Source: Emiliania huxleyi CCMP1516 | Lineage: Eukaryota | Direction of reading: 5' to 3' | Assembly (NCBI RefSeq): GCF_000372725.1 | Contig: NW_005202427.1 | Coordinates: 310,001 to 374,000, forward strand | DNA: 64,000 nt | Shown here: piece by piece, positions 1-64,000 of the stretch | Layout of the letters: the number at the start of each line of letters is the position of its first letter | Position numbering within the stretch: position 1 is the first letter of the stretch | Position numbers and translations under genes: made by a program | Notes under the pieces: generated by a model | What the model was told of the DNA's origin: nothing | The model's input: the letters and a program-made list of their open reading frames with translations, nothing else | Databases searched by the model: none

Positions 1-216
1 GATGGGAGGACGCGGCACGCCGCCACCACACACAGGAGAGGAGGACTCCGGCCGTTCGGACCTCCCCGCTTTCTTTGTTTCTCGGTAGCAAGCCCCGGTG
101 TCAAATATAAAGAAAGCCGGCACGCCTTGCGGCGGCCCTGGGAGCCTCCACTGGGGCGGAGCCGAAACTGGTTGCCCGTTTGCAACTCCGAGAACCCAGC
201 TCAAGAACCTTCTGCG

Positions 217-1110
217 TCACACCTGCCGCACGCCCTCCTCGGCCGGCGCCATGCCAGGCGCGGCGACCGGCTCGCCCGCGCTCTGGCGCAGCTCGGCGAG
301 GGGACACCCAAAGGTCGCCTGCAGCCAGGACGCGAGCTGGGCGGCGGGTGCCGCCATCATCCACAAGCTAAAGTGGTCGGCGCCGCGCACGGAGAGCATC
401 GTCGCGCGCGCGCCACCGCTGAACCCGCGAGAGAAGCGCTCGTAGCGGCGCACCGAGCAAAACTGGTCTGCCGTGCCGCTGATGAGGAGGGCGGGCGCGC
501 GCGCCTCCCCACGCTGGAGCGGCGAGGTGACGTCGCGGCAAAAGAAGAGCGGGGCGGCGAAGCTGAGCGGCGGCGCGAGGAGGATGAGCGCCGAGAGGTG
601 CTCACGGAGCGACGGCGCGGCGTCGGCGACGCAGAGCGAGCCGTACGAGTATCCCGCGAGGATGAGTCGGCTCGGCGGCGGGTCGCAGCACGAGCGGAGG
701 AAGGCCCACGCCGCGCGGATGTCGTCGGCGGAGGAGTGGCCCCGCCCGATGCCGCACCGGAAGTTGAAGCGCAGGGTCGTGACGCCGCCGCTCTCGCCCA
801 GTGTGTCGGCGAGGGCCAGCACGTTTGGGTCATGCATCGACCCGCCCATCGGACCCCAGGGGTGGGTCACGATGGCGGCCAGCGGCGAGCCCCGATCGGC
901 CAGCATGCCGGAGCAGCACGCCGGGATGCCGGCGCACGCTCCGGCCACGGGAATCGTGACGGCCACCTCGCCGGGCGCAAAGCCACGCACGCACGCGGTC
1001 TGTATGCGGCGCTGCCGCTGCTGCAGCGCGGCCTCGCGCGCCATCGCCTCGCGGCCTGCGCGCTCGCGCTGGTAGGCCGCAGTGAGTTGCGCGGTCACGT
1101 CCGCCGCCAT
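217..1110 (-). CDS. Alpha/beta-fold hydrolase (esterase-like)
   Basis: Single ORF from ATG at 1110 (MAADVTAQ). Motifs THPWGPMGGSM, TLRFNFR, nucleophile elbow GYSYG, acid ISGTADQF and His GADHF. Confidence 0.85.
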   Translation of the reverse strand: MAADVTAQLTAAYQRERAGREAMAREAALQQRQRRIQTACVRGFAPGEVAVTIPVAGACAGIPACCSGMLADRGSPLAAIVTHPWGPMGGSMHDPNVLALADTLGESGGVTTLRFNFRCGIGRGHSSADDIRAAWAFLRSCCDPPPSRLILAGYSYGSLCVADAAPSLREHLSALILLAPPLSFAAPLFFCRDVTSPLQRGEARAPALLISGTADQFCSVRRYERFSRGFSGGARATMLSVRGADHFSLWMMAAPAAQLASWLQATFGCPLAELRQSAGEPVAAPGMAPAEEGVRQV

Positions 1111-1641
1111 GGTCAGTGCCGGCAGCTTTGGCGCCACGAAAGTCGCTAACGCCGCCGCCGCCGTCCAGGTGCGCGTCAGCAGTGGGCAGGTGTGCTTGCG
1201 CACGACTTATATTCTTTTATCTTCCTTCGAGGGACTCGAGGAGGTAATCCTTTGGCCGCGTTGGGTAGCGAGGATTGGTGTAACGTTTCCTACTCTGGGT
1301 TGCCGGAACTGCACTAGGCCAACGTCCGTTCCGGCGCCAAGAAAGAACGAACGATGGCCAAAGTGCGATACTAGTATGTAGGGCGACACGCGGGGGCGGC
1401 GGCGCACGGGGTAGGAAGTCGTTGCCTACTAGTTGCGGGATGCGGGTTCACACACACACAAAAGAAAACATGCTCGGGTTCATTTCGAGGTACCCAGCTA
1501 TCGTAGTGTGGATTCTTGAACGCGATTTCGTAACCTCCGCCCGACCGACCCGGGGGGTGATCGATTGACGGCGCCGAGGAGCTGGGCACACGTGGCGGCC
1601 GGAGGTGCCGACGACGACCCCTCCACACCCTTCTCCGAGAT

Positions 1642-3943
1642 ATGTCCCTCCTCGCGCTGCTGCTCCTCGCGCTGACGTGCTGCGAGGCCACCGAGTGGCA
1701 CAGTGCGCGCTGCGAACGCTCGCACCACGACACGGCGCGCTACTCGTGCGAGGTTGCCAAGGGTGAGCACGCAAGCGCTGATGCCGTCGGCTCTTGGCAA
1801 GACACAATTGACACGACGGGCTGGAGCAACCTGCTCGTCCGCACGCGCGCGGCGCCCCAGGACGACGGCGCTGAGGCGGCCGCATTCTCTGCCGGCTACC
1901 TCGAGGGCCACCTCACCGCCCACCGGGTGGTCCAACACCTGAGCAATGCGAGGGTGGGCGTTGGGGGCGGGGTGCGCATGGATCCTCTCCCAGAGAAGGT
2001 GGCCGGCTTCTTGCGGGCGACCGACGCGTGGACGCGCGACAAGGTCGCTCGGGCTGACCCAGACGATGAGTACTGGAACGGCGTCCGCTTCGTCCTCGCC
2101 CAGCTGGATGGCCTGCAGGCCTGACGATTCCCCTCTCGCGCACAACCGCCACTCTCTCTCCTCACGTGCTCCGCCGCTCTCGTCCTCCAGGCGGGCGTCA
2201 ATGAGAAGCTCGCCAAGGACGGGTCGCGCGAGCAGCTGGTGAGCGATTGCACTGCTGCCAACACGACTCACCGGTGGTGCCGGTGCCGGTGGTGACATGC
2301 ACCCCCACACACCCCAACCATCCCGCCCGGCAGGACAAAATGGACCTCCTCACCATCAACATGCTGTGGGAGTTGGAGGACATCAACCTCGCGACGAACG
2401 TCGCTTCGATGGCCAATTTCTCGTTGATGAGCGCGCGCGAGGTTTCACTGTATGTACGGCAGCGCACGCATTGCTCCTCGATCGTCAAGCTGCTCCACGA
2501 TGGCGCGAGGCGTTCGCAGGGCACCGCTGTACCGCGTGCCGTGTCACGCTTGCCACTGTGCATAGGTTCCGAGCTCTTCACGGGCCACAACAGCTGGATG
2601 GGTTACCACATGATGCTGCGCGTCTTCAAGCGGTACGAATTTGGTGGCCTGCGCCCCGTCGCGATGACCTCCTACCCGGGTGCCCTGGTCTCGGGCGACG
2701 ACTGGTTTCAGGTTGGCAACCTCACCATCACCGAGACGACCCTTCCTAACTACAACAATGAGATCTTCGCCGCGGTGACGCCGAAAACGGTTCCCTACTG
2801 GATCCGCGCGATGGTCGCCAACCAGCAGGCGCGCAGCGGGCCCGACTGGATGGAGGTCTTCGCCAAGCACAACTCGGGAACCTACAACAATATGTGAGTT
2901 CGCCTCCTCCTCCTCCTCCCTCCCCCCCCTCCCCCGAGGCACAACGCGTCCGCGCCGTGCTGAGCGTTCGCGCGCTGCTCAACAGGTGGATCGTTGTCGA
3001 CTACTCCAAGTTTGAGCCGTACAAGCCTGTGCGGGAGGGACTGTTGACCGTGGGTGAGCAGCTACCGGACTTCTTCTACTACGAGGATCAGACCGCCGTC
3101 CTGTCGTACGGCTATTATCCCTCCTACAATGCGGCGGCCTACCCCGAGACGGCACGCCTCATCAAGCAGGATAAGATGGCTCGTGAGAAAGGCGAGGACT
3201 TTTCGTACCAGATGGTCTCACGGGCCAAGGTCTTCCGTCGCGACCAGGCCGACATCCGCTCGGACGCTGACATGCAGCGCACCATGCAGTACAACCAGTT
3301 CAAGACGGACCCGCTTGCGAAGGGCGACCCGTGCAACCAGCTGGCCTGCCGCGCTGACCTGGACAAGGATGCCGCCGCTCGTCAGACCTTCGGCGCGATC
3401 GACGCCAAGTACACCTCGTCGGCGCACGTGCGCGCTGACCGCACCCTCGTCATCTCCGGCCCGACCAAGGACGACCAGCCCGTCTTCGACTGGCGCGCCG
3501 TCGACCCGGCCCTCGCCGCCAAGTCATCGCACAACGGCCAACCCGAGCGTTTCAACTTCCCGTGGATGGTGATGGGCGCCGACATGGCCGCCTCTCCCTG
3601 GCTCGGCGACGCGTCCAACATCCGCAGCCAGGGCGGCGCCGAGGCGTTCCAGCGCGCCGCCGAGGCAAAGTTCTCGCCCTACTTCTCGCCCTACTCCTCG
3701 CCGTTCACTGTGGGTGTCGCTCTGACCGGCAAGGCGGCACACAAGGAGAAGTCGTCACCGCTCACGCTGCTGTTCGCTGGCATCGCCGGCGCTGGGTTCG
3801 CCGTCGCTGTCGTGATGGCTCTCGACACGCGCGGCCGCCGCATCAACGCCTGGTGGTCGAAGATGGCTACGGAGCCGCTGGCGGCGGGAGGCGAGTGGCC
3901 GGTGGCCGCCGAAGGCCACAAGACCATGTACGGCGCCCACTGA
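1642..3943 (+). CDS. Phospholipase B-like (PLBD/LAMA, Ntn-hydrolase) with signal peptide and C-terminal TM helix; multi-exon
   Basis: Signal peptide MSLLALLLLALTCC. Motifs AGYLEGHLT, HCSSIVKL (Ntn Cys), ELFTGHNSW, SYPG, SGDDWF, ETT, HNSGTYNN, EQLP, YPSYN, FRRDQ, GAIDAK and SGPT lie in three ORFs joined by GC/GT-AG introns. Confidence 0.9.
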
Positions 3944-4757
3944 GCCGGCCATGTGCATTTCGCTGCTCCTGCAAGAGGTCTTCGACGCCAAGGCCCAGAA
4001 GCGCGGTAACGCGGTATCCGTCACAGCCGGCAAGCGGCAACGCATCAGGCATGTCGTACCGGTTCGAAAGGGGAAGGGCGAGCATGATGCATGACGAGAG
4101 AGTATTTTTGTACTTTTTATCAGCATGTGCATGTTGACACACCCGCCGACGCGCGCGCGGAACTGGATCTAAAACCGAGGTCGTGCCAACTGGAACTGCC
4201 GGCACCAACTTGATTCCCGGATGGGGATGCGCGACTGGTTGGGTACAGGGTAGTAGTCTAAGTTCTGAGCCTCGACGCCTAGCGGGTCTAAGCGGTGTGC
4301 TTCAGCACGCTGGGGTGCGCTTGCGTGGTCTAAGATCAGCGGGAGCCTCTTACATCGGCTAAGTCGGCCGTGGCACGGCCTGGGGCCAAGAGGCTCCCAC
4401 CGTGATCGATACGGCGCTCCGCCCAAATTTTCTTCGCCCGCGGCGGGCGCCTACTAAAATCCGGATCGATCCTCCTCATGCCTCAGCAATCGCCGCCTCA
4501 GTATCCTCCTCTTCCGATTCTCGTTGCTGCTTCTTGAGCGCAATCTCTAGCCAAACAGTTCTCGCAAATAGCCTCAAGCTCAAACAAACGCATGTCAGAG
4601 AAGCCTGTGTATGCGCTGGTCCTCTTTGAACGATCCGCGCGTGAGGTAGCATAGGACCTTGTTGGCAGCAGCCAGCTTGTTGCGCTGCTTCGTTGCGATG
4701 AGCTGATTGGGATCGCAGAAGTGCATATCCATGCCAAGCACCGCCACGATCTTGAAG

Positions 4758-4810
4758 CACTTGAGCACTTGAGCACCGGATAGGGTCGATTCCGCATGGT
4801 ACGGGACCCC
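4758..4810. repeat. Dispersed repeat fragment, also at about 10740-10800
   Basis: Shared sequence TGAGCAC(C/T)GGATAGGGTCGATT(C/T)CGCATGGTACGGGACCCC preceded by CTTGAGCACTTG. Confidence 0.7.
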
Positions 4811-5763
4811 TCGATCGTCTCGCCCACCCTCACTGGAGTGTTCATTGGGGGGGGTCATAACAAACACGGTACAGGATCGAGGTGCACGCTGCTGAGGGAC
4901 CCCAGAGGGTAGATCGAGCAGTGTCGTCCCCCCTCTCCATCATCTCACTGGAAGACGTCGGCGGCGATGACGGTGTGACCGATCGAGCTACAAGAGGAAC
5001 TTGTTCAGCAGGATCCGGGACAGGTCTGGTGCACTACCTCACTGGGCCTGAGATCACCGAGACAGCGCCCGTCACCGTCTCGGGTTTGCGTGGGGTCGAA
5101 CCACTCCGGGATGGGCAAGCCCATCAGTCTTCGTTTCGCATCTCCCCTGCACACCCATCTGGTTAATTGTCAAAATTCCTGTTGTGCAAGAGGGGAGGGG
5201 GCTCTGTCGGAGTGTGTGGGCAGAGAGGGCAGGGAATGGGCGCAGGGGAGAGGGGGGGGGGGGGGGCTCAGCCGTGCAAAAAAGCATCAATAATAACAGT
5301 AATGAAGAAATATTGCTCGGCCGTTCATGAATGAGGTCCGTCTCGATCTGGAGGAGACGGGTCAACCCCGTGAGGACCAGATCAGGTTCACATTGTCGTA
5401 GCCGGAGGGGATGTTGACCTTTAGCTGTTGGGGCCGCCGGCCACCGCTCCGCTTTGGTTTTTTCCCCACAGACCATCTTGAAGCAGAACACATCGCAAAC
5501 GCATCGTCCGCACTGCCATCGCGCATCGGTGTATGCCGCGCCCGCCGCTTCGCCGCAGCCGCCTTACGGCACGCATAGCGGCAGCACATGGTACGGTGCG
5601 CGTACTTGAGCAGGAATTGCGCGCCGCAAGTAGCGCACTGGCCCTGGGAGAAGGCGATATGGCGTCGTGCGCGGCATACGTTGGTACGGGGCTAAGTTGA
5701 GCGCTCGCTCGCTGCAGAGGCTAAGTGTAGAGCGACCCTCTAGCCCTACTACCCAACCATTGA

Positions 5764-7117
5764 TGCGCGTCTCACGGCCGGGCCACGGGACGGGGAGGGA
5801 GGCGGAGGGGGGTGGATCCGTAAATCCGTAAATCCGTAAATTTCTCTTTTGTAAGCAAAGCCATCAGAGCGCCCCCCATCACACCCAGCTACCAGGCAGA
5901 CAGAGATCCAGCACTCGCGACACGCTGAGAAGCCGGAGGCTGGCCTCTCCAATGCTCGCGCAACGCTGTCTGCACGCGCTCGGGTGCAGCTCTCCGGGGT
6001 CCGGGCGGCCCACACGGTGGGAGGGTCGACGACCGTACGACTGTAACGCTACGTATATCTCTTAACAATCACTATATTTGCGCTGCGCCTCTGCGAGTGC
6101 GATTATCAACCCCTCACGCGGGTGCATAATCCCCTCCATCTTGTCGTACAGCATTGACCTCTCCCCGCCTCTGCGGCATCAGCGCGCCTCGCCTCTGCCT
6201 CCATCGAAATCTGCCGCGCGTCGAGCTGCTCGCGCAGCTCAGCCTGCATCTTGGCCCGCATCTTGCCGATACGCCACTCACACTCAGCTCGAGCTGCGTG
6301 TTTTGCCTCGCGGTCGGCCATCCGCTCGGCCGCTTTGATGTCGCGTTTAGCAGCCTGCTGCGCTCTCCTCAGGTTGTCGCAGTCGGAGCGCCTCAGCTCT
6401 TGTGCCGCAGCAAGCTCATCCCGCGCCGACGCGAGTGCCCTCTTCACAGCGCTCGCAGAGCGCTGCTCAGAAGCGAGCTCCTTAGTCTGTGACCGCAACT
6501 TCTCTTCCAACTCCTGCCGGAGCAGCATCTCAGCACTCGCACTACTCGCGGCTGCATGGATGTCCGAGACATTACTCATTGCGTGTTTTGCGCGTCTGTG
6601 CTGACGAGAGTGCGGGAGAAGCTACCCTTGTGCTGCACAGAGATTACGCCAGCGGTAGCAGTGCTGCCTGGGGACACAACAACATTGCTCGTGGCCGAGC
6701 TCTGGCATAAGCCGCCGCACCAGCCTCTGCGGCTGCAGCGGTGCTTCGGATCGCGTCGAGCACCGCGCCCTGTATCGTGCATGAGCACAGCCTCGAACGT
6801 ACTGAGGTCGACTACCCCGAGTTCGTTGAGCAGGCGCTCCAGCACAATGCTGAGCTGCGTCGGTGCCATGTGTCGACGTGTCCAGGCGAGGGGAACGGAC
6901 GTCGCCGAAAGTCATTAGTTCACGCCGAAAAGTACGTCTAAGGCACGCCGCCCGCTACGGCTCTAGAGGAAGCTAGAGGGCACGCTCCCAGGCGGCTGGG
7001 GGCCGCTATCAAGCTCGATTAGGGCGCTTTTTGCGCGATTTTACGGAATTACGGATTGGAGCAGCTGGATTGGAGGGGGGTGGCGTCACATAGCATAGGG
7101 GGAGGGGGAGACGCGCA
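5764..7117. mobile_element. Putative degenerate TIR element carrying a coiled-coil ORF (6106-6579, minus)
   Basis: TGCGCGTCTC (5764-5773) is inverted relative to GAGACGCGCA (7108-7117). Subterminal (ATCCGTAA)x3 at about 5816-5840 is inverted relative to TTACGGAATTACGGAT at about 7041-7056. Confidence 0.4.
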
Positions 7118-7247
7118 CCGCGATCCGGGAATCAAGTCGTTGGTGCCGGCTGCCATGCCGCATGCGGTGCGGCGGGTGGTGGACTGGTGGTCCGGACGTG
7201 CAGCTTTTAGCGCAAATAATTGTAAGTAATACGCACGTCATCGGCGG

Positions 7248-8557
7248 CTAGCACTGGTAGTCGCCCCCATACTCCAGAACCGCCATGGGAACCTGGAGCT
7301 GGAGGAGTGGCGCCTGCCACGGCGCGCGGCGCGAGGCCCGCGCTACGGCGACGAGCTCTGCCGTCGCCGAATACGACTCGCGGCATCCCGGCTCTGCCGA
7401 GAAGCCTTGCGAGGTTGGCACCGGGATCGCGCCGCCAAAGGAGGCGCGCCGCGCGCGCAGCGTCACCAGGAGGCGGCGCGTGCCATCGCGCGAGGTGGCG
7501 TTGAGGGCGAGCCGCGCCTCGCACGGCCGCCGCGCGTGAGCCACCGCGTCCGCGTCCGTCGTCCGAAAGTCCCACGCGACGCCTGGCGGGGCGACGGAAA
7601 GAGTGGGACGCATCGACGCCGCGTGGACCGGTCCGGGTGCGGGCACGGTGTGTCCATCCCGCATCTACGTCGCCGTGCCCAAGTCTGCGGCGCGCAGCCC
7701 CACGACAAACGACTCCGTCTCGAGCAGACCGATGATGAAGCGGCCGCCAGTGAGCACAAGCTGCCGCACCGGGGGGGTGGGGTGGGGGGGGGGGGGGGGG
7801 TTCACAGGGTGCTGGCGCCGGCCCCGCGGCGACTGTGGGCCCGGTCTAAGGCCCACTCCTGCTCTAGGTGCCGCTGCTGCTGCTAAAGCGAGCGCTGCAC
7901 CTGCACCGCCCGCGGCGCCGGCGCGCTCGCCTGCGCCCACACCCACCCGCGCGGGAAGGCGTCCCCGTAGTTTCGCTCCACGTGCGCCGAGGCCGTGCCG
8001 CGCGTCCGCCGCCGCCCGCGCCGCAGCTCGTACCGAGTCGGCGAGGCAAAGGAGTGCACGTAGTAATGGCAGGGCAGCAGGCCGGTGCGGCCGAGCCAAC
8101 CCTCTGGCCCGGCGGTGTGCGGCGCGCGCGGGTCCCACGGCACCCGCGGCGCGGAGACGTTGGCGACGAGGCGCGCGCCACCGACGGTCACGTCTGCGAA
8201 AAGCTCGTCGCCGCTGCCCGCAATCAGCCCGGCTGGCGACGTCCAGGCGAAGCGCGGCGGCGGGCCGCGGACAGAGGGCAGCGCCGCGCCGCCACCGTGG
8301 AGTGCCGCGTGCTCCCCCGGGATCACGGTGTGCAGCGTCGCGTGCTCGCCCTCCAGCTGGTAGGCGAGCACGAGAAGGTGCTCGTGGAACCCGTGGAGCG
8401 CCGGCTCCTTTCTGGGCAGGCGCATCGAGCCGAGGATGAGTGCGATGGAGACGCGTGCAGCGTGGTCCACCAGGCGCACGAACCAGCCCTCGAACCACTG
8501 CCGCCGCCACGGAGGGAGCGGCTGCGGCTCAAACGGCAGCGAAGCGGCGGCGAGCAT
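7248..8557 (-). CDS. VTE1: Tocopherol cyclase-like protein; 3 exons
   Basis: WFEGWFVR, GPEGWL..LLPCHYYVHS, AHVERNYGDAFPRGWVWAQA, LVLTGG, RESY and LEYGG span ORFs 7883-8845, 7665-8510 and 7248-7664. The start codon is uncertain (8557 or 8686). Confidence 0.75.
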
Positions 8558-8939
8558 GCCGCGCTGGGCGCTGCGTGGCGGCCGTCTCCCACTGCGGCGC
8601 CAAAGCGCCTCTGCGCGTGCTGCACACTGGCGCGACCACCCGGCGACGATGCCGCTGTAACCCTTGGTGGCCGAGAGGTCCCGCATTTTACACGGTGCCT
8701 CTTGAAAGAGGAAAGAGGTCGAGAGCGCCGGTGAGTGTCGGCGAGCGGCGAGGAGCGCACGAGATGAGAAACCCCCGCATTCCTCCTCGAAGTTGCCCCT
8801 GGGTGCCTCTTTTCTTTCTTTCTTTCTGAAATCGGAAGACGACACTCAACGAGCAGGCCTCGAGACTTCGAGAGAGAGGGGGAGAGTGAGGGAGTAAGGA
8901 AGGAAGGAGAGAGAGGGAGCAGGGAGGGAGAGAGCGAGC

Positions 8940-9092
<153 letters not shown>

Positions 9093-9214
9093 TGCGGGTC
9101 TAGGTCGGGCGTCGGGCCGACGATATCGTTCCGTGCCAAAACGCACGCTCGTAAAGTCGGCAGAAAGTCGGGTCGGAACTTTGCCCGCGTGTCCGCCACG
9201 TGCGGCCGGCCGGG

Positions 9215-10271
9215 ATGTTGGCTCGACTCAGCCTCAGCTTGCTGGTTGCGTCGTGCGCAGCATGGTTCCCCACCGATCTGGTCCCCTTCACGGGCCCCGG
9301 CAGCACGGCTTCCTCCGAAGACGTTGAGCGCGACGGCCCGACCTGGGGAGGGGGGGAGATTCCCGAACTTGCAAACATCAAGGAGTTTTGCTTTGAGGAA
9401 TGCGGTGCGGCTGGTCCATGCAACTTCTGCGGCACAAATGGCGCGTGCTGCAAGGACGGGATGGACGTCGATGGGTGCCCCTCAGTCGGAGAGTGCGGTA
9501 AGTACACCTTTTGCTGCACTGAGAAAGGCTCACCCACCCCGGTGGCAAGGGACGAACCAGCTGCGACGCCAGCTGCGACGTCCGCAGCAGCCCCGGCTGC
9601 AGCCGCGGGCGCGCCGGTGAGCGGTGATGTGCCCGTCCTCAGCCCCGGTTCAGAGGCGTCCAAGTTCAGCTCGGCCTTCTGGATGGGGAGTTACCCGACC
9701 GAGTGCGTGGGGCTTTCACTCTGGGCCCATCGCGCCCCCGTTGCTCACTCTACTGAGAGCGGTGCCCAAGGCGCGCCCACAACACGTCGAGCGACCCTCG
9801 TTCGCGACGCACGCAGGTACGATGCGGAGGAGCTGCTCAACACCACGTGCATTGTGGAGGAGGGCGAGAGCGAAGGGGTGCTCAGCACGACCGGGGAGTA
9901 CTGCAAGGCGTGCGGCTTTTACGGCCTCAAGTACGAGACGCCCACCGGTACAAAGGGCATCCCTTGCCGAACAATCTACGCCGCCATGGCGCGCGGCTGG
10001 CCCTCGTCGTAATTCCGACACACTTGCCCTTCTCACCCTCTCATGCCCACCTCAACCTCAGACGGCGGGGATCGTCCTGCTGTTGGGCGTCGCCGGGGGA
10101 GTCGCGTCCAAGGCGGGTGGCGGCGCCACGGCAGCGCGGGGCATCGACATTACATCGACAACAACACAGGGGAAAATTCCTCTCGTGTCCGCTACCTCCG
10201 AGGCCAAGGTCAAAAGAAACCTGCAAAGTTACGCGAACGTCAAAAGGAAGAGAGAAGCTGCTTTGGTTTAG
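9215..10271 (+). CDS. Signal-peptide, Cys-rich, single-pass membrane protein of unknown function; multi-exon
   Basis: MLARLSLSLLVASCAA signal. Cys module CFEECGAAGPCNFCGTNGACCKDG..GC..ECGKYTFCC, then an Ala/Pro linker, intron 9703-9816, a second Cys module and hydrophobic GIVLLLGVAGGV. Confidence 0.6.
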
Positions 10272-11510
10272 TCGTCGGAAGAGGCGAGCATAGAAATGAT
10301 GGCAAGTGGGGCTGTTCGGAGCCGTGGCCGATATCACCCTCCACCTCGCGCACATGAGGGGCAGGCAGAACGTGAGCATGGGGCGCGGTTCGGCGCGTTC
10401 TTTACCAGTGTGCTCTGTGAGAGAGCGTTATTGCTGTGATGTCTCTCGTTGGAGCGGCTGTAAAATTACGAGTCGAAAGTTGGCCATGCGCGCGAGAGCC
10501 TCTTTCCTCAGGCGCCCCCCCACCGTCTCCCGCGCGCCGTGGCGCCGGGCCCGCCCCCCCCCCCCGCCCCCCGTGCCCCCGCGATGGGATGTGCGGATGT
10601 CCCGCGCGACTTGCCACTCGTCGTCTCTCTTTGTGTCGTTTGTCATCTTCGTTGCATAGCCGGTGGCACCGCGGCGGTGGGTGTGGGGTTCGCGGGGTCC
10701 CGCGCTCCTCGCTCTGTCTGTCTCTCTCTCTCTTGTGTCTTGAGCACTTGTGAGGAATGTGAGCACTGGATAGGGTCGATTTCGCATGGTACGGGACCCC
10801 ATGAACACCCCAGTGCATGCTGTCCGCCACATGCGACATGGGCTGCCATCGGCATACACAAGGCGCAAGCTCACCGAACGGCGGGAGGTGTACGCGACCC
10901 AGAAGAAATCGGTGCGTGTCGTTCTCGAGGTGTCGTTCCCTCCGCTGGAGTCAGAGAGGTCCCTCAGTTCCCGTTCCTCAGGACCTCCTCTCCAGCTGCG
11001 ACCGTGGATCATTGCAAGACCACGAGAGTGCTCATGCTACAAGAGGAGCTTGTTCAGCTCTCTTTATATGTCGCGCTCTCTAGATAGCTCTGCCGCGAGC
11101 CGCGTACCGGAGCCTCTCGCCCGACGCCGCGCGGTCCTCTTGTTATCTCTTGACGGCGCGCGCACACACACCAGCGCGCCGGTCTCTCGATCGTACCGTT
11201 AAAAGCTCTCTAGATCGCAGGGCGCGCCAAGAGTTAGCAGTTACAGTTAGCGGAGCAGTTTTTTCGGCTTCCTCCCCTCTATCGGGCTCACAAAAAAAGG
11301 CTCTCCGCCCGCCGCGGTCTCTGGGTCTCGGCGACTCGGCCGCTGTGGGCGCGGGTGTGTGCGCGGCGGATGGTGCGAAAACCACGATAAAATTTACACC
11401 ATGTTGCAATAGAAACCGCGGATCCCGTGCGCACGCGTCAAGAGCGCGCCGTAAGCGACGTTAAGCGAGACCTACTCAGAGACGCTCACAGCTGAGAGGC
11501 CCTCCGCTCT

Positions 11511-12023
11511 TTAGCATGTGTCTTCCTTCTTGATGAGGAAGAGGCCCTTGGCCTCGCAGTGCACCCTGGGCCGCCCGTCGCTGCAGGCGAGCGGGTCAGA
11601 GAGCGACGCCTCCACCCAGACCTTGCGCCCCTCCCTCCGCACGATCGTGGCCTCCACTCGCAGCCACGCGCCGACCGCGACCGGCGCGCGGAGCGAGGTA
11701 TCGATCTGAACCGTGAAGCCCGACCACGGCTCGCAGGTGCCAGAGGCGCAGAAGCCGCACCAGCCAATCACGTCGTCCATGAGAGCGCACATCGTCCCTC
11801 CGTGGCACAGCCCTCTATGTGACTCCGCCGCCGGGCCAAAGTGAGCGGCGCCTACCAGCCGCGGGCCTCCGCCCGGGGAGTCGAGCAGGTACCCAGGGAT
11901 GTGCACCGGTGCGGTCTGCGCGTGAACAAAGTCAGACCCGGTCCAACCATTCTCCCGCCGCCACTCGGGCCCGTTCTCCCACTCGGCGACTCGGAGCGGC
12001 GCGGCACCGTCCGCTGCGGCCAT
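11511..12023 (-). CDS. PaaI/THEM4-type hotdog-fold acyl-CoA thioesterase
   Basis: AESHRGLCHGGTMCALMDDVIG hotdog motif, FTVQIDTSLRAPV, REGRKVWVEASL and EAKGLF. The start may be at 12074. Confidence 0.85.
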   Translation of the reverse strand: MAAADGAAPLRVAEWENGPEWRRENGWTGSDFVHAQTAPVHIPGYLLDSPGGGPRLVGAAHFGPAAESHRGLCHGGTMCALMDDVIGWCGFCASGTCEPWSGFTVQIDTSLRAPVAVGAWLRVEATIVRREGRKVWVEASLSDPLACSDGRPRVHCEAKGLFLIKKEDTC

Positions 12024-12446
12024 GTCCGTCCACCACACGGGCGGCGAGTCGCGCCCCGGGTGTTGTTGCGTCATCGCGGGAGGAGCGTCCACTGGCTTTG
12101 GGCCCGGCCCGGGGAGGGGGCGGGGCGGCTGGGGCGGGGGGCAGCGGTTTTTCTTTGTTGCAAACTCCGGTTTCTCTTTTGCCTCGATGATTTCCTTCAT
12201 CATATGAGGACTGGGTTGGGACGACGGGGATGGGGTCGACCAACTAAGGCGGGGCTTCCCTACGTACGCTACGTTGCGACTGCATGTATTCCCACAGCTG
12301 CAACCACACGCTCGTGGCTGTTTCCTTTTCATGTAGTCCGCACAATCGCTGTCGTGGGATCGCTTGTCATTGTACTGCGTTTGTCCGCTTTCTCTTTTTT
12401 GCCCTCCCTCCTCTCTGCTCATGCCCTCACCCTCGCCGCTCGCGGA

Positions 12447-13697
12447 ATGTGGTTTTGCGAGGCGTGCTCCGTCAGCGTGCCGCGGAATCCCGGCGCGCTG
12501 AAGCAGCACCTCGAGGGGAAGCGGCACGCAGCGATGCGCTTCTACGGCGACCCAACGGCGGCCGTCCGGCGCATCGAGCTGCGCAATCCGGGCCCGTCCC
12601 AGTCTCTCGAACTGGCGCTTCGGCCGCATGAGGTGAGCGACGCGGCCGCCGCCGCGACGTGCGAGGCTCGCGCGCTCGTGCGCAAGAGGCTAGTGGTGCA
12701 CACGGGCGTCGCCTACCAGAACCAGGCGTGGGCGCTCCTCACGCCGGAAGCGCTCTGCGGGGGGGTTCTGCAGCTCGAAGCGGCGATCTCCGCCCGGGCC
12801 GTTCCTTGTGTGGAGTGCCTCGACCGCGCCCAGTGTGCCTGCGACACCTTCGAGGCGCACTGCGCGCGGCTGCTGTCCGGATGCGCCCCTGCGTCGCCGC
12901 TCTTTCTGCTCGCTCTGGCGCAGCGCCTCGGCGGCGGCGGCGGCGGCGGCCGCGGTGGAGGCGGTGGCGATCGGGGCGGCGGCGGTGGCGGGCGCCCCTC
13001 CGTCAGGCCGGCTCGCCCTTCCTCCAGCGACGGGCCAAGCTTGGCTGCTCGGGTCGCAGCCCTGCCGCACTGCAGCCGGGAGACGTCGGGCGGCGCAGGA
13101 GAGAGGCTCGTGGTCGCCGTCGCGGCTCGGAGTGGCGTCCTTGCCGAGATGGTCCTGGTGACTGCCCTCGATGCTCTCTGCGCCGCACTGCCACGCGCAG
13201 CGCACAGCGTGCCGTTGCGGCGCCCTTCGGCCGCCTCGCTAGGCGGCGGCGGCGGCGTTCCTCCCCCGGGCGGGCGCCTCGACCTCACGCTGCGGCTGGG
13301 CGGCGCCGTCTGCTCGCGCCGCCACGCTGCCCAGCTGCTAAAGACGCTCGGAGGCGCGCTCCGCGCGGCCAGCACGCCGCTCGGCGTGCGGCGCGTGCGG
13401 CTCGAGGTGCGCGGCGACGCGTGGCGAGAGGAGGACGGGAGGGCGCTCGCCGCGGCGGCGGCGGCGCACTGGTGGGCGACGGCCCGGAGCGTGCTGCTCG
13501 GGACGCACGAGCGGGTCGGGGCGGCGAGCCCGCTGCGCAGGCTGCCGCTCGCGTTGGTGCGCTTGATCCTCGAGGCAGCGCGGCCGCAGTGTGAGGTTGC
13601 CGCCGAGCTGGTGGCGGAGGCCGGGCCGGCGCCGAGTGAGCCGCGCGCTGGTGCGGGCGGCGCGGACCTCGACTTTGTGGCCTCGCTCGTCGGCTGA
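12447..13697 (+). CDS. U1/matrin-type C2H2 zinc-finger protein with C-terminal LGTHERVGAASPLRRLP motif
   Basis: MWFCEACSVSVPRNPGALKQHLEGKRH at the N-terminus; long GC3-rich ORF, possibly containing an in-frame intron. Confidence 0.6.
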   Translation: MWFCEACSVSVPRNPGALKQHLEGKRHAAMRFYGDPTAAVRRIELRNPGPSQSLELALRPHEVSDAAAAATCEARALVRKRLVVHTGVAYQNQAWALLTPEALCGGVLQLEAAISARAVPCVECLDRAQCACDTFEAHCARLLSGCAPASPLFLLALAQRLGGGGGGGRGGGGGDRGGGGGGRPSVRPARPSSSDGPSLAARVAALPHCSRETSGGAGERLVVAVAARSGVLAEMVLVTALDALCAALPRAAHSVPLRRPSAASLGGGGGVPPPGGRLDLTLRLGGAVCSRRHAAQLLKTLGGALRAASTPLGVRRVRLEVRGDAWREEDGRALAAAAAAHWWATARSVLLGTHERVGAASPLRRLPLALVRLILEAARPQCEVAAELVAEAGPAPSEPRAGAGGADLDFVASLVG

Positions 13698-14029
13698 GTC
13701 AGGTGGTGTTCGTGCTGGGGCGTCACATCGGACTGGTGATTCCGGAACTGTGCTGTACTTTACCTCTTTTTATTAGAGGCGACGCAGTGTTGTCGATTCA
13801 CTCGATTGAAGATTTTGAAAACACATTTGATAAAAAATCTAAAAAAAATCTGTGTGAGTGTGCAACAAGATCAGGCAGAGAAGGCGAGACGGCGGCGAGG
13901 CCGCGGTCGAAGAAGTATAAGAGGGGAAGGCGGGCTCCGCGCAGCCCGGCAGCCGACGCCGGACCATCCGGAAAGCGAACAGGAGGGAGGACCACCGGGA
14001 GGAGAGGGGCGAGCCCCCTCGGATGGGGG

Positions 14030-14173
14030 GTGGGGGGATCGGGCGGAGGAGCCCTGAGTGGCGATGTCGGGTGAGAGCGTACGTCATGCTCGTGTCTGGT
14101 GTTTACTAGCTCCGAGTAGAGGGCGTTCCGCCGCTAGGCGGGACACCCAAAGCGCAGAACCAACCCTCGGAGA
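14030..14173 (-). mobile_element. Diverged copy of the second half of the ~300-bp Ngaro/DIRS-like repeat family
   Basis: The reverse complement GTCTCCGAGGGTTGG...CCCTCTACTCGGAGCTA...CTCAGGGC matches about 18930-19055 and 40206-40316. Confidence 0.7.
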
Positions 14174-14489
14174 CTGCTGCTGCTGCTGCTGTTACGTCTT
14201 CGGTCCCCGCGGGAAGCCCCGCGCATAGGACAACAACGTCTGTCCCACACACACACAGACGCGCACATACATCATGCTCGGGCACACCCCACAGTGTAGT
14301 GGTGTGAGTACACAAATACTAGCACTCTGCTTGGCCAAAGTACAGGTTTCGATCCGGGCCACCGCAAATTTTGATCAGCAAATTTCGAGGGGCGGCCGCA
14401 AATTTTGAGGTAGATTTTGATTGTCAAAACGTGTCCGTCTTGGCACAGGATAGAGCGCATATAGGCGGCGAACACCCAGGGGCGCAGGG

Positions 14490-15081
14490 ACATCGCGACT
14501 CTGCCCGCTCGCTCGACCCTTTTGCCGCGAGAGGGCGCCGGCCGCGTGTAAGAGGTGGCTGGCGCCCTGAGGCGGCAATTGGTGGCGTGGGGAGTGCGGA
14601 ACGCTACTGGCGGCGCGACAGGGCCTCTCTCGATTGCGTGTGCCGCCCATCGGCACGCGGGTGCGCAGACATCGCGACTCTGCCCGCTCGCTCGACCCTT
14701 TTGCCGCGAGAGGGCGCCGGCCGCGTGTAAGAGGTGGCTGGCGGCCTGGCGCCCTGAGGCGGCATTTGGTGGGGTCAGCGTGCGGTGCTGAGTCTTACTC
14801 GTCGGCGCTGGGGCCACAGATCCCAGCGCAGAACTCTGCAACGCTGGCATACAAACACAAGAAGACTAACCCTAACCCTAACCCTAACCCTAACCCTAAC
14901 CCTAACCCTAACCCTAGGTCAGCGTGCGGTGCTGAGTCTTACTCGTCGGCGCTGGGGCCAGATCCCAGCGCAGAACCCTGCAACGCTGGCATATACAAAC
15001 ACAACAAGACTAACCCTGACCCTAACCCTAACCCTAACCCTAACCCTAACCCTCTAACCCTAATAACCGCCTAACCTAACC
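14490..15081. repeat. Internally duplicated element with interstitial telomere-type (CCCTAA)n tracts
   Basis: Duplications at about 14490-14590/14670-14770 and 14774-14916/14917-15050. (CCCTAA)n tracts at 14866-14916 and 15010-15081. Confidence 0.9.
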
Positions 15082-15519
15082 CACCCCCACAACTCCACAC
15101 CGCAAATTTGAAAGATTTTGATGAAAATCAGGCCCGACTGCAAATTTCTTCAAAATTTTCGCAGGCGCTCCGCGCCTGCAGATTTTGAAATAAATTCGAG
15201 AGACGCCCGCGTCCCACGGCTCTTGTTTCTGTCATGGAATTGTTTCTGTCATGTACGTAATGCGCTATGCGGGGCCCGTTGTGGGACGGGACGCTCGCCA
15301 CACGCGCGCCAACACCTTCCTTGTCTCCAAGCGAACCAAGCCGCCGCCGCGCCGCGGCCCGGCGCCCGATGTGACCAGCCGGCGCGCGGGTGTACGCACT
15401 GCCAGCTCACACCAGACACTCGCCACAGCGAGACAGCGCGGCCACATGCATTCAAACGTAAGAAGCAGAGTACTGCGCTTTCCGCACCGGAAAGGGCGGG
15501 AGGGCCTCCCTCCCAGCGC

Positions 15520-17055
15520 TCACTCGATCACCTCCACCTCCTCGTCGTCGTCGTCCTCGTCGTCCTCCTCCTCCTCCTCCTTTTGCGGCAGCGGCGGCGG
15601 GGCGGCGGCGGTCTGAGACGCCTTGCCCTGCCGGCGCCGCTTGCTGAGCGGCGCGTCCTCGTCGTCGTCGTCGTCGTCGTCGTCCTCCTCCTTCTTGGTT
15701 GGCGGCTGGGCGGCCTCTGCGGACGGGCTGCCGGGCGCGGGCGCGAAGGCCTCCATCTCGCGCGCGTGGCGGGCGCGGTCCCGCTTCGAGGCCTCCACCC
15801 ACGGCGCCTTTGCCTCGTCGGAGAGGGACCTCCACCTGTTCACAGCTCGGCGCCTGAAGTACCGCCCTCCTCACCCGCACCAGTTCTGGTCGCAGAGGGG
15901 GCGTCCACTTTGCGCCGAGCGCCTTGCCCGCCTCGCCAAAGGAGAGCGGCGCGTACTCGGCCGCCTGCCGCTCCTCCTTGCACCAGAGCGTGTACGCCGA
16001 GGCCACCCCCTTCGGCGCGCCAGCCGCTTTCTTGGCCCGTTTTCCCGCCGGCTTGCCCTCCGGCTTGGCCGCAGACTTGGCCGCGGGCTTTGGCAGCGCC
16101 GCCGCCTCGCTGCCGCCCGCCTCCGCCTCGCCTCCGGACCGCGCCGCCGCGGCGCGTGGCTTCGTCGCCGGCGTCCCGACGGGCACCTGCCGGCGGGACG
16201 GGACTTGAGGGCGACTTGAGGGCGCGGCGCGGCGGGGCGGGGCGGCGAGTGACGGGGCGTGCAAAGCTGGGGCGTGCCTCGCGAGAGGAGATGTCTCGCC
16301 CTTCGAGGGCGTCGACCGCCCACTGCCGGTGCTCCGCCTCGAGCTCGTCCAGCCCGCCGATCGTGGCGGCCGTCACCGAGACGCCCTCGACGGACAGGTA
16401 CCGCGTGAGCAGCGCCGCAGCATTCGCCGGCTTGTAGATCTGCTGCGCCTGGCGAGGAGGGGCGGCGCCGCTCGTCCTGCTTCCTTTGGCGAGTGTGCCG
16501 CCGCGTCCCCTCTTCACGCGCGCAGCTGTGAGCGCTGCCAGCGGACGGGCGCGGCGGTGCCACGAAGCGGCGGCGGCAGGGCAAGGGCCCGAGCTAAGGC
16601 GGAGGGCGGGCGCGCCTTTGCGACGACTTGTCCGCCGCACGAGGTCTTCATCATCCGCATCAGCAGGCGCGGCTCGCCTTTGCCGATCAGAGCGCCATCG
16701 CGGTCCGCGTTGCACCGCGCGCGGCCCGTAGGCGCGTACTCGATGCGCATGTTGAGCGCGAAACACTGCGGGTGCATCCACTGACGGATGCGGCGGCAGA
16801 AACGCGTGAGCGTGAGGGGGCGTGCGGAGGCGTTTCGCCGCAGGGAGCCGGGTTCGAGGGCGGGCGCGTGAGGGCGGAGACGGGATGGCGGGGTGGAGGG
16901 CGACGCGCCTTCATGCAAGACACGCCGCTCGAGCGCCCAACCATGCCGACGCGATTCTCGCCCTTCCCGATCGACTCGCCGCAGGTCTGGCACGAGGACC
17001 GTCCAGAGGTGGCGACGACGACTTCGGGGTGGTCCTGCTGGCTCAGTCCCGACAT
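15520..17055 (-). CDS. PARP-type zinc-finger (x2) plus HMG-box protein with acidic tail; about 5 exons
   Basis: ATSGRSSCQTCGESIGKGENRVG/WMHPQCF (CxxC..HxxC) and a second degenerate IEYAPTGRARC..IGKGEPRL. HMG box APKGVASAYTLWCKEER..LSFGEAGKALGAK/WRSLSDEAKAPWVEASKRDRARHAREM. Poly-D/E tail. Confidence 0.8.
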
Positions 17056-17402
17056 GTCGCCTCGGTGGTCGGCAGGACGCTCTTTCTGGTCGTTGGAGCG
17101 AGAGGAAGAGAAATCGGAAAGGCACCATCGTAGAGCACTTAAGTGCAAGTGCTCTGTGTCTTGATTTGCCAATAATATACCCCAGACTTGCGTCACTACG
17201 TGCCTCCCCGTCTTTGTTACCTTTCCTTTTGTGCCCCTTTTGTCCCGCTCCCGTGCCCCCGAGTTCATTTTACACAACAGACTTGTTTCTCGTTTGAGTC
17301 TCTCTTCTCGTTTGTGTGGAAGCTTCTCGGCAGCTGCTTCTCGGCCCGCTCCGTCGGCCCCCGGCAATGCTCCGCGCTGTAGTTGGTAGAAGTCCGTCGG
17401 CA

Positions 17403-17963
17403 ATGCTCAGCGCACCAGTCCTACTGTCGAGCCTTCTGCTGCTGCGCGGGTCGGAGGCCTTCTCGCCCGTGGCGGCCAGAGCAGGCGGCGTCGGGAGCCC
17501 GTGCCGCGCTGCTGTACGCCTCGGTTTCTTTGACATGTTCCAAGAGTCGGCCGAGTCCAAGGCGCGCAAGGAGGCGGAGTGGGAGGCGCAGCAAGCCATG
17601 CTTGCGCGGCGCCGCAATCCCGAGGCGATGGAGGCGTACCAGAGCGAGGTGGAGGAGCGCCGCGCGGAGATTTCATCCAAGGACGCAGAGCTGAAGGAGC
17701 TGCAAAAAACGGGAGACATCGAGGCCTGGGAGGCGCTGCGAGCGGAGGGCAAGCTGCAGGGCTCGGACGAGCTCGAGCGCGAGGCCGGCGAGCGCTCGTG
17801 GGGCGGCGAGGGCCTCGTGGCCGAGCGGATAGACACCCGGCTTCCCTTTGTCGACTCGGGGTACGTGGACGAGTCGGCCCCGTCCTTGCCCGACATGCCC
17901 GACCTGCTCGGCGGGCTCAAGGGGCTCTTTGGAGGCGGCGAGGAGAAGAGCGAGCAACAGTGA
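17403..17963 (+). CDS. Probable plastid-targeted protein of unknown function
   Basis: Signal peptide ending in SEA-FSP, an Arg/Ala-rich transit-like stretch, then a charged helical domain (LGFFDMF...ARRRNPE). Alternative ATG at 17367. Confidence 0.65.
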   Translation: MLSAPVLLSSLLLLRGSEAFSPVAARAGGVGSPCRAAVRLGFFDMFQESAESKARKEAEWEAQQAMLARRRNPEAMEAYQSEVEERRAEISSKDAELKELQKTGDIEAWEALRAEGKLQGSDELEREAGERSWGGEGLVAERIDTRLPFVDSGYVDESAPSLPDMPDLLGGLKGLFGGGEEKSEQQ

Positions 17964-18076
17964 GATGATGGAGGCGCGGCAGTCCCGTTTTGTGGCGGTA
18001 GAGTCCATGTTTCCCATCTGAATCTATGACTATGTCCCGGGGCCCTCTGCCTCTCCGCCGTCTCTCTCTCTTTGTA

Positions 18077-19321
18077 GAGAGAGATTTTTTAGCAATACCA
18101 AACAACTCTAACACTCACACGTCAGTTGGGGCCTTTTGTTTTTGTTGCTCTTTTCATGGATTCGTCGGAACGCTGCTGGATCTGTGCAGGGTCTAGGAGC
18201 ACTTGGAGCACTTGGAGTGCAGTCAGTACTCCACATCCAGGGCCGGGGAGCTGAGAAGCGCACCCAGCGGGCCGGATGATCGGCATCGGGCTACGGGCTA
18301 GAGAGCCCTGACCCCTAGCTAGGGGGGGGTGCGCGTTCGCAGGGAAAGGGCCGTACGGGGTGTGGACCCTGAGTTGACCAGGGGTTGTGCGCTGGGCCCT
18401 CCTGCTCGGCTCCAGCCAGTAGACAAGTCTTGTCATCAACAGAGTAGAAGGATCTGACCTCGGGGCCGATGTGACCAAGCGCTGGTAGCGTGGTTTTACC
18501 TCACACCCACGGTCTCACAGTGTGCCGGCAGTCGCCGAGCAGTGTCGCTCACACAAGCCGCAGCACAAGTGACTGAGGGCCAGTGAGGGCGAGCCCATCG
18601 CTGTCACAGCTGTGGCAGCCGCACAGTAGGCTGTGTCAACTGTGCAGAGTGTGTGAGCAGCAGAGGAGCTGCTCTCCAGGCTTCTGTCGCAAAGAGCTGC
18701 ATGCCACCGAAAGCGCTGTCGAGGTTCGCCGAGCGCGGCGCAGGTTGAGGGACACCGTCACCGACGAGCGCGTTGGAGTATTCACTCCGGACAAAGACAG
18801 TGGCACGCACACGAGCTGCGGCCGTGCCACTGTCATAGTGGCGAGGCGCGGGACCGTCTGTGGCGAAGTGGGTCGCGTCCCTCGATTTCCTCAACTCACG
18901 GTCCGCTCCCTCTATAAGGGTAAACACGGGTCTCCGAGGGTTGGCTCCGCGCTCCGGGTTTCCCCTAGCAGCAGACCGCCCCCTCTACTCGGAGCTATAA
19001 TGAACACCAGACATGCACACGACACGCACTCTCACACGACGTCACCGCTCAGGGCCCCTTCGCGCGGGGTCCCCATCCCCACTCCGGAGGAGGCTCCCCT
19101 CTCCTCTGAGTTCTTCCTCTTGTTCGCCTTCCGTCTAGGTAGAGAATTTCTGTTTATTTTCAGAAGGAACGGTTCAATCGGTGTACGGTGGCCATGTATG
19201 TGTGTGTGGCCTGTGGCGCGCGATGCGGAGAGAGAGATTTTTAGCAATACCTTAAAGAGAGGTTACATACAGGCGTGTAAGGTCCGTTAGCCAATACCAA
19301 ACAACTCTAACACTCACACGT
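18077..19321. mobile_element. Nested repeat block: ~45-bp direct repeats enclosing a split copy of the ~300-bp Ngaro/DIRS-like element
   Basis: GAGAGATTTTTAGCAATACCAAACAACTCTAACACTCACACGT at about 18077-18122 and, interrupted, at 19229-19321. Element halves at about 18197-18354 and 18920-19110 are separated by ~560 bp absent from the 40043 and 41925 copies. Confidence 0.7.
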
Positions 19322-19556
19322 CATTGTTTTGCGATGCGGTGACACAAAAACGACAAACATGAAACAAAAACGACCGACACGTTGTCGATGTCGTTGAGAG
19401 AGAGATTTTTTTCTTCTTGAGATTTTTGAAAACCCACAAGAAATCACGACTCTCACAGTGATTTGGGCTCGGCAGCTTGTCAGCCCGTCACGTTGACACG
19501 CACGACACAAAAACGCTCCAGCCTCAAAAAGATCTGTCTCTCCTTCTCTCTCTCTC

Positions 19557-19627
19557 TGTTAGACCTAAAGGTCGGCGCCGGCAAAAGGTGGCCTAGTTGG
19601 TCGAAGCGCCGACCTTTAGGTCTAACA
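19557..19627. mobile_element. 71-bp micro-element with 22-bp perfect TIRs (TGT...ACA) and 5-bp TSD
   Basis: TGTTAGACCTAAAGGTCGGCGC / GCGCCGACCTTTAGGTCTAACA, flanked by CTCTC on both sides. Confidence 0.75.
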
Positions 19628-19899
19628 CTCTCTTCATGCAACAACCTGCTCCACGAGACCTGAGACCTCCCGCCTCCCCCACAGTCCCCCACCAAGTCGT
19701 ACGCGCTGTCACACGAAGACTGTCATGAGGAAAAGAGTAAAACCGTTACATGATAAAAAAAGGCAAGGAGGTGGGCGCGGTGGGACTAAACAACGGCGTA
19801 TCCACTACATCGTGCGGCCCTACACCTTGGAACCCCTGCTCGTTCACCACTGCCTTCACCTCCCTCTCCTGCTCCTGACGGAGCGATCGGTGCCATCGT

Positions 19900-22800
19900 A
19901 TGGTCTCCAATCTCAGCGAGAGTGACCTCTATAGCTGGCTCCGTTCTCTCGACACTGAGTCGCGCGCTCGGTTGCTACGGTCGCTCTCCACGCTCGAGCA
20001 GCAGCAGCCCAGCGAGCAGCAGCCCAGCAGCAGCAGCGAGCCGCAGTTTGCGGCACAGCCAGCGTGCAGTCAGGACCTCCAGCTGGGAGCCGAGCCTCCG
20101 CCTGAAGCGGGCAGGCCGGCTGGCCCGCTGCAGCCGCCGCCACCGCCGCCGCTCCCGCTTCGAGTGGTGCCGCAAGCGCAGGCGCCGTCCGATGGGGAAG
20201 AGCCTGGGGAGCCGAGCGATGGCCTCCTTCCGCGCAGGGTGCGCTTCGGTGATCGCATTCTCGAGGGAGCCGCCGCCGCGGCAGCCGCCGCCGCCGCAGC
20301 TGCCGCCTCCCTCACTTCATATCGCGGTTCGCCTCCAGAAGGTTCGGCGCCGCCAGAGGACGCGTGCGCCGCGCTAGAGGCCGTCATCGTCGACGTCGAT
20401 CCCGCGGCAGACACGGCTCCCGAGGCTGCGACCGCGGAGGCGGCGCCGCTTGCCGCCCCGGCAGGCTTGCCGCTACCCACGGCGATTCCACCGCTGCCGC
20501 AGCCGGCTTCGCCATTGCAGAGGCCGCCGCTGGTGCCGCCGCCGCCGCCTCCTCCGCCGCCTCCGCAGCCGCAGCCGCAGCAGGGCCAGCCGTCGGGACA
20601 GCAGCAGGGTCAGCCGTGGGGACAGCAGCAGGGGCAGCAGCAAGGGCAGCAGCAAGGGCAGCAGCAAGAGCAGCAGCGGGGGCAGCAGCAAGGGCAGCAG
20701 CAGGGGCAGCAGCAGGGGGTCGAGGCAGAGGGCTCCTCGTCGGAGCCCTCCTGCGCTAGCGCCAGCGGCTGGCTCTCGCAGTCCGCCCCGAGCAGGCTCG
20801 CCCTCGACCGAGGCGCCGGAGGAAGAGGCAGCAGCACGACGATGTCGCAGATGCGGTACCTGGACCCGGCCGACCCCGAGGCGCCGCTGCGCGAGGTGTG
20901 GGGCCCCGTCCCCCGGCCGGTCGACCAGCTGTGGCAGCTCAACAGCTCGGCCGAGCTCGTCCTCTTTGCGCTCACTTGCGTCCTCCACCTCGCTACCATC
21001 TGCGCCGCCGTCGGCCTCGGGTTCGGGCGCGAGGCGGTGCCGGCGCAGGAGGACTACTTCGGGTGCAGCGGCAACATCAGCGGGCTCGTGGGCGAGGAGC
21101 ACGTCGCCGCCGCCGCCGCCGCCGCCGTCGACATGATCCTCTCGCGCGCCCTCCTCGCCGAGGCCTTTCTGATGGCTGCGTGCCTCACCTTCCTCGCCAC
21201 GCGGCGCTGCTCGGCCGCCCTCGCGATGGGCGTGCTCGGGTGACGGGCCACTGCCCCTCTGCGGCGCGCGCCCCGCCCCTCGGCGGTCCACGCCCCTCGC
21301 TGCAACCGTGCAGGTGGCACATCCTGCAGTACACGCCCGCGGCGCTCGCGTCGTCGTCGCACCCAGACGCGCTCTGCGACCTCGTGCTGCGGCGCGAGCG
21401 GGCGGCGCGTGCTCCGGCCAGCGAGGGGTGGTGCTTCACGGCGCTGGCTGTGAGCAGGTGGGAGCTGGTTGCGTACGGAGAGCTCTCCCTCTCCCTCGAC
21501 GGCTACATGTGGGTGCTCACCCTCCTCCCGCTCCTCGCCTCGTGCGTGCTTCTCTCGCTGCTGCTGGTGCGCCTCGCCCACACAACCACTCCTCCGCACA
21601 CGAGCCGCCACCCCTCCCCCCCTGCCCCCTCCCTCGGCCCCCCTGCCTCGCCCGCTCCCCCCCTCCGCCTCAGCCCCCGCGCCCCACCGCTTCCTCCACC
21701 CGCCACACATCAACACACCACACACGCACACGCCCCGCCCGCTCCGCGCCAGGTGCGCCTCCGCGTCGCCAAGGCGACGGAGGCGATGCGCATCGCCGAG
21801 CTGCGACTCCGCTCCTCGTCGCGCGAGTCGCAGCTCTCGGTTCCTTCGTCGACGGTCCGCATGAAGCGCGCCATCCGCACGTCGGACGCGCTCGCCGCCG
21901 CCGACTTTTGCTCGGCGGTCACCGCTTGCTTCACGGCCGCCGCGCCGCTGCTGCTGCCGCAGCTGCCGTCGCTCCGCTGCGAGCAGAGCCTGTACTCGCC
22001 GTCGCACGAGTGCCCCGACGGCGGGAGGGCGGGCGTCGGCCTCTCCCTCGCGCTGGTGCTCGCCTACTACCCCCTCCTCCTTCTCCTCAACGCACGGTTG
22101 CGGGGAGGGTTCGGCGGGGCGAGGCGTCCCATGCCGTTCGGCCGGGTCGCCGTCGCGGTCGCCCTCCTCGCCGCGCTCGGCGCGAGGGCGAGCCTGCTCG
22201 TCCTGCTGCCGGTGACGCTGCTCAACGTGCTCTCCACGGTGCTGCAGGCCCTCTCCGCCGCCGCCACGCTGCACATGTTCCGCTCCGTGCGCGCCGCCTC
22301 GCGCTCGCAGCTGCGCGCGCTGCGGAACATCCGAAACGGCACTTTCCACCCGGTGCCGCTTCGCTTCCAGTCAGTGCTGCGTGTCAAGGACGCGTCCGAC
22401 ATCGAGGCGCTGCTGCGCGGCTGCACCGCCGTCCGCGTCGACGGCGTCGTCGTACGCCGCGTGCCGACCCGGCGCGAGCGCGCCGCGGCGAGCTGCGCGC
22501 GCGTGCGGGCGCGGCTCGGCCAGTCCGCGTGCGGCGGCTGGCTGCTGCGCGTGCCCGCGCGCGTCGGGGAGGCGCTGCTGAGCGCCCTGGGCTGCCTCTG
22601 TTGCTGCTGCCCGACGCCCGTCCGCGCCACCGCCCGCGCCGCCCGCTCCTCCCTCGGCCGGCTGCTCGGCGGCGGGAGGCCCGCACCGCGCGGCGGCGAC
22701 TCCTTCCACAGCAGCGTCGACTCGGAGCAGGGGCTCGGCAGCTCGTCCGAGGGCCGGCGGCGCGGCGCGGCCAAGCCGAGCGAGCTGTCGATCCTCCCGT

Positions 22801-25800
22801 CGAGCGAGCGCCAAGTGCTGGTGCAGCTCTCGTCCGACCTCGCCACGATCAACATCTGCTGCCCCTCGGGCCACCGCGCCGGCGCGCGGCTGCTGCGTGA
22901 CGGGCACGAGGTGGCCGCACCCCTGCCCGGCTCGCCCCGACGCGGCGCCACACAGTCGCACCGACGCTCCACCGGCCACGCCGCCTCGCTCGCAGGTGAT
23001 GCCCTTCCGGCTCGAGTCCGCCTCGCGCGTCACGAGTGCGCTCGCCACGCCCGGCACCACCAGCCCTCGCGTCGCAATCTCCTTCCGCCAGTCGGGCCAG
23101 CTCCCCTCCTTCACCGCGCTCCTCGAGTTCTCCAAGCCGGCCGAGGCCGCGCCGTGGCTCGCGCTGGGCAGGCTGCTCGAGGCGCCGCCCGACGTGCTGC
23201 CGCGGCGGTGGCGCGCCCTCTACCTGCGCGCCTTCACCGCCTCGTGCAGCCAGCCCGCCCTCGGCCTCGTCGTGCCGGTCGAGCTGGACGCCTTCCTCCG
23301 CCGGCTCAACCTCGACCCGCAGGCGGCTCGGCCGCCGCCCTCGGCGCCGCGCGCCCGCACGCCGGGGCCCGTGACACGTCCACCCGCCCTCGACCCGCGC
23401 AGGTGGTCCTGTCGCACGAGCACGACCAGCGCGGGGCGGAGCAGCCGCCGCTCTCCGCGCTGGTCGGCTTCACGCGTGCATGCTCGCTGCTCCGCCCCGT
23501 CGCGCGCTGCCGCCGGCTCGACGACGAGCTGAAGAGCCTCGGGCAGCCGCCGCCGCGATCGCTGAGCAAGGCGGCCGCCCTCCTCGCGCCGGAGGCCCCC
23601 TGCCTCCGTCTCTGAGCACGCCTCGTTGGTTCGCAGGAGGCCTTCCTCAGGCTCATGCGCGCCTTGCGCCGGCCGCTCGGGCCCGCCGACGTGAGGCCGG
23701 ACGCCGCCGAGGTGCCGCCCGAGGGGAGGAGCGCGAGGCGGGAGGCGGGGCGGGAGTGCGCTGCAGCGTGTGTCGCGGTGGCCGTAGGCGGATCGGCGCC
23801 GGAGGTGCGAGCAGGGGCGCCGCACGCTCCCGGACAGCGACGACGAGAGCCGCCGCTCGCTCGGCTCGCGGTATAGCGGCTCCGGCCGCTTCGGCTCGAG
23901 CCGCTTCTCTCTGCTGTGGGAGCGGCCGGAGCAGCACTCTGAGACGCGCGTGGCGCGGGGCGGCTCGCACGAGAACCTCTTCTCGAGCTGGTCGGGGCTC
24001 GGCCGCCGCAGGGCCACCACGGAGCAGGTCAAGTGCAGCTTGGGCCGCGAGGAGATTGACAAGATCGTCAAGCCGGGCGCGACCGAGGCGGAGGCACGCG
24101 GGGCGATCGCGCTTGAGCAAATCCTGAAGAAGGAGCGCTTCACACAGCCGGAGGAGGGCGGCGTCGCTCTGAAGACACGCCGTTTACACCTAGCGCGCTG
24201 TGAGCAGGAGCTCGTCCTCGCGAAGGGCCGCTCCATGTCCTTTACGTCGCACGCGTCCGGCGGCTCGAGCGACGAGGAGCTCGACGAGTCGTCAAAGCTG
24301 AGCGAGAGGACGGAATCAGTGGCCTCGAGGAGCGGCGAGGCGTCGCGGTCGGCCGAGCGGCGCGAGAGGGCCGGCCTGGCAGGCATGATCGGTGCGTCCC
24401 TCCGGTCGCTGGTCCCGCCCCTCTCGCCGGCCAAGCCTGCGGCGCCGCGGCGGCAGCGGTCGCACGACGGCGCGGCGGCCGAGATTGCACTCGCTGACAT
24501 CGCGGAGGCGGCGCCGGCGCCGGCGAGGCCGCCGACGCGGGTCGCTCCTCCCCGGAGGCAGCGGTCGTACGACTCAGTCGCGGGCGGGCTGACCTCCAGC
24601 CTCCCTCTCGTCGTCAGCCGCCACCGCCGGCAGGCGTCCGACTCCGACCTGTGCGGCAGCGGCGGGAGCGAGGGACACCGCGGGCTCGCGGGGAGCGGCA
24701 CAGCCCCGCGGCGGCACCAGCGGCAGCTCTCGTGGAACGCCCCCCTGCGGCGGCTGGGGCACCCCGGGGGAGGCACCCCGCCGCAGCTCGAGGTGCAGCT
24801 CCCGGGAGAGAGCCTTGCGCGGCGCCGCTCGTCGGAGCTGTCCGCTTCTCTGCCCGATGGCGGGCGGGCCCAGGCCCTCTTCGGCGCCGTGACCGCCATA
24901 CAGTCCTTTCGCTCGCGCATCCGCGTGAGCCAGCTCTCGCCCGAGCAGGCCCGCGGGTCGGACACCGGCTCGGCGCTCAGCGCGCACGGCCACCGGCGGG
25001 CCAGGCCGCGGGGCCAGGCGACGGCGGTGGCGCGGGCCGGTCAGGAGGGGGACGCGGAGGCGCGCGCCGCGTTCGAGGCGTACGCTACGCGGGTCAACGG
25101 GGCGCTCCGCCTCTCCCGCGACGAGCTGCTCGGCGTCGTGTCGGACCCGGAGCTCAACGGCGCGGTGCACCCGCGCGAGAGCGCCGTGTGGCACGACATG
25201 ACCCAGCCGCTCTCGTCGTACCTCATCTTCACGTCGCACAACACGTACCTCGTCGGAGAGCAGGCGAGACACAGCCGAGGTCTAGCCGAGAGGTGGCCCT
25301 CGGAGCATTGTCCCTCGAAGCTGACCCATCCGTCCACCCCCGCCCCCTCTCGCCGCGCCCCGGACTTATTGGAGCGCGCGACCCAGCACGCGTGCCACGG
25401 CCCCCGGCACGGCATCAACCCCCCCCCCCTCTCCCGCTCTCCCCCTCACCCCAGGTCGTGGGCCTCTCCCTCGCCGCCGCCTACTCGCGCGCCATCGCAA
25501 TGGGCTGCCGCTGCGTCGAGCTCGACTGCTGGGACGGCGGAGCGCCCTCGTATGAGCCGATCCTGACGCACGGCAAGACGCTCACCTCCAACATCAAGGC
25601 GCGCGACGCGATCGCCACCATCGCCGCGGCGTACGAGGCGCTGCCTCCCGCCGCGCGCACGCCGCTCGTGCTGTCGCTCGAGATGCACTGCACGCCGCCG
25701 CAGCAAGTCAAGCTCGCCGAGCTCTTCAAGGCGGCGCTCGGGGAGCGGCTGCTCCCGCCGGGCGACGGCGTGCTGCGCTCGCCCCTCGAGCTGATGGGCC

Positions 25801-28461
25801 GCATCCTCCTCAAGGGGCGGGTCGTCCCCACCACCCACCCCGCCTTCAAGGGCTCCTCCGCCGCCGCCGCGCTGCCGCCGCGGCCCGCCGCGCAGGGCTC
25901 GTCCGAGGACGCCGCCCCCGCGGCGTGCGACGCGCACGCGTCGGTGCGCCAGCTCTCAAACGTCTTTGCGCCGCAGCGGTCCGAGTCGGGGCTCAGCATC
26001 GGGTCGCTGCAGCGCGGCGAGTCGAGCAGTTCCAACGGGACGGCCGCCGGCTCGGCTGCCGGCTCGCTGCAGCGCGCCGACTCGAAGGCCTCCGTCGCCG
26101 GCTCGCTGCAGCGAGGCGAGTCGGCCGGCTCGGTCGCCGCCTCGCTGCCGCGCGACGAGTCGAGGGACTCGGTCGTGGGCCCGCTGCAGCGAGGCGAGTC
26201 GGCGCCGGTGATCGGCTCGCTGCAGCGAGGCGAGTCCACCAGCTCGGTCTACTCCGACTACTCCGTCGGCACGGCCGCGTGCTCCAACTACTCGGGCACG
26301 ACCGCCGACTCGCCGCGCCACCGCGACGGCTCGCCCGAGCGCCGGGCCGCAGCAGCGGGGGTGGGCGACGGCAAGCGGCGGCCGCGGAGGCCGCGGCCGC
26401 GCGGCGCGTCTCGCGTGTGCAGCAAGGCGTCTGCGGCCCTCTCCTACCTCTCCACGGCGGGCCGCTCGGCGGCGGGCGGCGGCGGCAGCGGCAGCACGGT
26501 GCACTCGGGCCGGCTGAGCATGGTCTCCTTCGACGACGCTGCGCCGGTGAGCCGGAGCTTCTTTGTGCAGCTCCGCTCGTGCGACGGCGCCCGGCCGCAG
26601 CTGTGGCTCCACGGCGAGCGGCGGGCCGAGCTTGCTGCCGGCGGGCAGGCCGCCCCCCCCGAGGGCGAGCAGCAGGAGGCCGGCCCGCGGGGCGACGCCA
26701 AGGGCGGCGGGCTGCCGGAGACTGCCGACGCGCTGCTGTCGGAGGTGTCTGCCGTCGGCCCGCTCCCGTCGGGCCCGGCCGCCGCGGTGGCCGCCGCCGC
26801 GGCCGCCGTCGAGGAGCAGCCCGAGCTGCTCGAGGTGACGACGCAGGCGACGGCGAGCGGCCGCCACCTCAGCGTCGTCTACCTCGACGACGCGGCGAGT
26901 GGGCGGGCCGAGGAGAACGCCGAGCCGGCCGGCGGCGCCACAGCGAGTGGGTCGAGCGCGCCGCGGTTCCTAGACGCGGTCGGGTCAAAGCACTGCGTGT
27001 TTGAGGCCCCGAGCGAGGCGGCGGCGGCCGAGTGGGCCGCGGTCATCAACGACGAGCTCTGGCGTTCGGAGCAGTTCAAAGGGCTCAACCGCGACCGCAT
27101 CTCGCCCGACCTGTCCGAGATCACCCACCTCGCTTCGCGCAAGCTGGCCGCCGCGCCGGGCCACACGTGGCAGCCGACGCAGATGTGCTCCATCAACGAG
27201 CGCGAGGCGACCCGGCTGCTGCGCGAGCTCGACTCGGAGCAGATCGTCTCGATCAACCGGACGCGCCTCTGCCGCGTCTACCCGCACTACTCGCGCTACG
27301 CGAGCGACAATGTGCGCGTCCGCCGCCGCACACGCAGCGCCGCCGCACATGCAGTGCCGCCGCGTTGCCGCCACGCGTGCGCCGGCCCCGCTGCGGCTCC
27401 ATCCCCCCCTACCCCTCCCCTCCCCCTCCACTCTCCCCTCGCGGCAGGTCGAGCCGGAGCTCTTCGCCAACCTGTCCGCCTCCGGCTTCCAGATGGTCGC
27501 CCTCAACCTTCAGACCCCCGACGACGCCTTCGTCTACGCCTCCGCGCTCTTCAGCCAGAATGGCGGCTGCGGCTACCTGCTCGCTCCGCCGCGCTCCACC
27601 GGCCTCGCGCTGCGCGTCTCGCTGCTCTCGGCGCGCCACGTGCCAAAGGTTGGCGAGGGGCGCGTGGCCGAGCCGCCTCCTCCGTGGCACGGCAGCGTGC
27701 CGCGGCTCGACACAAAGAGCGAGCCGCCCTCCGGCGCCACGGAGGCTGCGGACGTGTACGTCACGATGCAGGTCATCGGGCCGGGCTTCTGCTGCGCCGT
27801 CAACCGCAGCGTCGCCGAGGGGCCGGGCGAGGCGGCAGACACCGACGCCGTCGCGAGGCTGAGGGGCCTGCAGCGGTGCGTGTGGCGCTCCTCGACCGTG
27901 CTCGGCAACGGCTTCAACGCCGAGTGGGGTGTCGCGCACGCGGACGAGGAGGGGCGCGCGGGCGCGGGCGGCGCGCCGCGCGCTGCCGCGGCCGAGGAGG
28001 CCGAGGTGCTCGCGTCTCGGCCCGAGCTGTCCGTGCTGCGTGTGTGCGTGTGGTCCGCGTCGTCGGCGCCCCTCAGCGCCTCCAACGGAGTGCCGGCCGA
28101 GTGGCTCGCGCCGTCGACCCTGCCGAGCCTTAAGGAGGTGGCGCAGAGCTCGGACACGCTGCTGGCGTACGCCGCCGTGCCGCTGCTCTCGCTGCGCGGC
28201 GGCGTGCGCGCCCTGAAGATGATGCACCCGAGGGGCGAGCCGATCGAGCTGTGCTCCGTCCTCTGCGACATCTCCCTCGCCGACGACGCCGTCCCCTTTG
28301 ACGACCTCTCGGGGGCGGGGTCGACCCCGCCGAGCGCGCTCGTCCCGGCGCGAAGTGGCAAATCGCTCCTGCGCAAGTTCATCATGCGCAGGGGCACATC
28401 GTCATCCACGTTATCGTCCTGCTCCGGTGGAGCAGCGGTCGCTCCTGCCGCCGAGGCTTGA
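19900..28461 (+). CDS. PLC: Very large phosphoinositide-specific phospholipase C (X, Y, C2) preceded by low-complexity, multi-TM and PH/EF-like regions; many introns
   Basis: X box DMTQPLSSYLIFTSHNTYLVGEQ, GCRCVELDCWDG, PILTHGKTLT, PLVLSLEMHC, SPLELMGRILLKG. Y box LCRVYP..SDN, GFQMVALNLQT, FSQNGGCGYLL. C2 NGFNAEW, PELSVLR. The PLC part (about 25100-28461) is secure; continuity with 19900-25100 rests on inferred splice sites. Confidence 0.8.
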
Positions 28462-28559
28462 GCTTGTCTGTAGTCTACGTATCCGACTCTCCTGCATATT
28501 TCGGGTTCGCATGGTGTGTGTGTGTGATAGAAAATAACATTAGGTCTCTAAACTGCCGA

Positions 28560-29997
28560 ACGTGGTGACAAAGACCGTCATGGGAGCGCGGGTGCGGCAG
28601 CAGCGAGCAGGCGGGGGTGCCACACGGAGCGCACCACGAGAGGATCATGCGGGGAGAGGCGGGGAAAGAGACCCCGGGCGCCGCCACGAGGAGCGAACTC
28701 AGGGGCTGCCTCGTCTGTAAGGCCGCGAGGGACGCGGCGAGGAGGGCGGCACTAAAGCGAGACCCGCTGTGTCCAGTCGCGCGGAAAGCCGCGCAGCAAT
28801 GGACCGAGGAAGATGAGAACCCGCCTAGGGCGACAATGGCGCACTTGCTTAGCGGCGCCTGCCTGGGGAATAGGGAGCAGGCCAGATGGTTCCTCAGAGT
28901 AGCGCGAGCGCAGACGGGGACGGCGATCAGCAAAGTAGCCCAGGCGGCACCCGACTCCAAGGATACGCTGAAGACGCTGAGGAAAGCGCATGTCGCTGCG
29001 CTGAAGGGCTCACGCTATAGGGTGCTGGATGAGGACGGGTACGATGCACTAGCCCCAGCCGTCGGGGGGGTGTTGCCGGCGCTGGTAGATGATCTCTCGG
29101 AGAAGAGCCGGAGGGACCTTGGCGCCGGGGTCACGAGGAACTTGCAAGTCGTGGCCGAGGCGGCGACGGGAGCGGTGCAGAGGTGGATCCAGCTCAATGA
29201 TGAGGCTACGGCGCGCATAATGAAGAGAGAGGAACACATCGAGTGGCTGAGGAAGCTCTTCACTGGGTGGAAGGAGGCTCGGCCGACCTTGAGGGAGTCG
29301 CGGAGGAGGAGGGATAACGGAGGTAACGTGCAGACAGGCCAGCAGCCAGTGGGACGAACGAGGGCCGCGACGGCGGCTCAAGCGGGAGGGAGCGGAGACG
29401 GTGGGCAGCGAGCGAAGTGGGTGAGACTGATGATGCTCCTTCGACTTAGGGAGCGGTGCAGCTGCTGGGCGGGCTTCAGGCTGGTGCTCACGCGAAAAGG
29501 AATCGACGCGATGTACAAAGCATACAAGAAGAGGAGAAAGAAGAGGACGGACATCAGTGATGACGAAACAGAAGCTAGCGCAGACGAGGGCAGGGCAGAC
29601 CCGGGGACGGCGGAGTCGGAGCAGACGGCATCGGCCGCCGAGGAAACGTTGGGAAGAGGCACGAGGAGGGCGGCGACCTCGACCGACTATGGAGGACCCG
29701 TCGCCAGACGACGCAGGGCAGAAGACGGTGAGGCGGAGCAGACGCGCAGGGCGAGACGAGGGAGGGAGCAGGATGTTGCTGAGATCAGCAGGAGGATGTA
29801 CGACGAGATTAGGAGCAGCAGGGACCCGAGGGACCATGTGGAAGACGGCTAGTGCTAGTCCCCCATCGGGAGGACGACCCCGGCTAGTCGCCGACCACAC
29901 CCACAAAGAACCCTGCACAAAGACCGCAGGGCGGGGACTTGTTCCTTTTCCCCATCTCCTAGTAGAGGTGTCCGTTTTATTTATTTATTTATTTAGC
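28560..29997 (+). mobile_element. 5'-truncated non-LTR retrotransposon 3' end (ORF 28617-29852 plus UTR and (TTTA)n tail)
   Basis: Purine-rich intronless ORF with CLVC...ATMAHLLSGAC (C-terminal CCHC-like). UTR motif at about 29863-29920 recurs inverted at about 36799-36856. GAGGTGTCCGTTTTATTTATT tail recurs inverted at about 39938-39960. Confidence 0.65.
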
Positions 29998-30023
29998 AGA
30001 TTTGGGTACTTGCCCCCGGCAAG

Positions 30024-30475
30024 CGCGTTTGTTCACGTAATCGTAAACGCACAACCCCGGGCCCGAAATCGCACAGAGTCACGCAACTCTGGGTCCCAGG
30101 CGCCAGGGAAGGCGAGCAAAAACCTTATCGCGCGCGCTAGACGCCGACTCGGAGGCCGCACCGGTCAGGCGCGCAGCCGGAGAGAGAGGGAGGCGCTCAA
30201 TCGCCGCACGCGGCGAGCGCCTCCATCCATCATCTCCGCCTCATACGCACCCTCCACCCCCGCGCCCGCGCCTGTAGCGTCCGTGCGCGCGAGGATGGCC
30301 TCGCCGGGTGGTGCGGCCGCAGCAGCTATGGCAGCAACCGCAACAGAGGCAGCAGCAGCGGCAGAAGTGTTCACGCGTTTGTTCACGTAAACGCACAACC
30401 CCGGACCTGAAATCGCACAGAGTCACGCAACACGGGGTCCCAGGGAAGGCGAGCAAAAACCTCGCGTTTGTTCAC
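30024..30475. repeat. ~100-bp imperfect direct repeat pair
   Basis: CGCGTTTGTTCACGTAA..ACGCACAACCCCGG..GAAATCGCACAGAGTCACGCAAC..CAGGGAAGGCGAGCAAAAACCT at about 30024-30125 and 30374-30462. Confidence 0.85.
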
Positions 30476-30599
30476 AGCTCAAGAGAGTCAAAAAACTTGC
30501 GTTATCGGGGCCGGCTGCACACAGCGGAGTCTCTCGCTGAAATCAACCCCTCAGAGCTCGCATTCCGGTCAATTTAAACCCACGCGCCTTTCTCAACCA

Positions 30600-31292
30600 A
30601 TGGCCCTCCGCACGGCGCGTGCTCCTGTTGGGTGGCTGCCGTACTCGCCCGTGGCATTCGCAACCGCGGTGGTGCTGATTAACGCCGCCGTTCGCCTCAC
30701 TGAGAGCGGCGGCCTCGAGCTGCGGCCGTTATCTGGCGCTGCTGCCATGCTGTCATCTCCGCCGATGCTCTGCTGTGCAGCCGCCGTAGCAGCTGGATGC
30801 TCTTGGGCCTGCCGCGCACAGCTCCCGCGAGTCGACCGGCTGGCAGCGATCTGGCACCTTGTGAACGCGACCTTCTTCTTCTTTGGGTGCGACGTGATGA
30901 GCGGCTTGTTTGGCGTCGTGCCGGCGATGTCGGAGCAGTACCTGACGATGGACCGGCGGCATGAACGGCGCAGGCACGAGCTCGACGCGATGTACTGGGC
31001 CGAACTCGCCGTCCACATCCCCTTCTCGGCGGCCGTCTTTTACGGCTACGTCTCCCGGTCCGCGTGGACGCCGCTGCTGGAGTCCTTCCTCGGAGGCGTG
31101 ACTCTCCTTGGCACTCTGGCATACTACGTGCCCGAGCTTCTCACCGGAGGGCACAACTGGCTCCCGGGCGCGGTCGGGGTCGCCACCACCGCCCTAGGCG
31201 GGGTCTGGATCGCGGTGCCTCTCTGCCTGCTGGCGCGATCGGTCCGGCAGGGCGGCGGCGGCTCCGCCGGCGAGTCGTGGAGGGCGAGGTGA
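30600..31292 (+). CDS. EBP/EXPERA-family (emopamil-binding, sterol isomerase-like) membrane protein
   Basis: Multi-TM ORF with RLAAIWHLVNA, EQYLTMDRR, WAELAVHIP, LLGTLAYYVPE and GVWIAVP. Confidence 0.7.
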   Translation: MALRTARAPVGWLPYSPVAFATAVVLINAAVRLTESGGLELRPLSGAAAMLSSPPMLCCAAAVAAGCSWACRAQLPRVDRLAAIWHLVNATFFFFGCDVMSGLFGVVPAMSEQYLTMDRRHERRRHELDAMYWAELAVHIPFSAAVFYGYVSRSAWTPLLESFLGGVTLLGTLAYYVPELLTGGHNWLPGAVGVATTALGGVWIAVPLCLLARSVRQGGGGSAGESWRAR

Positions 31293-31640
31293 GGAGCGCA
31301 CCGGACGTGTGGCTGCCACGTGGCGACAGCTTGTTGACTGTTGTCTAAATCGCGGACCGCCGTGACCGCTGTTGCGCCCACGTAGCACGTTCCCCGCCAC
31401 CTTCGAGGGATATGCGTCTCAGCCTCTCAGGTCCGGAGTTCTACGCTCTTGAGTCTCCTAATGATCCCTAGCTCTCGCCGAAGGCTGAAGAAAAATCGTA
31501 CCGTGTACTCCGATCTCACACACCGGAATGAGCAAAATGAGGCGAGCGACTGTGAGAGATCGGTGTGAGGCCGCGGGAGCAGCAGACGTTCAGTTTAGCC
31601 GATCAGTGGCATCTGGTGACCACCCTCGTACGCCCCCTGC

Positions 31641-32336
31641 TTAGCTGCGGCTGCCGAAGAGCCGCACGCAGAGGACGAGCGCCGCGGCCGCCACTGCCGC
31701 GGTTGCCGCGCCATGCACAACGCCCTCTCTGTAGCTGCGGCCTCGCGGCGTGGGCGGTGACGCGCGTCGCGTCTGCTTGAGGCACCACGCGACCGCCTCC
31801 TGCGGCGTGCTTGCAACGCTGTAGTAGTGCGCCACAGGGTGGCGTAGCATCCCGTCGTCGAACGCGCGCTGCATCTGCGCGATCACGCCATCATAGTAGC
31901 CGTTGACGTTGAGCAGCAGCACCGGCAGCGAGCCGCAGCCGACACCCACCTCGGCGACTGCCATGAAGAGCTCGTCAAAGGTGCCGACGCCGCCGGGTAG
32001 GGTGACGAGGCAGTCTCCCGCGTCGAGCAGCCTCCGCTTGCGCATGGTCAGGTCCGAGCCCTCGACGATCTCGAGCGACTCGAGCGCCGCTGCGTTCTCC
32101 TCGGAGAGCGAGGAGCCGCCCGGCTTGACAAACATGCGGTGCGTGATGCCGCGCACGCGGCCGCCGGCCGCGAGCACCGCCTCGTAGAAGGCGCCCATGC
32201 AGCCGGCGTTGCCGCCGCCGAATACGGCTATACAGCCCGCGTCGGCGATGCCGCGGCCGAAGGCGGCCGACGCCTCGACGTACGCGGGCGCCGTCTGCGG
32301 CGTGGAGGAGGCGAAGACGGTGACGCGGACGGCCAT
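31641..32336 (-). CDS. LOG: LOG-family nucleotide phosphoribohydrolase (lysine-decarboxylase-like) with C-terminal TM
   Basis: VFGGGNAGCMGA, MRKRRL, LPGGVGTFDEL (PGGxGTxxE) and LLNVNGYYD. Confidence 0.9.
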   Translation of the reverse strand: MAVRVTVFASSTPQTAPAYVEASAAFGRGIADAGCIAVFGGGNAGCMGAFYEAVLAAGGRVRGITHRMFVKPGGSSLSEENAAALESLEIVEGSDLTMRKRRLLDAGDCLVTLPGGVGTFDELFMAVAEVGVGCGSLPVLLLNVNGYYDGVIAQMQRAFDDGMLRHPVAHYYSVASTPQEAVAWCLKQTRRASPPTPRGRSYREGVVHGAATAAVAAAALVLCVRLFGSRS

Positions 32337-33810
32337 ACACGGGTGAGGCAGCCGTCACAACAACCCAGGCGGCAACTGAACGAAAATAACGCACGGGCCC
32401 TCAGCGGAGCTGGGAAGAGGACCGCCGCAAGCGGCGTGGCGTGGAGCGGTTGTGCATCCCTCCGGGGGCCCCTCTGCGCCGGGGAGGCGTTGTTGGAGGC
32501 TAGGACGCAAGCGTCCGTCGCCCTTTTCAAACTCGGGGCCCACTCCGCTACGCTCCGACCCGAATTTGGAGGGCCTAAAAGTTTAAGGTGTTGCTGCGCA
32601 AAAGGGGTCGGACACCGGGCGCAGCTCATGCTAAGAGCTAGAAGAGGAGATAGAGAGAACAACCACCCTGTCCCGTTATTGCGTACACCAACACCACAAA
32701 ACGCTCTATCTCTCCTGTCCTCACTCAGGGGGGTCACAACTACCGAGTCCCTCGACTAGCGCAGCTGGAGACGCTCCCCCCTCAATCGGCATCCACCCCC
32801 ACCCGCTCCAGCCCCACTTCTGCTGCCGAGAGAGCTGAATCGAAGCAAGCGAGCCATTGCATCTTGGCGTGCTCCTGCCGGAGCGCGGCTTTCTGCTTGG
32901 CGGCCACGAGCACGGCGGAGTCGGCGTCGTGGCGGCCACGAGCACGGCGGAGTCGGCGTCGTAGCGCGCAATCGTTCCCGCTCATCGCCCATTCCTCCCA
33001 CGTGACGTGTGTCGGCCGCGATTCGATGTCGCCACCTTCATCGCCAACGAGGACTCCCTCGACTGCAGGGGGGCTCCGGCGCGGGGAGGGACTCCGCCTG
33101 CTGCGCTGGCCGACTGCGCCCTCCTCCTCCATGGGCTCGATCCGATTCCGCAGCGGCGGTGCTGCGCGGGAGGCGGCCGCGGGCACGCTGGGCTCGATCA
33201 GCGGCTTTCCCTCAGTTGCTCCGAAAGCACGATTGGCGGCCGCTCTTGGTTTCAATTTTACGGATGTCTTGCCACCAGCTGAAGGCTTGCCCGGGCGCCG
33301 TGTTGACCGCCGGACGAGAAGTTTGCGTCGCCGAACGAAAATCCCACGATATGCACGAATTTTAATTATATTTTTTTCGTGTGGGGGTATGTCATGTAGT
33401 TGCCAATGGTACCGCGTCTGCGACGCGGGCGCCTTGCGGGCAGAGCCCTTAGTTAGCCACCCTTATGTCTTGCGCGGTCAAAATATGCAATCCCTAATGC
33501 CGTCCTCCCATCCCTCCCTTGATTTTTCTGTTTTCTTTCTTTCTTTATTTAACTGGCGGCACTGGCACACACCGGACAAACAGCGCGGCAGCGTTGACCG
33601 CACGGACGGCCTACTCGCCCAAGTACTCGCTCTCTTTTATGTCCCACCATGCAGAGCGCATCTCTCTCTCTGTTGTGCGAGGCGTGAACCGCGCCATTCG
33701 CTCTCACCTGGCAACCCTGTCTGCACGTCTCGCGCGCGTGAACAGGGCTCCAGGCCCCAAATTACGTGTGAGTGTTAGAGTTGTTTGGTATTGCTAAAAA
33801 TCTCTCACAC

Positions 33811-33962
33811 CGGGACTGGGAGGAGGTCCCGCTCGGGTTCGACACCAACCCGATGCTGCTCCGCGCCATGTGCATGGCGTTCGAGTGAACGCCGTGCAGG
33901 CAGCCCGTGCCTTTTGGTGTACCGCGTTTGTACCGCGTCCTGTGCCCCCGAGTTCCTTTAAT
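33811..33962 (+). mobile_element. ~155-bp SINE-like element, copy 1
   Basis: Near-identical (3 differences seen) to the reverse complement of 61902-62053. Contains B-box-like GGTTCGACACC and stem-loops. Confidence 0.75.
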
Positions 33963-34081
33963 AAAAGCACTGGCACACCTAATAGGTGTACCGGACAGGC
34001 TAAAAACGCGGTTCTCCGAATTTGCAAGGCGAGCGCCTTGCAGGCTTGGGGCTAGCCGAGCTCCGCTCGCTTTCACCAACC

Positions 34082-36702
34082 ATGCGGCTGTCGTGCCTCA
34101 TAGCCGCCGTAGCAGCCAGCATACTGCGGCCATCCTCCGCTCTAACCCCTCCTCCTTCGCCTCCTTTCGCTCCGCCTCCACCTTTGGTGATCGGCGGCGG
34201 CGGTGGCAGCAGCGGTGAAGCAGGCAGTGGCACCGAAGGCGAGCCTGAGCCCCAATCCTCTCCTTCGCCGCCTGCTGCGTCAACAGCGTGCGATGAGTCC
34301 GCCGACGAGATGGCATGCGGCACCGCCTACGACCCAGACGAGTGTCACATCCCTCTGAGACAAGGCGTGCACGTACAGGATATCTGCCCTTATATGTGTG
34401 GGAATTGCAAGCCGCCGCCAGCGATGCCACCGCCGCCCTCGCCACCGCCTCCGTCTCCACCGCCAGCACCGCCACCGCCACCGCCACCTTCTCCACCACC
34501 ACCCTCGCCTCCTCCTCCATCACCGCCACCTCGGCCATCCCCGCCGCCCACGCCACCTCCGCCCTATTATCCGCCGCCCTCGGCTCCGTCACCCTCGCCG
34601 CCGCCGCCATCGCCATCGCAGCCGCCACTGCCGCGGTTCCCTGCACTGTCGTCTCCGGCAGAAGAAGACCTGGTCGACGTGCTGTGCGAGTCGTTGCCCG
34701 TGTGCACGCTCGGCGATCTCGAGGAGGACCTCGAGAGTGGGCAAGCCATCGCCTGCCTCGCCGGCCCAATAGTACTGGACGCCGTCACACTCACGGACGC
34801 GTGCGCCCTGCTCGTGCCCGGCGCGATCAACGTGTCGGCGCAGGTGGCCGTCTCCGTGCTCGGCACGACGATGCGCTTTCCCGTGGAGGGACAGCACCCC
34901 ATAGGGAGCGACTTGCAGGACCGCATCTCGGGCCTCGACGGGCTGAGCGCCTTTGCCGCCGTCCGCAACGGCACGGTGGGTGCGCTCGCGCGATACGAGC
35001 ACGACGACATCCGCGAGGCCTTTGGCCTGCAGTGGCTCTCGCTCAGCAACCTCCAGCTCGAGGCGTGTGTGCGTCATACACGGCACGTCCCGCAACCCTG
35101 CCCACATGACCAAACGTAGCTCTGCCCACTGACGTAGGCGGGCTTCTACTCGGAGGTCGTGACCGGCGCGTGGGAGCGCACGACGCGGACCACCTTCTAC
35201 CTGCAAGCGGAGGGGGCGGCGAGCATGCACTGCCCAGCCTTGGGCGAGGCGTCGACTCTCACAGCGGGCGCACGGCTGCACGTGGGCTACGACAGCCGGA
35301 CTGCGCTCACGTGGAGCGTCGCCCCGGTTGGCTGGCCCGCGCTGGAGGCGTTTGGCCGCCTCGGCCTATGCCTCATCAGCGAGGCGGTCGGCGTTGACCC
35401 CGAGCTGATACGAGCTCTCAACGGCGTGAGGGCCGAGGAGGATTCGGGCAGAGTCTTTGCGCCGTACGAGAAGCTCGAGTGGGCGGTGGGCACGCTCGAG
35501 CACCGCCTCTCCGAGGCCCTCGACCACCCTGTCGTCGCGCCGCTGCGGCTGCGCGAGGGCGTCACTGGCATCTACCTGCAAGTGTACGGCCTGACCTCGA
35601 CCGACCTGCTGCACAGCGCCCTCAATGGACTCGACAAGTTCAGCACGCTCGAGTGGCTCGCCGAGATGTTTCCCATCGACGCGGCACTGACGGTTCCCCA
35701 CCACGGCTCGGGCGCCGTGAGCTTGTACACGCGGATACGAATCCCCCGCATCGTGATGGTCGAGCCGTCGAGCAGGCACGACGGCGTCGCCATCCGCGGG
35801 GTCACTCTTGAGAGCGAGGTCACGAGCGCCGGCCGGTGGGGGACGAGGCTGGCCTCGACCCTCGACCTCTTTGACCTGAGCCTCGACTTCACCGCGGCGT
35901 GGACGTCGGAGCACGGGCCCGTCATCACCGTGCGCCTCTACCACGTGACGCTCTTCACCCTCAACTTCTTCGGCCAGCGGCGGCTCGACCTGTACGACGC
36001 CGTCCTCCTCCTCGACATCGGCCGCAACAAGCACGCCCCTCGCCCGACCGCTCGTCTCAGTCGGAGCCTCCCCTTCACCTGCTCGGGCCCTCCCCATGCA
36101 GGTACCTCCTCACGGGGACGCTCGTCTGGACGGGGCCGAGCGGCGGCACGTCGGAGCACGACTTCACCTTTGACATTGGGAAGGCGATCGCGTACATCTC
36201 CAAGATCGTGTCGCTCGCCGCGATGGCCGGCCGGCGGCTGGAGCAGGCGGACACAGGCCTGCTCCAGCCCCGGATCCTGCAGCGGAACGACACCGGCGAG
36301 GAGGTCATGGAGGTCCCACTCAAAATCGAGCACATCGAGCAGACGCCGCCGAACACGACCGACGCGGGCGAATGCGTGGACGCGCAGGTGGTGCCCGCGC
36401 CGCTTGTCGTGCACGGCAACTACTACGAGGCGGCGGACGAGACCTCGAGCCTCGCGCTCGTCGGCTTCTCCGTCGCCTCCTTCCTGGGCGGCCTGCTCCT
36501 CGGGGCGTGCGCGATGGGCGCCACCGTGTACTGCACTTGGCGCGGCGTGGGCGGCACTCTCCACCGCAGCGCGTCAATCGGGATCCCACAGGTTGTCCCT
36601 GTGCGGTGCTCGCTCCCGCCCGGCGGCAAGGCCAGCGGACGTCGGCCTTCGCCTGACACCGCTCAACCTCCCCTCGGCGCCACGTGGTCATCGGACATCT
36701 GA
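34082..36702 (+). CDS. Type I membrane protein: signal peptide, ShK-like Cys module, SPPP-rich stalk, large unknown domain and TM; 3 exons
   Basis: MRLSCLIAAVAAS; ACDES..CG..DEC...ICPYMCGNC; Pro-rich 34410-34640; GC-AG introns near 35063-35137 and 36031-36101; TM LALVGFSVASFLGGLLLGACAMGATV. Confidence 0.7.
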
Positions 36703-37099
36703 GCGCGAGGTGCTCCAACCGCGCCGGAGACTATGTGCGGCGCTGGCACGTGGTGGCAGGCGCGCGGAGACACTAGAGCCAGTTGCCGCCGCGTTGTATT
36801 GTGCAGGGTTCTTTGTGGGTGTGGTCGGCGACTAGCCGGGGTCGTCCTCCCGATGGTGCCGCGCGACCGGCGAGACACCGCCACCAGACCACCACGCGTC
36901 TCTCAGACACTCTCTTGAAGAGCGTCTTCTGTCACTTATTGCTCCCGTTGTGTACACGCATGGTGCATGGGTACGTATCCTTCCTCGTCGCTCGTCGTCG
37001 CGGGTTCGAGAGCCTTCCTCATCACCTCTTCGCACTTCGCGGTTTCTCTTTAGCCGCAGCCCCATCTCTTGCCGCTCTTGTGTCGGGTTGTGATGTGAG

Positions 37100-37950
37100 G
37101 GCGGGGGGATGCGGATTGTGAAGAGATCCCTCACAACAAGAGAGATCGTGCAGGGCGGGGACACACATGTACATGTCCATGTCCCTACCCTTTCCAGCCA
37201 AGGGATCCGTGTATCCGGGCTGCGGTGACTCCCCCAGGCCAGGGGCCAGCAAGAGGCACGACGGCTCCCATATCTCCCCCTCGTGGTCGCCCTCGCCCCC
37301 CGCCTCCTCCAGGAGCCGGGCCGCGGAGTCTTGCTCTAGGTTGCTGATGAACTCGATGGCCTCCACCCCATACAGATATTTTAGTCGGCGAAGATGTGGG
37401 TGGCCTCGCCGGCTGGACATCGCTAGGGGGGGACAGTGACTGTGCGGGTAGCCTCGCCGTCCAGGCACCTCTAGGGGGGGACAGCCTAGTCGCTGCGAGC
37501 CCGAGTTGGAGTGAGCACTCGCCGTCGTCCAGTGATAGCCCCTTCCACTGGTGAGAGCGTCCTGGGGCGGCGGTCAATCTCGATCGGCGGTCCACGGGGT
37601 GGCTGGGCGAACCGAAGAGCCCTTCGTTGGGCTGCAGCCGCCTCGCTCTCCCCCCCCGACGGCCGCCAGCGTACCCACCTCCCGGTCGCCTCCTCAGTCG
37701 GGAGCACGTCCCGGCTCATACCCCTCTTGCGGCTAACCGCCGTCGGGCCGAAGCGATCGAGTCGCCGCTGGAGGATGGAGTCCTCTTCTGTGGTGGGCAC
37801 CCACGGCCATGAGACCGACCCCTCGGCCGGGTCCACTCGCCCCGAGGGGGCTCTCCTCGCCTCCTCCCACCCCTGCCGGCGTCTCCGCTTGCCAGGCGGC
37901 GGAACCACCCCACTCGTCCCAGCCTCCCTCGCGCGACCCTGCGGAATCCC
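37100..37950 (-). mobile_element. Probable degraded retroelement remnant
   Basis: Broken purine-rich ORFs on the minus strand without host-like codon bias, next to the LINE-UTR motif at 36799-36856. Confidence 0.3.
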
Positions 37951-37959
37951 CAGTCGCTC

Positions 37960-39581
37960 GATCCCACCCGCCGCCTCCCTCCACCTCGCCCTCGCCGCCG
38001 CCCCCCTCCGCCTCGCCCGCCGCCTCCCTCCGCGTCGCCGTCGCCGCCGCCCCCCTCCGCCTCGCCGTCGCCGCCGCCTCCCTCCGCGTCGCCGTCGCCG
38101 CCGCCTCCCTCTGCCTCGCCGTCGCCGCCACCCGGCTCGCCGCCGCCGCCCTCGCCGCCGCCGCCCAGCCCGCCTCCGCCAAGCCCGCCGCCGCCGTCGC
38201 CGCCGCCCTCTCCGCCCCCGTCGCTGCCGCCCTCTCCGCCCCCGTCACCGCCGCCCTCTCCGCCCCCGTCGCCGCCGCCCTCGCCGCCGCCCTCGCCGCC
38301 GCCATCACCTCCGCCGCCCTCCGCCCCGCCCTCCGCCCCGCCCTCCGCCTCGCCGTCGCCGCCGCCTCCCTCGGCCTCGCCGTCGCCGCCGCCTCCCTCC
38401 GCCTCGCCGTCGTCGCCGCCGCCTCCCTCTGCCTCGCCGTCGCCGCCACCCGGCTCGCCGCCGCCACCCTCGCCGCCGCCGCCCAGCCCGCCTCCGCCAA
38501 GCCCGCCGCCGCCGTCGCCGCCGCCCTCTCCGCCCCCGTCGCTGCCGCCCTCTCCGCCCCCGTCACCGCCGCCCTCTCCGCCCCCGTCGCCGCCGCCCTC
38601 GCTGCCGCCCTCGCCGCCGCCATCACCTCCGCCGCCGCCCTCCGCCCCGCCCTCCGCCCCGCCCACGCCGCCGCCGCCAACGTCGCCTTTACCTGACGTG
38701 GACCCGCCGTGCTTCCCGAGCTCTGCGACGGTTCAGCGCGCCGACGGCGAGACCGCCCTCCTCTCCTCCCTCTCCGCCGGCGACTCGATCCTCGCCGCGG
38801 CGGCCGACGGCACCCTCGCTTTCGATGGCGTGAGAGCGTTTTCATCTGTTTCACAGTCGCTTACTTCTACTAGGCACCCTCGGCTTCGACGTCGTCTCCT
38901 CCTTCTCGCTGGCCCACCCGTCCGCCAAGGCGGCTTTCCTCTCGCTCGCCACCGCGACGGCGACGGTCACGCTCACCCCGACGCACAAGCTGCCCGCCGG
39001 CCCGGCAAAGGCGCTCAAGCAGGCGTCCGAGGTTGCCGTCGGAGAGACGATCTGGCTCGCGTCGCCGGCCGCGGGCACGCTCGTGCAGGCGCGTCTATAC
39101 CCCCAGCACCACACACACATCCCTGCCTCTCCCTATGCGACCCCCCCCCCCCCCCTCCTGCCAGGGGCCCGTCCTCAAGATAACCAAGGTCGTGGCCGAC
39201 GGGCTGCACAGCCCGCTCACCAAGCACGGAGGCTGGCCGGTCGTCGACGGCGTCGCGACCTCGTACAACAGCGCGGCTGTCGTCGCGCGCAACAAGTACC
39301 TCGTCCCGCTCGTCGAGGCGGTCTGCCCCTGCCTCGGCCGCCTCGTCGTGGCGGCCGTGAACCCCAAGCCGATGCACTACATCGATGGCGAGGTGAGCCC
39401 TCTCCCGCCGTCCCAAGTTATATCTCACTTGTCCCCACTCCTCCCCACCCCATCGCCCACGTTCGCCTCTCGCTCTCGACCAAAGGTGGTCGAGCCAATC
39501 TCATCGCTCGAGGTCGCCGCTGCCGTGGCCGTCACGGCCGCCGCCACTCTTGGCGTGCGCAAGATCACGGCGCGCAAGTAA
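37960..39581 (+). CDS. Pro/Ser-rich protein with Hedgehog-type Hint domain; 5' end missing or frameshifted
   Basis: SPPP repeats then PPCFPSSATVQRADG..LSAGDSIL, VTLTPTHKL, ASEVAVGETIW, GLHSPLT..VVDGVATSY. Introns 38810-38873, about 39089-39164 and 39393-39486. No start codon found; register shift near 38016. Confidence 0.8.
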
Positions 39582-40042
39582 TGCGCGAAGCGGCGCTCCA
39601 GCTCGGATCGCGCGGCCGACCAAGCTCTCTACTACGTCCTTCATTGGATCCGCATAGCGCGCAAGAACGACCTAACTAACAGCTTGTTTGACGCCTGCCA
39701 GCCCCGGCGGGAGGCGCGCAGCTGGTGCGGGCGGCTCGGAGCCGCCATGGGGCGCCAGCAAAAAGTCTGCGTAGCTCGGCGCGTGGGAGTGTGAACTGTG
39801 GTAAGGTAGGCAGCACATTCATTAATACCTCCTATGGCGCTGGGCGCTGGTCTATGAGATTCACAGAACTTGTTATTGAGAAGAAAATACCTCCAATTTT
39901 CTGTGTCGCTCTCGGCGAGCGATATAACGCGGGCCCGAATAAATAAAAACGGACACCTCTCTAAAAAACACGCCTGCGTGGATCGCGTCACACCAATCCT
40001 CGCTACCCCGCGGCCAAAGGATATTCACCTCGAGAACCTCGA

Positions 40043-40350
40043 GAGCACTTGGAGCACTTGGAGTGCAATCAGTAACCTCACATCCAGGGCCGAGGAGCTC
40101 AGAAGCGCACCCAGCGGGCCGGATGATCGGTATCGGGTTGCGGGCAAGAGAGCCCTAGCCCCGGGGGTGCGCGTTCGCAGGGCAAGGGCTGTAAAGTAAA
40201 CACGGGTCTCCGAGGGTTGGCTCCGCGCTCCGGGTTTCCCCTAGCAGCAGACCGCCCCCTCTACTCGGAGCTATAATGGACACGACACGCACTCTCACAC
40301 GACGTCACCGCTCAGGACCCCTTCGCACGAGGTCCTCATCCTCACTCCGA
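40043..40350 (+). mobile_element. ~300-bp Ngaro/DIRS-like non-autonomous element
   Basis: Begins GAGCACTTGGAGCACTTGGAGTGCA. Copies at 18197, 41925-42098 (inverted) and 14030 (partial). Confidence 0.75.
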
Positions 40351-40431
40351 GAGAGAGAGAGCGTTCGCCGGCGGCGTCTTGACGAGAGATCAAACGGCGA
40401 TCCAAACCGCCGATTTTCGAGCTTCGGGGAT

Positions 40432-41499
40432 ATGGGACAGCTCGCCGTTCCCGAAGAGGCGGCCAGCTCGCTCAGCACGCTCGCGAGCCAACGCGTGGCT
40501 GTGTGCATGGTCGGCGCGGTGCGCACGCTCCTCCTCGGCGCGGTCCACCATTCGGTCAAGAAGAACCTCCTCCACGCTCAGCTTGTGCCGGCCGATCTCT
40601 TCCTGCACCTCCACCTGGGGTGGGATTACACGGCCCATGCCGGCAACCACGGTGCGCGTGGCGAGCAGGTTTCGCGGTCCGACGAGCGCTTGAGGAAGGC
40701 GATCGAGCACCTCAATCCCGTGAACGTGTCGCTGGTTGAGCAGAGCGACTGCAGCAGCGCGGAGATGAGGTCGCTGAAAGTGTGCGCGGAGATCGCGGCG
40801 AGAAAGCGGTCCGACAAGGGCGGCGCGCTTGCCGGGTACCTGCAATACATGTGGATCGCGCGCAGCCTACAGACCGTCATGGCCTACGAGCGTGCGCACG
40901 GCCTCACCTATGCATGGGTGATCCGCACGCGACCCGACCTCGCCTTTTTCGACCGCGTGCCACCGGCGGTCACCATGTCGCCGCGCCGCATGGTCCTGAT
41001 GGAGAAGGAGTCGAGCCCAGCCTACTTCGACGCCTTCTTCATGATCCCGCGCCCGCTGCTGGACGACTTTGTCGACGGCCTCCTCGCCTTTTGGGACTCG
41101 GAGACCACGCTGCCGTGGCCTCCCGAGTTTCGCTTTTTCCCATGGATGCGTTCACGACGGCGCTTCCCGTGGGGCTACGCACTCATCCCCGCGGCGCTGG
41201 TGCGATCCGCCGGCGGCAACACGGGCTCGCCCGACTGCTGGCGCCTCTCGCTCAAGGAGACGCCGCAGTTCATTTACGAGCTGCAGGGCACGGCTTGGGG
41301 GCGCGGATCAACGGGTGAGCTCCTGCCGTTCAGGCGCGCGTGCGAGGTCTTCTTCGCGTCACTCTGGGGGAGCGTCGTCTCGCACCCGACAGCGCCGGCT
41401 CCAGTGCCGCGGAGGCCGTACTCGGGCCACAACCCTACGGTGCGGAAGTCAGCAGCGAGCGCCGTTAGCCGCGCGTCTCACCGCACCACCGTCGGGTGA
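40432..41499 (+). CDS. Putative glycosyltransferase-like protein, intronless
   Basis: RVAVCMVGAVRT at the N-terminus and YAWVIRTRPDL motif, typical of algal/viral GT-A-like families. Confidence 0.65.
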   Translation: MGQLAVPEEAASSLSTLASQRVAVCMVGAVRTLLLGAVHHSVKKNLLHAQLVPADLFLHLHLGWDYTAHAGNHGARGEQVSRSDERLRKAIEHLNPVNVSLVEQSDCSSAEMRSLKVCAEIAARKRSDKGGALAGYLQYMWIARSLQTVMAYERAHGLTYAWVIRTRPDLAFFDRVPPAVTMSPRRMVLMEKESSPAYFDAFFMIPRPLLDDFVDGLLAFWDSETTLPWPPEFRFFPWMRSRRRFPWGYALIPAALVRSAGGNTGSPDCWRLSLKETPQFIYELQGTAWGRGSTGELLPFRRACEVFFASLWGSVVSHPTAPAPVPRRPYSGHNPTVRKSAASAVSRASHRTTVG

Positions 41500-41924
41500 T
41501 CGGCGATGTCACGTGGCCGCCCGGTGTGACGCGCTTTTGATTGCAATCTGTGTCCTGCGGGCAGAGCCTGCGAGCTGGCAGCACCCTGTCGTCTTACGCC
41601 CCCATCATACGTGTACGGACAGTGCGAAAGAGGAGGCAGGGTTTACGTTTAGTGGGGATTAGGGGCGCACCCTCTAGCCGGCGCGCTCTCTACACGCGAC
41701 CAGATTCTTGAGGAGTTCGCTGTCGGCGAGCTCGCATCGGTCGGTACCCTCCATCCGTCCATCCATGAACGGCGGAGCTATTCTCGCGTCCACACCACAC
41801 CTGGCCTCTGTGCTCTGAAAATTCTTTTATATTTTATATATGTAGGTGCCGGCGCCCAGGGACGTGCTTTCCCGCCGCCTCGGCCACTCTCTTTAGGTTC
41901 GCCATCGGCACGAAGACGTGATGA

Positions 41925-42098
41925 CCTCGGGGACCCGTGTTTACTTTAAGGCCCTTGCCCTGCGACCGCGCACCCCCCAGGGCTAGGGCTCTCTAGCCCG
42001 TAACCCGATACCGATCATCCGGCCCGCTGGGTGCGCTCCTTAGCTCCCCGGCCCTGGATGTGAGGTTACTGACTGCACTCCAAGTGCTCCAAGTGCTC
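41925..42098 (-). mobile_element. Inverted partial copy of the ~300-bp element
   Basis: The reverse complement matches 40043-40215. Confidence 0.8.
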
Positions 42099-42099
42099 C

Positions 42100-42788
42100 T
42101 TCCCGGGCATGGCCTTTATACGGTTCGTGAAGGGTCGGTGCGTGTCGTGCCCCCCCCCGACCTCGGGTATTCCAATCCGTTCTCCAATGGAACCGCCACT
42201 TGGCATTTATACGCTTTTCTCGCCGAGTAGTGTCTATATTCTTTTTTTGCGCTTGTCCAAAATATGGTCTAGCAGTTTCTCACCAATTCTCGCAGCGACC
42301 TTCATGCCACCTCGCGTTCTTCCCACTCTTGTCGTTCTCTCTCCTGCTGTCTCTTCGCCTGACTCATCGCTCTCCTCGGATTCTCTCCTCGGCCTCGTTC
42401 TGAGACGCCGCTGTCGTCTGCCGATCTCTTGCTCTCGCTGCTTCTCTCGCCTTTCTGCGTAACTCCGCTCTCCTCTCCGCGTATTTTGGTCCCTCGAGTT
42501 TATCGAGCATTCCTCGCGCAAGGACCACATTTCTGACTCCCACTGCGATCATATCCCGCCCTGTCATGTCTTTGCTCAGGTCCACTCTCGTTTCGAGCAC
42601 TTGTACCTCAACTGTCAGTGTTGGCACTGGGGTTCCCTTCGGGTATATCGTGAAGCTGACGGCGGGATTTCCACTGGTGTTTCGTCCTCCTCGGGGTCGT
42701 CTTCCCCGGCTTCCTTGCGTTCGGCGTGGCTTACCCTCCATGAGTGAACAGGCGCTTTATCCACTCTATACCTAACCTAACCTAACCT
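42100..42788 (-). mobile_element. Probable non-LTR retrotransposon 5'/ORF1 fragment starting at (TTAGG)n
   Basis: Arg/Glu-rich frameshifted ORFs 42364-42741 and 42234-42530; (CCTAA)x3 at 42771-42787. Confidence 0.35.
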
Positions 42789-43589
42789 CTGACTGTCGTT
42801 GCTGTTTCTTGACTGTCTGTGCTTGTTGTGCGTCTTTGGGTCCGGGGTTGTGTTTTTGTGTGAGTTACCAACTGCACTCCAAGTGAGAAGTGTGCGTCGG
42901 GCCGAAGCCCGTCAGGCACTCTCTCCCTAACCCTAGCATTCTCCCGAACCCTAGTGTGTGTTAGTTGCCTCTGAGGCTCTGTGCTTTCACACCTCGCCCC
43001 GTCGTGTCCGTCCCCAGTGTGATTGCGGCCATCCACGACTACGTCGTCTCTAGAGAACGTATACAACCCCCTTCTGGTGTCGACCGCGCCCCTCGCGGGG
43101 GCACGGCCGGACGTGGCAGCGTCAACTGGTCACGACCAGCACTTTGGGGGAGACATGCCCGACTCACTGGCGGAGGGCCTCGGGGAGGTCCCCGCCAAGG
43201 ATGTCGCAACCTACGCAAAAGCCGCTTCTGATGAGGCCGCAAGGTGGGCCAAGCGGAACGGCGTCGATGCGGGCGCCGGCACGCTCGCCTTTGCCCACAC
43301 CCTCCTCACATCTCGCCGGAGCGCGAAGGCCAACCGCAAATTTGCACAAACTCCGAGACAAAGCCCCTTCGAACGCGCGAAAGCGCCGGCTTTCGAAACT
43401 CGGCGCCCGCCCTCTTTCTGGCCGCGTCCCTCCCCTGTCCTCTCGACTGCATTCCTCTTTTACATACATCGTCTTTCCGTGTGCCGTGTCGATCGACAGT
43501 GTCGTGCGTCTCTGCTCTCCCTTTTGGCATTCGCGCTCTCTGACAACTGATTACCTTGGTGATGGTAAGCACATCCAGCGCGTCCATAA

Positions 43590-44375
43590 TTTCCTAAATC
43601 GCCGCCGCCCCCCTCGACGCCGCTCCCCTCGCCGCCGGTGGCGACCGCGCTGCCGATGTCGGTCGCGCTGGCCGGCAGCGCGTCCGCAGCCTCGTCGCTG
43701 CCCTCGCCGTCGCTGTCCTCGCCGCTGGTGGGGGCCGCGCCGCCGGCGCCGAGCGTCACCCGCCTCCACGTCTCTTCCTCTAAGTTGAGCCAGAAATCCT
43801 GGTCGGGGTAGCCGTCGTACTCGACCGCGTGCACGAGCCGGCCGTCCGAACCCTCCTCCCACCCCGTGATGGTGCCCGGCCACCACCTCTGCTCGCCCAG
43901 GATCTCCACGTGTGTGCCTGTCTCGACGACAGCGTGCCCGGCGATCCTCGCCGCCGCGTCCACGCGCAGCCGCTTGCGCCGCGCCGTCTTAGACTCCGCG
44001 GGCTGCGGCAGCACGTAGTTCGGGCCGTACTCCGCCACGCCCGCGAGGACCTCGGCCGCGCTCACCGTCTCGACCGCGGCCTCGACCGGCGGAGGGGGGA
44101 GCTCGACCCGTCGTTCGACCCGTCGTTCCGTGAACTCCCGCGCCAGCCGCTCGCCAGCCGCTCCCTGATGGTGATGCGATGCGCCGCCCGTCGGTCGACG
44201 CCCTCGCGCTCGCCCCTGCGCTCAACCAACGACGCCGTCGCTGTCCTCGCCGACGTGACCGTGATCCGAGGCCGCCCATCCGCCATTGATGCAGCCGAGA
44301 TGCAATCCGAAACTGTGCTGTCCCCCCCGCTGCCCCCGGACACGTCCCTCCCTGTCCCGACTCGTTCCTACTTAT
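43590..44375 (-). mobile_element. Repeated element encoding a Tudor-like domain, copy A
   Basis: ORF 43460-44065 with ETGTHVEIL..RWWPGTITGW...HAVEYDGYPD..WLNLEEETW. Diverged copy at about 51390-52290. Confidence 0.65.
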
Positions 44376-44550
44376 AACAAATCTTTATTTTCGCCGACTC
44401 AGTCACACGACACACCCGCAAGGGGCAAGGGAAAAACCGCGCGGTCAAATCGCGTCGCGGACGCAAACGCAGGGACCCGCCGCGGCGTTCTCTCGAAATC
44501 GCAAGTCCTCGTCTCGACGCGAGCCATCGAGGGGCTCCACCCGGAGCGTC

Positions 44551-45429
44551 TCACACGATCGGCGGCAGCTTCGAGTCACTCTTTCGCGCGCGGCGCGCCT
44601 TGTCGCGCTCGAGCATCTCTCGCGACATCAGGACGCCGTCGTCCGCCGCCTCGATCTCCGCGTTCTCCTCCTCCGCCGCCGCGCGCCCCCGCGCCATGCC
44701 GTCGCGCATCATGGCGACGTTCCTGCCCACCTGCTCCGTGCCGAGCAGCGAGCCCTCCGTCTCCTCGTCCCAAGAGGTGGAGAGGACGCCCCACGTGATG
44801 CCGGCAAAGGAGAGAGCAAAGCACGCCTGCGTCGCGTACGCGATCACCTGCCGAGGCGGGGGGAGGGGCGAGGGCGTGGCGCGGGAGAAGTGGCGCGGGG
44901 AGGGAGGCGCGGGGAGGAGGAAAGCGGGACGGGCGGGCGCCTGCGGCGGTACGTCGAGGTCGAGCTGCGTGTTTGCATAGTAAGCGCCGACAAAGACGAG
45001 GAAGGAGCCAAACACGGGCAGTCCCGCGAAGGGGACCACGCGCGAGAGCATCCGGTTCGAGACCACCTCGGGCATCACGCCCGCACTCGGATCGACCGGC
45101 GACATCTCCTCTGCCGTGTACGCCGTCTGCCGGAGCGCCGCCCGGCCGCGGCGCGCCTCGTCCGGATCAGCGCCAGCCGCCTGCCGCATCGCCTCGAGCG
45201 CGCTCCGGCCGCGCGCCGCGGCGGCCTCCGCCTCAGAGATCGCCGACTGCCCGCCCGCCGCATCCAGGAGGCTGCCGCCGCCCTGCGCGCCCTCCGCCGA
45301 CGCCTGCTGCTTGCTCGCAAAGCCCTTCCCGCCACCGCCGCGCTTGGCGGCCATGCGGACGTCGACCGCGGGCCGCGCCGGCGCTCGGGCGTAATAGCCG
45401 GTGGCGGTAGCCAAGATCGCAACCAGCAT
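44551..45429 (-). CDS. PAM68: PAM68 (DUF3464) photosystem II assembly factor, plastid-targeted; one intron
   Basis: KGF motif, VMPEVVSNRMLSRVVPFAGLP, GITWGVLSTSWDEETEGSLLG. In-frame GC-AG intron at about 44848-44940. Confidence 0.9.
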   Translation of the reverse strand: MLVAILATATGYYARAPARPAVDVRMAAKRGGGGKGFASKQQASAEGAQGGGSLLDAAGGQSAISEAEAAAARGRSALEAMRQAAGADPDEARRGRAALRQTAYTAEEMSPVDPSAGVMPEVVSNRMLSRVVPFAGLPVFGSFLVFVGAYYANTQLDLDVPPQAPARPAFLLPAPPSPRHFSRATPSPLPPPRQVIAYATQACFALSFAGITWGVLSTSWDEETEGSLLGTEQVGRNVAMMRDGMARGRAAAEEENAEIEAADDGVLMSREMLERDKARRARKSDSKLPPIV

Positions 45430-45769
45430 TTTCACTTGGGGCCAGGTGGCGTTTATTTTTGCTTGGGCGGCCCTGATGCCGGGGTAGGTAGGTAGGGTCT
45501 GGGCCCTCCCGTCGGGTTTTTCCCTCTTCCACGCTGGAATTTTCACAGCATAAAAAGAAATTTTCCCGCGGAAATCACGATGTCAACCCTCCCCAAATGG
45601 GTGATCTGATGCTTGTAGGGCTTGAGAGTGGCCTGCCATGTCACAAGAAGGACTGTGGTTGCAGGAGAGTACCACCAACCATCACTCTAGTTGGTATAGT
45701 ACCCCACCTTCACCCCTCCCATGATTTCTTTTTTAGTTTCCCATAAGTAAGGTAGGTAGGTAGGTAGGT

Positions 45770-46700
45770 ATGGGTCGTCTGCCCCATAGTATTCGACCGC
45801 CACAATCTCATGGTCTTTCCCGCATACTCCTGGCATGATGTGTACGCGCCCCATCACATTCGCTAGCGCCGGGGTGACTATCCAGTTGTCAATTTGCGTG
45901 CCCGCCCGGTACGTTGCGTCATTCGCCATCGCTCTCAGGTCTCGCCCCACTTCGGTCAGCATGCTGTTGAACATCTTGTCTGAGAGGGTCCGCTCCTTTT
46001 TGCCTCTGTTTCGTAGGAAGGCCTCCGTCTCGGCGTTGAAGTCTCCACCGATCATGTACTCCCCGTCGATTTTGTCTAGCTCGTCCCTTAGGCTCTCCCA
46101 CGCGTCTTGCGCTGGGTCCTTTGTTTCTGTGTCGTCCGTTCCTCCGCTCGCCGCCACCGTTATCTTAGCCCGTCCCCTCACTGGCATGTAGACTCCTATC
46201 TGTGTCCACTCCAGTCCGCTTGCCGCGTCCTCCATCTCCACTTTCACGACGCGACCTCTCACCACCTCTTCCATGGACACCTCACCCTTCCCGTCTCTCT
46301 TTGCTTGGAGGTGGTCTGAGTCCCACACAATCAACACCCCCGCTTTGAGCGCGCGCGAGGCCGGGTCATTGTAGGCTGGGGTCCCGCACGCCTCTATCCC
46401 CATCGTCTCTAGGTACTCTATCACTTCGCGCATTTCCTTCTCGCCTAGGTGCGTATCTGCCAGCGTGGCGAGCCACACCCCTCCCTCCTTGATGTATCTG
46501 ATGATCTCCACCAACTTCTTTGTTGCCTCCCGTCCCGTGTTGCGGATCGGTGCGCCTCCCCCCTCTTTTAGTTCCCGGATTTCCTCCATCGCCCCCTCTA
46601 TGCTCTCGAGGCCAGGGAAGGATGGGTGTATAGGAGAAAAGCGCAGCTTTTCTTCTGCAACGCGCCCCCAAATACCCCTCGCAAGAACCTCAGGAGCGAC
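45770..46700 (-). mobile_element. LINE apurinic/apyrimidinic endonuclease (EEP) fragment
   Basis: LADTHL, GVLIVW, GRVV, IGVYMP, IGGDFNA, ATY..TQIDNW and KDHEIV. Truncated at (GGTA)n; (CT)n at 46711-46750. Confidence 0.9.
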
Positions 46701-46804
46701 AAAACAACAACTCTCTCTCTCTCTCCCTCCCTCTCTCTCTCTCTCTCTCAGGAGCGACTCCGCGCTGAGGGCCGACCCAACCTCCCTCACTGACTGCACC
46801 TTCC

Positions 46805-47491
46805 ATGGGCCATCTCTTGTCATTCTTCGCCGCATCACCCGCGCCCGCGCCGTCTCTGATTGCCGGCCGCGTGGTCGGAAAATACACTGCGGCCGCCGGG
46901 AGTCAGACTGTCGATCTCGACATAGTCGCCCTCAATGATGAGCTCGCAATCTCGCTGCTGATGACCATCGACGAGAGTTTCAGCTTCCTTCGGACCGCCG
47001 GCGCCGAGCTCGCTCGAAAGCTCCAGGCCGCCGCCGGCCCCATCGAGATGGTCTGCTCTGCCGCCACGCTCGGCATCGCCGTCGGCCAGCTGGTGGCGAT
47101 ATCCTTTGGCCTCGACCGCCAGGTCGTCTTGCAGAAGACTCAGAAGATCCACCTGCAGGGCGACCGCTCCCTCTCTGAGGCGCTCTCCTCAATCACAACT
47201 GGCACGCCGCAGAAGCTGCTGCTCGACAAGCGCCACCTCCATCTCGTCGCCGGCAAGCGAGTCGTCTTTGTCGACGACGTCATCTCCTCGGGCGGCTCGT
47301 GCGCAGCGGCGCTCCGCCTGTTGCGCGCGGCCGGCGCGACCGTCGTCGGCGTCGGGGCCATCCTGGTCGAGGGCCAGGGCTGGAGGAAGCAACTCGGCGA
47401 GGCGGACGCAGCGCTGGTCAGCAATCTCGGCACGATCCCGCTCTTCCGGCCGCAGGCGGACGGGCATTGGGCCGAGGATTGGAATTGCTGA
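46805..47491 (+). CDS. Type I phosphoribosyltransferase (adenine/purine PRTase-like), intronless
   Basis: PRPP-binding loop RVVFVDDVISSGGS, ATLGI, SITTGTPQKLLLD and LGTIPLF. Confidence 0.9.
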   Translation: MGHLLSFFAASPAPAPSLIAGRVVGKYTAAAGSQTVDLDIVALNDELAISLLMTIDESFSFLRTAGAELARKLQAAAGPIEMVCSAATLGIAVGQLVAISFGLDRQVVLQKTQKIHLQGDRSLSEALSSITTGTPQKLLLDKRHLHLVAGKRVVFVDDVISSGGSCAAALRLLRAAGATVVGVGAILVEGQGWRKQLGEADAALVSNLGTIPLFRPQADGHWAEDWNC

Positions 47492-47724
47492 GGTGCTATT
47501 TTGGGGGGTCAAGTCCAACACAAGTTGAACAACTGATTTCGGGGTTGTGCTTTTTGTCGCTGTTTCTGTTTGCGGATGTGCGAGCTTCTTGTTTCACATA
47601 ACCTATCTGTGAAAATACATTATGAATGTCCCAGGCCCGGAGGGCCTCCAGGGCTCGCACCTCAACCTCTCATAGACCAGAGGATGATCCAGAGCGTCTG
47701 CCAGAGGAGCACTGGTTGGGCTCA

Positions 47725-48145
47725 ACCCAGTTTTCCGGAAAACAAAAAGGAAAACAGAGGTCCCCAGCACTTTGCGTTTCCGGAAATTTCCAGGGAACAG
47801 AGGGTGTTTGGTGCTCCATTCTGGAAACTCGCGAGTTTCCCTGAGTCTGAGAGCTGGTCTGGGGCAAAATCTGAGGCAAAATTGAGGAAATCGACAAAAT
47901 ACCCAGGCGGTCGCAGGGTAATTTCCAGGTATACACGGGTTCTCCGCGAAATTCCCGGCATTTTGCTGATTTGGCCTAAAATTTGGCTGATTTTGGGCCC
48001 AAACCAGCCTCAGTGCTCAGACTCGGCTCAGAGGACAGAGCCAAAAATTTGACGATTTCCACGCAGTTTTCCCGGGAAAATAGAGAGGAAAAGAGAGGGT
48101 GTTGTAGAGAAAAAAGGAAAGGAAAACAGACGGGGTGCGAGAGGC
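47725..48145. mobile_element. Dispersed non-coding MITE-like repeat; inverted partial copies at about 53120-53335 and 57870-58075
   Basis: CCCCAGCACTTTGCGTTTCCGGAAATTTCCAGGG.. and GGTAATTTCCAGGTATACACGG..GGCCTAAAATTTGGCTGATTTTGG recur as reverse complements. Confidence 0.8.
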
Positions 48146-48399
48146 AAACCGGGTTGAGCCCAAAGCACTGGTGGACGAGAGAGTTCTCCTTCTCTCTATA
48201 GACCAGCGGGCGCAGCGCCATTGGAGGTTTTCTCTTCTCAATCACAAGGTCTGGGGTCCCGTACCATTCGGAGGTAGGTAGGTAGAAATTCGGAATCGAC
48301 CAGTGAAAAGAAATCCCAGCCACGTAAGAAAATCCACCTCCCGAACACGGGCAGTACCCGGTAACACAGGGTTGTCCACAACAGCGGGCGCTCGGCACC

Positions 48400-49083
48400 A
48401 TGGATCGCAGACCTCAGGCCGGCACCACGGTTTTGGACGTGGGCGGCTGGCGGGTCGTCGTCACCGACGGGCACACAGTGCTGCCCGATGGCATGACGCA
48501 CCTGCCCGACGACGCGTTCTACGGGCACCGCAGCGCCCTCATCTCTGTCGTCTGCCCGAGCAGCCTCGTCTCCATCGGCGATCGTGCCTTCTATTCCAAC
48601 TTTTACCTCACCTCCATCACCCTTCCCGCCGGGCTCACGTCAATCGGCGAATCAGCCTTCTATTACTGCTGTTCACTCGCCTCCATCTCCTCCGTCGACT
48701 CCCACGCCCTTTTCACCTTCCCCGCCAGCCTCGCCTCCATCGGTCGCTACGCCTTTTACGCTGGCCGCATCGACTTTGCTCCAATCATGCCTGGCTCCTC
48801 GCGCACGCGCGTTACGGTGCCAGCCACCGCCCAGATCGGCGAGGAGGCCTTCCCCTACGCTGCCACCATCCTCCGCGTCCCGCCCGCGAGCATGCGCGCC
48901 CAGGAGCGGCTCCTCTTCTTCTACAAGGGCGCGCTGGCCTACAAGCGCTGCCGCCCCGGCCTACTCGGCTGGCTAGAGCGGGCCCAGATCAGGCTCGGCG
49001 CTTACGGTCCGGACGGCGCGGCGCGCCAGCGCGACCTGGAGGAGTTCGAAGGCGACTGTGCGCTAGCTGCGATCCATGCGTGA
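48400..49083 (+). CDS. BspA-type (LRR_5) leucine-rich repeat protein
   Basis: Repeats PSSLVSIGDRAFY, LTSITLPAGLTSIGESAFYYC and PASLASIGRYAFY. Confidence 0.85.
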   Translation: MDRRPQAGTTVLDVGGWRVVVTDGHTVLPDGMTHLPDDAFYGHRSALISVVCPSSLVSIGDRAFYSNFYLTSITLPAGLTSIGESAFYYCCSLASISSVDSHALFTFPASLASIGRYAFYAGRIDFAPIMPGSSRTRVTVPATAQIGEEAFPYAATILRVPPASMRAQERLLFFYKGALAYKRCRPGLLGWLERAQIRLGAYGPDGAARQRDLEEFEGDCALAAIHA

Positions 49084-49808
49084 CTGAGTGGTGTGGCAGC
49101 GCGGGGGTGGAGCTGTCTCTTAGCACAAGGTTTGTTGTTGCAAAACGAGAGAAAGACAACCGCCGCGGCCTACGTCAACTCAGGCATCCCACACCCAGGC
49201 TCTGCGCCCGCATGGCCGCAAGGGCCAAGGACCGGCGGCGGCGCCACCTGACCTCGCACCTGCGGCACTTCCTGCGTGCTGCGTGATCTCGGCTGTGCTG
49301 ACGTCCGTACAGCCTTCACAGCTGGTGCTATCTGAATATCTGCTACAGCGCCCATGGTAGAGTTCTTACGACAGGCGTCCGTCCGTTCCGACGTCGAGCT
49401 TCCTCCGTGACCTCCGGGATGCGCGCGCCCAGCTGCGCGCGACGCTCATCACCAACCGAACAGAGCTCCCCGGCCAGGCAGACCATTTGTCGAGGCGGTT
49501 TAGGATCGTTTAATAGTCATGTGTAGTGACCGTCTAGGCGAAACTGCTAGAGTAGCTGTCGCCCTTTAGGGCGACATGATGGTGTTTTGGCGCGAGGGGG
49601 GGCGTGCAAGTGGCTAGAATGCCTAGCGCCGTCGTCCTGGGGGGGACCGGGGAGGGTGCCCGCCGGAATTCCGGCGAAGACTAGCACTCCAGTCGTGGTC
49701 CCATTGGTCAGACGGACCTGCGCTCCCTCGTGTGCCTGCCGGGTTCTCTCCTGCTTTCTGGCGCATCAGCTGTGGCCTCGCCCGAGTGTCTCTCGTCTCG
49801 CTACTCGA

Positions 49809-50300
49809 GCGGTGACGCCAGCGCTCAGCTAGGCTCGCCTCTCCCTCAGCGGCTCACGCGGGGACGCCAGCGCTCAGCTAGGCTCGCCCCCCTCTCTCAG
49901 CGGCTCACGCTGTCTCGCGGCTCACGCGACGCTTGGCACTATGGGACACGGCGCTCACGGCCTTCCCGGGCGCACGCGAGACGGGTACTCGGCTCACAGG
50001 TACTTTGCTCACAAGCCCCTTTCTGCGGTTCACGCGCTCCTTTTGCCAAGATGACGGCGCTCAGCTTTCCGCAGGACTGAGGCGGGATCACCACGGCGGC
50101 CGGGGGACGGCTCACGCGGTGACGCCGGCGTTCAGCTAGGCTCGCCTCTCTCTCTCTCTCAGCGGCTCGCGCGGTGACGCCAGCGCTCAGCTAGGCTCGC
50201 CTCTCCCTCAGCGGCTCACGCGGGGACGCCAGCGCTCAGCTAGGCTCGCCCCCCTCTCTCAGCGGCTCACGCTGTCTCGCGGCTCACGCGACGCTTGGCA
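49809..50300. repeat. Minisatellite with ~50-bp unit
   Basis: GCGG(T/G)GACGCCAGCGCTCAGCTAGGCTCGCC..CTCTCAGCGGCTCAC repeated about 5 times in two blocks. Confidence 0.9.
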
Positions 50301-50649
50301 CTACGCAGCCCATGCCGCTGTATCCAGCCCCCTAGGGTGGTCGAGCTCGAGGTGCGTCCCCCACGGGTCCGCCTCGAGTCCGTCCGGGCCATCAGACCCA
50401 TAGGCCGTGTAGTTCGCCTCGACGTCTCCCGTCGATGCGCTCCTCAGGGCTCCCGGCGATTGGGAACCCACGGGCGATGCCGCAGCCCATGCCGCTGCAT
50501 CTAACCCTTGAGGGTGGTCACGCCCGCGCGCCCCCTGGGGTTGCGCCTCGGGCCAGTCCGGGTTGTTAGGCCCGGAGGTTGTATAGCTCGCCGCATCGTC
50601 GTCTCCCGACGATGCGCTTCCCAGGTCCTCTCTCCCAAGAGGTCAATAG

Positions 50650-51266
50650 GAGCGGCCGCACACTGCTCGCTACCCCCCCTGCACAACTAAGCTCATCCCT
50701 GCTGCTAGGGGGGGGGGTCTGACCCCCCCAGCAGCAGAGCGCTGCTGCTGGGGGGGGGGGTCCCGACCCCCCCCCCAGCAGCAGAGCGCACTGGACCCCG
50801 CTCTCCCGCCTCTTCGCCGCCGCCCCCCCCTCCACCCTCGGCTCGTATTTGAGCGGTACGCTCGAGGCGGTTGTGTTCACCGCGCCTTCGAGCCCAATAC
50901 ACCTTCGTCGTGTCGAGTGCTGGCGTTTTACTAAACACTTGTGACCATGTGAGTCTATCTTGTAATACCACACGCGCCTATACATCAGTGTAGTCTCATC
51001 ATCGAGTGATTGCTGGCCTGCGGCGTATGACCTCGCGCGGATATCACCAACGACGAGCNNNNNNNNNNNNNNNNNNNNNNNNNNNNNNNNNNNNNNNNNN
51101 NNNNNNNNNNNNNNNNNNNNNNNNNNNNNNNNNNNNNNNNNNNNNNNNNNNNNNNNNNTCAGCTTAGCTGGGTCCCGACCCCACCAGCAGCAGAGCGCTG
51201 CTTCTGGGGGGGGTCGGCCATGAGCTTAGTTGTGCAGGGGGGGTAGCGAGCAGTGTGCGGCCGCTC
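50650..51266. mobile_element. TIR element (Harbinger/Tourist-like) with 3-bp TSD TAG; spans an assembly gap
   Basis: GAGCGGCCGCACACTGCTCGCTACCCCCCCTGCACAACTAAGCTCAT is inverted at the other end; TAG at 50647-50649 and 51267-51269. Confidence 0.75.
51059..51158. other. Assembly gap (100 N)
   Basis: Run of N. Confidence 1.
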
Positions 51267-51389
51267 TAGGAGGAGGCGCGTCCTCTGGCACGGGCGCTAC
51301 TCTCTCCACTGGAGGAAAAAAAGGGTACGCGCGCGAGAAATGGGTATCAGGCGGTTACGTCGCTGGCTTTGCGCGGGGCTGCAAATAGA

Positions 51390-52290
51390 AATTTATGTAT
51401 GTAAAAGAGGGGACGCGAATGTTGGACGGAGGGTGGACGCGTCCAAGAGGGGGGGGGGGCAGGGGGGGACGGCTCGTATTGGTCATAAAAAACGGCGGTT
51501 CTGGATTTTGCATCTCGGCTGCATCCAATGGCGTCTGCGGTCTGCACATATGGGGCCTCGGATCACGGTCACGTCGGCGAGGACAGCGACGGCGTCGTTG
51601 GTGGAGCGCAGGGGCGAGGGCGTCGACCGACGGGCGGCGCACCAGGAGTCCTCCAGCGCGGTAGGTCACGGAATGTGTATCGCGCGCCTTGCGGAACGAC
51701 GGGTCGAGCCCCTCCGCCAATCGAGGCGGCAGTCGAGACGGTGAGCGGCTGACGTCCTCGCGGGCGTGGCGGAGTACGGCCGACACTATGTGCTGCGGCA
51801 GCCCGCGGAGACGCAGGAGGCGCGGCGGAGCGGCTGCGCTTGGACGCGACGGCGAGGCTGGCCGGGCACGCTGTCGTCGAGACAGGCACGCACGTCGAGA
51901 TCCTACGCGAGCAGGGTGGTGGTCGGCCACCATCACGTGGCGGGAGGAGGGTTCGGGCGGCCGGCTCGTGTGGATGCGGTCGAGTACGACGGCTACCCGG
52001 ACGCCGAGCCTCTCCTCTCCTTAGAGGAAGAGACGTGGAGGCAGGTGACGCTCGGCGCCGGCAGCGCGGCCCCTAATACCAGCGGTGAGGCGAGCGACGG
52101 CAAGAAGAGCGACGGCGAGGCTGGGGACGCGCTGCCGTCCAGCGCGACCGACGTCGGCGGCGCGGTCGCTGCCGGCGGCGAGGGCAGCGGCGTCGAGAGG
52201 GGCGGCGGCAGCAGCCGGGATGGCCAGCGGCGCCACTGGCATGTCGCACGCGGCGGGTAGCCGGGTACGGTTGCAGGTACGGGTAGCTTA
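51390..52290 (+). mobile_element. Repeated Tudor-like element, copy B (frameshifted)
   Basis: Same sequence as 43590-44375 in the opposite orientation (AEYGRHYVLRQPAE, VVETGTHVEIL, AVEYDGYPD, LEEETWR) with indels. Confidence 0.65.
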
Positions 52291-52292
52291 AA

Positions 52293-55078
52293 TCTTACCT
52301 TATATTTCCCCGCGGCCGGTTTTCCGTTTCGGGCGACGGCACACTCACCGAGCTCTCCGGCGGGGAATCATGTCGGCGAAGGCGGGCTCTGGCGTCTCGG
52401 TGATGCGCTCCGATCTCGACGCGTCGACCTCGACGGAGGTGGACGCGCACGAGGCGCAGTGGCGGGCCGGCGTCAACCGCCAAGCACGTCCAGACGCTTC
52501 CTCGCAAAGGCTGGCGCACCTCGACGTCATTGAGTTCCAGAAGCGGGGCCTGCCGCACTGCCACATCGCGCAATCCGTCATCGCCCGGGCGGCCGCAGGC
52601 GGTGCCATCAACCCACCCTCGGCACCGCTGCACGTTCGTGCTCCCTCTCCCACCCAACTCGGCTCCACCCTCGTCCACCCGCACCCACCCCATCATCTGC
52701 TCTCAGGCTGATTGCGGCGTGTGTTGCGCAGTGCCGACCCACCAGACGCTGGCCAGAGCATGACTGTGATGCCTCTGTCTGGGCCGGGGAAGCGTTCGAC
52801 AGCGCGCAAGGTTGCCTCCCTGCCCTTTGCGACGCTTGCGACCACTGCTGAGTTGCATGCATTACAGAGTAGCAGTGGTGGGGAAGGCTTGCCCNNNNNN
52901 NNNNNNNNNNNNNNNNNNNNNNNNNNNNNNNNNNNNNNNNNNNNNNNNNNNNNNNNNNNNNNNNNNNNNNNNNNNNNNNNNNNNNNNNNNNNNNCCCCCC
53001 CCCCCCCGGGACAGAATGGTCAACTCGTGTCTACTTACCTCGTCGGCTCCATTGGCTGCCTCTCCTCGTGCGCCGCCTGCCTCTCCAACCGCTTCGTCTT
53101 TGGGCTGTCCGAGGTTTCCCTCTCGCGCCCCGTCTGTTTTCCTTCCTTTTTTCTCTACAACACCCTCTCTTTTTCTTGTATTTTCCCGGGAAATCTCCGT
53201 GGAAATCGTCAAATTTTGGGCTCTGAGCCGAGTCTGAGACTGGTTTGGGCCAAAATCAGCCAAATTTTAGGCCAAATCGGCAAAATGACCGGAATTTCGC
53301 GAAGAACCGTGTATACCTGGAAATTACCCTGCGAGCACTACGAGTCCAGCCCTTCTCAGCCAGCCAGCCAGGTGCTTCTTTCAAGAGAGAAAGACAGGGA
53401 GAGCATAGAAAGCTATCAGTGTATGTAGTCCCACCCGCAACCGCAACGGAAGCCAGAAATGCCCTCACCAATTAGAAATCTGTTGCGGATTTGTTTTTAT
53501 GACCGCGATTCCATCGGCGGTTTCGTTGCTGTGCGGCGCATCTTGGCTGTGCCGCGGACACCCAAGCCGACGCATCCGACGCTGCGGAAGCTCACCCGTC
53601 GACCTTCACCTCCCGGTGACAGGGTCGACTCTTGCTAATTGGTCTCGATGGCGTCAAACGGCCGCAATGAGGATACACCAGCTGCAGCCACCCGTGCGAG
53701 ACGGCAACCACGCCCGATGCCTCCAAGCACTGCGGCAGCGGATAACAACATGAACAACATGCCTGCGCGATCCGTCGTCGCCCGTGCGGCCGCGGGAGGT
53801 GCCATTGACACAGCCCTCAGCACCGCTGCACGTGCGCGCTCCCGCTCCCAAGCTCGGCTCCACGTTCGTCCACCCTCCCGCCCCATCATCTGCTCTCAGG
53901 CTGGTTGCGGCGTGTGTTGAGCAATGCTGACCCACCAGACGCCGGCCAGAGCATGATTGTGATGCCTCTGTCTGGGCCGGGGGAGCGTTCGACAGCGCGC
54001 AAGGCTGCCTCTCTGCCCTTTGCGACTCCTTAGACCACTGCTGTTGCCTGCAGTAACAGTAATGATGGTGGGGAGGGCTTGCGCCCCCCCCACAACCCCC
54101 CCCCCGGCATCTTGGTCAACTCGTGTCTACTCGTAGGTCAATCCACGAGCTCGATACTCGACCTACGTGGGCCTGACGTTTCTGAGCTACAAGATTCTCG
54201 CGATGAGGCAGCCACCAGCCGCATGCGCCGTCTCGGCGTGACTGCGTTGTCTCGGCGCGGGCTCCGCCGCAAGGTGGCGCGGTGCAACACAACGCTATTC
54301 ACCGCCGATAGTGGAGCCGCTCCCTCACTATGCACGGAGGCTACCACTGCCTTTGGACGTATCGGCGACGCGACTTGCGGCCGCTGCAATGCGCTGCTCT
54401 TCAAGGCCGAGTGCATGCCGATTCCCCAGCAGCGCGGTGCCGTGCGAAATCGAATATCTCAACTCACAGCGGACCTCAGGGATGCCAGAGCACGAGTTCG
54501 TCTTCAAACCGAACATGCCGATCATGCTGCTGCGCAACCTTAACCCCGCGGAGGGCCTTTGCAACGGCACCCGCCTTCTGTCACGCCGGCTGCGCTCGAA
54601 TGGCCGCCTACTCGAGGCGAAGATAATCTCGGGCACGCACTGCGGCCGCATCGTCCTGCTGCCGCGCATCGACATCAAGCCAGAGGAGGGCGCCTTCCCC
54701 TTCAACTGGAAGCGTCGACAATTTCCAGTCCGCGCGGCTTTCGCCATGACCATCAACAAGAGCCAGGGCCAGTCGCTGCGCTGTGTCGGAGTCTACCTCG
54801 CACAGCCGTGCTTCTCGCACGGACAGCTGTACGTCGCCATCTCACGTGTCGGCCACCCGGATCACCTGTGCTTTGCTCTGCTGCCCACAAACGGCGAGTA
54901 TCGCACCCGCAACGTAGTCTTTCACGACGCACTCACATGTTGACTTAGAAATACCTTATACCTTACCTTGACTAATACACGGGAAGAATTCGTTGGCGCT
55001 CTTCACTATGCACACAACCTTGGTGTGAGGAGAAATTCACGCCAGCACCCGGCGAGCCTGAACTCGTCATGCACGTAG
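52293..55078 (+). mobile_element. Internally deleted Helitron (Rep motif plus PIF1 helicase C-terminus)
   Basis: VIEFQKRGLPHCHI at about 52526-52567. MLLRNLNPAEGLCNGTRL, RRQFPVRAAFAMTINKSQGQSL and FSHGQLYVAISRV at 54480-54943. Candidate A|TC 5' end at 52293 and hairpin+GTAG|T at about 55051-55078; both ends tentative. Internal duplication at about 52570-53040/53765-54135. Confidence 0.85.
52895..52994. other. Assembly gap (100 N)
   Basis: Run of N. Confidence 1.
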
Positions 55079-55521
55079 TACGGGACCCCGCCCCCGTAAC
55101 TTATATGCTGGTGGGATAACTTCAGCAAGCTGTGTGGCTTTCTTCACCTCCGTGTGTGCCGCTGCGCATGTTCTAAGTTTCTGTACGTAAAGGAGTTTTG
55201 CGCCGCCGTGAAAGTCCGGAACCTAGGGGGGGGGTGTTGAGAAGGAAAGGGGGGGGGGGGCAGCCCAAGCCCGGCGAGGGGGGGGGGGGGGGCCCCCCCG
55301 GGCCCGAACCCTCTTTTTAACAAACGGCGGCCGCGGAAGAAAAAACTTTAATTTTTTACCCGGGGCCGGGACCCACTCGAGTTTGAACTTCATGTTGAAC
55401 CAGTTCCCCCCCCCCGCGGGGGTATGCACGCCAAAGAGAGTCGATAGACGCAGCTCATGGAGAAGGCTGTGTGACGGGTTCATGTGAAGGCTGTGTGAAG
55501 AACAACGTGTGGAAGTAAAGT

Positions 55522-56552
55522 GCTACTGGTTACTGGAGACTGTGCAGAGCAGTACTATTATTACTGGTTACTGGAGACCGTGCAGAGCACTCCTATTATG
55601 ACTGTGGTTACTAGACTGTGCAGAGCAGTACTATTACTGGGGACTGTGCAGAGTCCTGCTGCTGGTTACTGGAGACTGTGCAGAGCACTCCTATTATGAC
55701 TGTGGTTACTAGACTGTGCAGAGCAGTACTATTACTGGGGACTGTGCAGAGTCCTGCTGCTGGTTACTGGAGACTGTGCAGAGCACTCCTATTATGACTG
55801 TGGTTACTAGACTGTGCAGAGCAGTACTATTACTGGTTACTAGACTGTGCAGAGCAGTACTATTACTGGGGATGGTTACTGGAGACTGTGCAGAGCACTC
55901 CTATTATGACTGTGGTTACTAGACTGTGCAGAGCAGTACTATTACTGGGGACTGTGCAGAGTCCTGCTGCTGCTGGTTACTGGGGACTGTGCAGAGCACT
56001 CCTATTCTTACTGGTTACTAGACGGTGCGGAGCAGTACTATTACTGGTTACTAGACTGTGCAGAGCAGTACTATTACTGGGGACTGTGCAGAGTCCTGCT
56101 GCTGCTGGTTACTGGGGACTGTGCAGAGCACTCCTATTCTTACTGGTTACTAGACTGTGCAGAGCAGTACTATTACTGGGGACTGTGCAGAGCACTCCTA
56201 TTCTTGCTGGTTACTAGACTGTGCAGAGCAGTACTATTACTGGGGACTGTGCAGAGCACTCCTATTCTTGCTGGTTACTAGACTGTGCAGAGCAGTACTA
56301 TTACTGGGGACTGTGCAGAGCACTCCTATTCTTGCTGGTTACTAGACTGTGCAGAGCAGTACTATTACTGGGGACTGTGCTGTGCAGAGCACTCCTATTA
56401 TGACTGGGGACTGGAGACTGTGCAGAGCCACTCCTATTATTACTGGTACTAGACTGTGCAGAGTACTATTATTACTGGTTACTGGAGATTGTGCAGAGCA
56501 CTCCTATTATGACTGAGGACTGGAGACTGTGCAGAGCACTCCTGTATGACTG
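55522..56552. repeat. Complex satellite of ~25-40-bp units anchored on GACTGTGCAGAG
   Basis: About 30 units alternating GCAGTACTATTACT, CACTCCTATT and TCCTGCTGCT variants. Confidence 0.95.
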
Positions 56553-56746
56553 GTTTCAGCACCTACGGGATCATGACCATGTGAAAGAGGGTCAAAAACT
56601 GCTATGGAGATGTCTCCAGGGGGTATATGGGGAGGAGAATATCTCGAGGAATCTCCGAGAATTGGATCAATCGTCGCAATCTCCCCCCCCCACCGCTCCA
56701 CCCCCGCCTTCGAGCCTCGCCTACACAGACAAAAAGAAATCGAGCG

Positions 56747-56781
<35 letters not shown>

Positions 56782-59251
56782 CGAGCCAGGTCACTGCCAC
56801 ACCTACGGGCAGCACGCCTCGGCGTTAGCATCGCGACGACCGGCACACTCTCTCGTGTCCTCGGCGCTAGGACTGGAGCCGGGCAGCGATTGGCAAGCGA
56901 GCGGGCTGCGTCGCTCTCTCGCCGGAAAAGAGTGGGGGCAATCGGGCGGGTTCGCTCGGTGTAAGGGTGGAGAACGAGCGGCAGCGGCCGCGTCTCGCGG
57001 CTCCTCGATGGCAGCAGCCTCGCCTGCGAACGGGAGGCGGCAGGCATTGTGAGGCCGAGATTTGGGGAAGCCGCTCGGGCGACAGCGAAGCGCATCGCAT
57101 GGTGGGAGCGGAGAGGGAGCGGCGGGTTGCGTGAGCAGGAGGCGTCGCGCCGCTCGGGCGTGCAGCTCCCCGCGGCCATATGTGCGTCGATGCGACGGGG
57201 CCAGCGCGAGCGGAACGGGAAAGGCGAGGGTTGGGCCTTGTGTGTGGTTGTCCAGCAAAGGGGGGGTGAGTGATGGCAAAGGGGGGGTTGAGTGGGCGAA
57301 AGGTTGCGGGACTAGTTTACCTCGGCTACTCCACATGACCCAAGCATCTGCACCGTGAGGTGTGATACATTGGCGCGTAAAGGATCAGTCTGCCAACAAT
57401 ATACCTAAAATAAAAAAAGTCTGGAGTCGCGTGCCTCCACAAGCCGATTAATTGAAAGCCTGCCAGAGGCGTGGCTAATCATCCTCCGAGACGCCGTTCT
57501 CAATCGCCCTCGCCCAATAGATTGGCAGGAATGCGTGCGAACGAGCGACCTGCCTGGGAATGCATGGACATGCATGAATGATAACGGGCAGGGCAGGCGA
57601 TGGGTCGCACCCACACAAGGTGAGGCACCGGTCTTCGAATGGATGGAAACTGGAGAGCTCAGGGCAACAATGCAAGATGAGACCGGAGCGCCGAGCCTCG
57701 CAACGGTGAGGGAAAGAGGCGCGGGCGGATGGTGCGAAGTGGAGGTATGGGAGGACGGTGGACAATCCTCTGCGAGCGTCACACGCGAGGAGTGGGGGCC
57801 GGAGTCGCGCCGTATTTTGCGGGTATACCTGGAAAACCCCGGGTATGCACTTGGAGTATACCTGTAAAATACCCCGAGGTATTTTGCCGGTTTCCTCGGT
57901 TTCGCCTCAGATTTTGCCCCAGACCAGCTCTCAGACTCAGTCAGTCACAGGGAAACTCGCGAGTTTCCCGAGGGAAACTCGAGAGAAACAGAATGGAGCA
58001 CCAAACACCCTCTGTTTTCCCTGGAAATTTCCGGAAACGCAAAGTGCTGGGGACCCTCTGTTTTCCTTTTTGTTTGCAAAAGTATATACACGCCAATCTG
58101 TCTCTGTCAGGATGGAGCGCTGTAGAGCTCTAGCTAGAGCTCTACATGCGTCCGGCGCGTGACTGTAGAGGTGAGCGCGATTTTGCTGTATTTGTAGAGG
58201 CTGAGATCCGCATCGCCCAGGTCTCAATCAATTCGCATGTCATCCCAGCATGGGTCTGCTGTGGATGGAGTGTGTATTCCAGGTTGTACTGAGATGCAAT
58301 AAAACATTCCAGGGATGCGATGAATGGAATGAGATCGGAGTCAAGATGGAGTCGGTTACGCGGGGAATAGGAGTCGGTTATGGTTTCTGCGGAGCGGGAG
58401 TGTGCGCAGCTCTGTCCCCCGGTCATTCCAGGTGTCACTCCAGCTCCAATGCAGAGAGTCGCCGACGCGACGCAGGTCACGGCGGACCCAACCCAGCCCC
58501 GCGCCAACTACAGCTCCCCCCCGGCATCGCACCCACAAGGGCCGCCCCTCGCGCTTTGGCCGCGCTTTGCCTTTCAAGGCCGACCCGACGCAAGTCCCCA
58601 GGGCTCTCGGGCTGGCCGGTCTGTTTTGAAGGCGCCGCTTGGGCAGGCCAAACGGCGCCGCGACCCAAACGGCCGCTGCGACGTCGTGCCTGAGGAGGAG
58701 GAGGCCGGCGAGGGCGACGAGCTGGACCTCCAGTCCTTCCTGGAGGGAGTTTCGGAAGACGACCCGGAACTCCTCCGCATCATGCCCTCTTTCACCATGC
58801 CCTCTTTCGGCGCGCTGCGCACGGTCGAAGATGCCGACCGCGCCCGAGCTGCGGCCTCTTCTGACAGCGCGCTCGATCTGCTCTGACCTGTGCGCGAGCC
58901 CAGCGAGGCACGCTTTCAGGCACGTGGGCGCTGCTTGCACGGGGCGTCGCCCGCCGCGCCCCCGCCGCATCTCCCCTTTCCCGTTCGCTCTTCTTCTCCT
59001 CCCTGTCTGGTCAGCACTAAGCGGGTCCGCACACAGCCGAGACTCCGGAGTGCGCTGTGCGGGGATCGCTCTGCCGTGCGGAGATCCGCGCCACATGTGC
59101 AGGCGCAGCTCCAGGGGCGCAGCATGAGCATCTCGCCCCCACACCCCAGCACGTGCTCTTGCGTGCGTACGGCTGTAGTGCGTCTCTCATGAACAATAGA
59201 GTAACTACAACTTGACAAAAAGAAGATATGTGCGGGGTCGGCTGATGTACG

Positions 59252-59794
59252 CAGTGCTCAAACTTTACCGGTATGGGAGTTTTTGGCTCATCAAACCGCC
59301 AAGGCCTGCACTAATCAAAAAGTGGTACGGGATACCAGTTGCCTCACGGAAATCAAAGCGAGTCGGAGTGCCTTCTTGGTGGCAAAATCGGCAAAATCGG
59401 CAAAATACCGGGGCATTTTGCGGGTAGCCTGCCGACGCGCCACGGGCCGGCGCCCGTGTGCCTCGCCGCCGCGTCCGGCGACGGCATCGATGCTGTCTGC
59501 CCGAGCGTGACTCGCAACTCCACGATTTGCGGTCCACCGACAAATTTGGCTGCCCCCATCAAAGTTGACTTCTCTCCTTAGATACACATACATACCTGGA
59601 AAAACCCGGGTATACACCCGGGTAATACCCGCGCACTTTTGCATGGTTTCACGCGCCCCCGGGACCACACCGACAGCCGCTACAACTAATGAAAACCCCG
59701 CATACCACTTTCGCATACCACTATACCATACCACTCCAAAGCTAATCAAAATATCGCCAAATACCGGTCTCATACCGGTAAAGTTTGAGCACTG
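59252..59794. mobile_element. MITE with 24-bp perfect TIRs (CAGTG start, hAT-like)
   Basis: CAGTGCTCAAACTTTACCGGTATG / CATACCGGTAAAGTTTGAGCACTG; subterminal (C)ATACC repeats; no TSD seen. Confidence 0.85.
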
Positions 59795-59827
59795 CGCCAC
59801 ACGCGACCGTCGCACTCGTGTCCCCCC

Positions 59828-61799
59828 TCACCACTCGTACCCTGCGTGCATGCTGAAGCTGGTCTCGTCGAGAGAGAGGTGGCCCGTGTCGCCGAGGGAG
59901 ATCATCGAGACGGAACCCGTCGGGCGGATCTTGAGGTGCGTGAGGGAGCAGTTGTAGGTGCAGAGCCGCAGCCACGCCTCGGGCGGCAGCTGCAGCGCGC
60001 GCAGCGCCATGTAGCGGATCACGTTGCCGTGGCACACGACGATGTCGTACTCGTGCTGCGACACGCGCGGCGGCTTGCTCGCGCGGGGGCTGAGCTTGCC
60101 GGGGGCGGTCGCGGCGCCGGCGGCGCCGTCGGAGGCCGCCTCCGCAGCGCCGTCGCCCCGCCCGCCGCCAGCGCCGTCGTCGGGGGGGTAGGGCGGCCTG
60201 CCCCGGTAGACGAGGGCCCGATAAGCGGCCTCCATGCGCGCGCCCTCGACGTGCACCTCGCGCGCACCGTCCGCCAGCGCGCCCTTGGAGTACGGGATGC
60301 GGTGCGCGGGCGGGTACCCCTCGGCCAAGTTCGGGTCCGGCGCGAGCCTGCGGGAGGTTCCGAGAAGGTTCCGAGAAGGTTCCGAGAAGGTTCCGAGGAG
60401 GGGTCCCCCTCGGCCAAGTTCGGGTCCGGCGCGAGCCTGCGCACCCTCCCGGCGGGCAGCTCTGCGGCGATGAGGTCCGCGGTCTCCTTGGCGCGGGTCA
60501 GGGTGCCTAGAAGGTGACAACAACGCTCCCTCGCACGACACTGGGCACGGGACTGGCGCGCACTGGCTCTAACAAGAAGCAGACTACGCCAACCTCAGGG
60601 CGGGGAGACGGACTCGTGCGGAGTAGGTGGCCATGCATACGGCGGTGTGCAGAGTACTAGTGGTGCATCTACCAATCTCGGGGCGGCCTACGTGCCAATA
60701 CGCCAACCTCGGGGCACGAATACGGTGTTGTGCAGCGTCTTCAGAGCACCGCGAGAATACAACGGAGAAGAGTACAGTGGATACAGCGGAAGACGGGTGA
60801 ACACAGCTGAATGCGCGTCCTCTCGGGCGCTAGTTCGGATACCTGAATACGTGTGTCCGCTTCTAGGTCAGCGTGCTCACGTGGAGCCGCACGTGCGCCT
60901 CGCGCCCCTCCTCCTGCAGCGCGCCGCGGAGCATCTCCGCAATCCGCCGGCCGGTGGCGGTGGCCTGCTGCCTGCCGAGCGGCGTGAGGGTCTGCTCGGC
61001 GTCGAGGCGCGGGAAGGCCTCGTCGAGCGGCATGCCAAAGTCGCGGTCGGGCACGCCTACAGGAAGGCACCAGGAAGGGTCTAGGAAAGGTCCGAGAAGC
61101 GGCATGCCAAAGTCGCGGTCGGGCACGCCGGCAGGGCGGGAGAGAGCGCGCGAGAGCGGCCTCTGCTCGTCGTACTGGCCGTGCCGCACGAGGATGATGT
61201 GGCGGGTGGGCGCGCCTGGGGCGGCAGCGGTGGTGGCCATGCGGGTGACGGCGAGGCGAGGCGGGGGCGAGAGGGAGACGGGGAGGAGCGAGGGAGGAGA
61301 CGGAGGATGAAGAGAGCGCAGCCGAGAGAGCGGCCGTGGCACCTCCGTACGCGTGCTCGAGGTACGCGCGCCGGTAGAGCGCAGGCAGCTCCGCCTCGGG
61401 CGTCCGCTCCAGCAGCCGCTCCACGCGCTCGCTCGACCTGTTGGTGTGCTCGGCGTAGAGCGATCGCACGGCGTCGGCATAGTCGGCGATGGGCCAGGCG
61501 TGGCGGAGCGCGCGAGCCACCTCGCGGTCCGACGGCTCGCAGTAGTCCCAGTTCCGGTCCCACGCCGGGTACGGCCTCGCCGGCAGGAAGCGCTGCTCCT
61601 CATACTCGGCGGGCAGGTCCTGGAAGCGGATGTCATCGTCCGCCTCGCACGACGCGGCGCGCTGGAGCGCGACCGTGCCGGCGGCGGCGGCGATAGCCGC
61701 GGCGGCGGCGGCGGCGGCGGGTGCGGACGCGGCGGAGGAGCGAGAGAGGGTGGAGTGGCGTCGCGATGCCGCTCGCACTGTCGCCCTCGCAAACAACAT
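59828..61799 (-). CDS. PGAM5: PGAM5 mitochondrial Ser/Thr protein phosphatase; 5 exons
   Basis: Mitochondrial-type presequence; WDRNWD, HIILVRHGQY, LTPLGRQQA, STLTRAKETA, LAEG, IVVCHGNVIRY, ALQLPPEAWLR and GDTGHL. Introns 61216-61342, 61057-61128, 60507-60876 and 60348-60436. Confidence 0.92.
60507..60866. mobile_element. Intron-forming insertion (introner-like) with CTAGAAG TIRs and ~10-bp TSD
   Basis: Ends CTAGAAG (60507-60513) and CTTCTAG (60860-60866); flanks GTCAGGGTGC and GTCAGCGTGC. Confidence 0.65.
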
Positions 61800-61896
61800 G
61801 ATGTGCCGAACGGGGCGCTATGAAGAATTCTCGCGTTGCACCCGACCCACCCGAGGTTTCTCAGCTTCGGCCGGCGCCCCAGGTAAGCCGGGATAG

Positions 61897-62053
61897 TATA
61901 TATTAAATGAACTCGGGGGCACAGGACGCGGTACAAACGGGGTACACCAAAAGGCACGGGCTGCCTGCACGGCGTTCACTCGAACGCCATGCACATGGCG
62001 CGGAGCAGCATCGGGTTGGTGTCGAACCCGAGCGGGTCCTCCTCCCAGTCCCG
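61897..62053 (-). mobile_element. ~155-bp SINE-like element, copy 2, with 11-bp TSD
   Basis: AGCCGGGATAG at 61886-61896 and 62054-62064; AT-rich tail. Confidence 0.85.
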
Positions 62054-62207
62054 AGCCGGGATAGAATTTTGAGGTTAAATGATTTTTCCTGGAGCTTAAG
62101 AAAGAAAGAAAACAGCGTCTAAAACTCAAAAAAAAACGCTCACACAGATGCCGGTTCGAGGAACTCTCCGCATCGCTCGCCCGGACCGCACCTGTTCCTC
62201 GAGCGCG

Positions 62208-64000
62208 ATGTCGACCCTGATCGCGCTCATCTGCGTCGCTCCGGCGGCAGCCTTCCGCACGGGCGTGTGGCATCACCCTCCCGACGCGTCAACTTCCTCC
62301 TCTCTTTTTCCTCGGGCCGCGACCGCGGCGATGCAGCTCCCGGGGATGGCGCAGGCGGCCACCGCCGCTGCCACGGTGGTGCAGGAGGTGGCCGGCTCGG
62401 TTCAGGACGTCGAGGCGCCCGACGCGGACGACAGCTTCGTCGCCATCGACGAGAGCCGCACCGGCCTGGTCGACGAGGAGGGCCTTCCGCTGGTGTATGA
62501 CAAGGAGGCGATCCAAAAGTACTGGGAGGGGCAGGGCGGCGCGCTGCAGTCGCGCTGGGCGGAGTTTCTGTCGGTGAGCGTTCCCTTCCTCACGCGCGTG
62601 GCGGCGCTCCTCGTCTCGGGCGGCACCGACGCGCTGAACGACTCGGCCTCGGAGCTCGCACGCGACGCCCGAGAGCGGATCCAAAAGTTGGGGCCGACGT
62701 ACGTCAAGATGGGACAGATGATGTCGGTGCGGCCCGACATCCTGCCTCAGGCGGCGCTCGACGAGCTCACCATCCTGCAAGACGGCGTCGAGGGCTTCCC
62801 CGCTGACGTGGCGCGCGAGATGGTCGAGGAGGAGCTTGGCGCCCCGATCGACGAGTTGTTTTCCGACTTCTCGGCCGAGCCGGCGGCGGCGGCCTCGCTG
62901 GCGCAGGTCTTCCGGGCGACGCTCCGCTCGAGCGGCGAGCCCGGCGGCGGTCGACTCGCTCCCCTCGGCTGGAGCCCTCACCGTCGTCGAAGATTGCCCA
63001 CAGGCGAGGCTGTGGCGGTCAAGGTGCAGCGGCCGGGAGTCCAGTCCCTCGTCTCCAAAGACCTGTACGTGCTGCGGCGGGCGGCGGAGGTCTACCAGGG
63101 GCTGGCGAGCCGCCGCTGCCCGCGCCCTCCGCGGTCCGCGCCCAGCGCCAGGGCCGCGCGCGTGTCCCGCGTGTAGGTCGAGCGTTTCGCGCCGCAGCAG
63201 CGCACCGACTACGTCGGCTTGCTCAACGAGTGGGCAGTCGGCTTCTACACGGAGCTGGACTTCAAGAACGAGGCGAGTCGTTCACTCTTTCACTGCAACA
63301 TGCGGTCCTTCTCCGCCTCCGTCTCCTCCTTTTCCTCCGCCGCCGTCTCCTCCGCCGCCGTCTCCTCCTCCTCCCTCTCCACCTCCTCCTTCTCCGCCTC
63401 CTCCGTCTCCGCCTAGCAGCGCGCCGGCAGGCGGCGGGAGAGCTTGGGGCGCGTGTCTCAGGCCGGTGCCGCGCGCCGCGTAGGCGGCGAACATGCAGAC
63501 GATGGCGCGCGGCCTCGCCGAGGCGGGCGTCACCGACGTGGCGGTGCCGCGCGTGTACGAGGCGCTGACGACGCGGCGCGTGCTCGTGAGCGAGTGGATC
63601 GACGGGCGGAAGCTGTCCGAGTGCTCGACCGAGGAGGTCCGCGAGCTCGTCGCCATCGGTCAGGAGTGCTTCCTCGTGCAGCTGCTGCAGACAGGCCCCA
63701 CTCCCTCGCCTCCGCCGCCGGCCCCCGGCAGGGCGCGCCTCGGGCGTCTCGCGGAGCGGCTTCTTTGACCCTTCTCTAGGCTTCTTCCACTCGGACCCGC
63801 ACCCGGGTAACCTGATGCGGCCGCACGACCAGAGCCGTGCGCGGTGCGACTTTCCCCCCTCACCCGCCTGGCCCGCGCCCCGCCCTCTAGCCCAGCGAGG
63901 CCCGAGCGACGCGCACGCCCGCCGAGGAGAAGGAGAAGGCTGTTGCGCGGCGCGACCCGCCCCCCTGCGTGCCTGCCGGCGGGCGCAGGCTCGTGCTGAT
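62208..64000 (+). CDS. ABC1K: ABC1/UbiB atypical protein kinase (plastid ABC1K-like); runs off the window end
   Basis: LGPTYVKMGQMMSVRPDIL, AAASLAQVFRA, VAVKVQRPG, ELDFKNE, LVSEWIDGRKL and GFFHSDPHPGNL across GC-AG introns; signal peptide ending AAA-F. Confidence 0.92.

Follow-up and report, generated by a model that had tools for sequence, protein, structure and literature searches.

Canonical phosphoinositide-specific phospholipases C (PI-PLCs) are soluble peripheral enzymes, and they are understood to be switched on through G proteins, kinases or Ca2+ by recruitment to the membrane, which is the usual on-switch of a PLC. A 2025 review of mammalian PI-PLCs uses the word "transmembrane" 0 times (PMC12195575), and a description of a multi-pass PI-PLC was not found among the titles and abstract openings that the literature search covered. 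Other signaling enzymes are fused to multi-pass domains, and six types of GPCR-bigram are named in an extract of one study (GPCR-PIPK, -INPP, -AC, -PDE, -TKL, and AP-GPCR), with PLC absent among the six and with the GPCR-PIPKs present in haptophytes (PMC5784254). The enzyme rhodopsin Rh-PDE of Salpingoeca rosetta is described, in an extract of another study, as having eight helices, both termini cytosolic, and a C-terminal enzyme behind a linker (PMC7644710). Here we describe a PLC gene from the haptophyte Emiliania huxleyi CCMP1516, located in a window of 64,000 nucleotides (the whole stretch analysed, NW_005202427.1, positions 310,001 to 374,000), in which the PLC follows a predicted eight-helix bundle.

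A spliced gene joining a membrane bundle to a PLC

The membrane bundle and the PLC belong to one spliced, transcribed gene, and the fusion is real (Table 1). Spliced RNA contigs place ten introns within 19900-28461, giving an 11-exon model that is an open frame with one stop. These introns, read as joints in the contigs, are the eight predicted from the sequence alone plus two more, 21392-21457 (GC-AG) and 24133-24207 (GA-AG), so that the preliminary description was right that introns join the reading frames into one but not that all are of the GC/GT-AG type. All ten joints were found in six of the seven spliced runs and nine of ten in the seventh, X12; the unspliced run X14 had 0/10. The GA-AG joint was recovered in six of the seven spliced runs, and this intron allows seven possible slides, two of them with an AG end (GA-AG and CG-AG). 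The GA is also present in the metagenome contig L001, which matches the locus at 99.4% over 8975 bases, has no exonic indel, keeps the parts in identical order, and is identical at 20/20 splice dinucleotides.

In each of two studies a single contig, X6 record 15 (6985 nt) in one and X7 record 10 (6391 nt) in the other, reaches from the membrane region through the PLC to the gene's end, and their piece coordinates match the ten-intron model exactly, bearing out the earlier claim that the two parts share a transcript. This single-transcript evidence consists of short-read contigs, with one bridging record in just two of the seven spliced runs. In five of the seven the transcript is split over several contigs, and one X12 contig (depth 16) is a single base short at 22334, directly after TM8, which is either an error or a broken allele. 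The possibility raised earlier of separate transcripts, with for instance polyadenylation near 23615, does not hold, as the stop codon at 23613-23615 lies within a spliced-out intron. At the 5' end, 19900 is the sole ATG in 19780-19902, and the true start cannot be set from the contigs. The N-terminal region is unbridged to TM1 among the contigs listed because the repeat at 20520-20591 is skipped.

Table 1. Positions of the PLC fusion gene and its parts within the window.
Feature	Positions	Strand	Remarks
RNA contig 5' ends and upstream stretch	19789-19899	+	ends range 19789-19943 by run
Whole gene	19900-28461	+	11 exons, 2508 aa; exon junctions from RNA contigs
Exons 1-4	19900-21239, 21314-21391, 21458-21566, 21753-22910	+	
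Exons 5-8	22996-23322, 23403-23570, 23637-23711, 23788-24132	+	
Exons 9-11	24208-25263, 25455-27311, 27448-28461	+	
Intron	24133-24207	+	75 nt; best reading GA-AG
N-terminal Pro/Gln/Ala-rich low-complexity region	19900-20934	+	~345 aa, predicted cytosolic
Eight predicted membrane helices	20953-22271	+	hydropathy, alignment with two relatives
TM1-TM4 (predicted)	20953-21015, 21124-21186, 21202-21338, 21504-21566	+	
TM5-TM8 (predicted)	21882-21950, 22032-22091, 22137-22193, 22203-22271	+	
Basic juxtamembrane linker, TM8 to first PH-like strands	22272-22420	+	
PH-like domain	22400-23180	+	boundaries approximate; predicted split by ~115-aa insert
EF-hand-like helices	23190-23711	+	61% and 66% identical to relatives
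Low-complexity basic insert	23788-25040	+	~385 aa; precedes last EF-like segment
PI-PLC X box	25198-25820	+	split by intron 25264-25454
X-Y linker	25830-27100	+	~425 aa; six R-x-x-S-bearing repeats (26001-26237)
PI-PLC Y box	27168-27591	+	split by intron 27312-27447; Ser 27189, Arg 27273, Tyr 27279
C2-like domain with inserts	27600-28290	+	

The membrane bundle and its relatives

Six hydrophobic segments (Kyte-Doolittle 19-mer of at least 1.6) lie in residues 346-690 as against one in the remaining 2163, and 0 of 500 whole-protein shuffles had six or more such segments in any 345-aa window (maximum 3). A hydrophobic signal peptide was not found at the N-terminus, where hydropathy over the first 60 residues reaches at most -0.22. 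Alignment with two relatives, P0008 and P0004, gives eight segments across 20953-22271 in all three sequences, with hydropathies of 1.1-2.7 here and 1.4-2.7 in the relatives; the count of loop Lys plus Arg inside and outside is 22/4, 21/4, and 21/3, and sequons occur in loop 1-2 in two of the three. The prediction for the bundle is therefore eight helices and two cytosolic ends, and of the "7-8 hydrophobic segments" noted previously the multi-pass character stands and the count becomes eight. AlphaFold models of P0008, which are poor (mean pLDDT 47 and 41.5), have eight long helices at corresponding places.

Conservation, as measured over these three sequences, is uneven along the bundle. TM1-4 share just 27% and 33% identity with the relatives and the outer loops vary, both of which speak against an extracellular binding site that is conserved. 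Identity is 49% (P0008) and 44% (P0004) over TM5-8 including their cytosolic loop, a level no lower than in the PH-like part (46% and 43%). Positions invariant in all three sequences, counted by hand, number 30 of 88 across the four predicted cytosolic segments (three loops plus the 25 residues that follow TM8), compared with 11 of 99 across the outer loops. Invariant polar residues also lie inside the helices (H363, E421, H449, D554, D560, Y615, N622, R654, and Q674), and TM5 is amphipathic and carries two invariant Asp. The Cys-containing loops of the preliminary description do exist, with Cys at residues 389, 468, 585, and 596, but neither relative has any of these four outer-loop Cys, and they are discarded as a GPCR-like sign.

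The bundle appears to represent an unclassified membrane family. It matched no Pfam family at E up to 10, whether GPCR, channel, or transporter, and its profile had 0 matches among PDB sequences at E up to 10. Foldseek with both low-confidence models returned generic helical bundles and nothing at E ≤ 0.001, and the best VIA Z scores of 9.6 (cornichon, rmsd 3.7, 133 aligned), 9.0, and 8.3 fall in a range that is uninformative for helical models; because the models are poor, the fold searches give no decision on GPCR kinship. An internal repeat of TM1-4 in TM5-8 was not found (hhalign probability 0.1%), and a voltage-sensor-like or 4+4 repeat bundle was rejected for this and for want of an ion-channel Pfam match. 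The top ESM Atlas match for the P0008 bundle was TMEM117 (PF15113), reported to be eight-pass (PMC10398655), with a score of 0.77, which shuffled proteins often exceed; the P0004 bundle gave no usable match, Pfam had none at E up to 10, and TMEM117 kinship is thus a lead only.

By sequence comparison, the membrane-PLC fusion is conserved in the divergent relative P0008, which has membrane helices, PH-like and EF-like parts, and the start of X in a single open frame reaching from TM1 as far as the first catalytic His; where X starts, identity is 49% across 135 aa (E 1e-34). The X box is reached by one cluster of relatives only (P0003/P0008), with P0004 stopping in the EF region. Among longer proteins, word-based homolog searches, which are weak tests, revealed no full-length relative with a complete PLC, and a search among shorter proteins gave two PH/EF fragments. 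As an intron-free natural relative, P0008 offers a route to expression of the membrane part.

The PLC core and its flanking domains

The PLC X/Y active site is, judged by its residues, intact. The X box scores 90.4 bits against PF00388 (cut-off 23.1, E 1e-25) and is matched by 23 PDB PLC sequences at E ≤ 1.4e-15, and the Y box scores 28.7 and 37.2 bits on two exons against PF00387 (cut-off 28.8, E 3.9e-9). Both catalytic His motifs reported earlier were confirmed, SHNTY at 25234 and THGKT at 25566, placing the X-box His at 25237 and 25569. Among the headgroup-binding residues, which are numbered Lys438, Lys440, Ser522, Arg549, and Tyr551, four of five are identical and Lys440 is replaced by Arg, this being the one change in the 11 catalytic and substrate residues checked (10/11 identical). 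The Ca2+ ligands of PI-PLC, Asn312, Glu341, Asp343, and Glu390 (PMC12195575), have their counterparts in Asn 25240, Glu 25518, Asp 25524, and Glu 25680; the two His and four ligands are all present by motif (6/6), and those of the X box after the intron align to PLC-delta1.

Beyond X and Y, the domain labels given previously (PH-like, EF-like, and C2) are weakly supported, and none of the three has a Pfam match. Over 48/48 residues, the linker from TM8 to the PH-like domain shares 58% and 65% identity with its counterparts in the two relatives, with no long gaps. The PH-like assignment is based on a strand-strand-helix pattern at P0008 528-615; PH, FERM, and PTB folds lead its Foldseek list, with none significant (PH-fold E of at least 0.07), and its insert contains a Cys cluster (22593-22610). 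The EF-like region matched the EF-hand protein CML18 weakly (E 0.74), the segment 25050-25263 searched alone had no match in the PDB, and P0008 has an insert of like size and place to that at 23788-25040 (31% identical). For the C2-like region, one weak stretch could be aligned with the C-terminal parts of PLC-gamma1 and PLC-epsilon1. A second PH-like stretch seen by eye in the X-Y linker (26544-27089) was dropped, having no support from searches, including Pfam.

Proposed control of the lipase and comparison with known systems

It is likely that a PLC, normally a soluble enzyme, is here an integral membrane protein that carries its own regulator. With both bundle ends predicted cytosolic, nothing but the short, basic, conserved linker would separate TM8 from the PH-like domain, and the core downstream of this linker would run PH-EF-X-Y-C2. 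Such a PLC would sit permanently at its lipid substrate, and recruitment could then not be its control; a membrane-built PLC needs another switch, for which the attached bundle is the obvious candidate. The long X-Y linker may hold the PLC off, and a change in the bundle, caused by an intramembrane ligand or lipid composition, tension, or voltage, may release it, with the signal passing via the conserved cytosolic loops and the TM8-PH linker. Hydrolysis would yield diacylglycerol and an inositol phosphate, with Ca2+ release as a further putative step, and the receptor-like gating and the IP3/Ca2+ output are inferred. That the eight-pass bundle controls the attached PLC, and is more than a plain anchor, is the reading toward which we lean slightly. 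A wider proposal, in which an undescribed eight-helix sensor family is wired to PI-PLC as a one-component receptor that makes lipid second messengers without an intervening G protein or kinase, in several marine algal lineages, we put forward more tentatively.

The fusion could also be real with a bundle that merely anchors, targets, or oligomerises, control being left to Ca2+, phosphorylation of the X-Y linker repeats, or partners. The variable outer loops and low TM1-4 identity are consistent with this, as are the six R-x-x-S repeats, which would form a separate control point, and the lack of a receptor family match for the bundle; we nonetheless think it rather unlikely, for eight helices, invariant polar residues within them, and a conserved TM8-PH linker would exceed what plain anchoring needs. 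Less probable again is a bundle whose own activity (conduction of ions or lipids, scrambling, or presentation of the substrate) is coupled to turnover by the PLC, to which the buried polar and charged invariant residues and the two Asp of amphipathic TM5 might point, and against which stand the Pfam result for channels and transporters and the missing internal repeat. A GPCR- or opsin-like domain, very divergent and with an additional helix, which would make the protein a GPCR-bigram or enzyme-rhodopsin-like receptor, has precedents in the haptophyte GPCR-PIPKs and in the topology that enzyme rhodopsins share with our prediction, but seems doubtful at best: TM7-TM8 have 0 Lys in all three sequences, by which rhodopsin identity was rejected, the loop Cys are not conserved, and the helix spacing includes a long cytosolic loop that separates TM4 from TM5. 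The split contigs and the missing base might raise the suspicion of two separate genes, or of an artefact of read-through or assembly, but this is very improbable given the two single bridging contigs, on which separate genes were rejected, the frame-keeping spliced introns in all gaps between the parts, the identical order in L001, and the one open frame of P0008.

Returning to the bundle as a built-in regulator, the enzyme resembles the eukaryotic PI-PLCs (delta-type core, PDB 1qas and 1djg, and also beta, gamma, epsilon, and zeta) in its X and Y boxes, for which PLC-delta1 is the best match (E 7.8e-24), and in its catalytic His pair, Ca2+ ligands, and PH-EF-X-Y-C2 order, with PH, EF, and C2 weakly supported; it differs in the predicted eight-helix domain before the PH-like part and in the long PH, EF, and X-Y inserts. 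It is like the GPCR-bigrams in joining an N-terminal multi-pass domain to a C-terminal cytosolic signaling enzyme in the same chain, but eight predicted helices with both ends inside argue against a 7TM GPCR, and the kinship implied earlier is further weakened by the unconserved loop Cys and by the lack of a GPCR family or fold match, the fold models being poor. With the enzyme rhodopsins it shares eight helices, cytosolic termini (predicted here), and a C-terminal enzyme behind a linker, whereas its last helices have no retinal-binding Lys, no rhodopsin profile matches, and the enzyme is a lipase. Direct coupling of membrane to lipase thereby becomes testable within one polypeptide, and PLC joins the short list of protist enzymes fused to multi-pass domains, alongside kinases, phosphatases, cyclases, and phosphodiesterases.

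Transcript evidence for a single chain

The gene lies in DNA with a GC content of 74-78% (20001-28000), and the model drawn from sequence only, with nine exons and one stop (19900-28461), has given way to a final model of 11 exons that encodes 2508 aa. All eight predicted intron joints were seen in RNA contigs, together with two extra ones (10 in total), the second of which is removed in 6/7 spliced runs. The donors comprise five GT, four GC and one GA, so the preliminary description of reading frames joined by GC/GT-AG introns holds for every predicted joint and has to be widened for one more. The GC content and these donors suggest a haptophyte host such as Emiliania. GC and GA donors are associated with Emiliania; no paper tying them to this alga was found in the open-access literature.

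Of seventeen sequencing runs 15 contain the stretch, and contigs of eight of the 17 were aligned to the gene; among these eight only X1 and X2 are recorded as RNA, and five more with the same joints are presumed to be RNA. The spliced runs contain 77-78% of the words of the stretch, and six of the seven have all 10 joints (9/10 in X12), compared with 0/10 in the unspliced X14, which serves as the DNA control. The transcript evidence consists of short-read contigs, two of which, from two separate studies, bridge both parts, with piece coordinates that agree with the model to the base: X6 record 15 (6985 nt, from upstream of TM1 to 28556) and X7 record 10 (6391 nt, ~21101 to 28503). The five other spliced runs give the transcript as pieces. 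The stop at 23613-23615, where a polyA site could have ended a separate transcript, sits within the intron 23571-23636. The multi-pass domain and the PLC thus form one chain, as first proposed, and separate genes are a very remote prospect. A skipped repeat leaves the first 345 residues unbridged to TM1 in every listed record, although at the DNA level the frame stays open through this part. The base lost near TM8 in one X12 contig would shift the frame ahead of the PLC.

L001, a contig from a metagenome, shares 99.4% identity with the gene along 8975 bases. All splice dinucleotides are retained in it and its exons have no indels; it differs by 21 substitutions in 1035 intron bases and by 12 changed codons among 2470 examined.

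Features within and beside the gene
Feature	Position	Strand	Observation
Upstream ORF	17361-17960	+	DUF6823, E 1.3e-23
Inverted repeat	19557-19627		Perfect arms of 22 bp around a spacer of 27 bp; ATG lies some 270 bases downstream; single in the window
Extra intron 1	21392-21457		GC-AG
Missing base	22334		One contig of X12, at depth 16; among three consecutive A directly after TM8
Cys cluster	22593-22610		In PH-like insert; matched in relatives by two or three Cys
Extra intron 2	24133-24207		GA-AG as best reading
R-x-x-S repeats	26001-26237		Six 8-residue repeats, each ending R-x-x-S, inside a 39-bp tandem array (X-Y linker)
Segments ahead of Y box	26544-27089		Strand-like, with Trp-bearing helix; by eye like a second, split PH domain
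ORF directly 3' of gene	28587-29852	+	About 420 aa; no Pfam family above cut-off
Downstream ORF	30450-31289	+	EXPERA/EBP, E 1.2e-5

Contig depth in X14 is about 18,400 in the bin of the inverted repeat, which also contains a CT repeat, versus about 40 over the gene, and this excess suggests a miniature element present in many copies. The ORF directly 3' of the gene shows numerous variant letters and varying depth across the aligned runs, which suggest that it is a repeated element.

The lipase core and its accessory regions

The X/Y core with its catalytic residues is borne out: the exons match PI-PLC-X at 90.4 bits and PI-PLC-Y at 28.7 and 37.2 bits, and the X-Y exon matches 23 PDB PLC sequences, the best being PLC-delta1 (E 7.8e-24). 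Motifs locate 11 catalytic or substrate residues, ten of them identical and one changed from Lys to Arg, so that the active site is intact as judged from its residues. Four of these residues are labelled after PMC12195575, the other seven by customary PLC numbering.

The accessory regions stand less firmly. A second model, of the relative P0008, gives the PH-like region strands and a helix (pLDDT about 60-69 over residues 571-620 of that protein), and its Foldseek list is topped by PH, FERM and PTB folds, none significant; the EF and C2 labels are weak. The second PH domain suggested by eye finds no support in Pfam or PDB. The Cys cluster is possibly an acylation site, and the X-Y linker spans about 425 aa, where the six R-x-x-S repeats may be phosphorylation sites controlling autoinhibition.

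The membrane domain and its relatives

Residues 346-690 hold six 19-residue windows with hydropathy of at least 1.6, compared with one in the remaining 2163 residues, and 0/500 shuffles had six. The seven to eight hydrophobic segments initially described resolve into eight that align in all three sequences (the gene, P0008 and P0004), with limits placed by hand and TM3 and TM5 least hydrophobic. For an alternating topology with the N-terminus inside, loop Lys+Arg counts inside/outside are 22/4, 21/4 and 21/3; sequons occur in loop 1-2 in two of the three, and the protein has no signal peptide. We predict eight passes with both ends inside. The Cys-containing loops described earlier are not shared by the two relatives: of 11 cysteines in the membrane part only two, each inside a helix, are conserved.

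With the frame 21315-22910 as query, HMMER run over the whole set of 1.84 billion representatives gave five matches, two of them near-copies of the gene. P0008 (1189 aa), the longer cluster mate of P0003, runs in a single open frame through eight helices, PH-like and EF-like regions, a long insert and the X-box start to the first His, this last end being 49% identical over 135 aa; P0004 (731 aa) extends from the helices through the first EF-like segment, and P0005, P0009 and P0010 are fragments. By sequence comparison, the fusion is conserved. Compared with P0008 and P0004, respectively, TM1-4 are 27% and 33% identical, TM5-8 including their loop 49% and 44%, and the TM8-PH linker 58% and 65%; by hand count invariant positions concentrate on the predicted cytosolic side (30/88 versus 11/99 in outer loops).

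A profile search of the exons found no family above cut-off for the membrane part. AlphaFold models of P0008 place eight long helices at the same positions at low confidence (pLDDT 47, pTM 0.33), and fold searches with such models returned no informative match for the domain; in the ESM Atlas the P0008 bundle matched TMEM117 at 0.77 and the P0004 bundle had no usable match.

Proposed gating and comparison with known systems

TM8 would join the PH-like domain through the short conserved linker, and in solved PLCs the PH domain packs on the catalytic core. Because a tethered PLC is not controllable by recruitment, the bundle likely gates the lipase, a reading to which we give slightly better than an even chance. 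That it is a plain anchor or scaffold is distinctly less probable. Transport activity of its own is improbable, and a divergent GPCR or opsin slightly more so, given the predicted topology and the absence of lysine from TM7-TM8. If the bundle gates the lipase, its poorly conserved outer loops would favour as trigger a ligand within the membrane, or some property of the membrane itself, over a soluble extracellular ligand. IP3-driven Ca2+ release may be a further step; nothing was found in the open-access literature on haptophyte IP3 receptors together with PLC.

By its catalytic core the protein belongs to the eukaryotic PI-PLC family. Searches of the open-access literature turned up no account of a PI-PLC with a multi-pass domain; PMC5784254 (Tables S1 and S3) may bear on this point. 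In the parts consulted, GPCR-bigram fusions comprise PIPK, INPP, AC, PDE, TKL and AP, PLC not among them (PMC5784254, PMC6033456); the additions described for oomycete and other SAR PI-PLCs are EF, PH and C2 only (PMC9694693); and a term search finds neither 'transmembrane' nor 'haptophyte' in a brief article about PI-PLC signalling in algae (PMC4122161). Further comparison drew on sections of PMC12716839, PMC10398655, PMC7016017, PMC7644710 and PMC12195575. The architecture is real and conserved, and apparently undescribed so far. It differs from the GPCR-bigrams in predicted topology and from the enzyme rhodopsins in the missing lysine, while, if the gating reading holds, it would resemble both in its working mode.

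What the first reader, a model, noticed from the sequence alone, without database searches (positions are those of the whole stretch)
60312..60441. Intron apparently created by duplication of exon sequence (PGAM5 last intron)
Seen: 60317-60352 is repeated exactly (36 nt) at 60406-60441, 89 nt away, with (AAGGTTCCGAG)x~4 filler between. On the coding strand the duplicated stretch contains CAG^GC. The first copy gives a GC donor (60436) and the second gives the AG acceptor (60348). Removing the 89 nt restores RLAPDPNLAEGYP; retaining them shifts the frame. Established: tandem duplication of a proto-splice site is a long-proposed but rarely observed route of intron gain. Inference: tolerance of GC donors makes many exonic sites usable, so this is a very recent gain.
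Basis: partly seen in the sequence, partly recalled or inferred. Interest (0 to 1): 0.88.

Follow-up and report, generated by a model that had tools for sequence, protein, structure and literature searches.

The report
Break-repair introns filled with satellite repeats
In the bloom-forming alga Emiliania huxleyi this spliced intron, like dozens of predicted others, is a short copy of the next exon followed by an 11-base repeat ending in the splice acceptor, likely a scar of DNA-break repair, which would make this alga a place where new introns can be watched arising.

Summary
The repeat and the 89-nt GC-AG intron (60436-60348, minus strand) of E. huxleyi PGAM5 are real. RNA contigs from 4 of 4 studies skip it; DNA from 4 of 4 runs and an independent metagenome contig carry it. 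Allele comparison moves the duplicated block to AG plus 36 nt from the donor; the extra upstream match is probably derived. The intron is not a plain tandem duplication and not a one-off. The filler is an 11-nt satellite unrelated to the exon, and 48 of 57 such arrays sampled end at YAG|G. In 250 kb sampled, 31 of 77 intron-sized direct repeats start at a GY-AG register (control 4). Only 7 of 30 exon ends supply AG, so the filler usually brings the acceptor. A formin intron of this build is precisely absent in one allele, and PGAM5 intron 2 probably is too. Best reading: staggered breaks filled by microhomology-primed copying of satellite, with spliceable products kept. Closest known: Daphnia break-repair neointrons, whose repeats are 4-12 bp. 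Ten library searches found no description in E. huxleyi. The scan noted one similar case in another protist genome. Relatives' intron positions remain untested.

The parts
60348..60436 (-). PGAM5 intron 4, 89 nt, GC..AG, phase 2
   Evidence: only GY-AG register; RNA contigs skip 89 nt in 4 of 4 runs; DNA carries it in 4 of 4 runs and L047
60401..60438 (-). first copy of the duplicated block (exon-end AG plus 36 nt that form the intron's 5' part, starting with the GC donor)
   Evidence: one intronic substitution at 60405 in this allele, a different one at 60414 in L047
60312..60349 (-). second copy of the block (acceptor AG plus the first 36 nt of exon 5)
60357..60400 (-). filler: four 11-nt satellite units (CCTTCTCGGAA family)
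   Evidence: the same array found at 57 distinct places in metagenome contigs; summed contig depth over these bins is hundreds of times that of the flanks (not a copy number)
60348..60356 (-). pyrimidine tail and YAG acceptor; ends CAG in the window and TAG in the other alleles
61057..61128 (-). PGAM5 intron 2, 72 nt, GC..AG; 31/31-nt copy of the exon 3 start plus a decayed array of the same family; upstream exon ends CG, so its AG is from the filler
   Evidence: skipped in RNA contigs of X13 and X16; present in X1, X7, X9 and L047, skipped in the DNA contig of X8
60507..60876 (-). PGAM5 intron 3, 370 nt, GC..AG; first 11 nt match the exon 4 start at 10 sites; holds very high-copy repeats
61216..61342 (-). 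PGAM5 intron 1, 127 nt, GT..AG, no duplication signature
61343..61799 (-). PGAM5 exon 1
61129..61215 (-). PGAM5 exon 2
60877..61056 (-). PGAM5 exon 3
60437..60506 (-). PGAM5 exon 4
59828..60347 (-). PGAM5 exon 5 (His_Phos_1 C-terminal part)

Best explanation
This is a real spliced GC-AG intron, likely gained when a staggered DNA break duplicated about 38 nt of exon and a foreign 11-nt satellite tract was copied in between the two copies, and it is one of a likely genome-wide class in E. huxleyi. Shown: the build (exon-start copy, satellite, YAG); splicing; the same build at many other sites; filler unrelated to the exon; 1-5 nt of in-register overlap at 9 of the 11 junctions where copy and array abut; a precise empty allele at one formin site. 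Inferred: nicks 15-40 nt apart leave overhangs; one 3' end anneals by microhomology to a satellite template (another intron's 3' end, as DNA or RNA) and is extended; fill-in and joining leave copy-filler-copy. Insertions in exons survive if the copy begins G|GC or G|GT (easy, since most donors in this alga are GC), the filler ends in YAG, and the total reaches about 60-90 nt. The flanking repeats would also allow precise loss or tandem multiplication of the intron.
For: Splicing: 89-nt skip in 4 of 4 RNA runs from 4 studies. X13's RNA contig shares five listed SNPs (59873, 60188, 60447, 60454, 60457) with L047, whose continuous DNA contig holds the intron. DNA contigs of X1, X7, X8 and X9 stop exactly where two copies predict at k=31 (60346/60412, 60346/60409 twice, 60341/60409). 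Class: 51 of 57 distinct arrays have YAG within about 40 nt downstream, 48 of them YAG|G; on the far side 36 have a YAG and only 6 are followed by G. 19 of 51 have an upstream copy of the next exon start scoring 10 or more, against 0.35% of 2550 mismatched pairings. Among all 120 distinct direct-repeat pairs spaced 30-300 nt, 60 are spaced 60-79. Of 77 spaced 60-100, 31 have GY..AG at offset 0-2 against 4 on reversed/complemented controls; at other spacings 3 against 2 of 43. Exon end is AG in 7 of 30 and G in 26 of 30. Filler is no closer to the exon continuation (P 0.26) or the upstream exon end (P 0.24) than to other loci's, in 26 hand-picked cases. In-register overlap averages 2.0 nt against 0.71 expected at the 11 abutting junctions, P 0.0002. 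The 68-nt copy-plus-filler unit in a formin gene is present in L019 and precisely absent in L031, which keeps its neighbouring introns. Some units have AG|GY inside the copy with 7-25 matching nt before it (L002, L019, L029, L034, L056), as target duplication predicts. Other fillers occur with the same build, including telomere-type hexamers with a 26/26 copy in L041.
Against: No break, enzyme or template was observed; the mechanism is read from scars. 15 of the 26 junctions have 2-31 nt of other sequence between copy and array. Intron 2 has a perfect copy but an already decayed filler, so that filler was not freshly written as perfect repeats. 32 of 51 acceptor-linked arrays show no clear copy by the ungapped test; they may be old or of another origin. 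Five of the 8 RNA-supported introns examined here (PGAM5 intron 1 and four in the neighbouring ABC1 gene) lack the signature. Empty alleles could be losses by recombination between the copies, not ancestral states. Apart from PGAM5, splicing of the other introns is predicted from splice signals and open frames, not from RNA. The loci were selected by the filler, so their density is inflated. No relative's gene DNA was obtained.
Confidence: 0.62

Rival explanations
1. Target-primed reverse transcription: a retroelement enzyme (or a telomerase-like one) inserts 5'-truncated copies of an RNA ending in satellite plus YAG, for example the 3' ends of existing introns, and the exon copy is its long, variable target-site duplication. 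The product is the same; the enzyme differs.
For: Variable duplication length (8-39 nt, median 24). Array strongly oriented and tied to YAG|G. Varied, sometimes pre-decayed acceptor tails. Microhomology at junctions. Telomere-type filler in L041; telomerase-made insertions at breaks with occasional target duplications are described in mammals (PMC2246262, passages).
Against: No common upstream element sequence is visible before the arrays in the 72 matches printed. No A-tail is seen. Several unrelated 10-11-nt units, hexamers and non-repetitive fillers share the build. No element ORF was recognised by eye in the one long-array locus whose ORFs were listed (L016); no family scan was run on it.
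Confidence: 0.18
2. Old introns remodelled: the intron position is ancient and its 5' part was replaced by exon sequence during an aborted, cDNA- or mRNA-templated loss. Complete events would give the empty alleles.
For: Perfect copy beside a decayed filler in intron 2. Precise empty alleles. Many arrays at acceptors lack a copy.
Against: Units with 7-25 matching nt before and further matches after AG|GY would need two separate events. Two such introns lie 41 nt apart in L049. A copy-array-copy unit without YAG on the array's strand exists (L066).
Confidence: 0.11
3. One reading: a plain tandem duplication of an exon stretch containing CAG|GC gave both splice sites, with local repeat expansion in between.
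For: In this intron the exon does end in AG and both copies read AG|GC. 7 of 30 sister cases also have AG at the exon end.
Against: The filler is not derived from flanking exon and is shared by at least 57 places. 23 of 30 sister cases lack exon-end AG. The extended CGCAG match is confined to the window's allele.
Confidence: 0.07
4. Assembly artefact, or an unspliced insertion.
For: All runs laid were contigs, not raw reads. A repeat longer than the k-mer can be collapsed by an assembler.
Against: An independent metagenome contig, L047, spans it with its own substitutions. Four DNA runs break as two copies predict. RNA with matching SNPs lacks it. Retention destroys the conserved C-terminal domain.
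Confidence: 0.02

Closest known systems
Neointrons from staggered double-strand-break repair in Daphnia pulex (PMC4202315, passages; reviewed in PMC3443670, passages)
   Same: Direct repeat of the adjacent exon end at the far end of the intron, foreign insert, presence/absence among alleles.
   Different: Daphnia repeats are 4-12 bp (33 cases) and the inserts AT-rich and mostly of unknown source. Here repeats are 8-39 nt (median 24), inserts come from a few shared 10-11-nt satellites that bring the acceptor, and donors are often GC.
[quoted passage not shown]
   Same: Exon sequence is duplicated and supplies the donor; the coding sequence is restored exactly.
   Different: In the classic model the whole intron is duplicated sequence and both sites come from it. 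In potato the acceptor comes from the neighbouring intron duplicated along. Here a foreign satellite lies between the copies and usually supplies the acceptor.
Introner elements (10.1101/2022.06.06.494994, PMC12130899, PMC11282704; passages)
   Same: Many new introns share sequence; one splice site is co-opted from the target duplication and the other is carried by the insert.
   Different: The introner examples in those passages have 3-5-nt duplications, often terminal inverted repeats, and similarity over the whole intron. Here duplications are long and variable, no inverted ends were found in this intron, and only the 3' satellite part is shared. The searched passages never name Emiliania, Gephyrocapsa or huxleyi; the one haptophyte example (Chrysochromulina) has 4-bp duplications.
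Interstitial telomeric repeats inserted at breaks in mammals (PMC2246262, passages)
   Same: Tandem repeats added at a break, in-register microhomology, sometimes a target duplication.
   Different: There the unit is the telomere hexamer, duplications are a minority (6 of 130 rodent and 4 of 25 primate loci), and the passages read do not describe the products as introns.
Small tandem duplications from breaks with 3' overhangs (CST/Pol alpha fill-in, NHEJ or TMEJ; PMC8355091, passages)
   Same: Experimental route by which nicks 43-50 nt apart give duplications of this size.
   Different: Shown in mammalian cells, with no satellite filler and no intron outcome in the passages read.

Membership tests
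GC-AG spliceosomal intron of E. huxleyi | GC donor and YAG acceptor, removed from mRNA | tested here: met
   GC donors are 56-65% in this alga (PMC4028052, section 15)
Tandem genomic duplication (proto-splice-site model) | duplicated segment contains AG|GY | tested here: met
   both copies read AG|GC; met in only 7 of 30 sister cases
Tandem genomic duplication (proto-splice-site model) | intron consists wholly of duplicated gene sequence, no foreign DNA | tested here: not met
   53 of 89 nt lie outside the 36-nt copy; fillers are no closer to their own exon flanks than to others (P 0.26, 0.24)
Break-repair neointron (Daphnia type) | [quoted passage not shown] | tested here: met
   far longer than the 4-12 bp reported
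Break-repair neointron (Daphnia type) | foreign inserted sequence | tested here: met
Break-repair neointron (Daphnia type) | intron-less allele or intron-less close relatives at the same site | tested here: inconclusive
   none for intron 4 in 5 DNA samples; precise empty allele for a formin intron and probably PGAM5 intron 2; direction of change unknown; no relative's DNA found
Introner element | sequence similarity over roughly the whole intron among many introns | tested here: not met
   5' parts are locus-specific exon copies; only the satellite is shared
Introner element | short fixed-length target duplication and/or terminal inverted repeats | tested here: not met
   duplications 8-39 nt; no inverted repeat of 12 nt or more within the intron
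Telomerase-type repeat insertion at breaks | in-register microhomology between break end and repeat | tested here: met
   mean 2.0 vs 0.71 nt at 11 abutting junctions of 26 examined, P 0.0002
Telomerase-type repeat insertion at breaks | unit matches a telomerase or other RNA template | not testable with these tools
   the unit is not the TTAGGG telomere repeat reported for this alga; no whole genome held; no Rfam match over the gene

The most novel reading that the evidence does not exclude
E. huxleyi runs an ongoing, genome-wide intron factory: a repeat-writing polymerase (telomerase-like or retroelement-derived, with a small set of 10-11-nt templates) heals staggered breaks by adding ready-made intron 3' ends between 15-40-nt target duplications. 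Relaxed GC/GA donor use lets almost any G|GY site accept them. Thousands of its introns, its satellite-filled intron interiors and its GC-donor majority would then share one cause, with gains and repeat-mediated losses segregating in today's populations.
Probability: 0.3. Interest if true: 0.92.

Novelty: new variant of a known kind. Interest (0 to 1): 0.76.

Why it matters
Where new introns come from is a long-open question, and most young introns have no traceable source. Here the parts are legible (donor from a long exon copy, acceptor from a shared satellite), the cases are many, their copies range from about 78% to 100% identity, and at least one segregates as a clean presence/absence allele. 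This alga is cultured and has many sequenced strains, so rates, direction and mechanism can be tested directly. It also bears on gene prediction in this alga: the public model of this gene (P0005) drops exon 2 and the region around intron 4.

Tried and rejected
Whole-genome test: no genome is held for this window, so the class was sampled through 69 metagenome loci picked by the filler plus the window. Filler scan of viral contigs: 0. PGAM5 loci in genome contigs and viral contigs: none, so intron positions in relatives were not obtained; protein homologues show a contiguous motif but say nothing on introns. Idea that the filler is a decayed longer duplication: rejected. Strand assignment by pyrimidine content was too noisy (47 vs 36 vs 22 of 82) and was replaced by the offset test. 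Search for a parent element beside long arrays: L016's array sits between 36-nt inverted arms; its ORFs were listed and none was recognised by eye, with no family scan; the three other regions scanned gave nothing. Pfam on 7 short exon pieces gave hits for 3 only: Peptidase_M28 above cutoff and two adjacent FH2 stretches at E 0.026, below cutoff. Rfam over the gene: 0. The rank correlation between copy identity and filler perfection was not obtained (script stopped before it). Literature searches found no paper describing this build in E. huxleyi. The 2013 genome paper is not held; from recall it notes GC donors and 10-11-bp intronic repeats, and its text or supplements, or other subscription papers, may already mention the duplications. 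bioRxiv supplements (introner species tables) were closed.

Full report
Observation. The stated repeat is exact: 60317-60352 equals 60406-60441, 36 nt, spacing 89, and this is the maximal exact match. With one mismatch it continues to 60312/60401. Between the copies lie four 11-nt units. On the minus strand the region belongs to a five-exon gene (exons 61799-61343, 61215-61129, 61056-60877, 60506-60437, 60347-59828) for a 437-aa protein with a His_Phos_1 match. It is identical at 274 of 279 aligned residues to a public Emiliania huxleyi model, and many relatives are named PGAM5 by their sources. Of all registers that remove 89 nt and give the same mRNA, only 60436..60348 is GC/GT..AG; retention shifts the frame before the conserved C-terminal part. 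GC donors are the majority in this alga (56-65%; PMC4028052, passages and section 15).

Is it spliced, and is it real DNA? Of 18 runs listed I laid 4 RNA and 4 DNA-type runs, all as contigs. All 4 RNA runs, from 4 studies, skip 89 nt. None of the DNA joints shown skips it (6 lesser joints were not shown). The DNA contigs stop at 60346/60412 (X1), 60346/60409 (X7, X8) and 60341/60409 (X9), exactly where a graph at k=31 must break if two copies are present in each allele. X1 may be the window's own source. An independent metagenome contig, L047, spans the gene with all four introns, and five listed SNPs of X13's intron-less RNA contig match L047. So the skip is splicing, not an empty allele, and the intron is no assembly artefact.

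What was duplicated? L047 differs from the window at 4 of 89 intron sites and 8 of 1305 exon sites. It keeps the exon's base at 60405, so the copy originally ran 36 nt from the donor, and it ends TAG where the window has CAG. X9's break points fit the L047 state; X7 and X8 have the 60405 change with TAG; the window has the change with CAG. By parsimony TAG is ancestral and the window's longer upstream match is derived, perhaps by exchange between the copies (inference). The original block is AG + 36 nt. The intron is young but older than the split of these alleles.

It is not alone. PGAM5 intron 2 (72 nt, GC-AG) starts with a 31/31 copy of exon 3 and a decayed array of the same family; its upstream exon ends CG, so its AG cannot come from the copy. 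Intron 3 matches the next exon at 10 of its first 11 nt. Intron 1 and the four RNA-supported introns of the neighbouring ABC1-family gene show no such copy. A scan of metagenome contigs for two filler units gave 70 stretches in 69 loci, 184,890 bases. That most of these are E. huxleyi is inferred from GC content, the shared repeats and L047; a few (such as L016) look different. The 72 arrays reduce to 57 distinct ones (one allele pair was not merged). 51 have YAG within about 40 nt downstream and 48 of these read YAG|G; on the other side 36 have a YAG and 6 a following G. 19 of the 51 have an upstream copy of the next exon start scoring 10 or more, against 0.35% of 2550 mismatched pairings. 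These 19 include L047 itself, three tandem multi-unit loci and one imprecise case.

A filler-independent scan of the loci and the window for direct repeats spaced 30-300 nt (low-complexity, third-copy and array-overlapping pairs dropped) left 120 distinct pairs; 60 are spaced 60-79 nt. Of the 77 spaced 60-100, 31 have GC/GT..AG at offset 0-2 from the start of the copy, against 4 on reversed or complemented control strands; at other spacings the count is 3 against 2 of 43. Among the 30 with YAG, the exon ends in G in 26 but in AG in only 7; donors are 17 GC and 13 GT. Fillers include several 10-11-nt units, telomere-type hexamers (L041, 26/26 copy) and non-repetitive sequence. Block-shuffled DNA gave 0-3 such pairs against 111. 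Excision leaves at least one open frame across all 14 junctions translated (weak evidence in GC-rich DNA); in L019 the flanks match consecutive FH2 positions 18-58 and 64-92, weakly. These other introns are predicted, not RNA-confirmed.

Polymorphism. In 16 allele pairs (29,925 aligned bases) one copy-plus-filler unit of 68 nt in a formin gene is present in L019 and precisely absent in L031, which keeps its neighbouring introns and so is DNA. L025 has two more tandem intron-like units than L020, and two other gaps are array-length changes. X8's DNA contig runs through PGAM5 intron 2 with a 72-nt skip at the depth of its flanks, where X1, X7 and X9 break. This is probably an empty allele, but graph simplification cannot be excluded without reads. 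Gain versus loss is not polarised.

Mechanism. In 26 hand-picked cases of this filler family the copy is 8-39 nt (median 24) and the intron median 71.5 nt. The filler is no closer to its own exon continuation or upstream exon than to other loci's (P 0.26, 0.24), so it is foreign, not a decayed longer duplication. At the 11 junctions where copy and array abut, the overlap in register averages 2.0 nt against 0.71 (P 0.0002); the other 15 have 2-31 nt between. I read this as a staggered break whose overhang is duplicated by fill-in while one end is extended on a satellite template found by microhomology, with selection keeping products that start G|GY, end YAG and reach intron size (0.62). That paired nicks give duplications of this size is shown in mammalian cells (PMC8355091, passages). 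A reverse-transcriptase route giving the same scar is the main rival (0.18). Remodelling of old introns (0.11) fits intron 2's perfect copy beside a decayed filler but not units matched on both sides of AG|GY.

Comparison with what is known. It works like the staggered-break neointrons of Daphnia (PMC4202315, PMC3443670; passages) but with repeats two to three times longer and a shared satellite that supplies the acceptor. It fails the defining tests for classic tandem-duplication introns and for introners. Ten library searches and passages of two coccolithophore genome papers (PMC13518057; 10.1101/2024.05.26.595999) and of a review (PMC3488318) gave no description of this build in E. huxleyi. 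The 2013 genome paper was not available; that it mentions 10-11-bp intronic repeats is recalled only. The scan's notes hold one similar single case in another marine protist (e1-7379343; not checked by me) and nothing on this genome or sequence.

Verdict. Observation confirmed, interpretation partly supported. The intron is a clear example of a likely common, still-segregating intron class in this alga. Three clear cases in the 64-kb window (introns 2 and 4, and 38810-38873) would extrapolate to thousands genome-wide, a rough inference from one window. New variant of a known kind; interest 0.76.

Noticed in passing
window 38810-38873 (+): Predicted 64-nt GC-AG intron whose first 22 nt copy the next exon start, with a non-satellite filler; one frame is open across the excision. 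No RNA was laid here.
   Followed up: partly
window 14773-15063 (+): Two 144-nt tandem units, each about 93 nt of unique sequence plus a CTAACC hexamer tract; the first reads GT..AG from 14774 to 14917.
   Followed up: no
window 60517-60575 and 60697-60810: PGAM5 intron 3 holds pieces of very high-copy repeats: summed contig depth thousands of times the flanks at 60502-60589 and hundreds of times at 60722-60765 in all four DNA runs. Family not identified; no Rfam match.
   Followed up: no
L010, L018, L034, L036:1338-1466, L020/L025: Copy-plus-filler units multiplied head to tail (two to several), with copy-number difference between alleles in L020/L025; likely slippage or unequal exchange between the flanking repeats.
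   Followed up: partly
L052:~900-970; L008: Copy-bearing candidates whose only matching register has a GA donor; GA donors are reported at up to 4% in this alga.
   Followed up: no
several loci (L001, L002, L006, L034, L045, L056): Different 10-11-nt filler units share a short core (TCTCGG / ATCTC on the intron strand), suggesting related satellites or a common splicing signal.
   Followed up: no
L016:2934-3076: The same 11-nt array lies between 36-nt inverted arms, between two similar ORFs, in lower-GC DNA that may come from another organism or element.
   Followed up: partly
window 62100-64000 (+): Neighbouring ABC1 atypical kinase gene with four RNA-supported GC-AG introns at 62935-63003, 63105-63176, 63273-63483 and 63695-63779.
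   Followed up: yes
window 55500-56450: Long, complex tandem array of roughly 20-76-nt units.
   Followed up: no

What the first reader, a model, noticed from the sequence alone, without database searches (positions are those of the whole stretch)
60497..60876. Introner-like element: TIR insertion spliced out via a GC donor in its own target-site duplication
Seen: a 360-bp insert with CTAGAAG...CTTCTAG ends sits between GTCAGGGTGC and GTCAGCGTGC (9/10 match) inside the PGAM5 motif HVSTLTRAKETA. On the minus strand the donor A^GCACGC (60876) lies in the duplicated target and the acceptor CTAG^ (60507) lies in the element end. Splicing regenerates H-V-S-T-L-T-R exactly; unspliced there is an in-frame TAG. 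Established: introner DNA transposons in other algae take one splice site from the TSD or host and one from the TIR. Inference: a candidate GC-donor introner family in this lineage.
Basis: partly seen in the sequence, partly recalled or inferred. Interest (0 to 1): 0.85.

Follow-up and report, generated by a model that had tools for sequence, protein, structure and literature searches.

The report
Old transposon-derived intron in Emiliania PGAM5
A 360-base insert with inverted ends, related to sequences in introns of a second gene, interrupts a phosphatase gene of the alga Emiliania huxleyi and is likely an old DNA transposon that the cell splices out as an intron, a known route of intron birth already reported in this species for other families.

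Summary
Observation confirmed: 360-bp insert (60507-60866), imperfect inverted ends (11/13), 9/10 flanking repeat; only the 60876/60507 junction restores HVSTLTRAKET, which holds the catalytic Arg. The window is Emiliania huxleyi; the public gene model skips VSTLTRAK. The insert is not single-copy: a metagenome scan found the same insertion in 2 loci and about 70%-identical relatives in two introns of a sulfate-permease gene. Those relatives have lost the 3' end, and the target duplication of the one that can be checked is not significant (p 0.08). No junction read, spliced protein or empty allele was obtained, and a strong GT donor lies 4 nt upstream. GC donors are the majority in this species and introners are already catalogued in it (5 families in 2022, 3 in 2025; all short or LTR-type, none like this). 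Neighbouring introns also sit between exon duplications, so the repeat alone is weak evidence. Verdict: likely an old MITE-type introner, a new member of a known kind. The scan has noted similar events on other DNA.

The parts
60507..60866 (-). 360-bp non-coding insert (MITE-like element), 59% GC
   Evidence: same insertion in L003 and L011; about 70%-identical relatives in L007, L009, L014, L015
60854..60866 (-). 5' inverted-repeat arm (CTAGAAGCGGACA); contains the in-frame TAG
   Evidence: the first 17 nt are shared with the sulfate-permease copy, by construction of the scan
60507..60519 (-). 3' inverted-repeat arm ending CTTCTAG; supplies the predicted splice acceptor
   Evidence: 11/13 complementary to the 5' arm; only acceptor that restores the motif
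60867..60876 (-). upstream copy of the 10-bp direct repeat (putative target-site duplication); predicted GC donor at 60876; intronic after splicing
   Evidence: 2 of 9 cluster proteins carry amino-acid changes in this copy
60497..60506 (-). downstream copy of the direct repeat; start of the next exon (codes S-T-L-T)
   Evidence: the one L011 difference here is synonymous
60507..60876 (-). predicted 370-nt GC-AG intron, phase 1
   Evidence: predicted from protein conservation, no RNA read
60585..60733 (-). three internal imperfect repeats of a ~17-nt motif (60585-60619, 60672-60686, 60699-60733)
   Evidence: self-BLAST; D8; the two sulfate-permease copies each keep a different repeat
60875..60880 (-). 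rival GT donor (cac^GTGAGC) 4 nt upstream of the GC donor
   Evidence: its use would explain the public model P0005, which lacks VSTLTRAK
59828..61799 (-). host gene, PGAM5-type histidine phosphatase; predicted exons 61799-61343, 61215-61129, 61056-60877, 60506-60437, 60347-59828
   Evidence: stop-free frame; PF00300; matches named E. huxleyi record P0005
61057..61128 (-). neighbouring predicted 72-nt GC-AG intron whose first 31 nt duplicate the next exon
60348..60436 (-). neighbouring predicted 89-nt GC-AG intron within a ~41-nt exon duplication, filled with 11-bp repeats

Best explanation
The insert is likely an old, non-autonomous cut-and-paste DNA transposon (MITE) that landed in a PGAM5 exon, likely duplicated about 10 bp of target, and is predicted to be removed as a GC-AG intron using a donor in the upstream duplicate and an acceptor in its own CTAG end. 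Shown: the insert, its inverted ends, the flanking repeat, the exact restoration of the conserved motif, and related sequence in two introns of another gene. Inferred: transposase-mediated insertion, use of this junction in mRNA, and that the sulfate-permease copies are deleted descendants of a full-length element. Because the inverted end begins with the palindrome CTAG, either orientation would offer an acceptor, so any insertion whose duplicated target starts with GY would be removed without a scar; GC donors being normal in this species would make such insertions easy to tolerate.
For: Inverted ends and inverted-end-inside-direct-repeat layout far above shuffles. Among the GT/GC/GA donor and AG acceptor pairs tested that keep the frame through TRAKET, only 60876/60507 gives the motif with no gain or loss; the motif regex matches 109 of 120 homologs and the exact HVSTLTRAKET 4 of 120; its Arg aligns with human R152, a catalytic residue (PMC5501728 passages). 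Second locus: an intron of a sulfate-permease gene (PF00916) carries a relative starting 11 nt after a GC donor, 88 of 129 identical in the 5' part, score 106 without the seed against a maximum of 42 in 300 shuffles; L007 holds a third copy in an upstream intron of that gene (105 of 147 identical). These two copies are 100 of 103 identical to each other at the 5' end, but one keeps internal repeat R3 and the other R1, as expected of separate deletions from a full-length form. Wild allele L011 differs at 11 of 360 insert positions, while all 5 exonic differences downstream and 1 more in L003 are synonymous, so the gene is still under selection past the insert. Other elements with perfect inverted ends and 8-bp duplications lie in the same window.
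Against: No RNA read or spliced protein for the junction: 2 proteins of >=112 aa among 102 candidates for the upstream exon, neither spliced here; 2 among 143 for the downstream exon, neither from this gene. The GC donor has A at -1 and competes with cac^GTGAGC. No second copy with both ends: the relatives lack CTTCTAG, their 3' homology is weak (local p 0.14-0.31; anchored p 0.04, or 0.006 after trimming chosen by eye), and the flanking repeat of the checkable copy is not significant (1,626 of 20,000 random pairs score as well). No empty allele among 2 loci and 9 cluster proteins. Two neighbouring introns without inverted ends also begin with duplicates of the next exon. No transposase among 47 window ORFs scanned. 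In L014 and L015, which lack other introns, the element-bearing intron is retained (selected by my search).
Confidence: 0.68

Rival explanations
1. The intron arose by a general haptophyte process that duplicates a variable stretch of exon (9-43 nt) and inserts filler ending in YAG, for example break repair or a retro-type insertion. The mobile unit would be the ~180-nt 5' module ending at an internal YAG, and the inverted end a secondary or chance feature.
For: Neighbouring introns have 31- and ~41-nt exon duplications with repeat filler and no inverted ends, and further candidates lie at 14774, 21567 and 38810. The L007 copy ends at the internal CGTAG and is followed by a 15-nt exon duplicate, filler and a new AG. 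The 3' arm resembles other acceptors of this species (CCTTCC...TAG). An earlier scan note (e1-2577349, unchecked) describes 15-bp-repeat-flanked introns in another haptophyte.
Against: The 11/13 inverted match is unique in the window and absent from 20,000 shuffles that keep the 3' 8 nt fixed. The 3' half of the insert is built from the element's own internal repeats, and the L009 copy matches repeat R3 better than R1 (61 against 50), which points to a full-length ancestor.
Confidence: 0.2
2. The insert is a transposon, but it is not cleanly spliced: the GT donor at 60880 or intron retention dominates, and the gene gives little or no intact enzyme or uses a different in-frame junction.
For: Strong GT donor and many in-frame alternatives; no spliced protein found; intron retention is pervasive in E. 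huxleyi (478 of 535 introns with read-through, PMC4028052); the related intron is retained in L014 and L015.
Against: All 6 exonic allele differences are synonymous, 5 of them downstream of the insert; every alternative junction adds or removes residues next to the catalytic Arg.
Confidence: 0.08
3. This is an ordinary old intron; the flanking repeat and inverted ends are coincidences in GC-rich DNA, and it merely contains a piece of a dispersed repeat that inserted later.
For: 9/10 repeats at YAG^GY sites are as common as at control sites when position is free; homology to the relatives is firm only for the 5' part and one internal repeat.
Against: The repeat sits exactly at both splice points (34 of 20,000 by chance) and directly abuts the inverted ends; the relative also starts 11 nt after its donor; element plus one repeat accounts for the whole intron.
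Confidence: 0.04

Closest known systems
Introner-like elements of Symbiodinium, Polarella glacialis classes 4/5 and 6/8/10, and Aureococcus (bioRxiv 10.1101/2020.10.14.339549, passages; PMC9860276 Fig. 2B legend)
   Same: Inverted repeat ends at the 3' splice site; the 5' end of one target duplicate is the donor, often GC; no change to the mRNA; usable in either orientation in some classes.
   Different: Duplication here is 10 bp on the simplest parse (those classes: 4 or 8 nt; PMC9860276 gives 3-9 bp for earlier families); element is longer (360 bp); only three diverged copies seen, not hundreds of near-identical ones.
E. huxleyi CCMP1516 introner families in Gozashti et al. 2022 (PMC9860276 supplement: 653 elements, 5 families) and 2025 (PMC12130899 supplement 8: fam11, fam24, fam4)
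   Same: Same species; fam24 is noted as '10bp terminal direct repeats', co-opting the 5' site and carrying the 3' site; fam11 has GC donors in 3 of 6.
   Different: Listed mean lengths are 37-70 in 2022 with TSD/TIR '?' or 'N'; the 2025 rows span about 30-70 nt, fam24 is all GT and fam4 is LTR-type. None is a 360-bp inverted-repeat element. Their sequences were not seen, so non-identity rests on length and splice-site columns.
Mutator-like (9-11 bp duplication) or hAT-like (8 bp) MITEs (duplication lengths recalled, from no call)
   Same: Short non-coding element with inverted ends, internal repeats and a duplication of 10 or 8 bp depending on the parse.
   Different: No transposase found; arms are short and imperfect; superfamily cannot be assigned.

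Membership tests
Introner | Similar sequences in introns at unrelated positions | tested here: met
   Three insertions in two genes, 68-71% identical to the window copy in the shared part; fewer and more diverged than catalogued families
Introner | Insertion creates the intron: homology begins and ends at the intron boundaries | tested here: inconclusive
   Met in PGAM5 (intron = one repeat + element) and at the 5' end in L009 (11 nt after the donor); the 3' ends of both relatives are decayed or truncated and the 5' end of the L007 copy is off the contig
Introner | Removed from mRNA at the predicted junction | not tested
   No reads obtained; indirect support only from motif restoration and synonymous exon differences; no spliced protein found
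Introner | Recent gain: empty allele or intron-free ortholog at the site | tested here: inconclusive
   Insert present in L003 and L011 and implied in 9 of 9 cluster proteins; homologs have the motif contiguous, but their DNA was not seen
TIR DNA transposon / MITE | Terminal inverted repeats | tested here: met
   11/13, 0 of 20,000 shuffles; for this copy only
TIR DNA transposon / MITE | Insertion-specific target duplication of constant length | tested here: inconclusive
   9/10 here; 8 matches with one gap in L009, p 0.08; 8-bp parse also possible
TIR DNA transposon / MITE | High copy number and a cognate transposase | not testable with these tools
   No whole genome held; no other copy in the 64-kb window by BLAST or profile; no transposase domain among 47 window ORFs

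The most novel reading that the evidence does not exclude
E. huxleyi carries an uncatalogued, old ~360-bp MITE introner family with a 10-bp target duplication (longer than the 3-9 bp reported for earlier introners) and CTAG ends that give an acceptor in both orientations. It is invisible to annotation-based surveys because gene models mis-place GC-AG junctions, and its decayed copies stay spliceable by gaining new acceptors through exon duplication plus repeat filler; such elements would account for a real share of the species' GC-majority donors.
Probability: 0.22. Interest if true: 0.6.

Novelty: new member of a known kind. Interest (0 to 1): 0.36.

Why it matters
If confirmed it adds a long, inverted-repeat, GC-donor family to the short introner families listed for a major bloom-forming alga, corrects a public gene model that drops the catalytic Arg of PGAM5, and shows that introner counts built on GT-biased gene models can miss older families. 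It would also give a handle on why GC donors dominate in this species: donors copied from GC-rich exon sequence at insertion. The mechanism itself is already described in dinoflagellates and pelagophytes.

Tried and rejected
Whole-genome copy search was impossible: no genome held, and the metagenome loci are not held as records. No sequencing reads were obtained, so splicing and polymorphism were not tested on reads. Viral contig scans: both-ends pattern 0, 17-mer 0, two Emiliania-type repeat patterns 0 and 0, internal 18-mer 7 loci that match only the seed. Prokaryote genome scans: element pattern 0; repeat pattern 2 bacterial records, set aside as chance by their titles. Plasmids: no match. 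Of the 17 metagenome loci, 11 matched only the seed and were dropped as chance. No other copy in the window. The intron RNA folds no better than shuffles (z +1.70, 95 of 100 as good), and Rfam gave 1 weak match outside the insert (E 0.59), so a structured or self-splicing RNA was rejected. An 8-bp duplication with CCTAG ends was considered; the base before CTAG follows the exon in both checkable copies (C/C here, T/T in L009), which favours 10 bp but rests on two copies. The idea that the window is a relative of E. huxleyi (63% identity) was dropped: the low figure comes from gaps in the public model. The 2013 genome paper was not held; its statement about 10-11-bp intron repeats is recalled only.

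Full report
Observation. Removing 60507-60876 from the minus strand gives RLHVSTLTRAKETAD; left in, the frame stops at a TAG inside the element end. The inverted ends extend to 11 of 13 bases; they are the only two such matches among 128,000 positions of the window, and 0 of 20,000 shuffles with the 3' 8 nt held fixed reproduce them. A direct repeat of 10 bp or more abutting such ends occurs 3 times in the window and never in 5 shuffled windows. The direct repeat alone is weak: with position free, 17 of 202 and 16 of 185 YAG^GY sites have a 9/10 upstream copy, like control sites; at two fixed GC sites the chance is 34 in 20,000.

Organism and gene. The upstream exon is 98% identical to named record P0005, EMIHUDRAFT_199455 of Emiliania huxleyi CCMP1516. 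That model reads RLH-ETADL and lacks VSTLTRAK; it is the only E. huxleyi record found and one of 11 of 120 homologs that miss my motif pattern. The Arg of STLTR aligns with human PGAM5 R152 through homolog P0001, named as catalytic in PMC5501728 (passages). Five predicted exons give a stop-free frame. Of the donor/acceptor pairs tested, only 60876/60507 restores the motif exactly, but a good GT donor (cac^GTGAGC, 60880) lies 4 nt upstream and the GC donor has A at -1.

Is it spliced? Not shown. No reads were obtained. Protein searches with the flanking exons found no spliced product (2 hits among 102 candidates; 2 among 143). Indirect support: allele L011 differs at 11 of 360 insert positions, whereas its 5 exonic differences, all downstream of the insert, and one more in L003 are synonymous. 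Of 9 cluster proteins that end at this point, 7 end HVSTLT and 2 carry amino-acid changes (HVSTLA, HVSKLT) in the upstream repeat copy, as expected if that copy is intronic (their DNA was not seen).

Is it a family? One metagenome scan with the first 17 nt gave 17 loci: 11 seed-only chance matches, 2 (L003, L011) with the same insertion at the same site, and 4 (L007, L009, L014, L015) from a sulfate-permease gene. There a 264-nt intron with a GC donor carries, from 11 nt after the donor, a relative of the insert (88 of 129 identical; score 106 without the seed against at most 42 in 300 shuffles). L007 holds a further copy in an upstream intron of the same gene (105 of 147). The two permease copies are 100 of 103 identical at the 5' end, yet one aligns best with internal repeat R3 and the other ends at R1; I infer separate deletions from a full-length element like the PGAM5 copy. 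Neither ends in CTTCTAG. The tail of the L009 copy is colinear with the PGAM5 3' end but weakly (local p 0.14-0.31; anchored p 0.04) and is followed by tandem filler that supplies a new AG. Its flanking repeat (8 matches, one gap) is not significant (p 0.08). L014 and L015 lack introns present in L009, so they look RNA-derived, yet they retain this intron; my search selected for that. No further copy lies in the window, and no empty allele was seen.

Context that lowers the weight of the duplication. The two neighbouring PGAM5 introns begin with 31- and ~41-nt duplicates of the next exon and contain pyrimidine-rich 10-11-bp repeat filler, with no inverted ends; similar candidates lie at 14774, 21567 and 38810. 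So exon duplication at GC donors is a wider habit of this genome. On the other side, the window holds unrelated elements with perfect inverted ends and perfect 8-bp duplications, so cut-and-paste MITEs have been active here.

Mechanism. Most likely (0.68) an old MITE insertion: the duplicated target begins with GC and becomes the donor, the CTAG end becomes the acceptor, and splicing removes element plus one duplicate without a scar. On the + strand the same layout reads G^GT...CTAG^GT, so either orientation would have worked at this site. Rivals: general duplication-plus-filler intron formation with a mobile 5' module (0.2), poor or different splicing (0.08), coincidence (0.04).

What is known. 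The layout is that of Symbiodinium, Polarella and Aureococcus introner-like elements (bioRxiv 10.1101/2020.10.14.339549, passages; PMC9860276, passages; review PMC11282704, parts 1-2 of 5 and one passage). GC donors are 56-65% of validated E. huxleyi junctions and read-through was seen in 478 of 535 introns (PMC4028052, passages). Introners are catalogued in CCMP1516: 653 elements in 5 families of mean length 37-70 (PMC9860276 supplement rows, file cut when stored) and 3 families in PMC12130899 (supplement 8 rows; files 13-14 not searched), one noted for 10-bp terminal direct repeats. None matches in length or ends, but the consensus sequences were not seen. Literature searches for introner+Emiliania, huxleyi+intron+tandem repeat+donor, huxleyi+introns+repeats+10-11 and huxleyi+MITE+intron+transposon (listings only) showed no description of this element; subscription papers are not covered.

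Verdict. Real feature, likely transposon-derived intron of an old family not evident in the published lists; new member of a known kind; interest 0.36. Earlier scan notes record comparable MITE-to-intron events on other DNA.

Noticed in passing
window 47716-48163: 448-bp element with 13/13 inverted ends and a perfect 8-bp duplication; related pieces at 53100-53334 (86%) and 57856-58075 (78%).
   Followed up: partly
window 50660-51256: Element with a 37-bp perfect inverted repeat and perfect 8-bp duplication, holding a nested element (50744-51191) with its own 8- or 10-bp duplication; spans an N gap.
   Followed up: partly
window 59252-59794: 543-bp element with 24-bp perfect inverted ends starting CAGTG, flanked by CG on both sides rather than TA, just downstream of the PGAM5 stop; P0005 reads into it.
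   Followed up: partly
window 14774-14960: 43-nt direct repeat around filler that contains a telomere-type (CCCTAA)n run ending CCCTAG, which forms a GT...AG unit; the 14 nt across its 3' junction equal those at the insert's 60863-60876 junction, probably by chance.
   Followed up: no
window 61057-61128, 60348-60436, 38810-38873, 21567-21752: Candidate introns whose first 9-41 nt duplicate the next exon, with the GC/GT donor inside the duplicate and no inverted ends.
   Followed up: partly
L007 165-217 and L009 1066-1267 (oriented coordinates): Sulfate-permease gene has a 16-nt micro-exon preceded by a duplicated acceptor, and an intron spliced from either a GC donor (L015) or a GT donor about 20 nt further in (L014).
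   Followed up: partly
window 54242-54940 and 52568-54026: Pif1-type helicase fragment (PF21530) beside a 1.2-kb-spaced duplication and a ~100-bp satellite at 55588-56530; possibly a Helitron remnant.
   Followed up: no
window 37813-39180: Low-complexity Pro/Ala/Ser-rich frame with a weak Hint module match (E 2.2e-5, below cut-off).
   Followed up: no

Follow-up and report, generated by a model that had tools for sequence, protein, structure and literature searches.

How are the short introns of Emiliania huxleyi, a bloom-forming and globally important alga, made? The origin of new spliceosomal introns is largely open outside transposon-derived introners, and the window (the whole 64-kb stretch of DNA that was analysed) contains one gene with two introns that carry related ~11-nt repeat filler between long direct repeats. 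Tandem repeats of 10-11 bp are reportedly enriched in E. huxleyi introns, and an earlier note on this DNA proposed that a staggered cut with templated repeat addition gives both the long duplication and the acceptor, as a dedicated intron-generating mechanism. We find that many short introns of E. huxleyi are made up of two parts, a duplicate of the 16-41 bases with which the following exon begins and, after it, a 10-11-base repeat that they have in common, and that the finding concerns a general duplicate-plus-filler module, beyond one 11-mer. The evidence for the module's anatomy and for its being an intron is good; what is said below about enzyme, template type and genome-wide share is tentative.

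The gene encodes a PGAM5-like histidine phosphatase on the minus strand (59828-61799) in five exons (61799-61343, 61215-61129, 61056-60877, 60506-60437 and 60347-59828). Removal of three inserts of 89, 72 and 370 nt and of a 127-nt intron results in a 437-aa frame that is open to its stop. EMIHUDRAFT_199455, a protein from E. huxleyi CCMP1516, is 100% identical to a 120-aa piece of the product in the part that aligns, and PGAM5-named homologs are also among the protein matches of this piece. Exon 2 is missing from the CCMP1516 gene model, and duplicate-filler introns may help explain mispredicted models such as this one.

The 89-nt GC..AG intron (60348-60436, minus strand) begins with the exon-start copy and continues with 11-nt filler. 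Its duplicate is a perfect 36-nt direct repeat, with the upstream copy on the transcript strand at 60406-60441 and the downstream copy, 89 nt away, at 60317-60352. Between them lies a 53-nt filler (60353-60405) of what we call family A (unit CCTTCTCGGAA on the transcript strand). As the earlier note had read it, this filler is a tandem repeat: AAGGTTCCGAG stands at 60365, 60376 and 60387, which are all of its exact occurrences in the window, with a degenerate unit on either side. The 72-nt GC..AG intron (61057-61128, minus strand) likewise holds an exon-start copy, here part of a perfect 32-nt direct repeat (upstream copy 61098-61129, downstream copy 61026-61057, 72 nt apart), and a 40-nt filler of degenerate family-A units (61058-61097) ending CCTTCCTGTA(G); it is in frame and contains no stop. 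The proposed kinship of the two fillers is borne out by a 34-nt alignment, whose score is equalled by 0.12% of 5000 random 40-mers from the window. That the filler supplies the acceptor AG holds for the 72-nt intron with respect to the A, and fails for the 89-nt intron, where both donor and acceptor are drawn from the duplicate (CAG|GC). The remaining 127-nt GT..AG intron (61216-61342, minus strand) follows from the geometry of one RNA record (X14 record 12), and no duplicate or filler was detected in it.

Public RNA and DNA sequencing runs, which come from different samples, bear on splicing and on presence or absence of the inserts. RNA contigs skip the 89 nt in three of the four runs (60316>60406 in X13 and X14; 60353>60443 in X11) and the 370 nt in two of the four (joint 60502>60873 in X11 and X13). 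Judging by its geometry, X14 record 12 is 72 nt shorter at the 72-nt insert with exon 2 kept, which requires both the 127-nt and the 72-nt skips. Retaining the 89-nt insert would shift the frame to a stop at aa 403, and retaining the 72-nt insert would add 24 aa that are absent in 10/10 aligned homologs. The status of these two inserts as spliceosomal introns is therefore well supported by GC..AG ends, removal in RNA contigs and restoration of the frame.

In DNA runs X1, X2 and X3 the contigs are interrupted at the 36-nt repeat, the pattern expected of insert carriers, and contigs from all four DNA runs break at the 32-nt repeat of the 72-nt intron. In run X7, record 20 reaches 60353 and continues for 111 more letters; a variant at 60457 stands 15 letters off the end of the piece at equal depth, and X11 behaves likewise across its listed joint. 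Going by this contig geometry, X7 appears to be without the 89-nt insert yet with the 370-nt one. SNPs of the insert-less X7 allele recur in the RNA run X11, so the 89-nt skip of that run may be a genomic absence; the splicing that we infer for the 89-nt insert accordingly rests on X13 and X14 and on the frame. The difference between X7 and the insert carriers may reflect gain of the 89-nt intron or its precise loss. Summed contig depth in the filler bin (60353-60405) is ~90-170 times that of single-copy bins across the four DNA runs, which points roughly to many copies without giving their number. In X1 and X3 a further 17-19 contigs exit the window at 60355, their X3 consensus reading CTGCAG|GC on the transcript strand.

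The 370-nt GC..AG intron (60507-60876, minus strand) belongs to a class separate from the duplicate-filler introns. It consists of a 10-nt duplicate with one mismatch and a 360-nt MITE-like element (60507-60866) with CTAGAAG inverted ends and homologs in L076, L058, L055, L046, L034 and L077 among the matches listed; its inverted ends, short duplication and multiple copies make it a MITE-type introner. The suggestion that this insert arose in one process with the fillers is not supported, as it is a separate family with a short duplication that shares only ~10 terminal bases with family A, although the two may have a common origin. For the bin containing 60517-60574 of the element, depth is thousands of times the single-copy level. 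L058 and L076 hold shorter relatives, with ACGTAG ends and 7-11-nt flanking repeats (by eye), that look like classical introners. In L055 and L058 the left end of the element is also duplicated around a filler of the ATCTC family (copies 58 and 52 nt apart; no GY..AG was seen), a hint that the ends of elements are prone to breakage.

Downstream, a gene with an ABC1 domain (ABC1K) has an 85-nt GC..AG intron on the plus strand (63695-63779; joint in three of the four RNA runs) that ends in ~1.5 degenerate family-A units. In their match to family A, its last 25 nt are equalled or surpassed by only 0.7% of 150 sampled YAG|G sites. The end of the 370-nt insert matches comparably well, but through ~10 nt only; the filler sharing claimed for both places thus stands for the ABC1K intron and, for the insert, does not extend beyond those bases. 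No significant duplicate was found in the 85-nt intron, which is probably an old member of the duplicate-filler class. All four RNA-supported ABC1K introns (62935-63779) are GC..AG, and in the five RNA-supported introns of the window other than the 72-, 89- and 370-nt ones no decayed duplicate is singly significant. A 139-nt low-complexity stretch (63275-63415) within the 211-nt ABC1K intron is missing from the X7, X2 and X3 DNA contigs and is an intron length polymorphism. Elsewhere, the window holds a 144-nt tandem duplication with (CTAACC)n, of interstitial telomere type (14773-15062 and ~48000-49170), with two (TTAGGG)n arrays of the same flank in the reverse-strand listing; a satellite with units of ~32-64 nt that is rich in GACTGTGCAGAG (55520-56550); and a frame with a weak Hint-domain match beside a 318-nt tandem low-complexity repeat (37813-39180).

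One metagenome scan with a two-unit degenerate family-A pattern yielded at least 120 loci, each about 1-1.2 kb. Because loci were chosen by an exact family-A match, family A is over-sampled by design. We left out 28 of the at least 120 loci (flank GC below 60%, or less than 100 nt per side), which gave 92 GC-rich loci with flanks among the matches listed, and a further 9 that repeated the same locus, which gave 83 unique ones. The one locus checked for species, L022, is 99% identical to E. huxleyi CCMP1516, where the gene model has the duplicated peptide once only. Long arrays of a similar 11-mer in low-GC contigs (such as L009, L011, L016, L021, L104 and L108) have no duplicate anatomy in the rows examined; these AT-rich loci probably belong to other organisms.

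An AG-anchored exon-start duplicate stands upstream of the array in 29/83 unique loci among the matches listed, as compared with 0/408 swapped flanks, confirming the predicted association of the 11-mer with flanking direct repeats; 27 of these loci remain once two array self-matches are removed. Unanchored duplicates with a score of at least 20 were found in 21/83 listed loci and in 0/329 controls. Even among 40 weak loci of this list, residual similarity peaks at 70-80 nt spacing (47% vs 11-14% in controls). The pyrimidine strand of the 11-mer is mostly the transcript strand, as had been expected: on the CCTTC strand, 39/83 listed loci have a YAG|G no more than 15 nt after the array, and 12 have one on the opposite strand. 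A codon model built from the two genes of the window favours the splice strand in 28/31 listed cases. Removal of the insert leaves the frame continuous in 11/11 clear cases from the same list, with lengths not a multiple of three. These strand and frame results fit introns lying in coding exons. Overall, 82 family-A 3' ends occur in the 83 motif-selected loci among the matches listed, so that many introns share sequence.

A search for any direct repeat, with the satellite stretches of the window masked, found 67 in the matches listed, and in 37/67 a GY..YAG stands no more than 6 nt from the edge of the repeat, compared with 8.7% under the null. Among listed non-periodic repeats with spacing of 25-200, 58/108 fall at 60-79 nt. 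After removal of 15 of the 67 (array self-matches, doublings and partly aligned cases), 52 curated modules among the matches listed define the anatomy. Their duplicates measure 16-41 nt (median 27; the lower bound is set by the score cut-off), their fillers 21-73 nt (median 43), and total length is 60-79 nt in 44 of them. Perfect duplicates occur in 19/52 listed modules. Together with the apparent lack of the 89-nt insert in X7 and the presence or absence between assemblies described below, this supports the expectation that such introns are young and differ between samples.

The filler has a period of 11 in 31 of these 52 listed modules, 10 in 8, another period in 2 and none in 11. Families among the same 52 are A (29), ATCTC (10), AT-rich (5), GTGTGAA (4), ATGTCC (1) and other (3). 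The process is therefore not specific to the GAAGG-type unit on which the earlier note had focused, as other 10-11-nt families and non-periodic fillers stand in equal architecture. Modules with unlike fillers are even stacked at one exon start (L111, L092 and L031). In another locus, a whole second module of 69 nt with a filler of a 10-nt family is present in one assembly (L043) and absent in the other (L018), and it shares its duplicate end point with the first module. Depending on the assembly (L029 or L039), one 47-nt module is doubled or single; its filler is the telomeric repeat (TTAGGG)n, which by eye matches, inverted, a telomeric stretch ~30-55 nt downstream.

With regard to splice sites, the YAG lies within the duplicate in 12 of the 52 listed modules, wholly or partly in the filler in 30, and is absent in 10. 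The filler thus contributes to the acceptor in 30 of the 42 spliceable listed modules; it provides the A of the AG in 22 of the 42, and in 12 both sites lie in the duplicate. Donors are GC in 32 and GT in 9, with one cut off, among the matches listed. Exonic dinucleotides show the same ratio (GC : GT = 375 : 104), which is what a sampling of donors from exon sequence would give. The donor rule left out GA donors, which do occur in a few loci. In L030, L072 and L038 the sole AG precedes GA, suggesting GA-AG introns made in the duplicate-filler manner. Inverted fillers and modules without splice sites both occur among the matches listed, which suggests that spliceability is imposed by selection. 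The 10/52 listed modules without GY..YAG, together with the inverted fillers, speak against a dedicated intron-generating mechanism and suggest instead a general mutational process that is filtered by selection.

The duplicate-filler-duplicate anatomy, the filler families, the GY..YAG ends, the continuity of the frame and the presence or absence between samples are directly seen. To account for them, we propose that the repair of staggered breaks copies pre-existing filler and that selection retains the spliceable products, a reading to which we give an even chance of being correct. Two offset nicks ~27 bp apart would open the break, and filling in of the overhang would yield the exon-start duplication. 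With 1-6 nt of microhomology, the broken end would then anneal to an array already present and prime there, and a polymerase would copy ~35-55 bases from it; the array might sometimes be a neighbour within 1 kb, more often one elsewhere, and could be read in either orientation. In exons, products would survive only if they read GY..YAG and reach ~60 nt, with whichever GC or GT the exon offered as donor and the AG supplied either by the duplicate or by the intron end that was copied. Each surviving module would be a new template, such that filler families would need no transposase of their own in order to spread.

The simplest account of the duplication is the filling in of a staggered break, a type of damage whose repair yields tandem duplications in mouse cells according to the portion of PMC5730883 that was available. 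Microhomology at the junction of duplicate and filler is weak and above permutation in the matches listed (1.15 vs 0.49 nt), and reaches at least 3 nt in 7/39 listed cases (0.8 expected). The filler must have been copied from a shared pool. The window's two fillers have no match in the rest of the 64 kb (scores 10-11) and good ones in the listed loci (41 and 27). Fillers within one locus are more alike than those between loci (p=0.005, matches listed), and the last 8 nt are common to the fillers in 7/12 listed loci (1.3 expected). We tried purely local templating as a general rule and rejected it, since the best match of a filler scores 12.5 in its own locus and 9.4 in others (p=0.31, matches listed; central arrays were masked, so the comparison is conservative) and a local template falls in the top decile for ~10/50 listed fillers. 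Snap-back synthesis from the duplicate end was also rejected, being not enriched (3.58 vs 3.61). The fillers have no stable fold (z between -0.35 and 1.74). As duplicates lose identity, the arrays stay just as periodic (rho 0.07, in listed loci biased by selection for an exact match at the centre), a result compatible with later refreshing of the arrays. Recurrent 3' tails such as CCTTCCTGYAG (18/67 listed ends, by eye) also fit an RNA or element end. A DNA and an RNA template look alike in these data.

Non-LTR retrotransposition typically gives long, variable target duplications and ragged 5' ends. In a TPRT process, a reverse transcriptase of this type would nick the strands 16-41 bp apart and copy the 3' tail of an excised intron or its own RNA repeat tail, so that the YAG end should be constant and the 5' end ragged. 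The long duplications of variable length found here match that habit, and 3' tails recur; the array phase is locked to the AG (the last CCTTC-type motif is 6 nt before the end in 35/80 cases among the matches listed), and the similarity of fillers within a gene is compatible with locally released intron RNA. However, the YAG comes from the duplicate in 12/52 listed modules and 10/52 are without GY..YAG, and several fillers are pure arrays with no AG tail. As to a fixed 3' end shared with a longer element, tails recur with variation and some fillers have none, and no longer element was seen in the ~1.2-kb listed loci. The search for a reverse transcriptase element or RNA template ending in the unit, which the earlier note had called for, found no source element in viral contigs (0 matches for four patterns) and 6 unrelated-looking matches in prokaryote genomes, no reverse transcriptase or transposase Pfam domain in 43 long frames out of the 72 in the window, and no Rfam match in 59700-64000. 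We regard TPRT as rather unlikely and a "dedicated" machine as unproven. The reading that came nearest to the earlier idea has a telomerase or telomerase-like reverse transcriptase reiterate a 10-11-nt template window onto the broken end, with several RNA templates. It would explain why 39/41 periodic fillers among the matches listed have a period of 10 or 11, why some are perfect four-unit arrays and why one is (TTAGGG)n. Yet that telomeric filler has an inverted local DNA match, 59700-64000 yielded no template RNA in Rfam, and the variation among the units of a filler is ordered and shared across its family while 11/52 listed fillers are non-periodic, which favours copying of a longer template; we consider telomerase-like reiteration very improbable.

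Two further readings do without reverse transcription. A plain ~70-nt tandem duplication across AG|GY could itself be the intron, its 3' half being overwritten later by conversion or slippage from minisatellites suited to splicing. The spliceable listed modules with both sites in the duplicate (12/42, including the 89-nt intron), the second module of L043 with its equal duplicate end point and different filler family, and arrays that are still periodic in introns with decayed duplicates agree with such a history. Where the filler provides the A of the AG (22/42 listed), a duplication without filler would have been unspliceable, however, and perfect 32-36-nt copies meet the filler sharply, with filler starts only slightly like the post-copy sequence (3.23 vs 2.99, p=0.016). 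Duplication before filler seems decidedly unlikely. A tiny non-autonomous DNA transposon, i.e., a classical introner with CTRYAG/CTAG inverted ends and internal 11-nt transposase-binding repeats, is in our judgement quite improbable; its long duplication would have to be ascribed to gap repair. Such ends are present in 5/52 listed fillers, which start CTAGG or CTRYAGG and finish YAG (in one of them, that of L115, sense is the purine strand), the end of the 370-nt MITE is likewise CCTTCTAG, and the text available for PMC9860276 lists E. huxleyi introner families with mean lengths of 37 and 70 nt. Against this stand the lack of inverted ends in most listed fillers and the filler lengths of 21 to 73 nt, the quasi-palindromic nature of the units themselves, the 3-9 bp duplications of known introners (PMC9860276, available text) and the sharing of one anatomy by at least five unlike filler families.

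Returning to staggered-break repair, each young intron keeps its own record, in that the exon-start duplicate marks the break and the filler names the template family. As insert and insert-less alleles segregate, one can date and map the events and follow the process as it happens. Staggered-break repair also offers a candidate and testable cause of the GC-donor oddity of E. huxleyi, because donors taken from GC-rich exons are expected to be ~78% GC. In the available part of PMC4028052, GC donors make up 56% of 241 and 65% of 270 inspected E. huxleyi junctions and are related solely to genome GC content; break-patching with an existing repeat, the likely origin of these introns, would help explain this GC-starting majority. 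More tentatively, and with somewhat less than an even chance, we suggest a transposase-free, self-propagating generator in which minisatellite intron ends enter staggered breaks, the duplication gives the donor and the products reseed the process, and which would be active, have made thousands of introns and alone account for both the GC-AG majority and the 10-11-nt repeats.

Introners are one known system for comparison. E. huxleyi CCMP1516 is credited with 653 introners in 5 families, with mean lengths of 37 or 70 nt and TSD/TIR entered as "?" or "N" (PMC9860276, available text), and a later survey gives 3 families of 5-45 copies (PMC12130899, likewise in part). As in introners, many introns share sequence, the 3' site is carried while the 5' site is often co-opted from the duplication, and GC donors occur. 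Unlike the 3-9 bp duplications described for introners in the accessible text, those of the listed E. huxleyi modules are 16-41 nt; the modules also have no fixed element length, inverted-type ends in only 5/52 (matches listed), and a similarity that stops short of the 5' end, where the first 16-41 nt are a local exon copy. Since the 5' third is a locus-specific exon copy, an introner survey that, by its available description, relies on similarity at both ends and a low-complexity filter would tend to miss these modules, which form a class of repeated introns that end-to-end searches tend to overlook. The listed E. huxleyi introners may overlap the duplicate-filler class in part, as far as a comparison of their descriptions goes.

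The closest parallels on the side of break repair are also partial. No account of long exon duplicates with 10-11-nt fillers was found in the portions of the literature available, including PMC2784329, PMC11347168 and 10.1101/2024.05.26.595999, whose accessible text has nothing on duplicate-filler anatomy; introner sequence files and supplements may bear on this. Intron gain at staggered breaks in Daphnia pulex likewise places a direct repeat of the exon at the opposite intron end, with internal repeats and polymorphism, but as far as the available text of PMC4202315 goes its repeats are 4-12 bp and its introns AT-rich with mostly unknown sources, whereas the E. huxleyi repeats are 16-41 nt and the fillers come from genome-wide 10-11-nt families. 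In AG|GT tandem-duplication gain (PMC3443670, in part), duplicated exon sequence can supply both splice sites, which is also the case for the 89-nt intron, and there is no filler; the E. huxleyi modules have a foreign filler in all curated cases, and only 12/42 spliceable listed modules have both sites in the duplicate, so the intron as a whole is not the duplicate. Overhang-break tandem duplications share paired nicks tens of bases apart, microhomology and occasional inserts, but were made in mouse cells with Cas9 nickases, and the available part of PMC5730883 describes no recurrent repeat-family filler or intron creation. The duplicate-filler module is therefore probably undescribed so far, a variant that stands between break-repair intron gain and introners.
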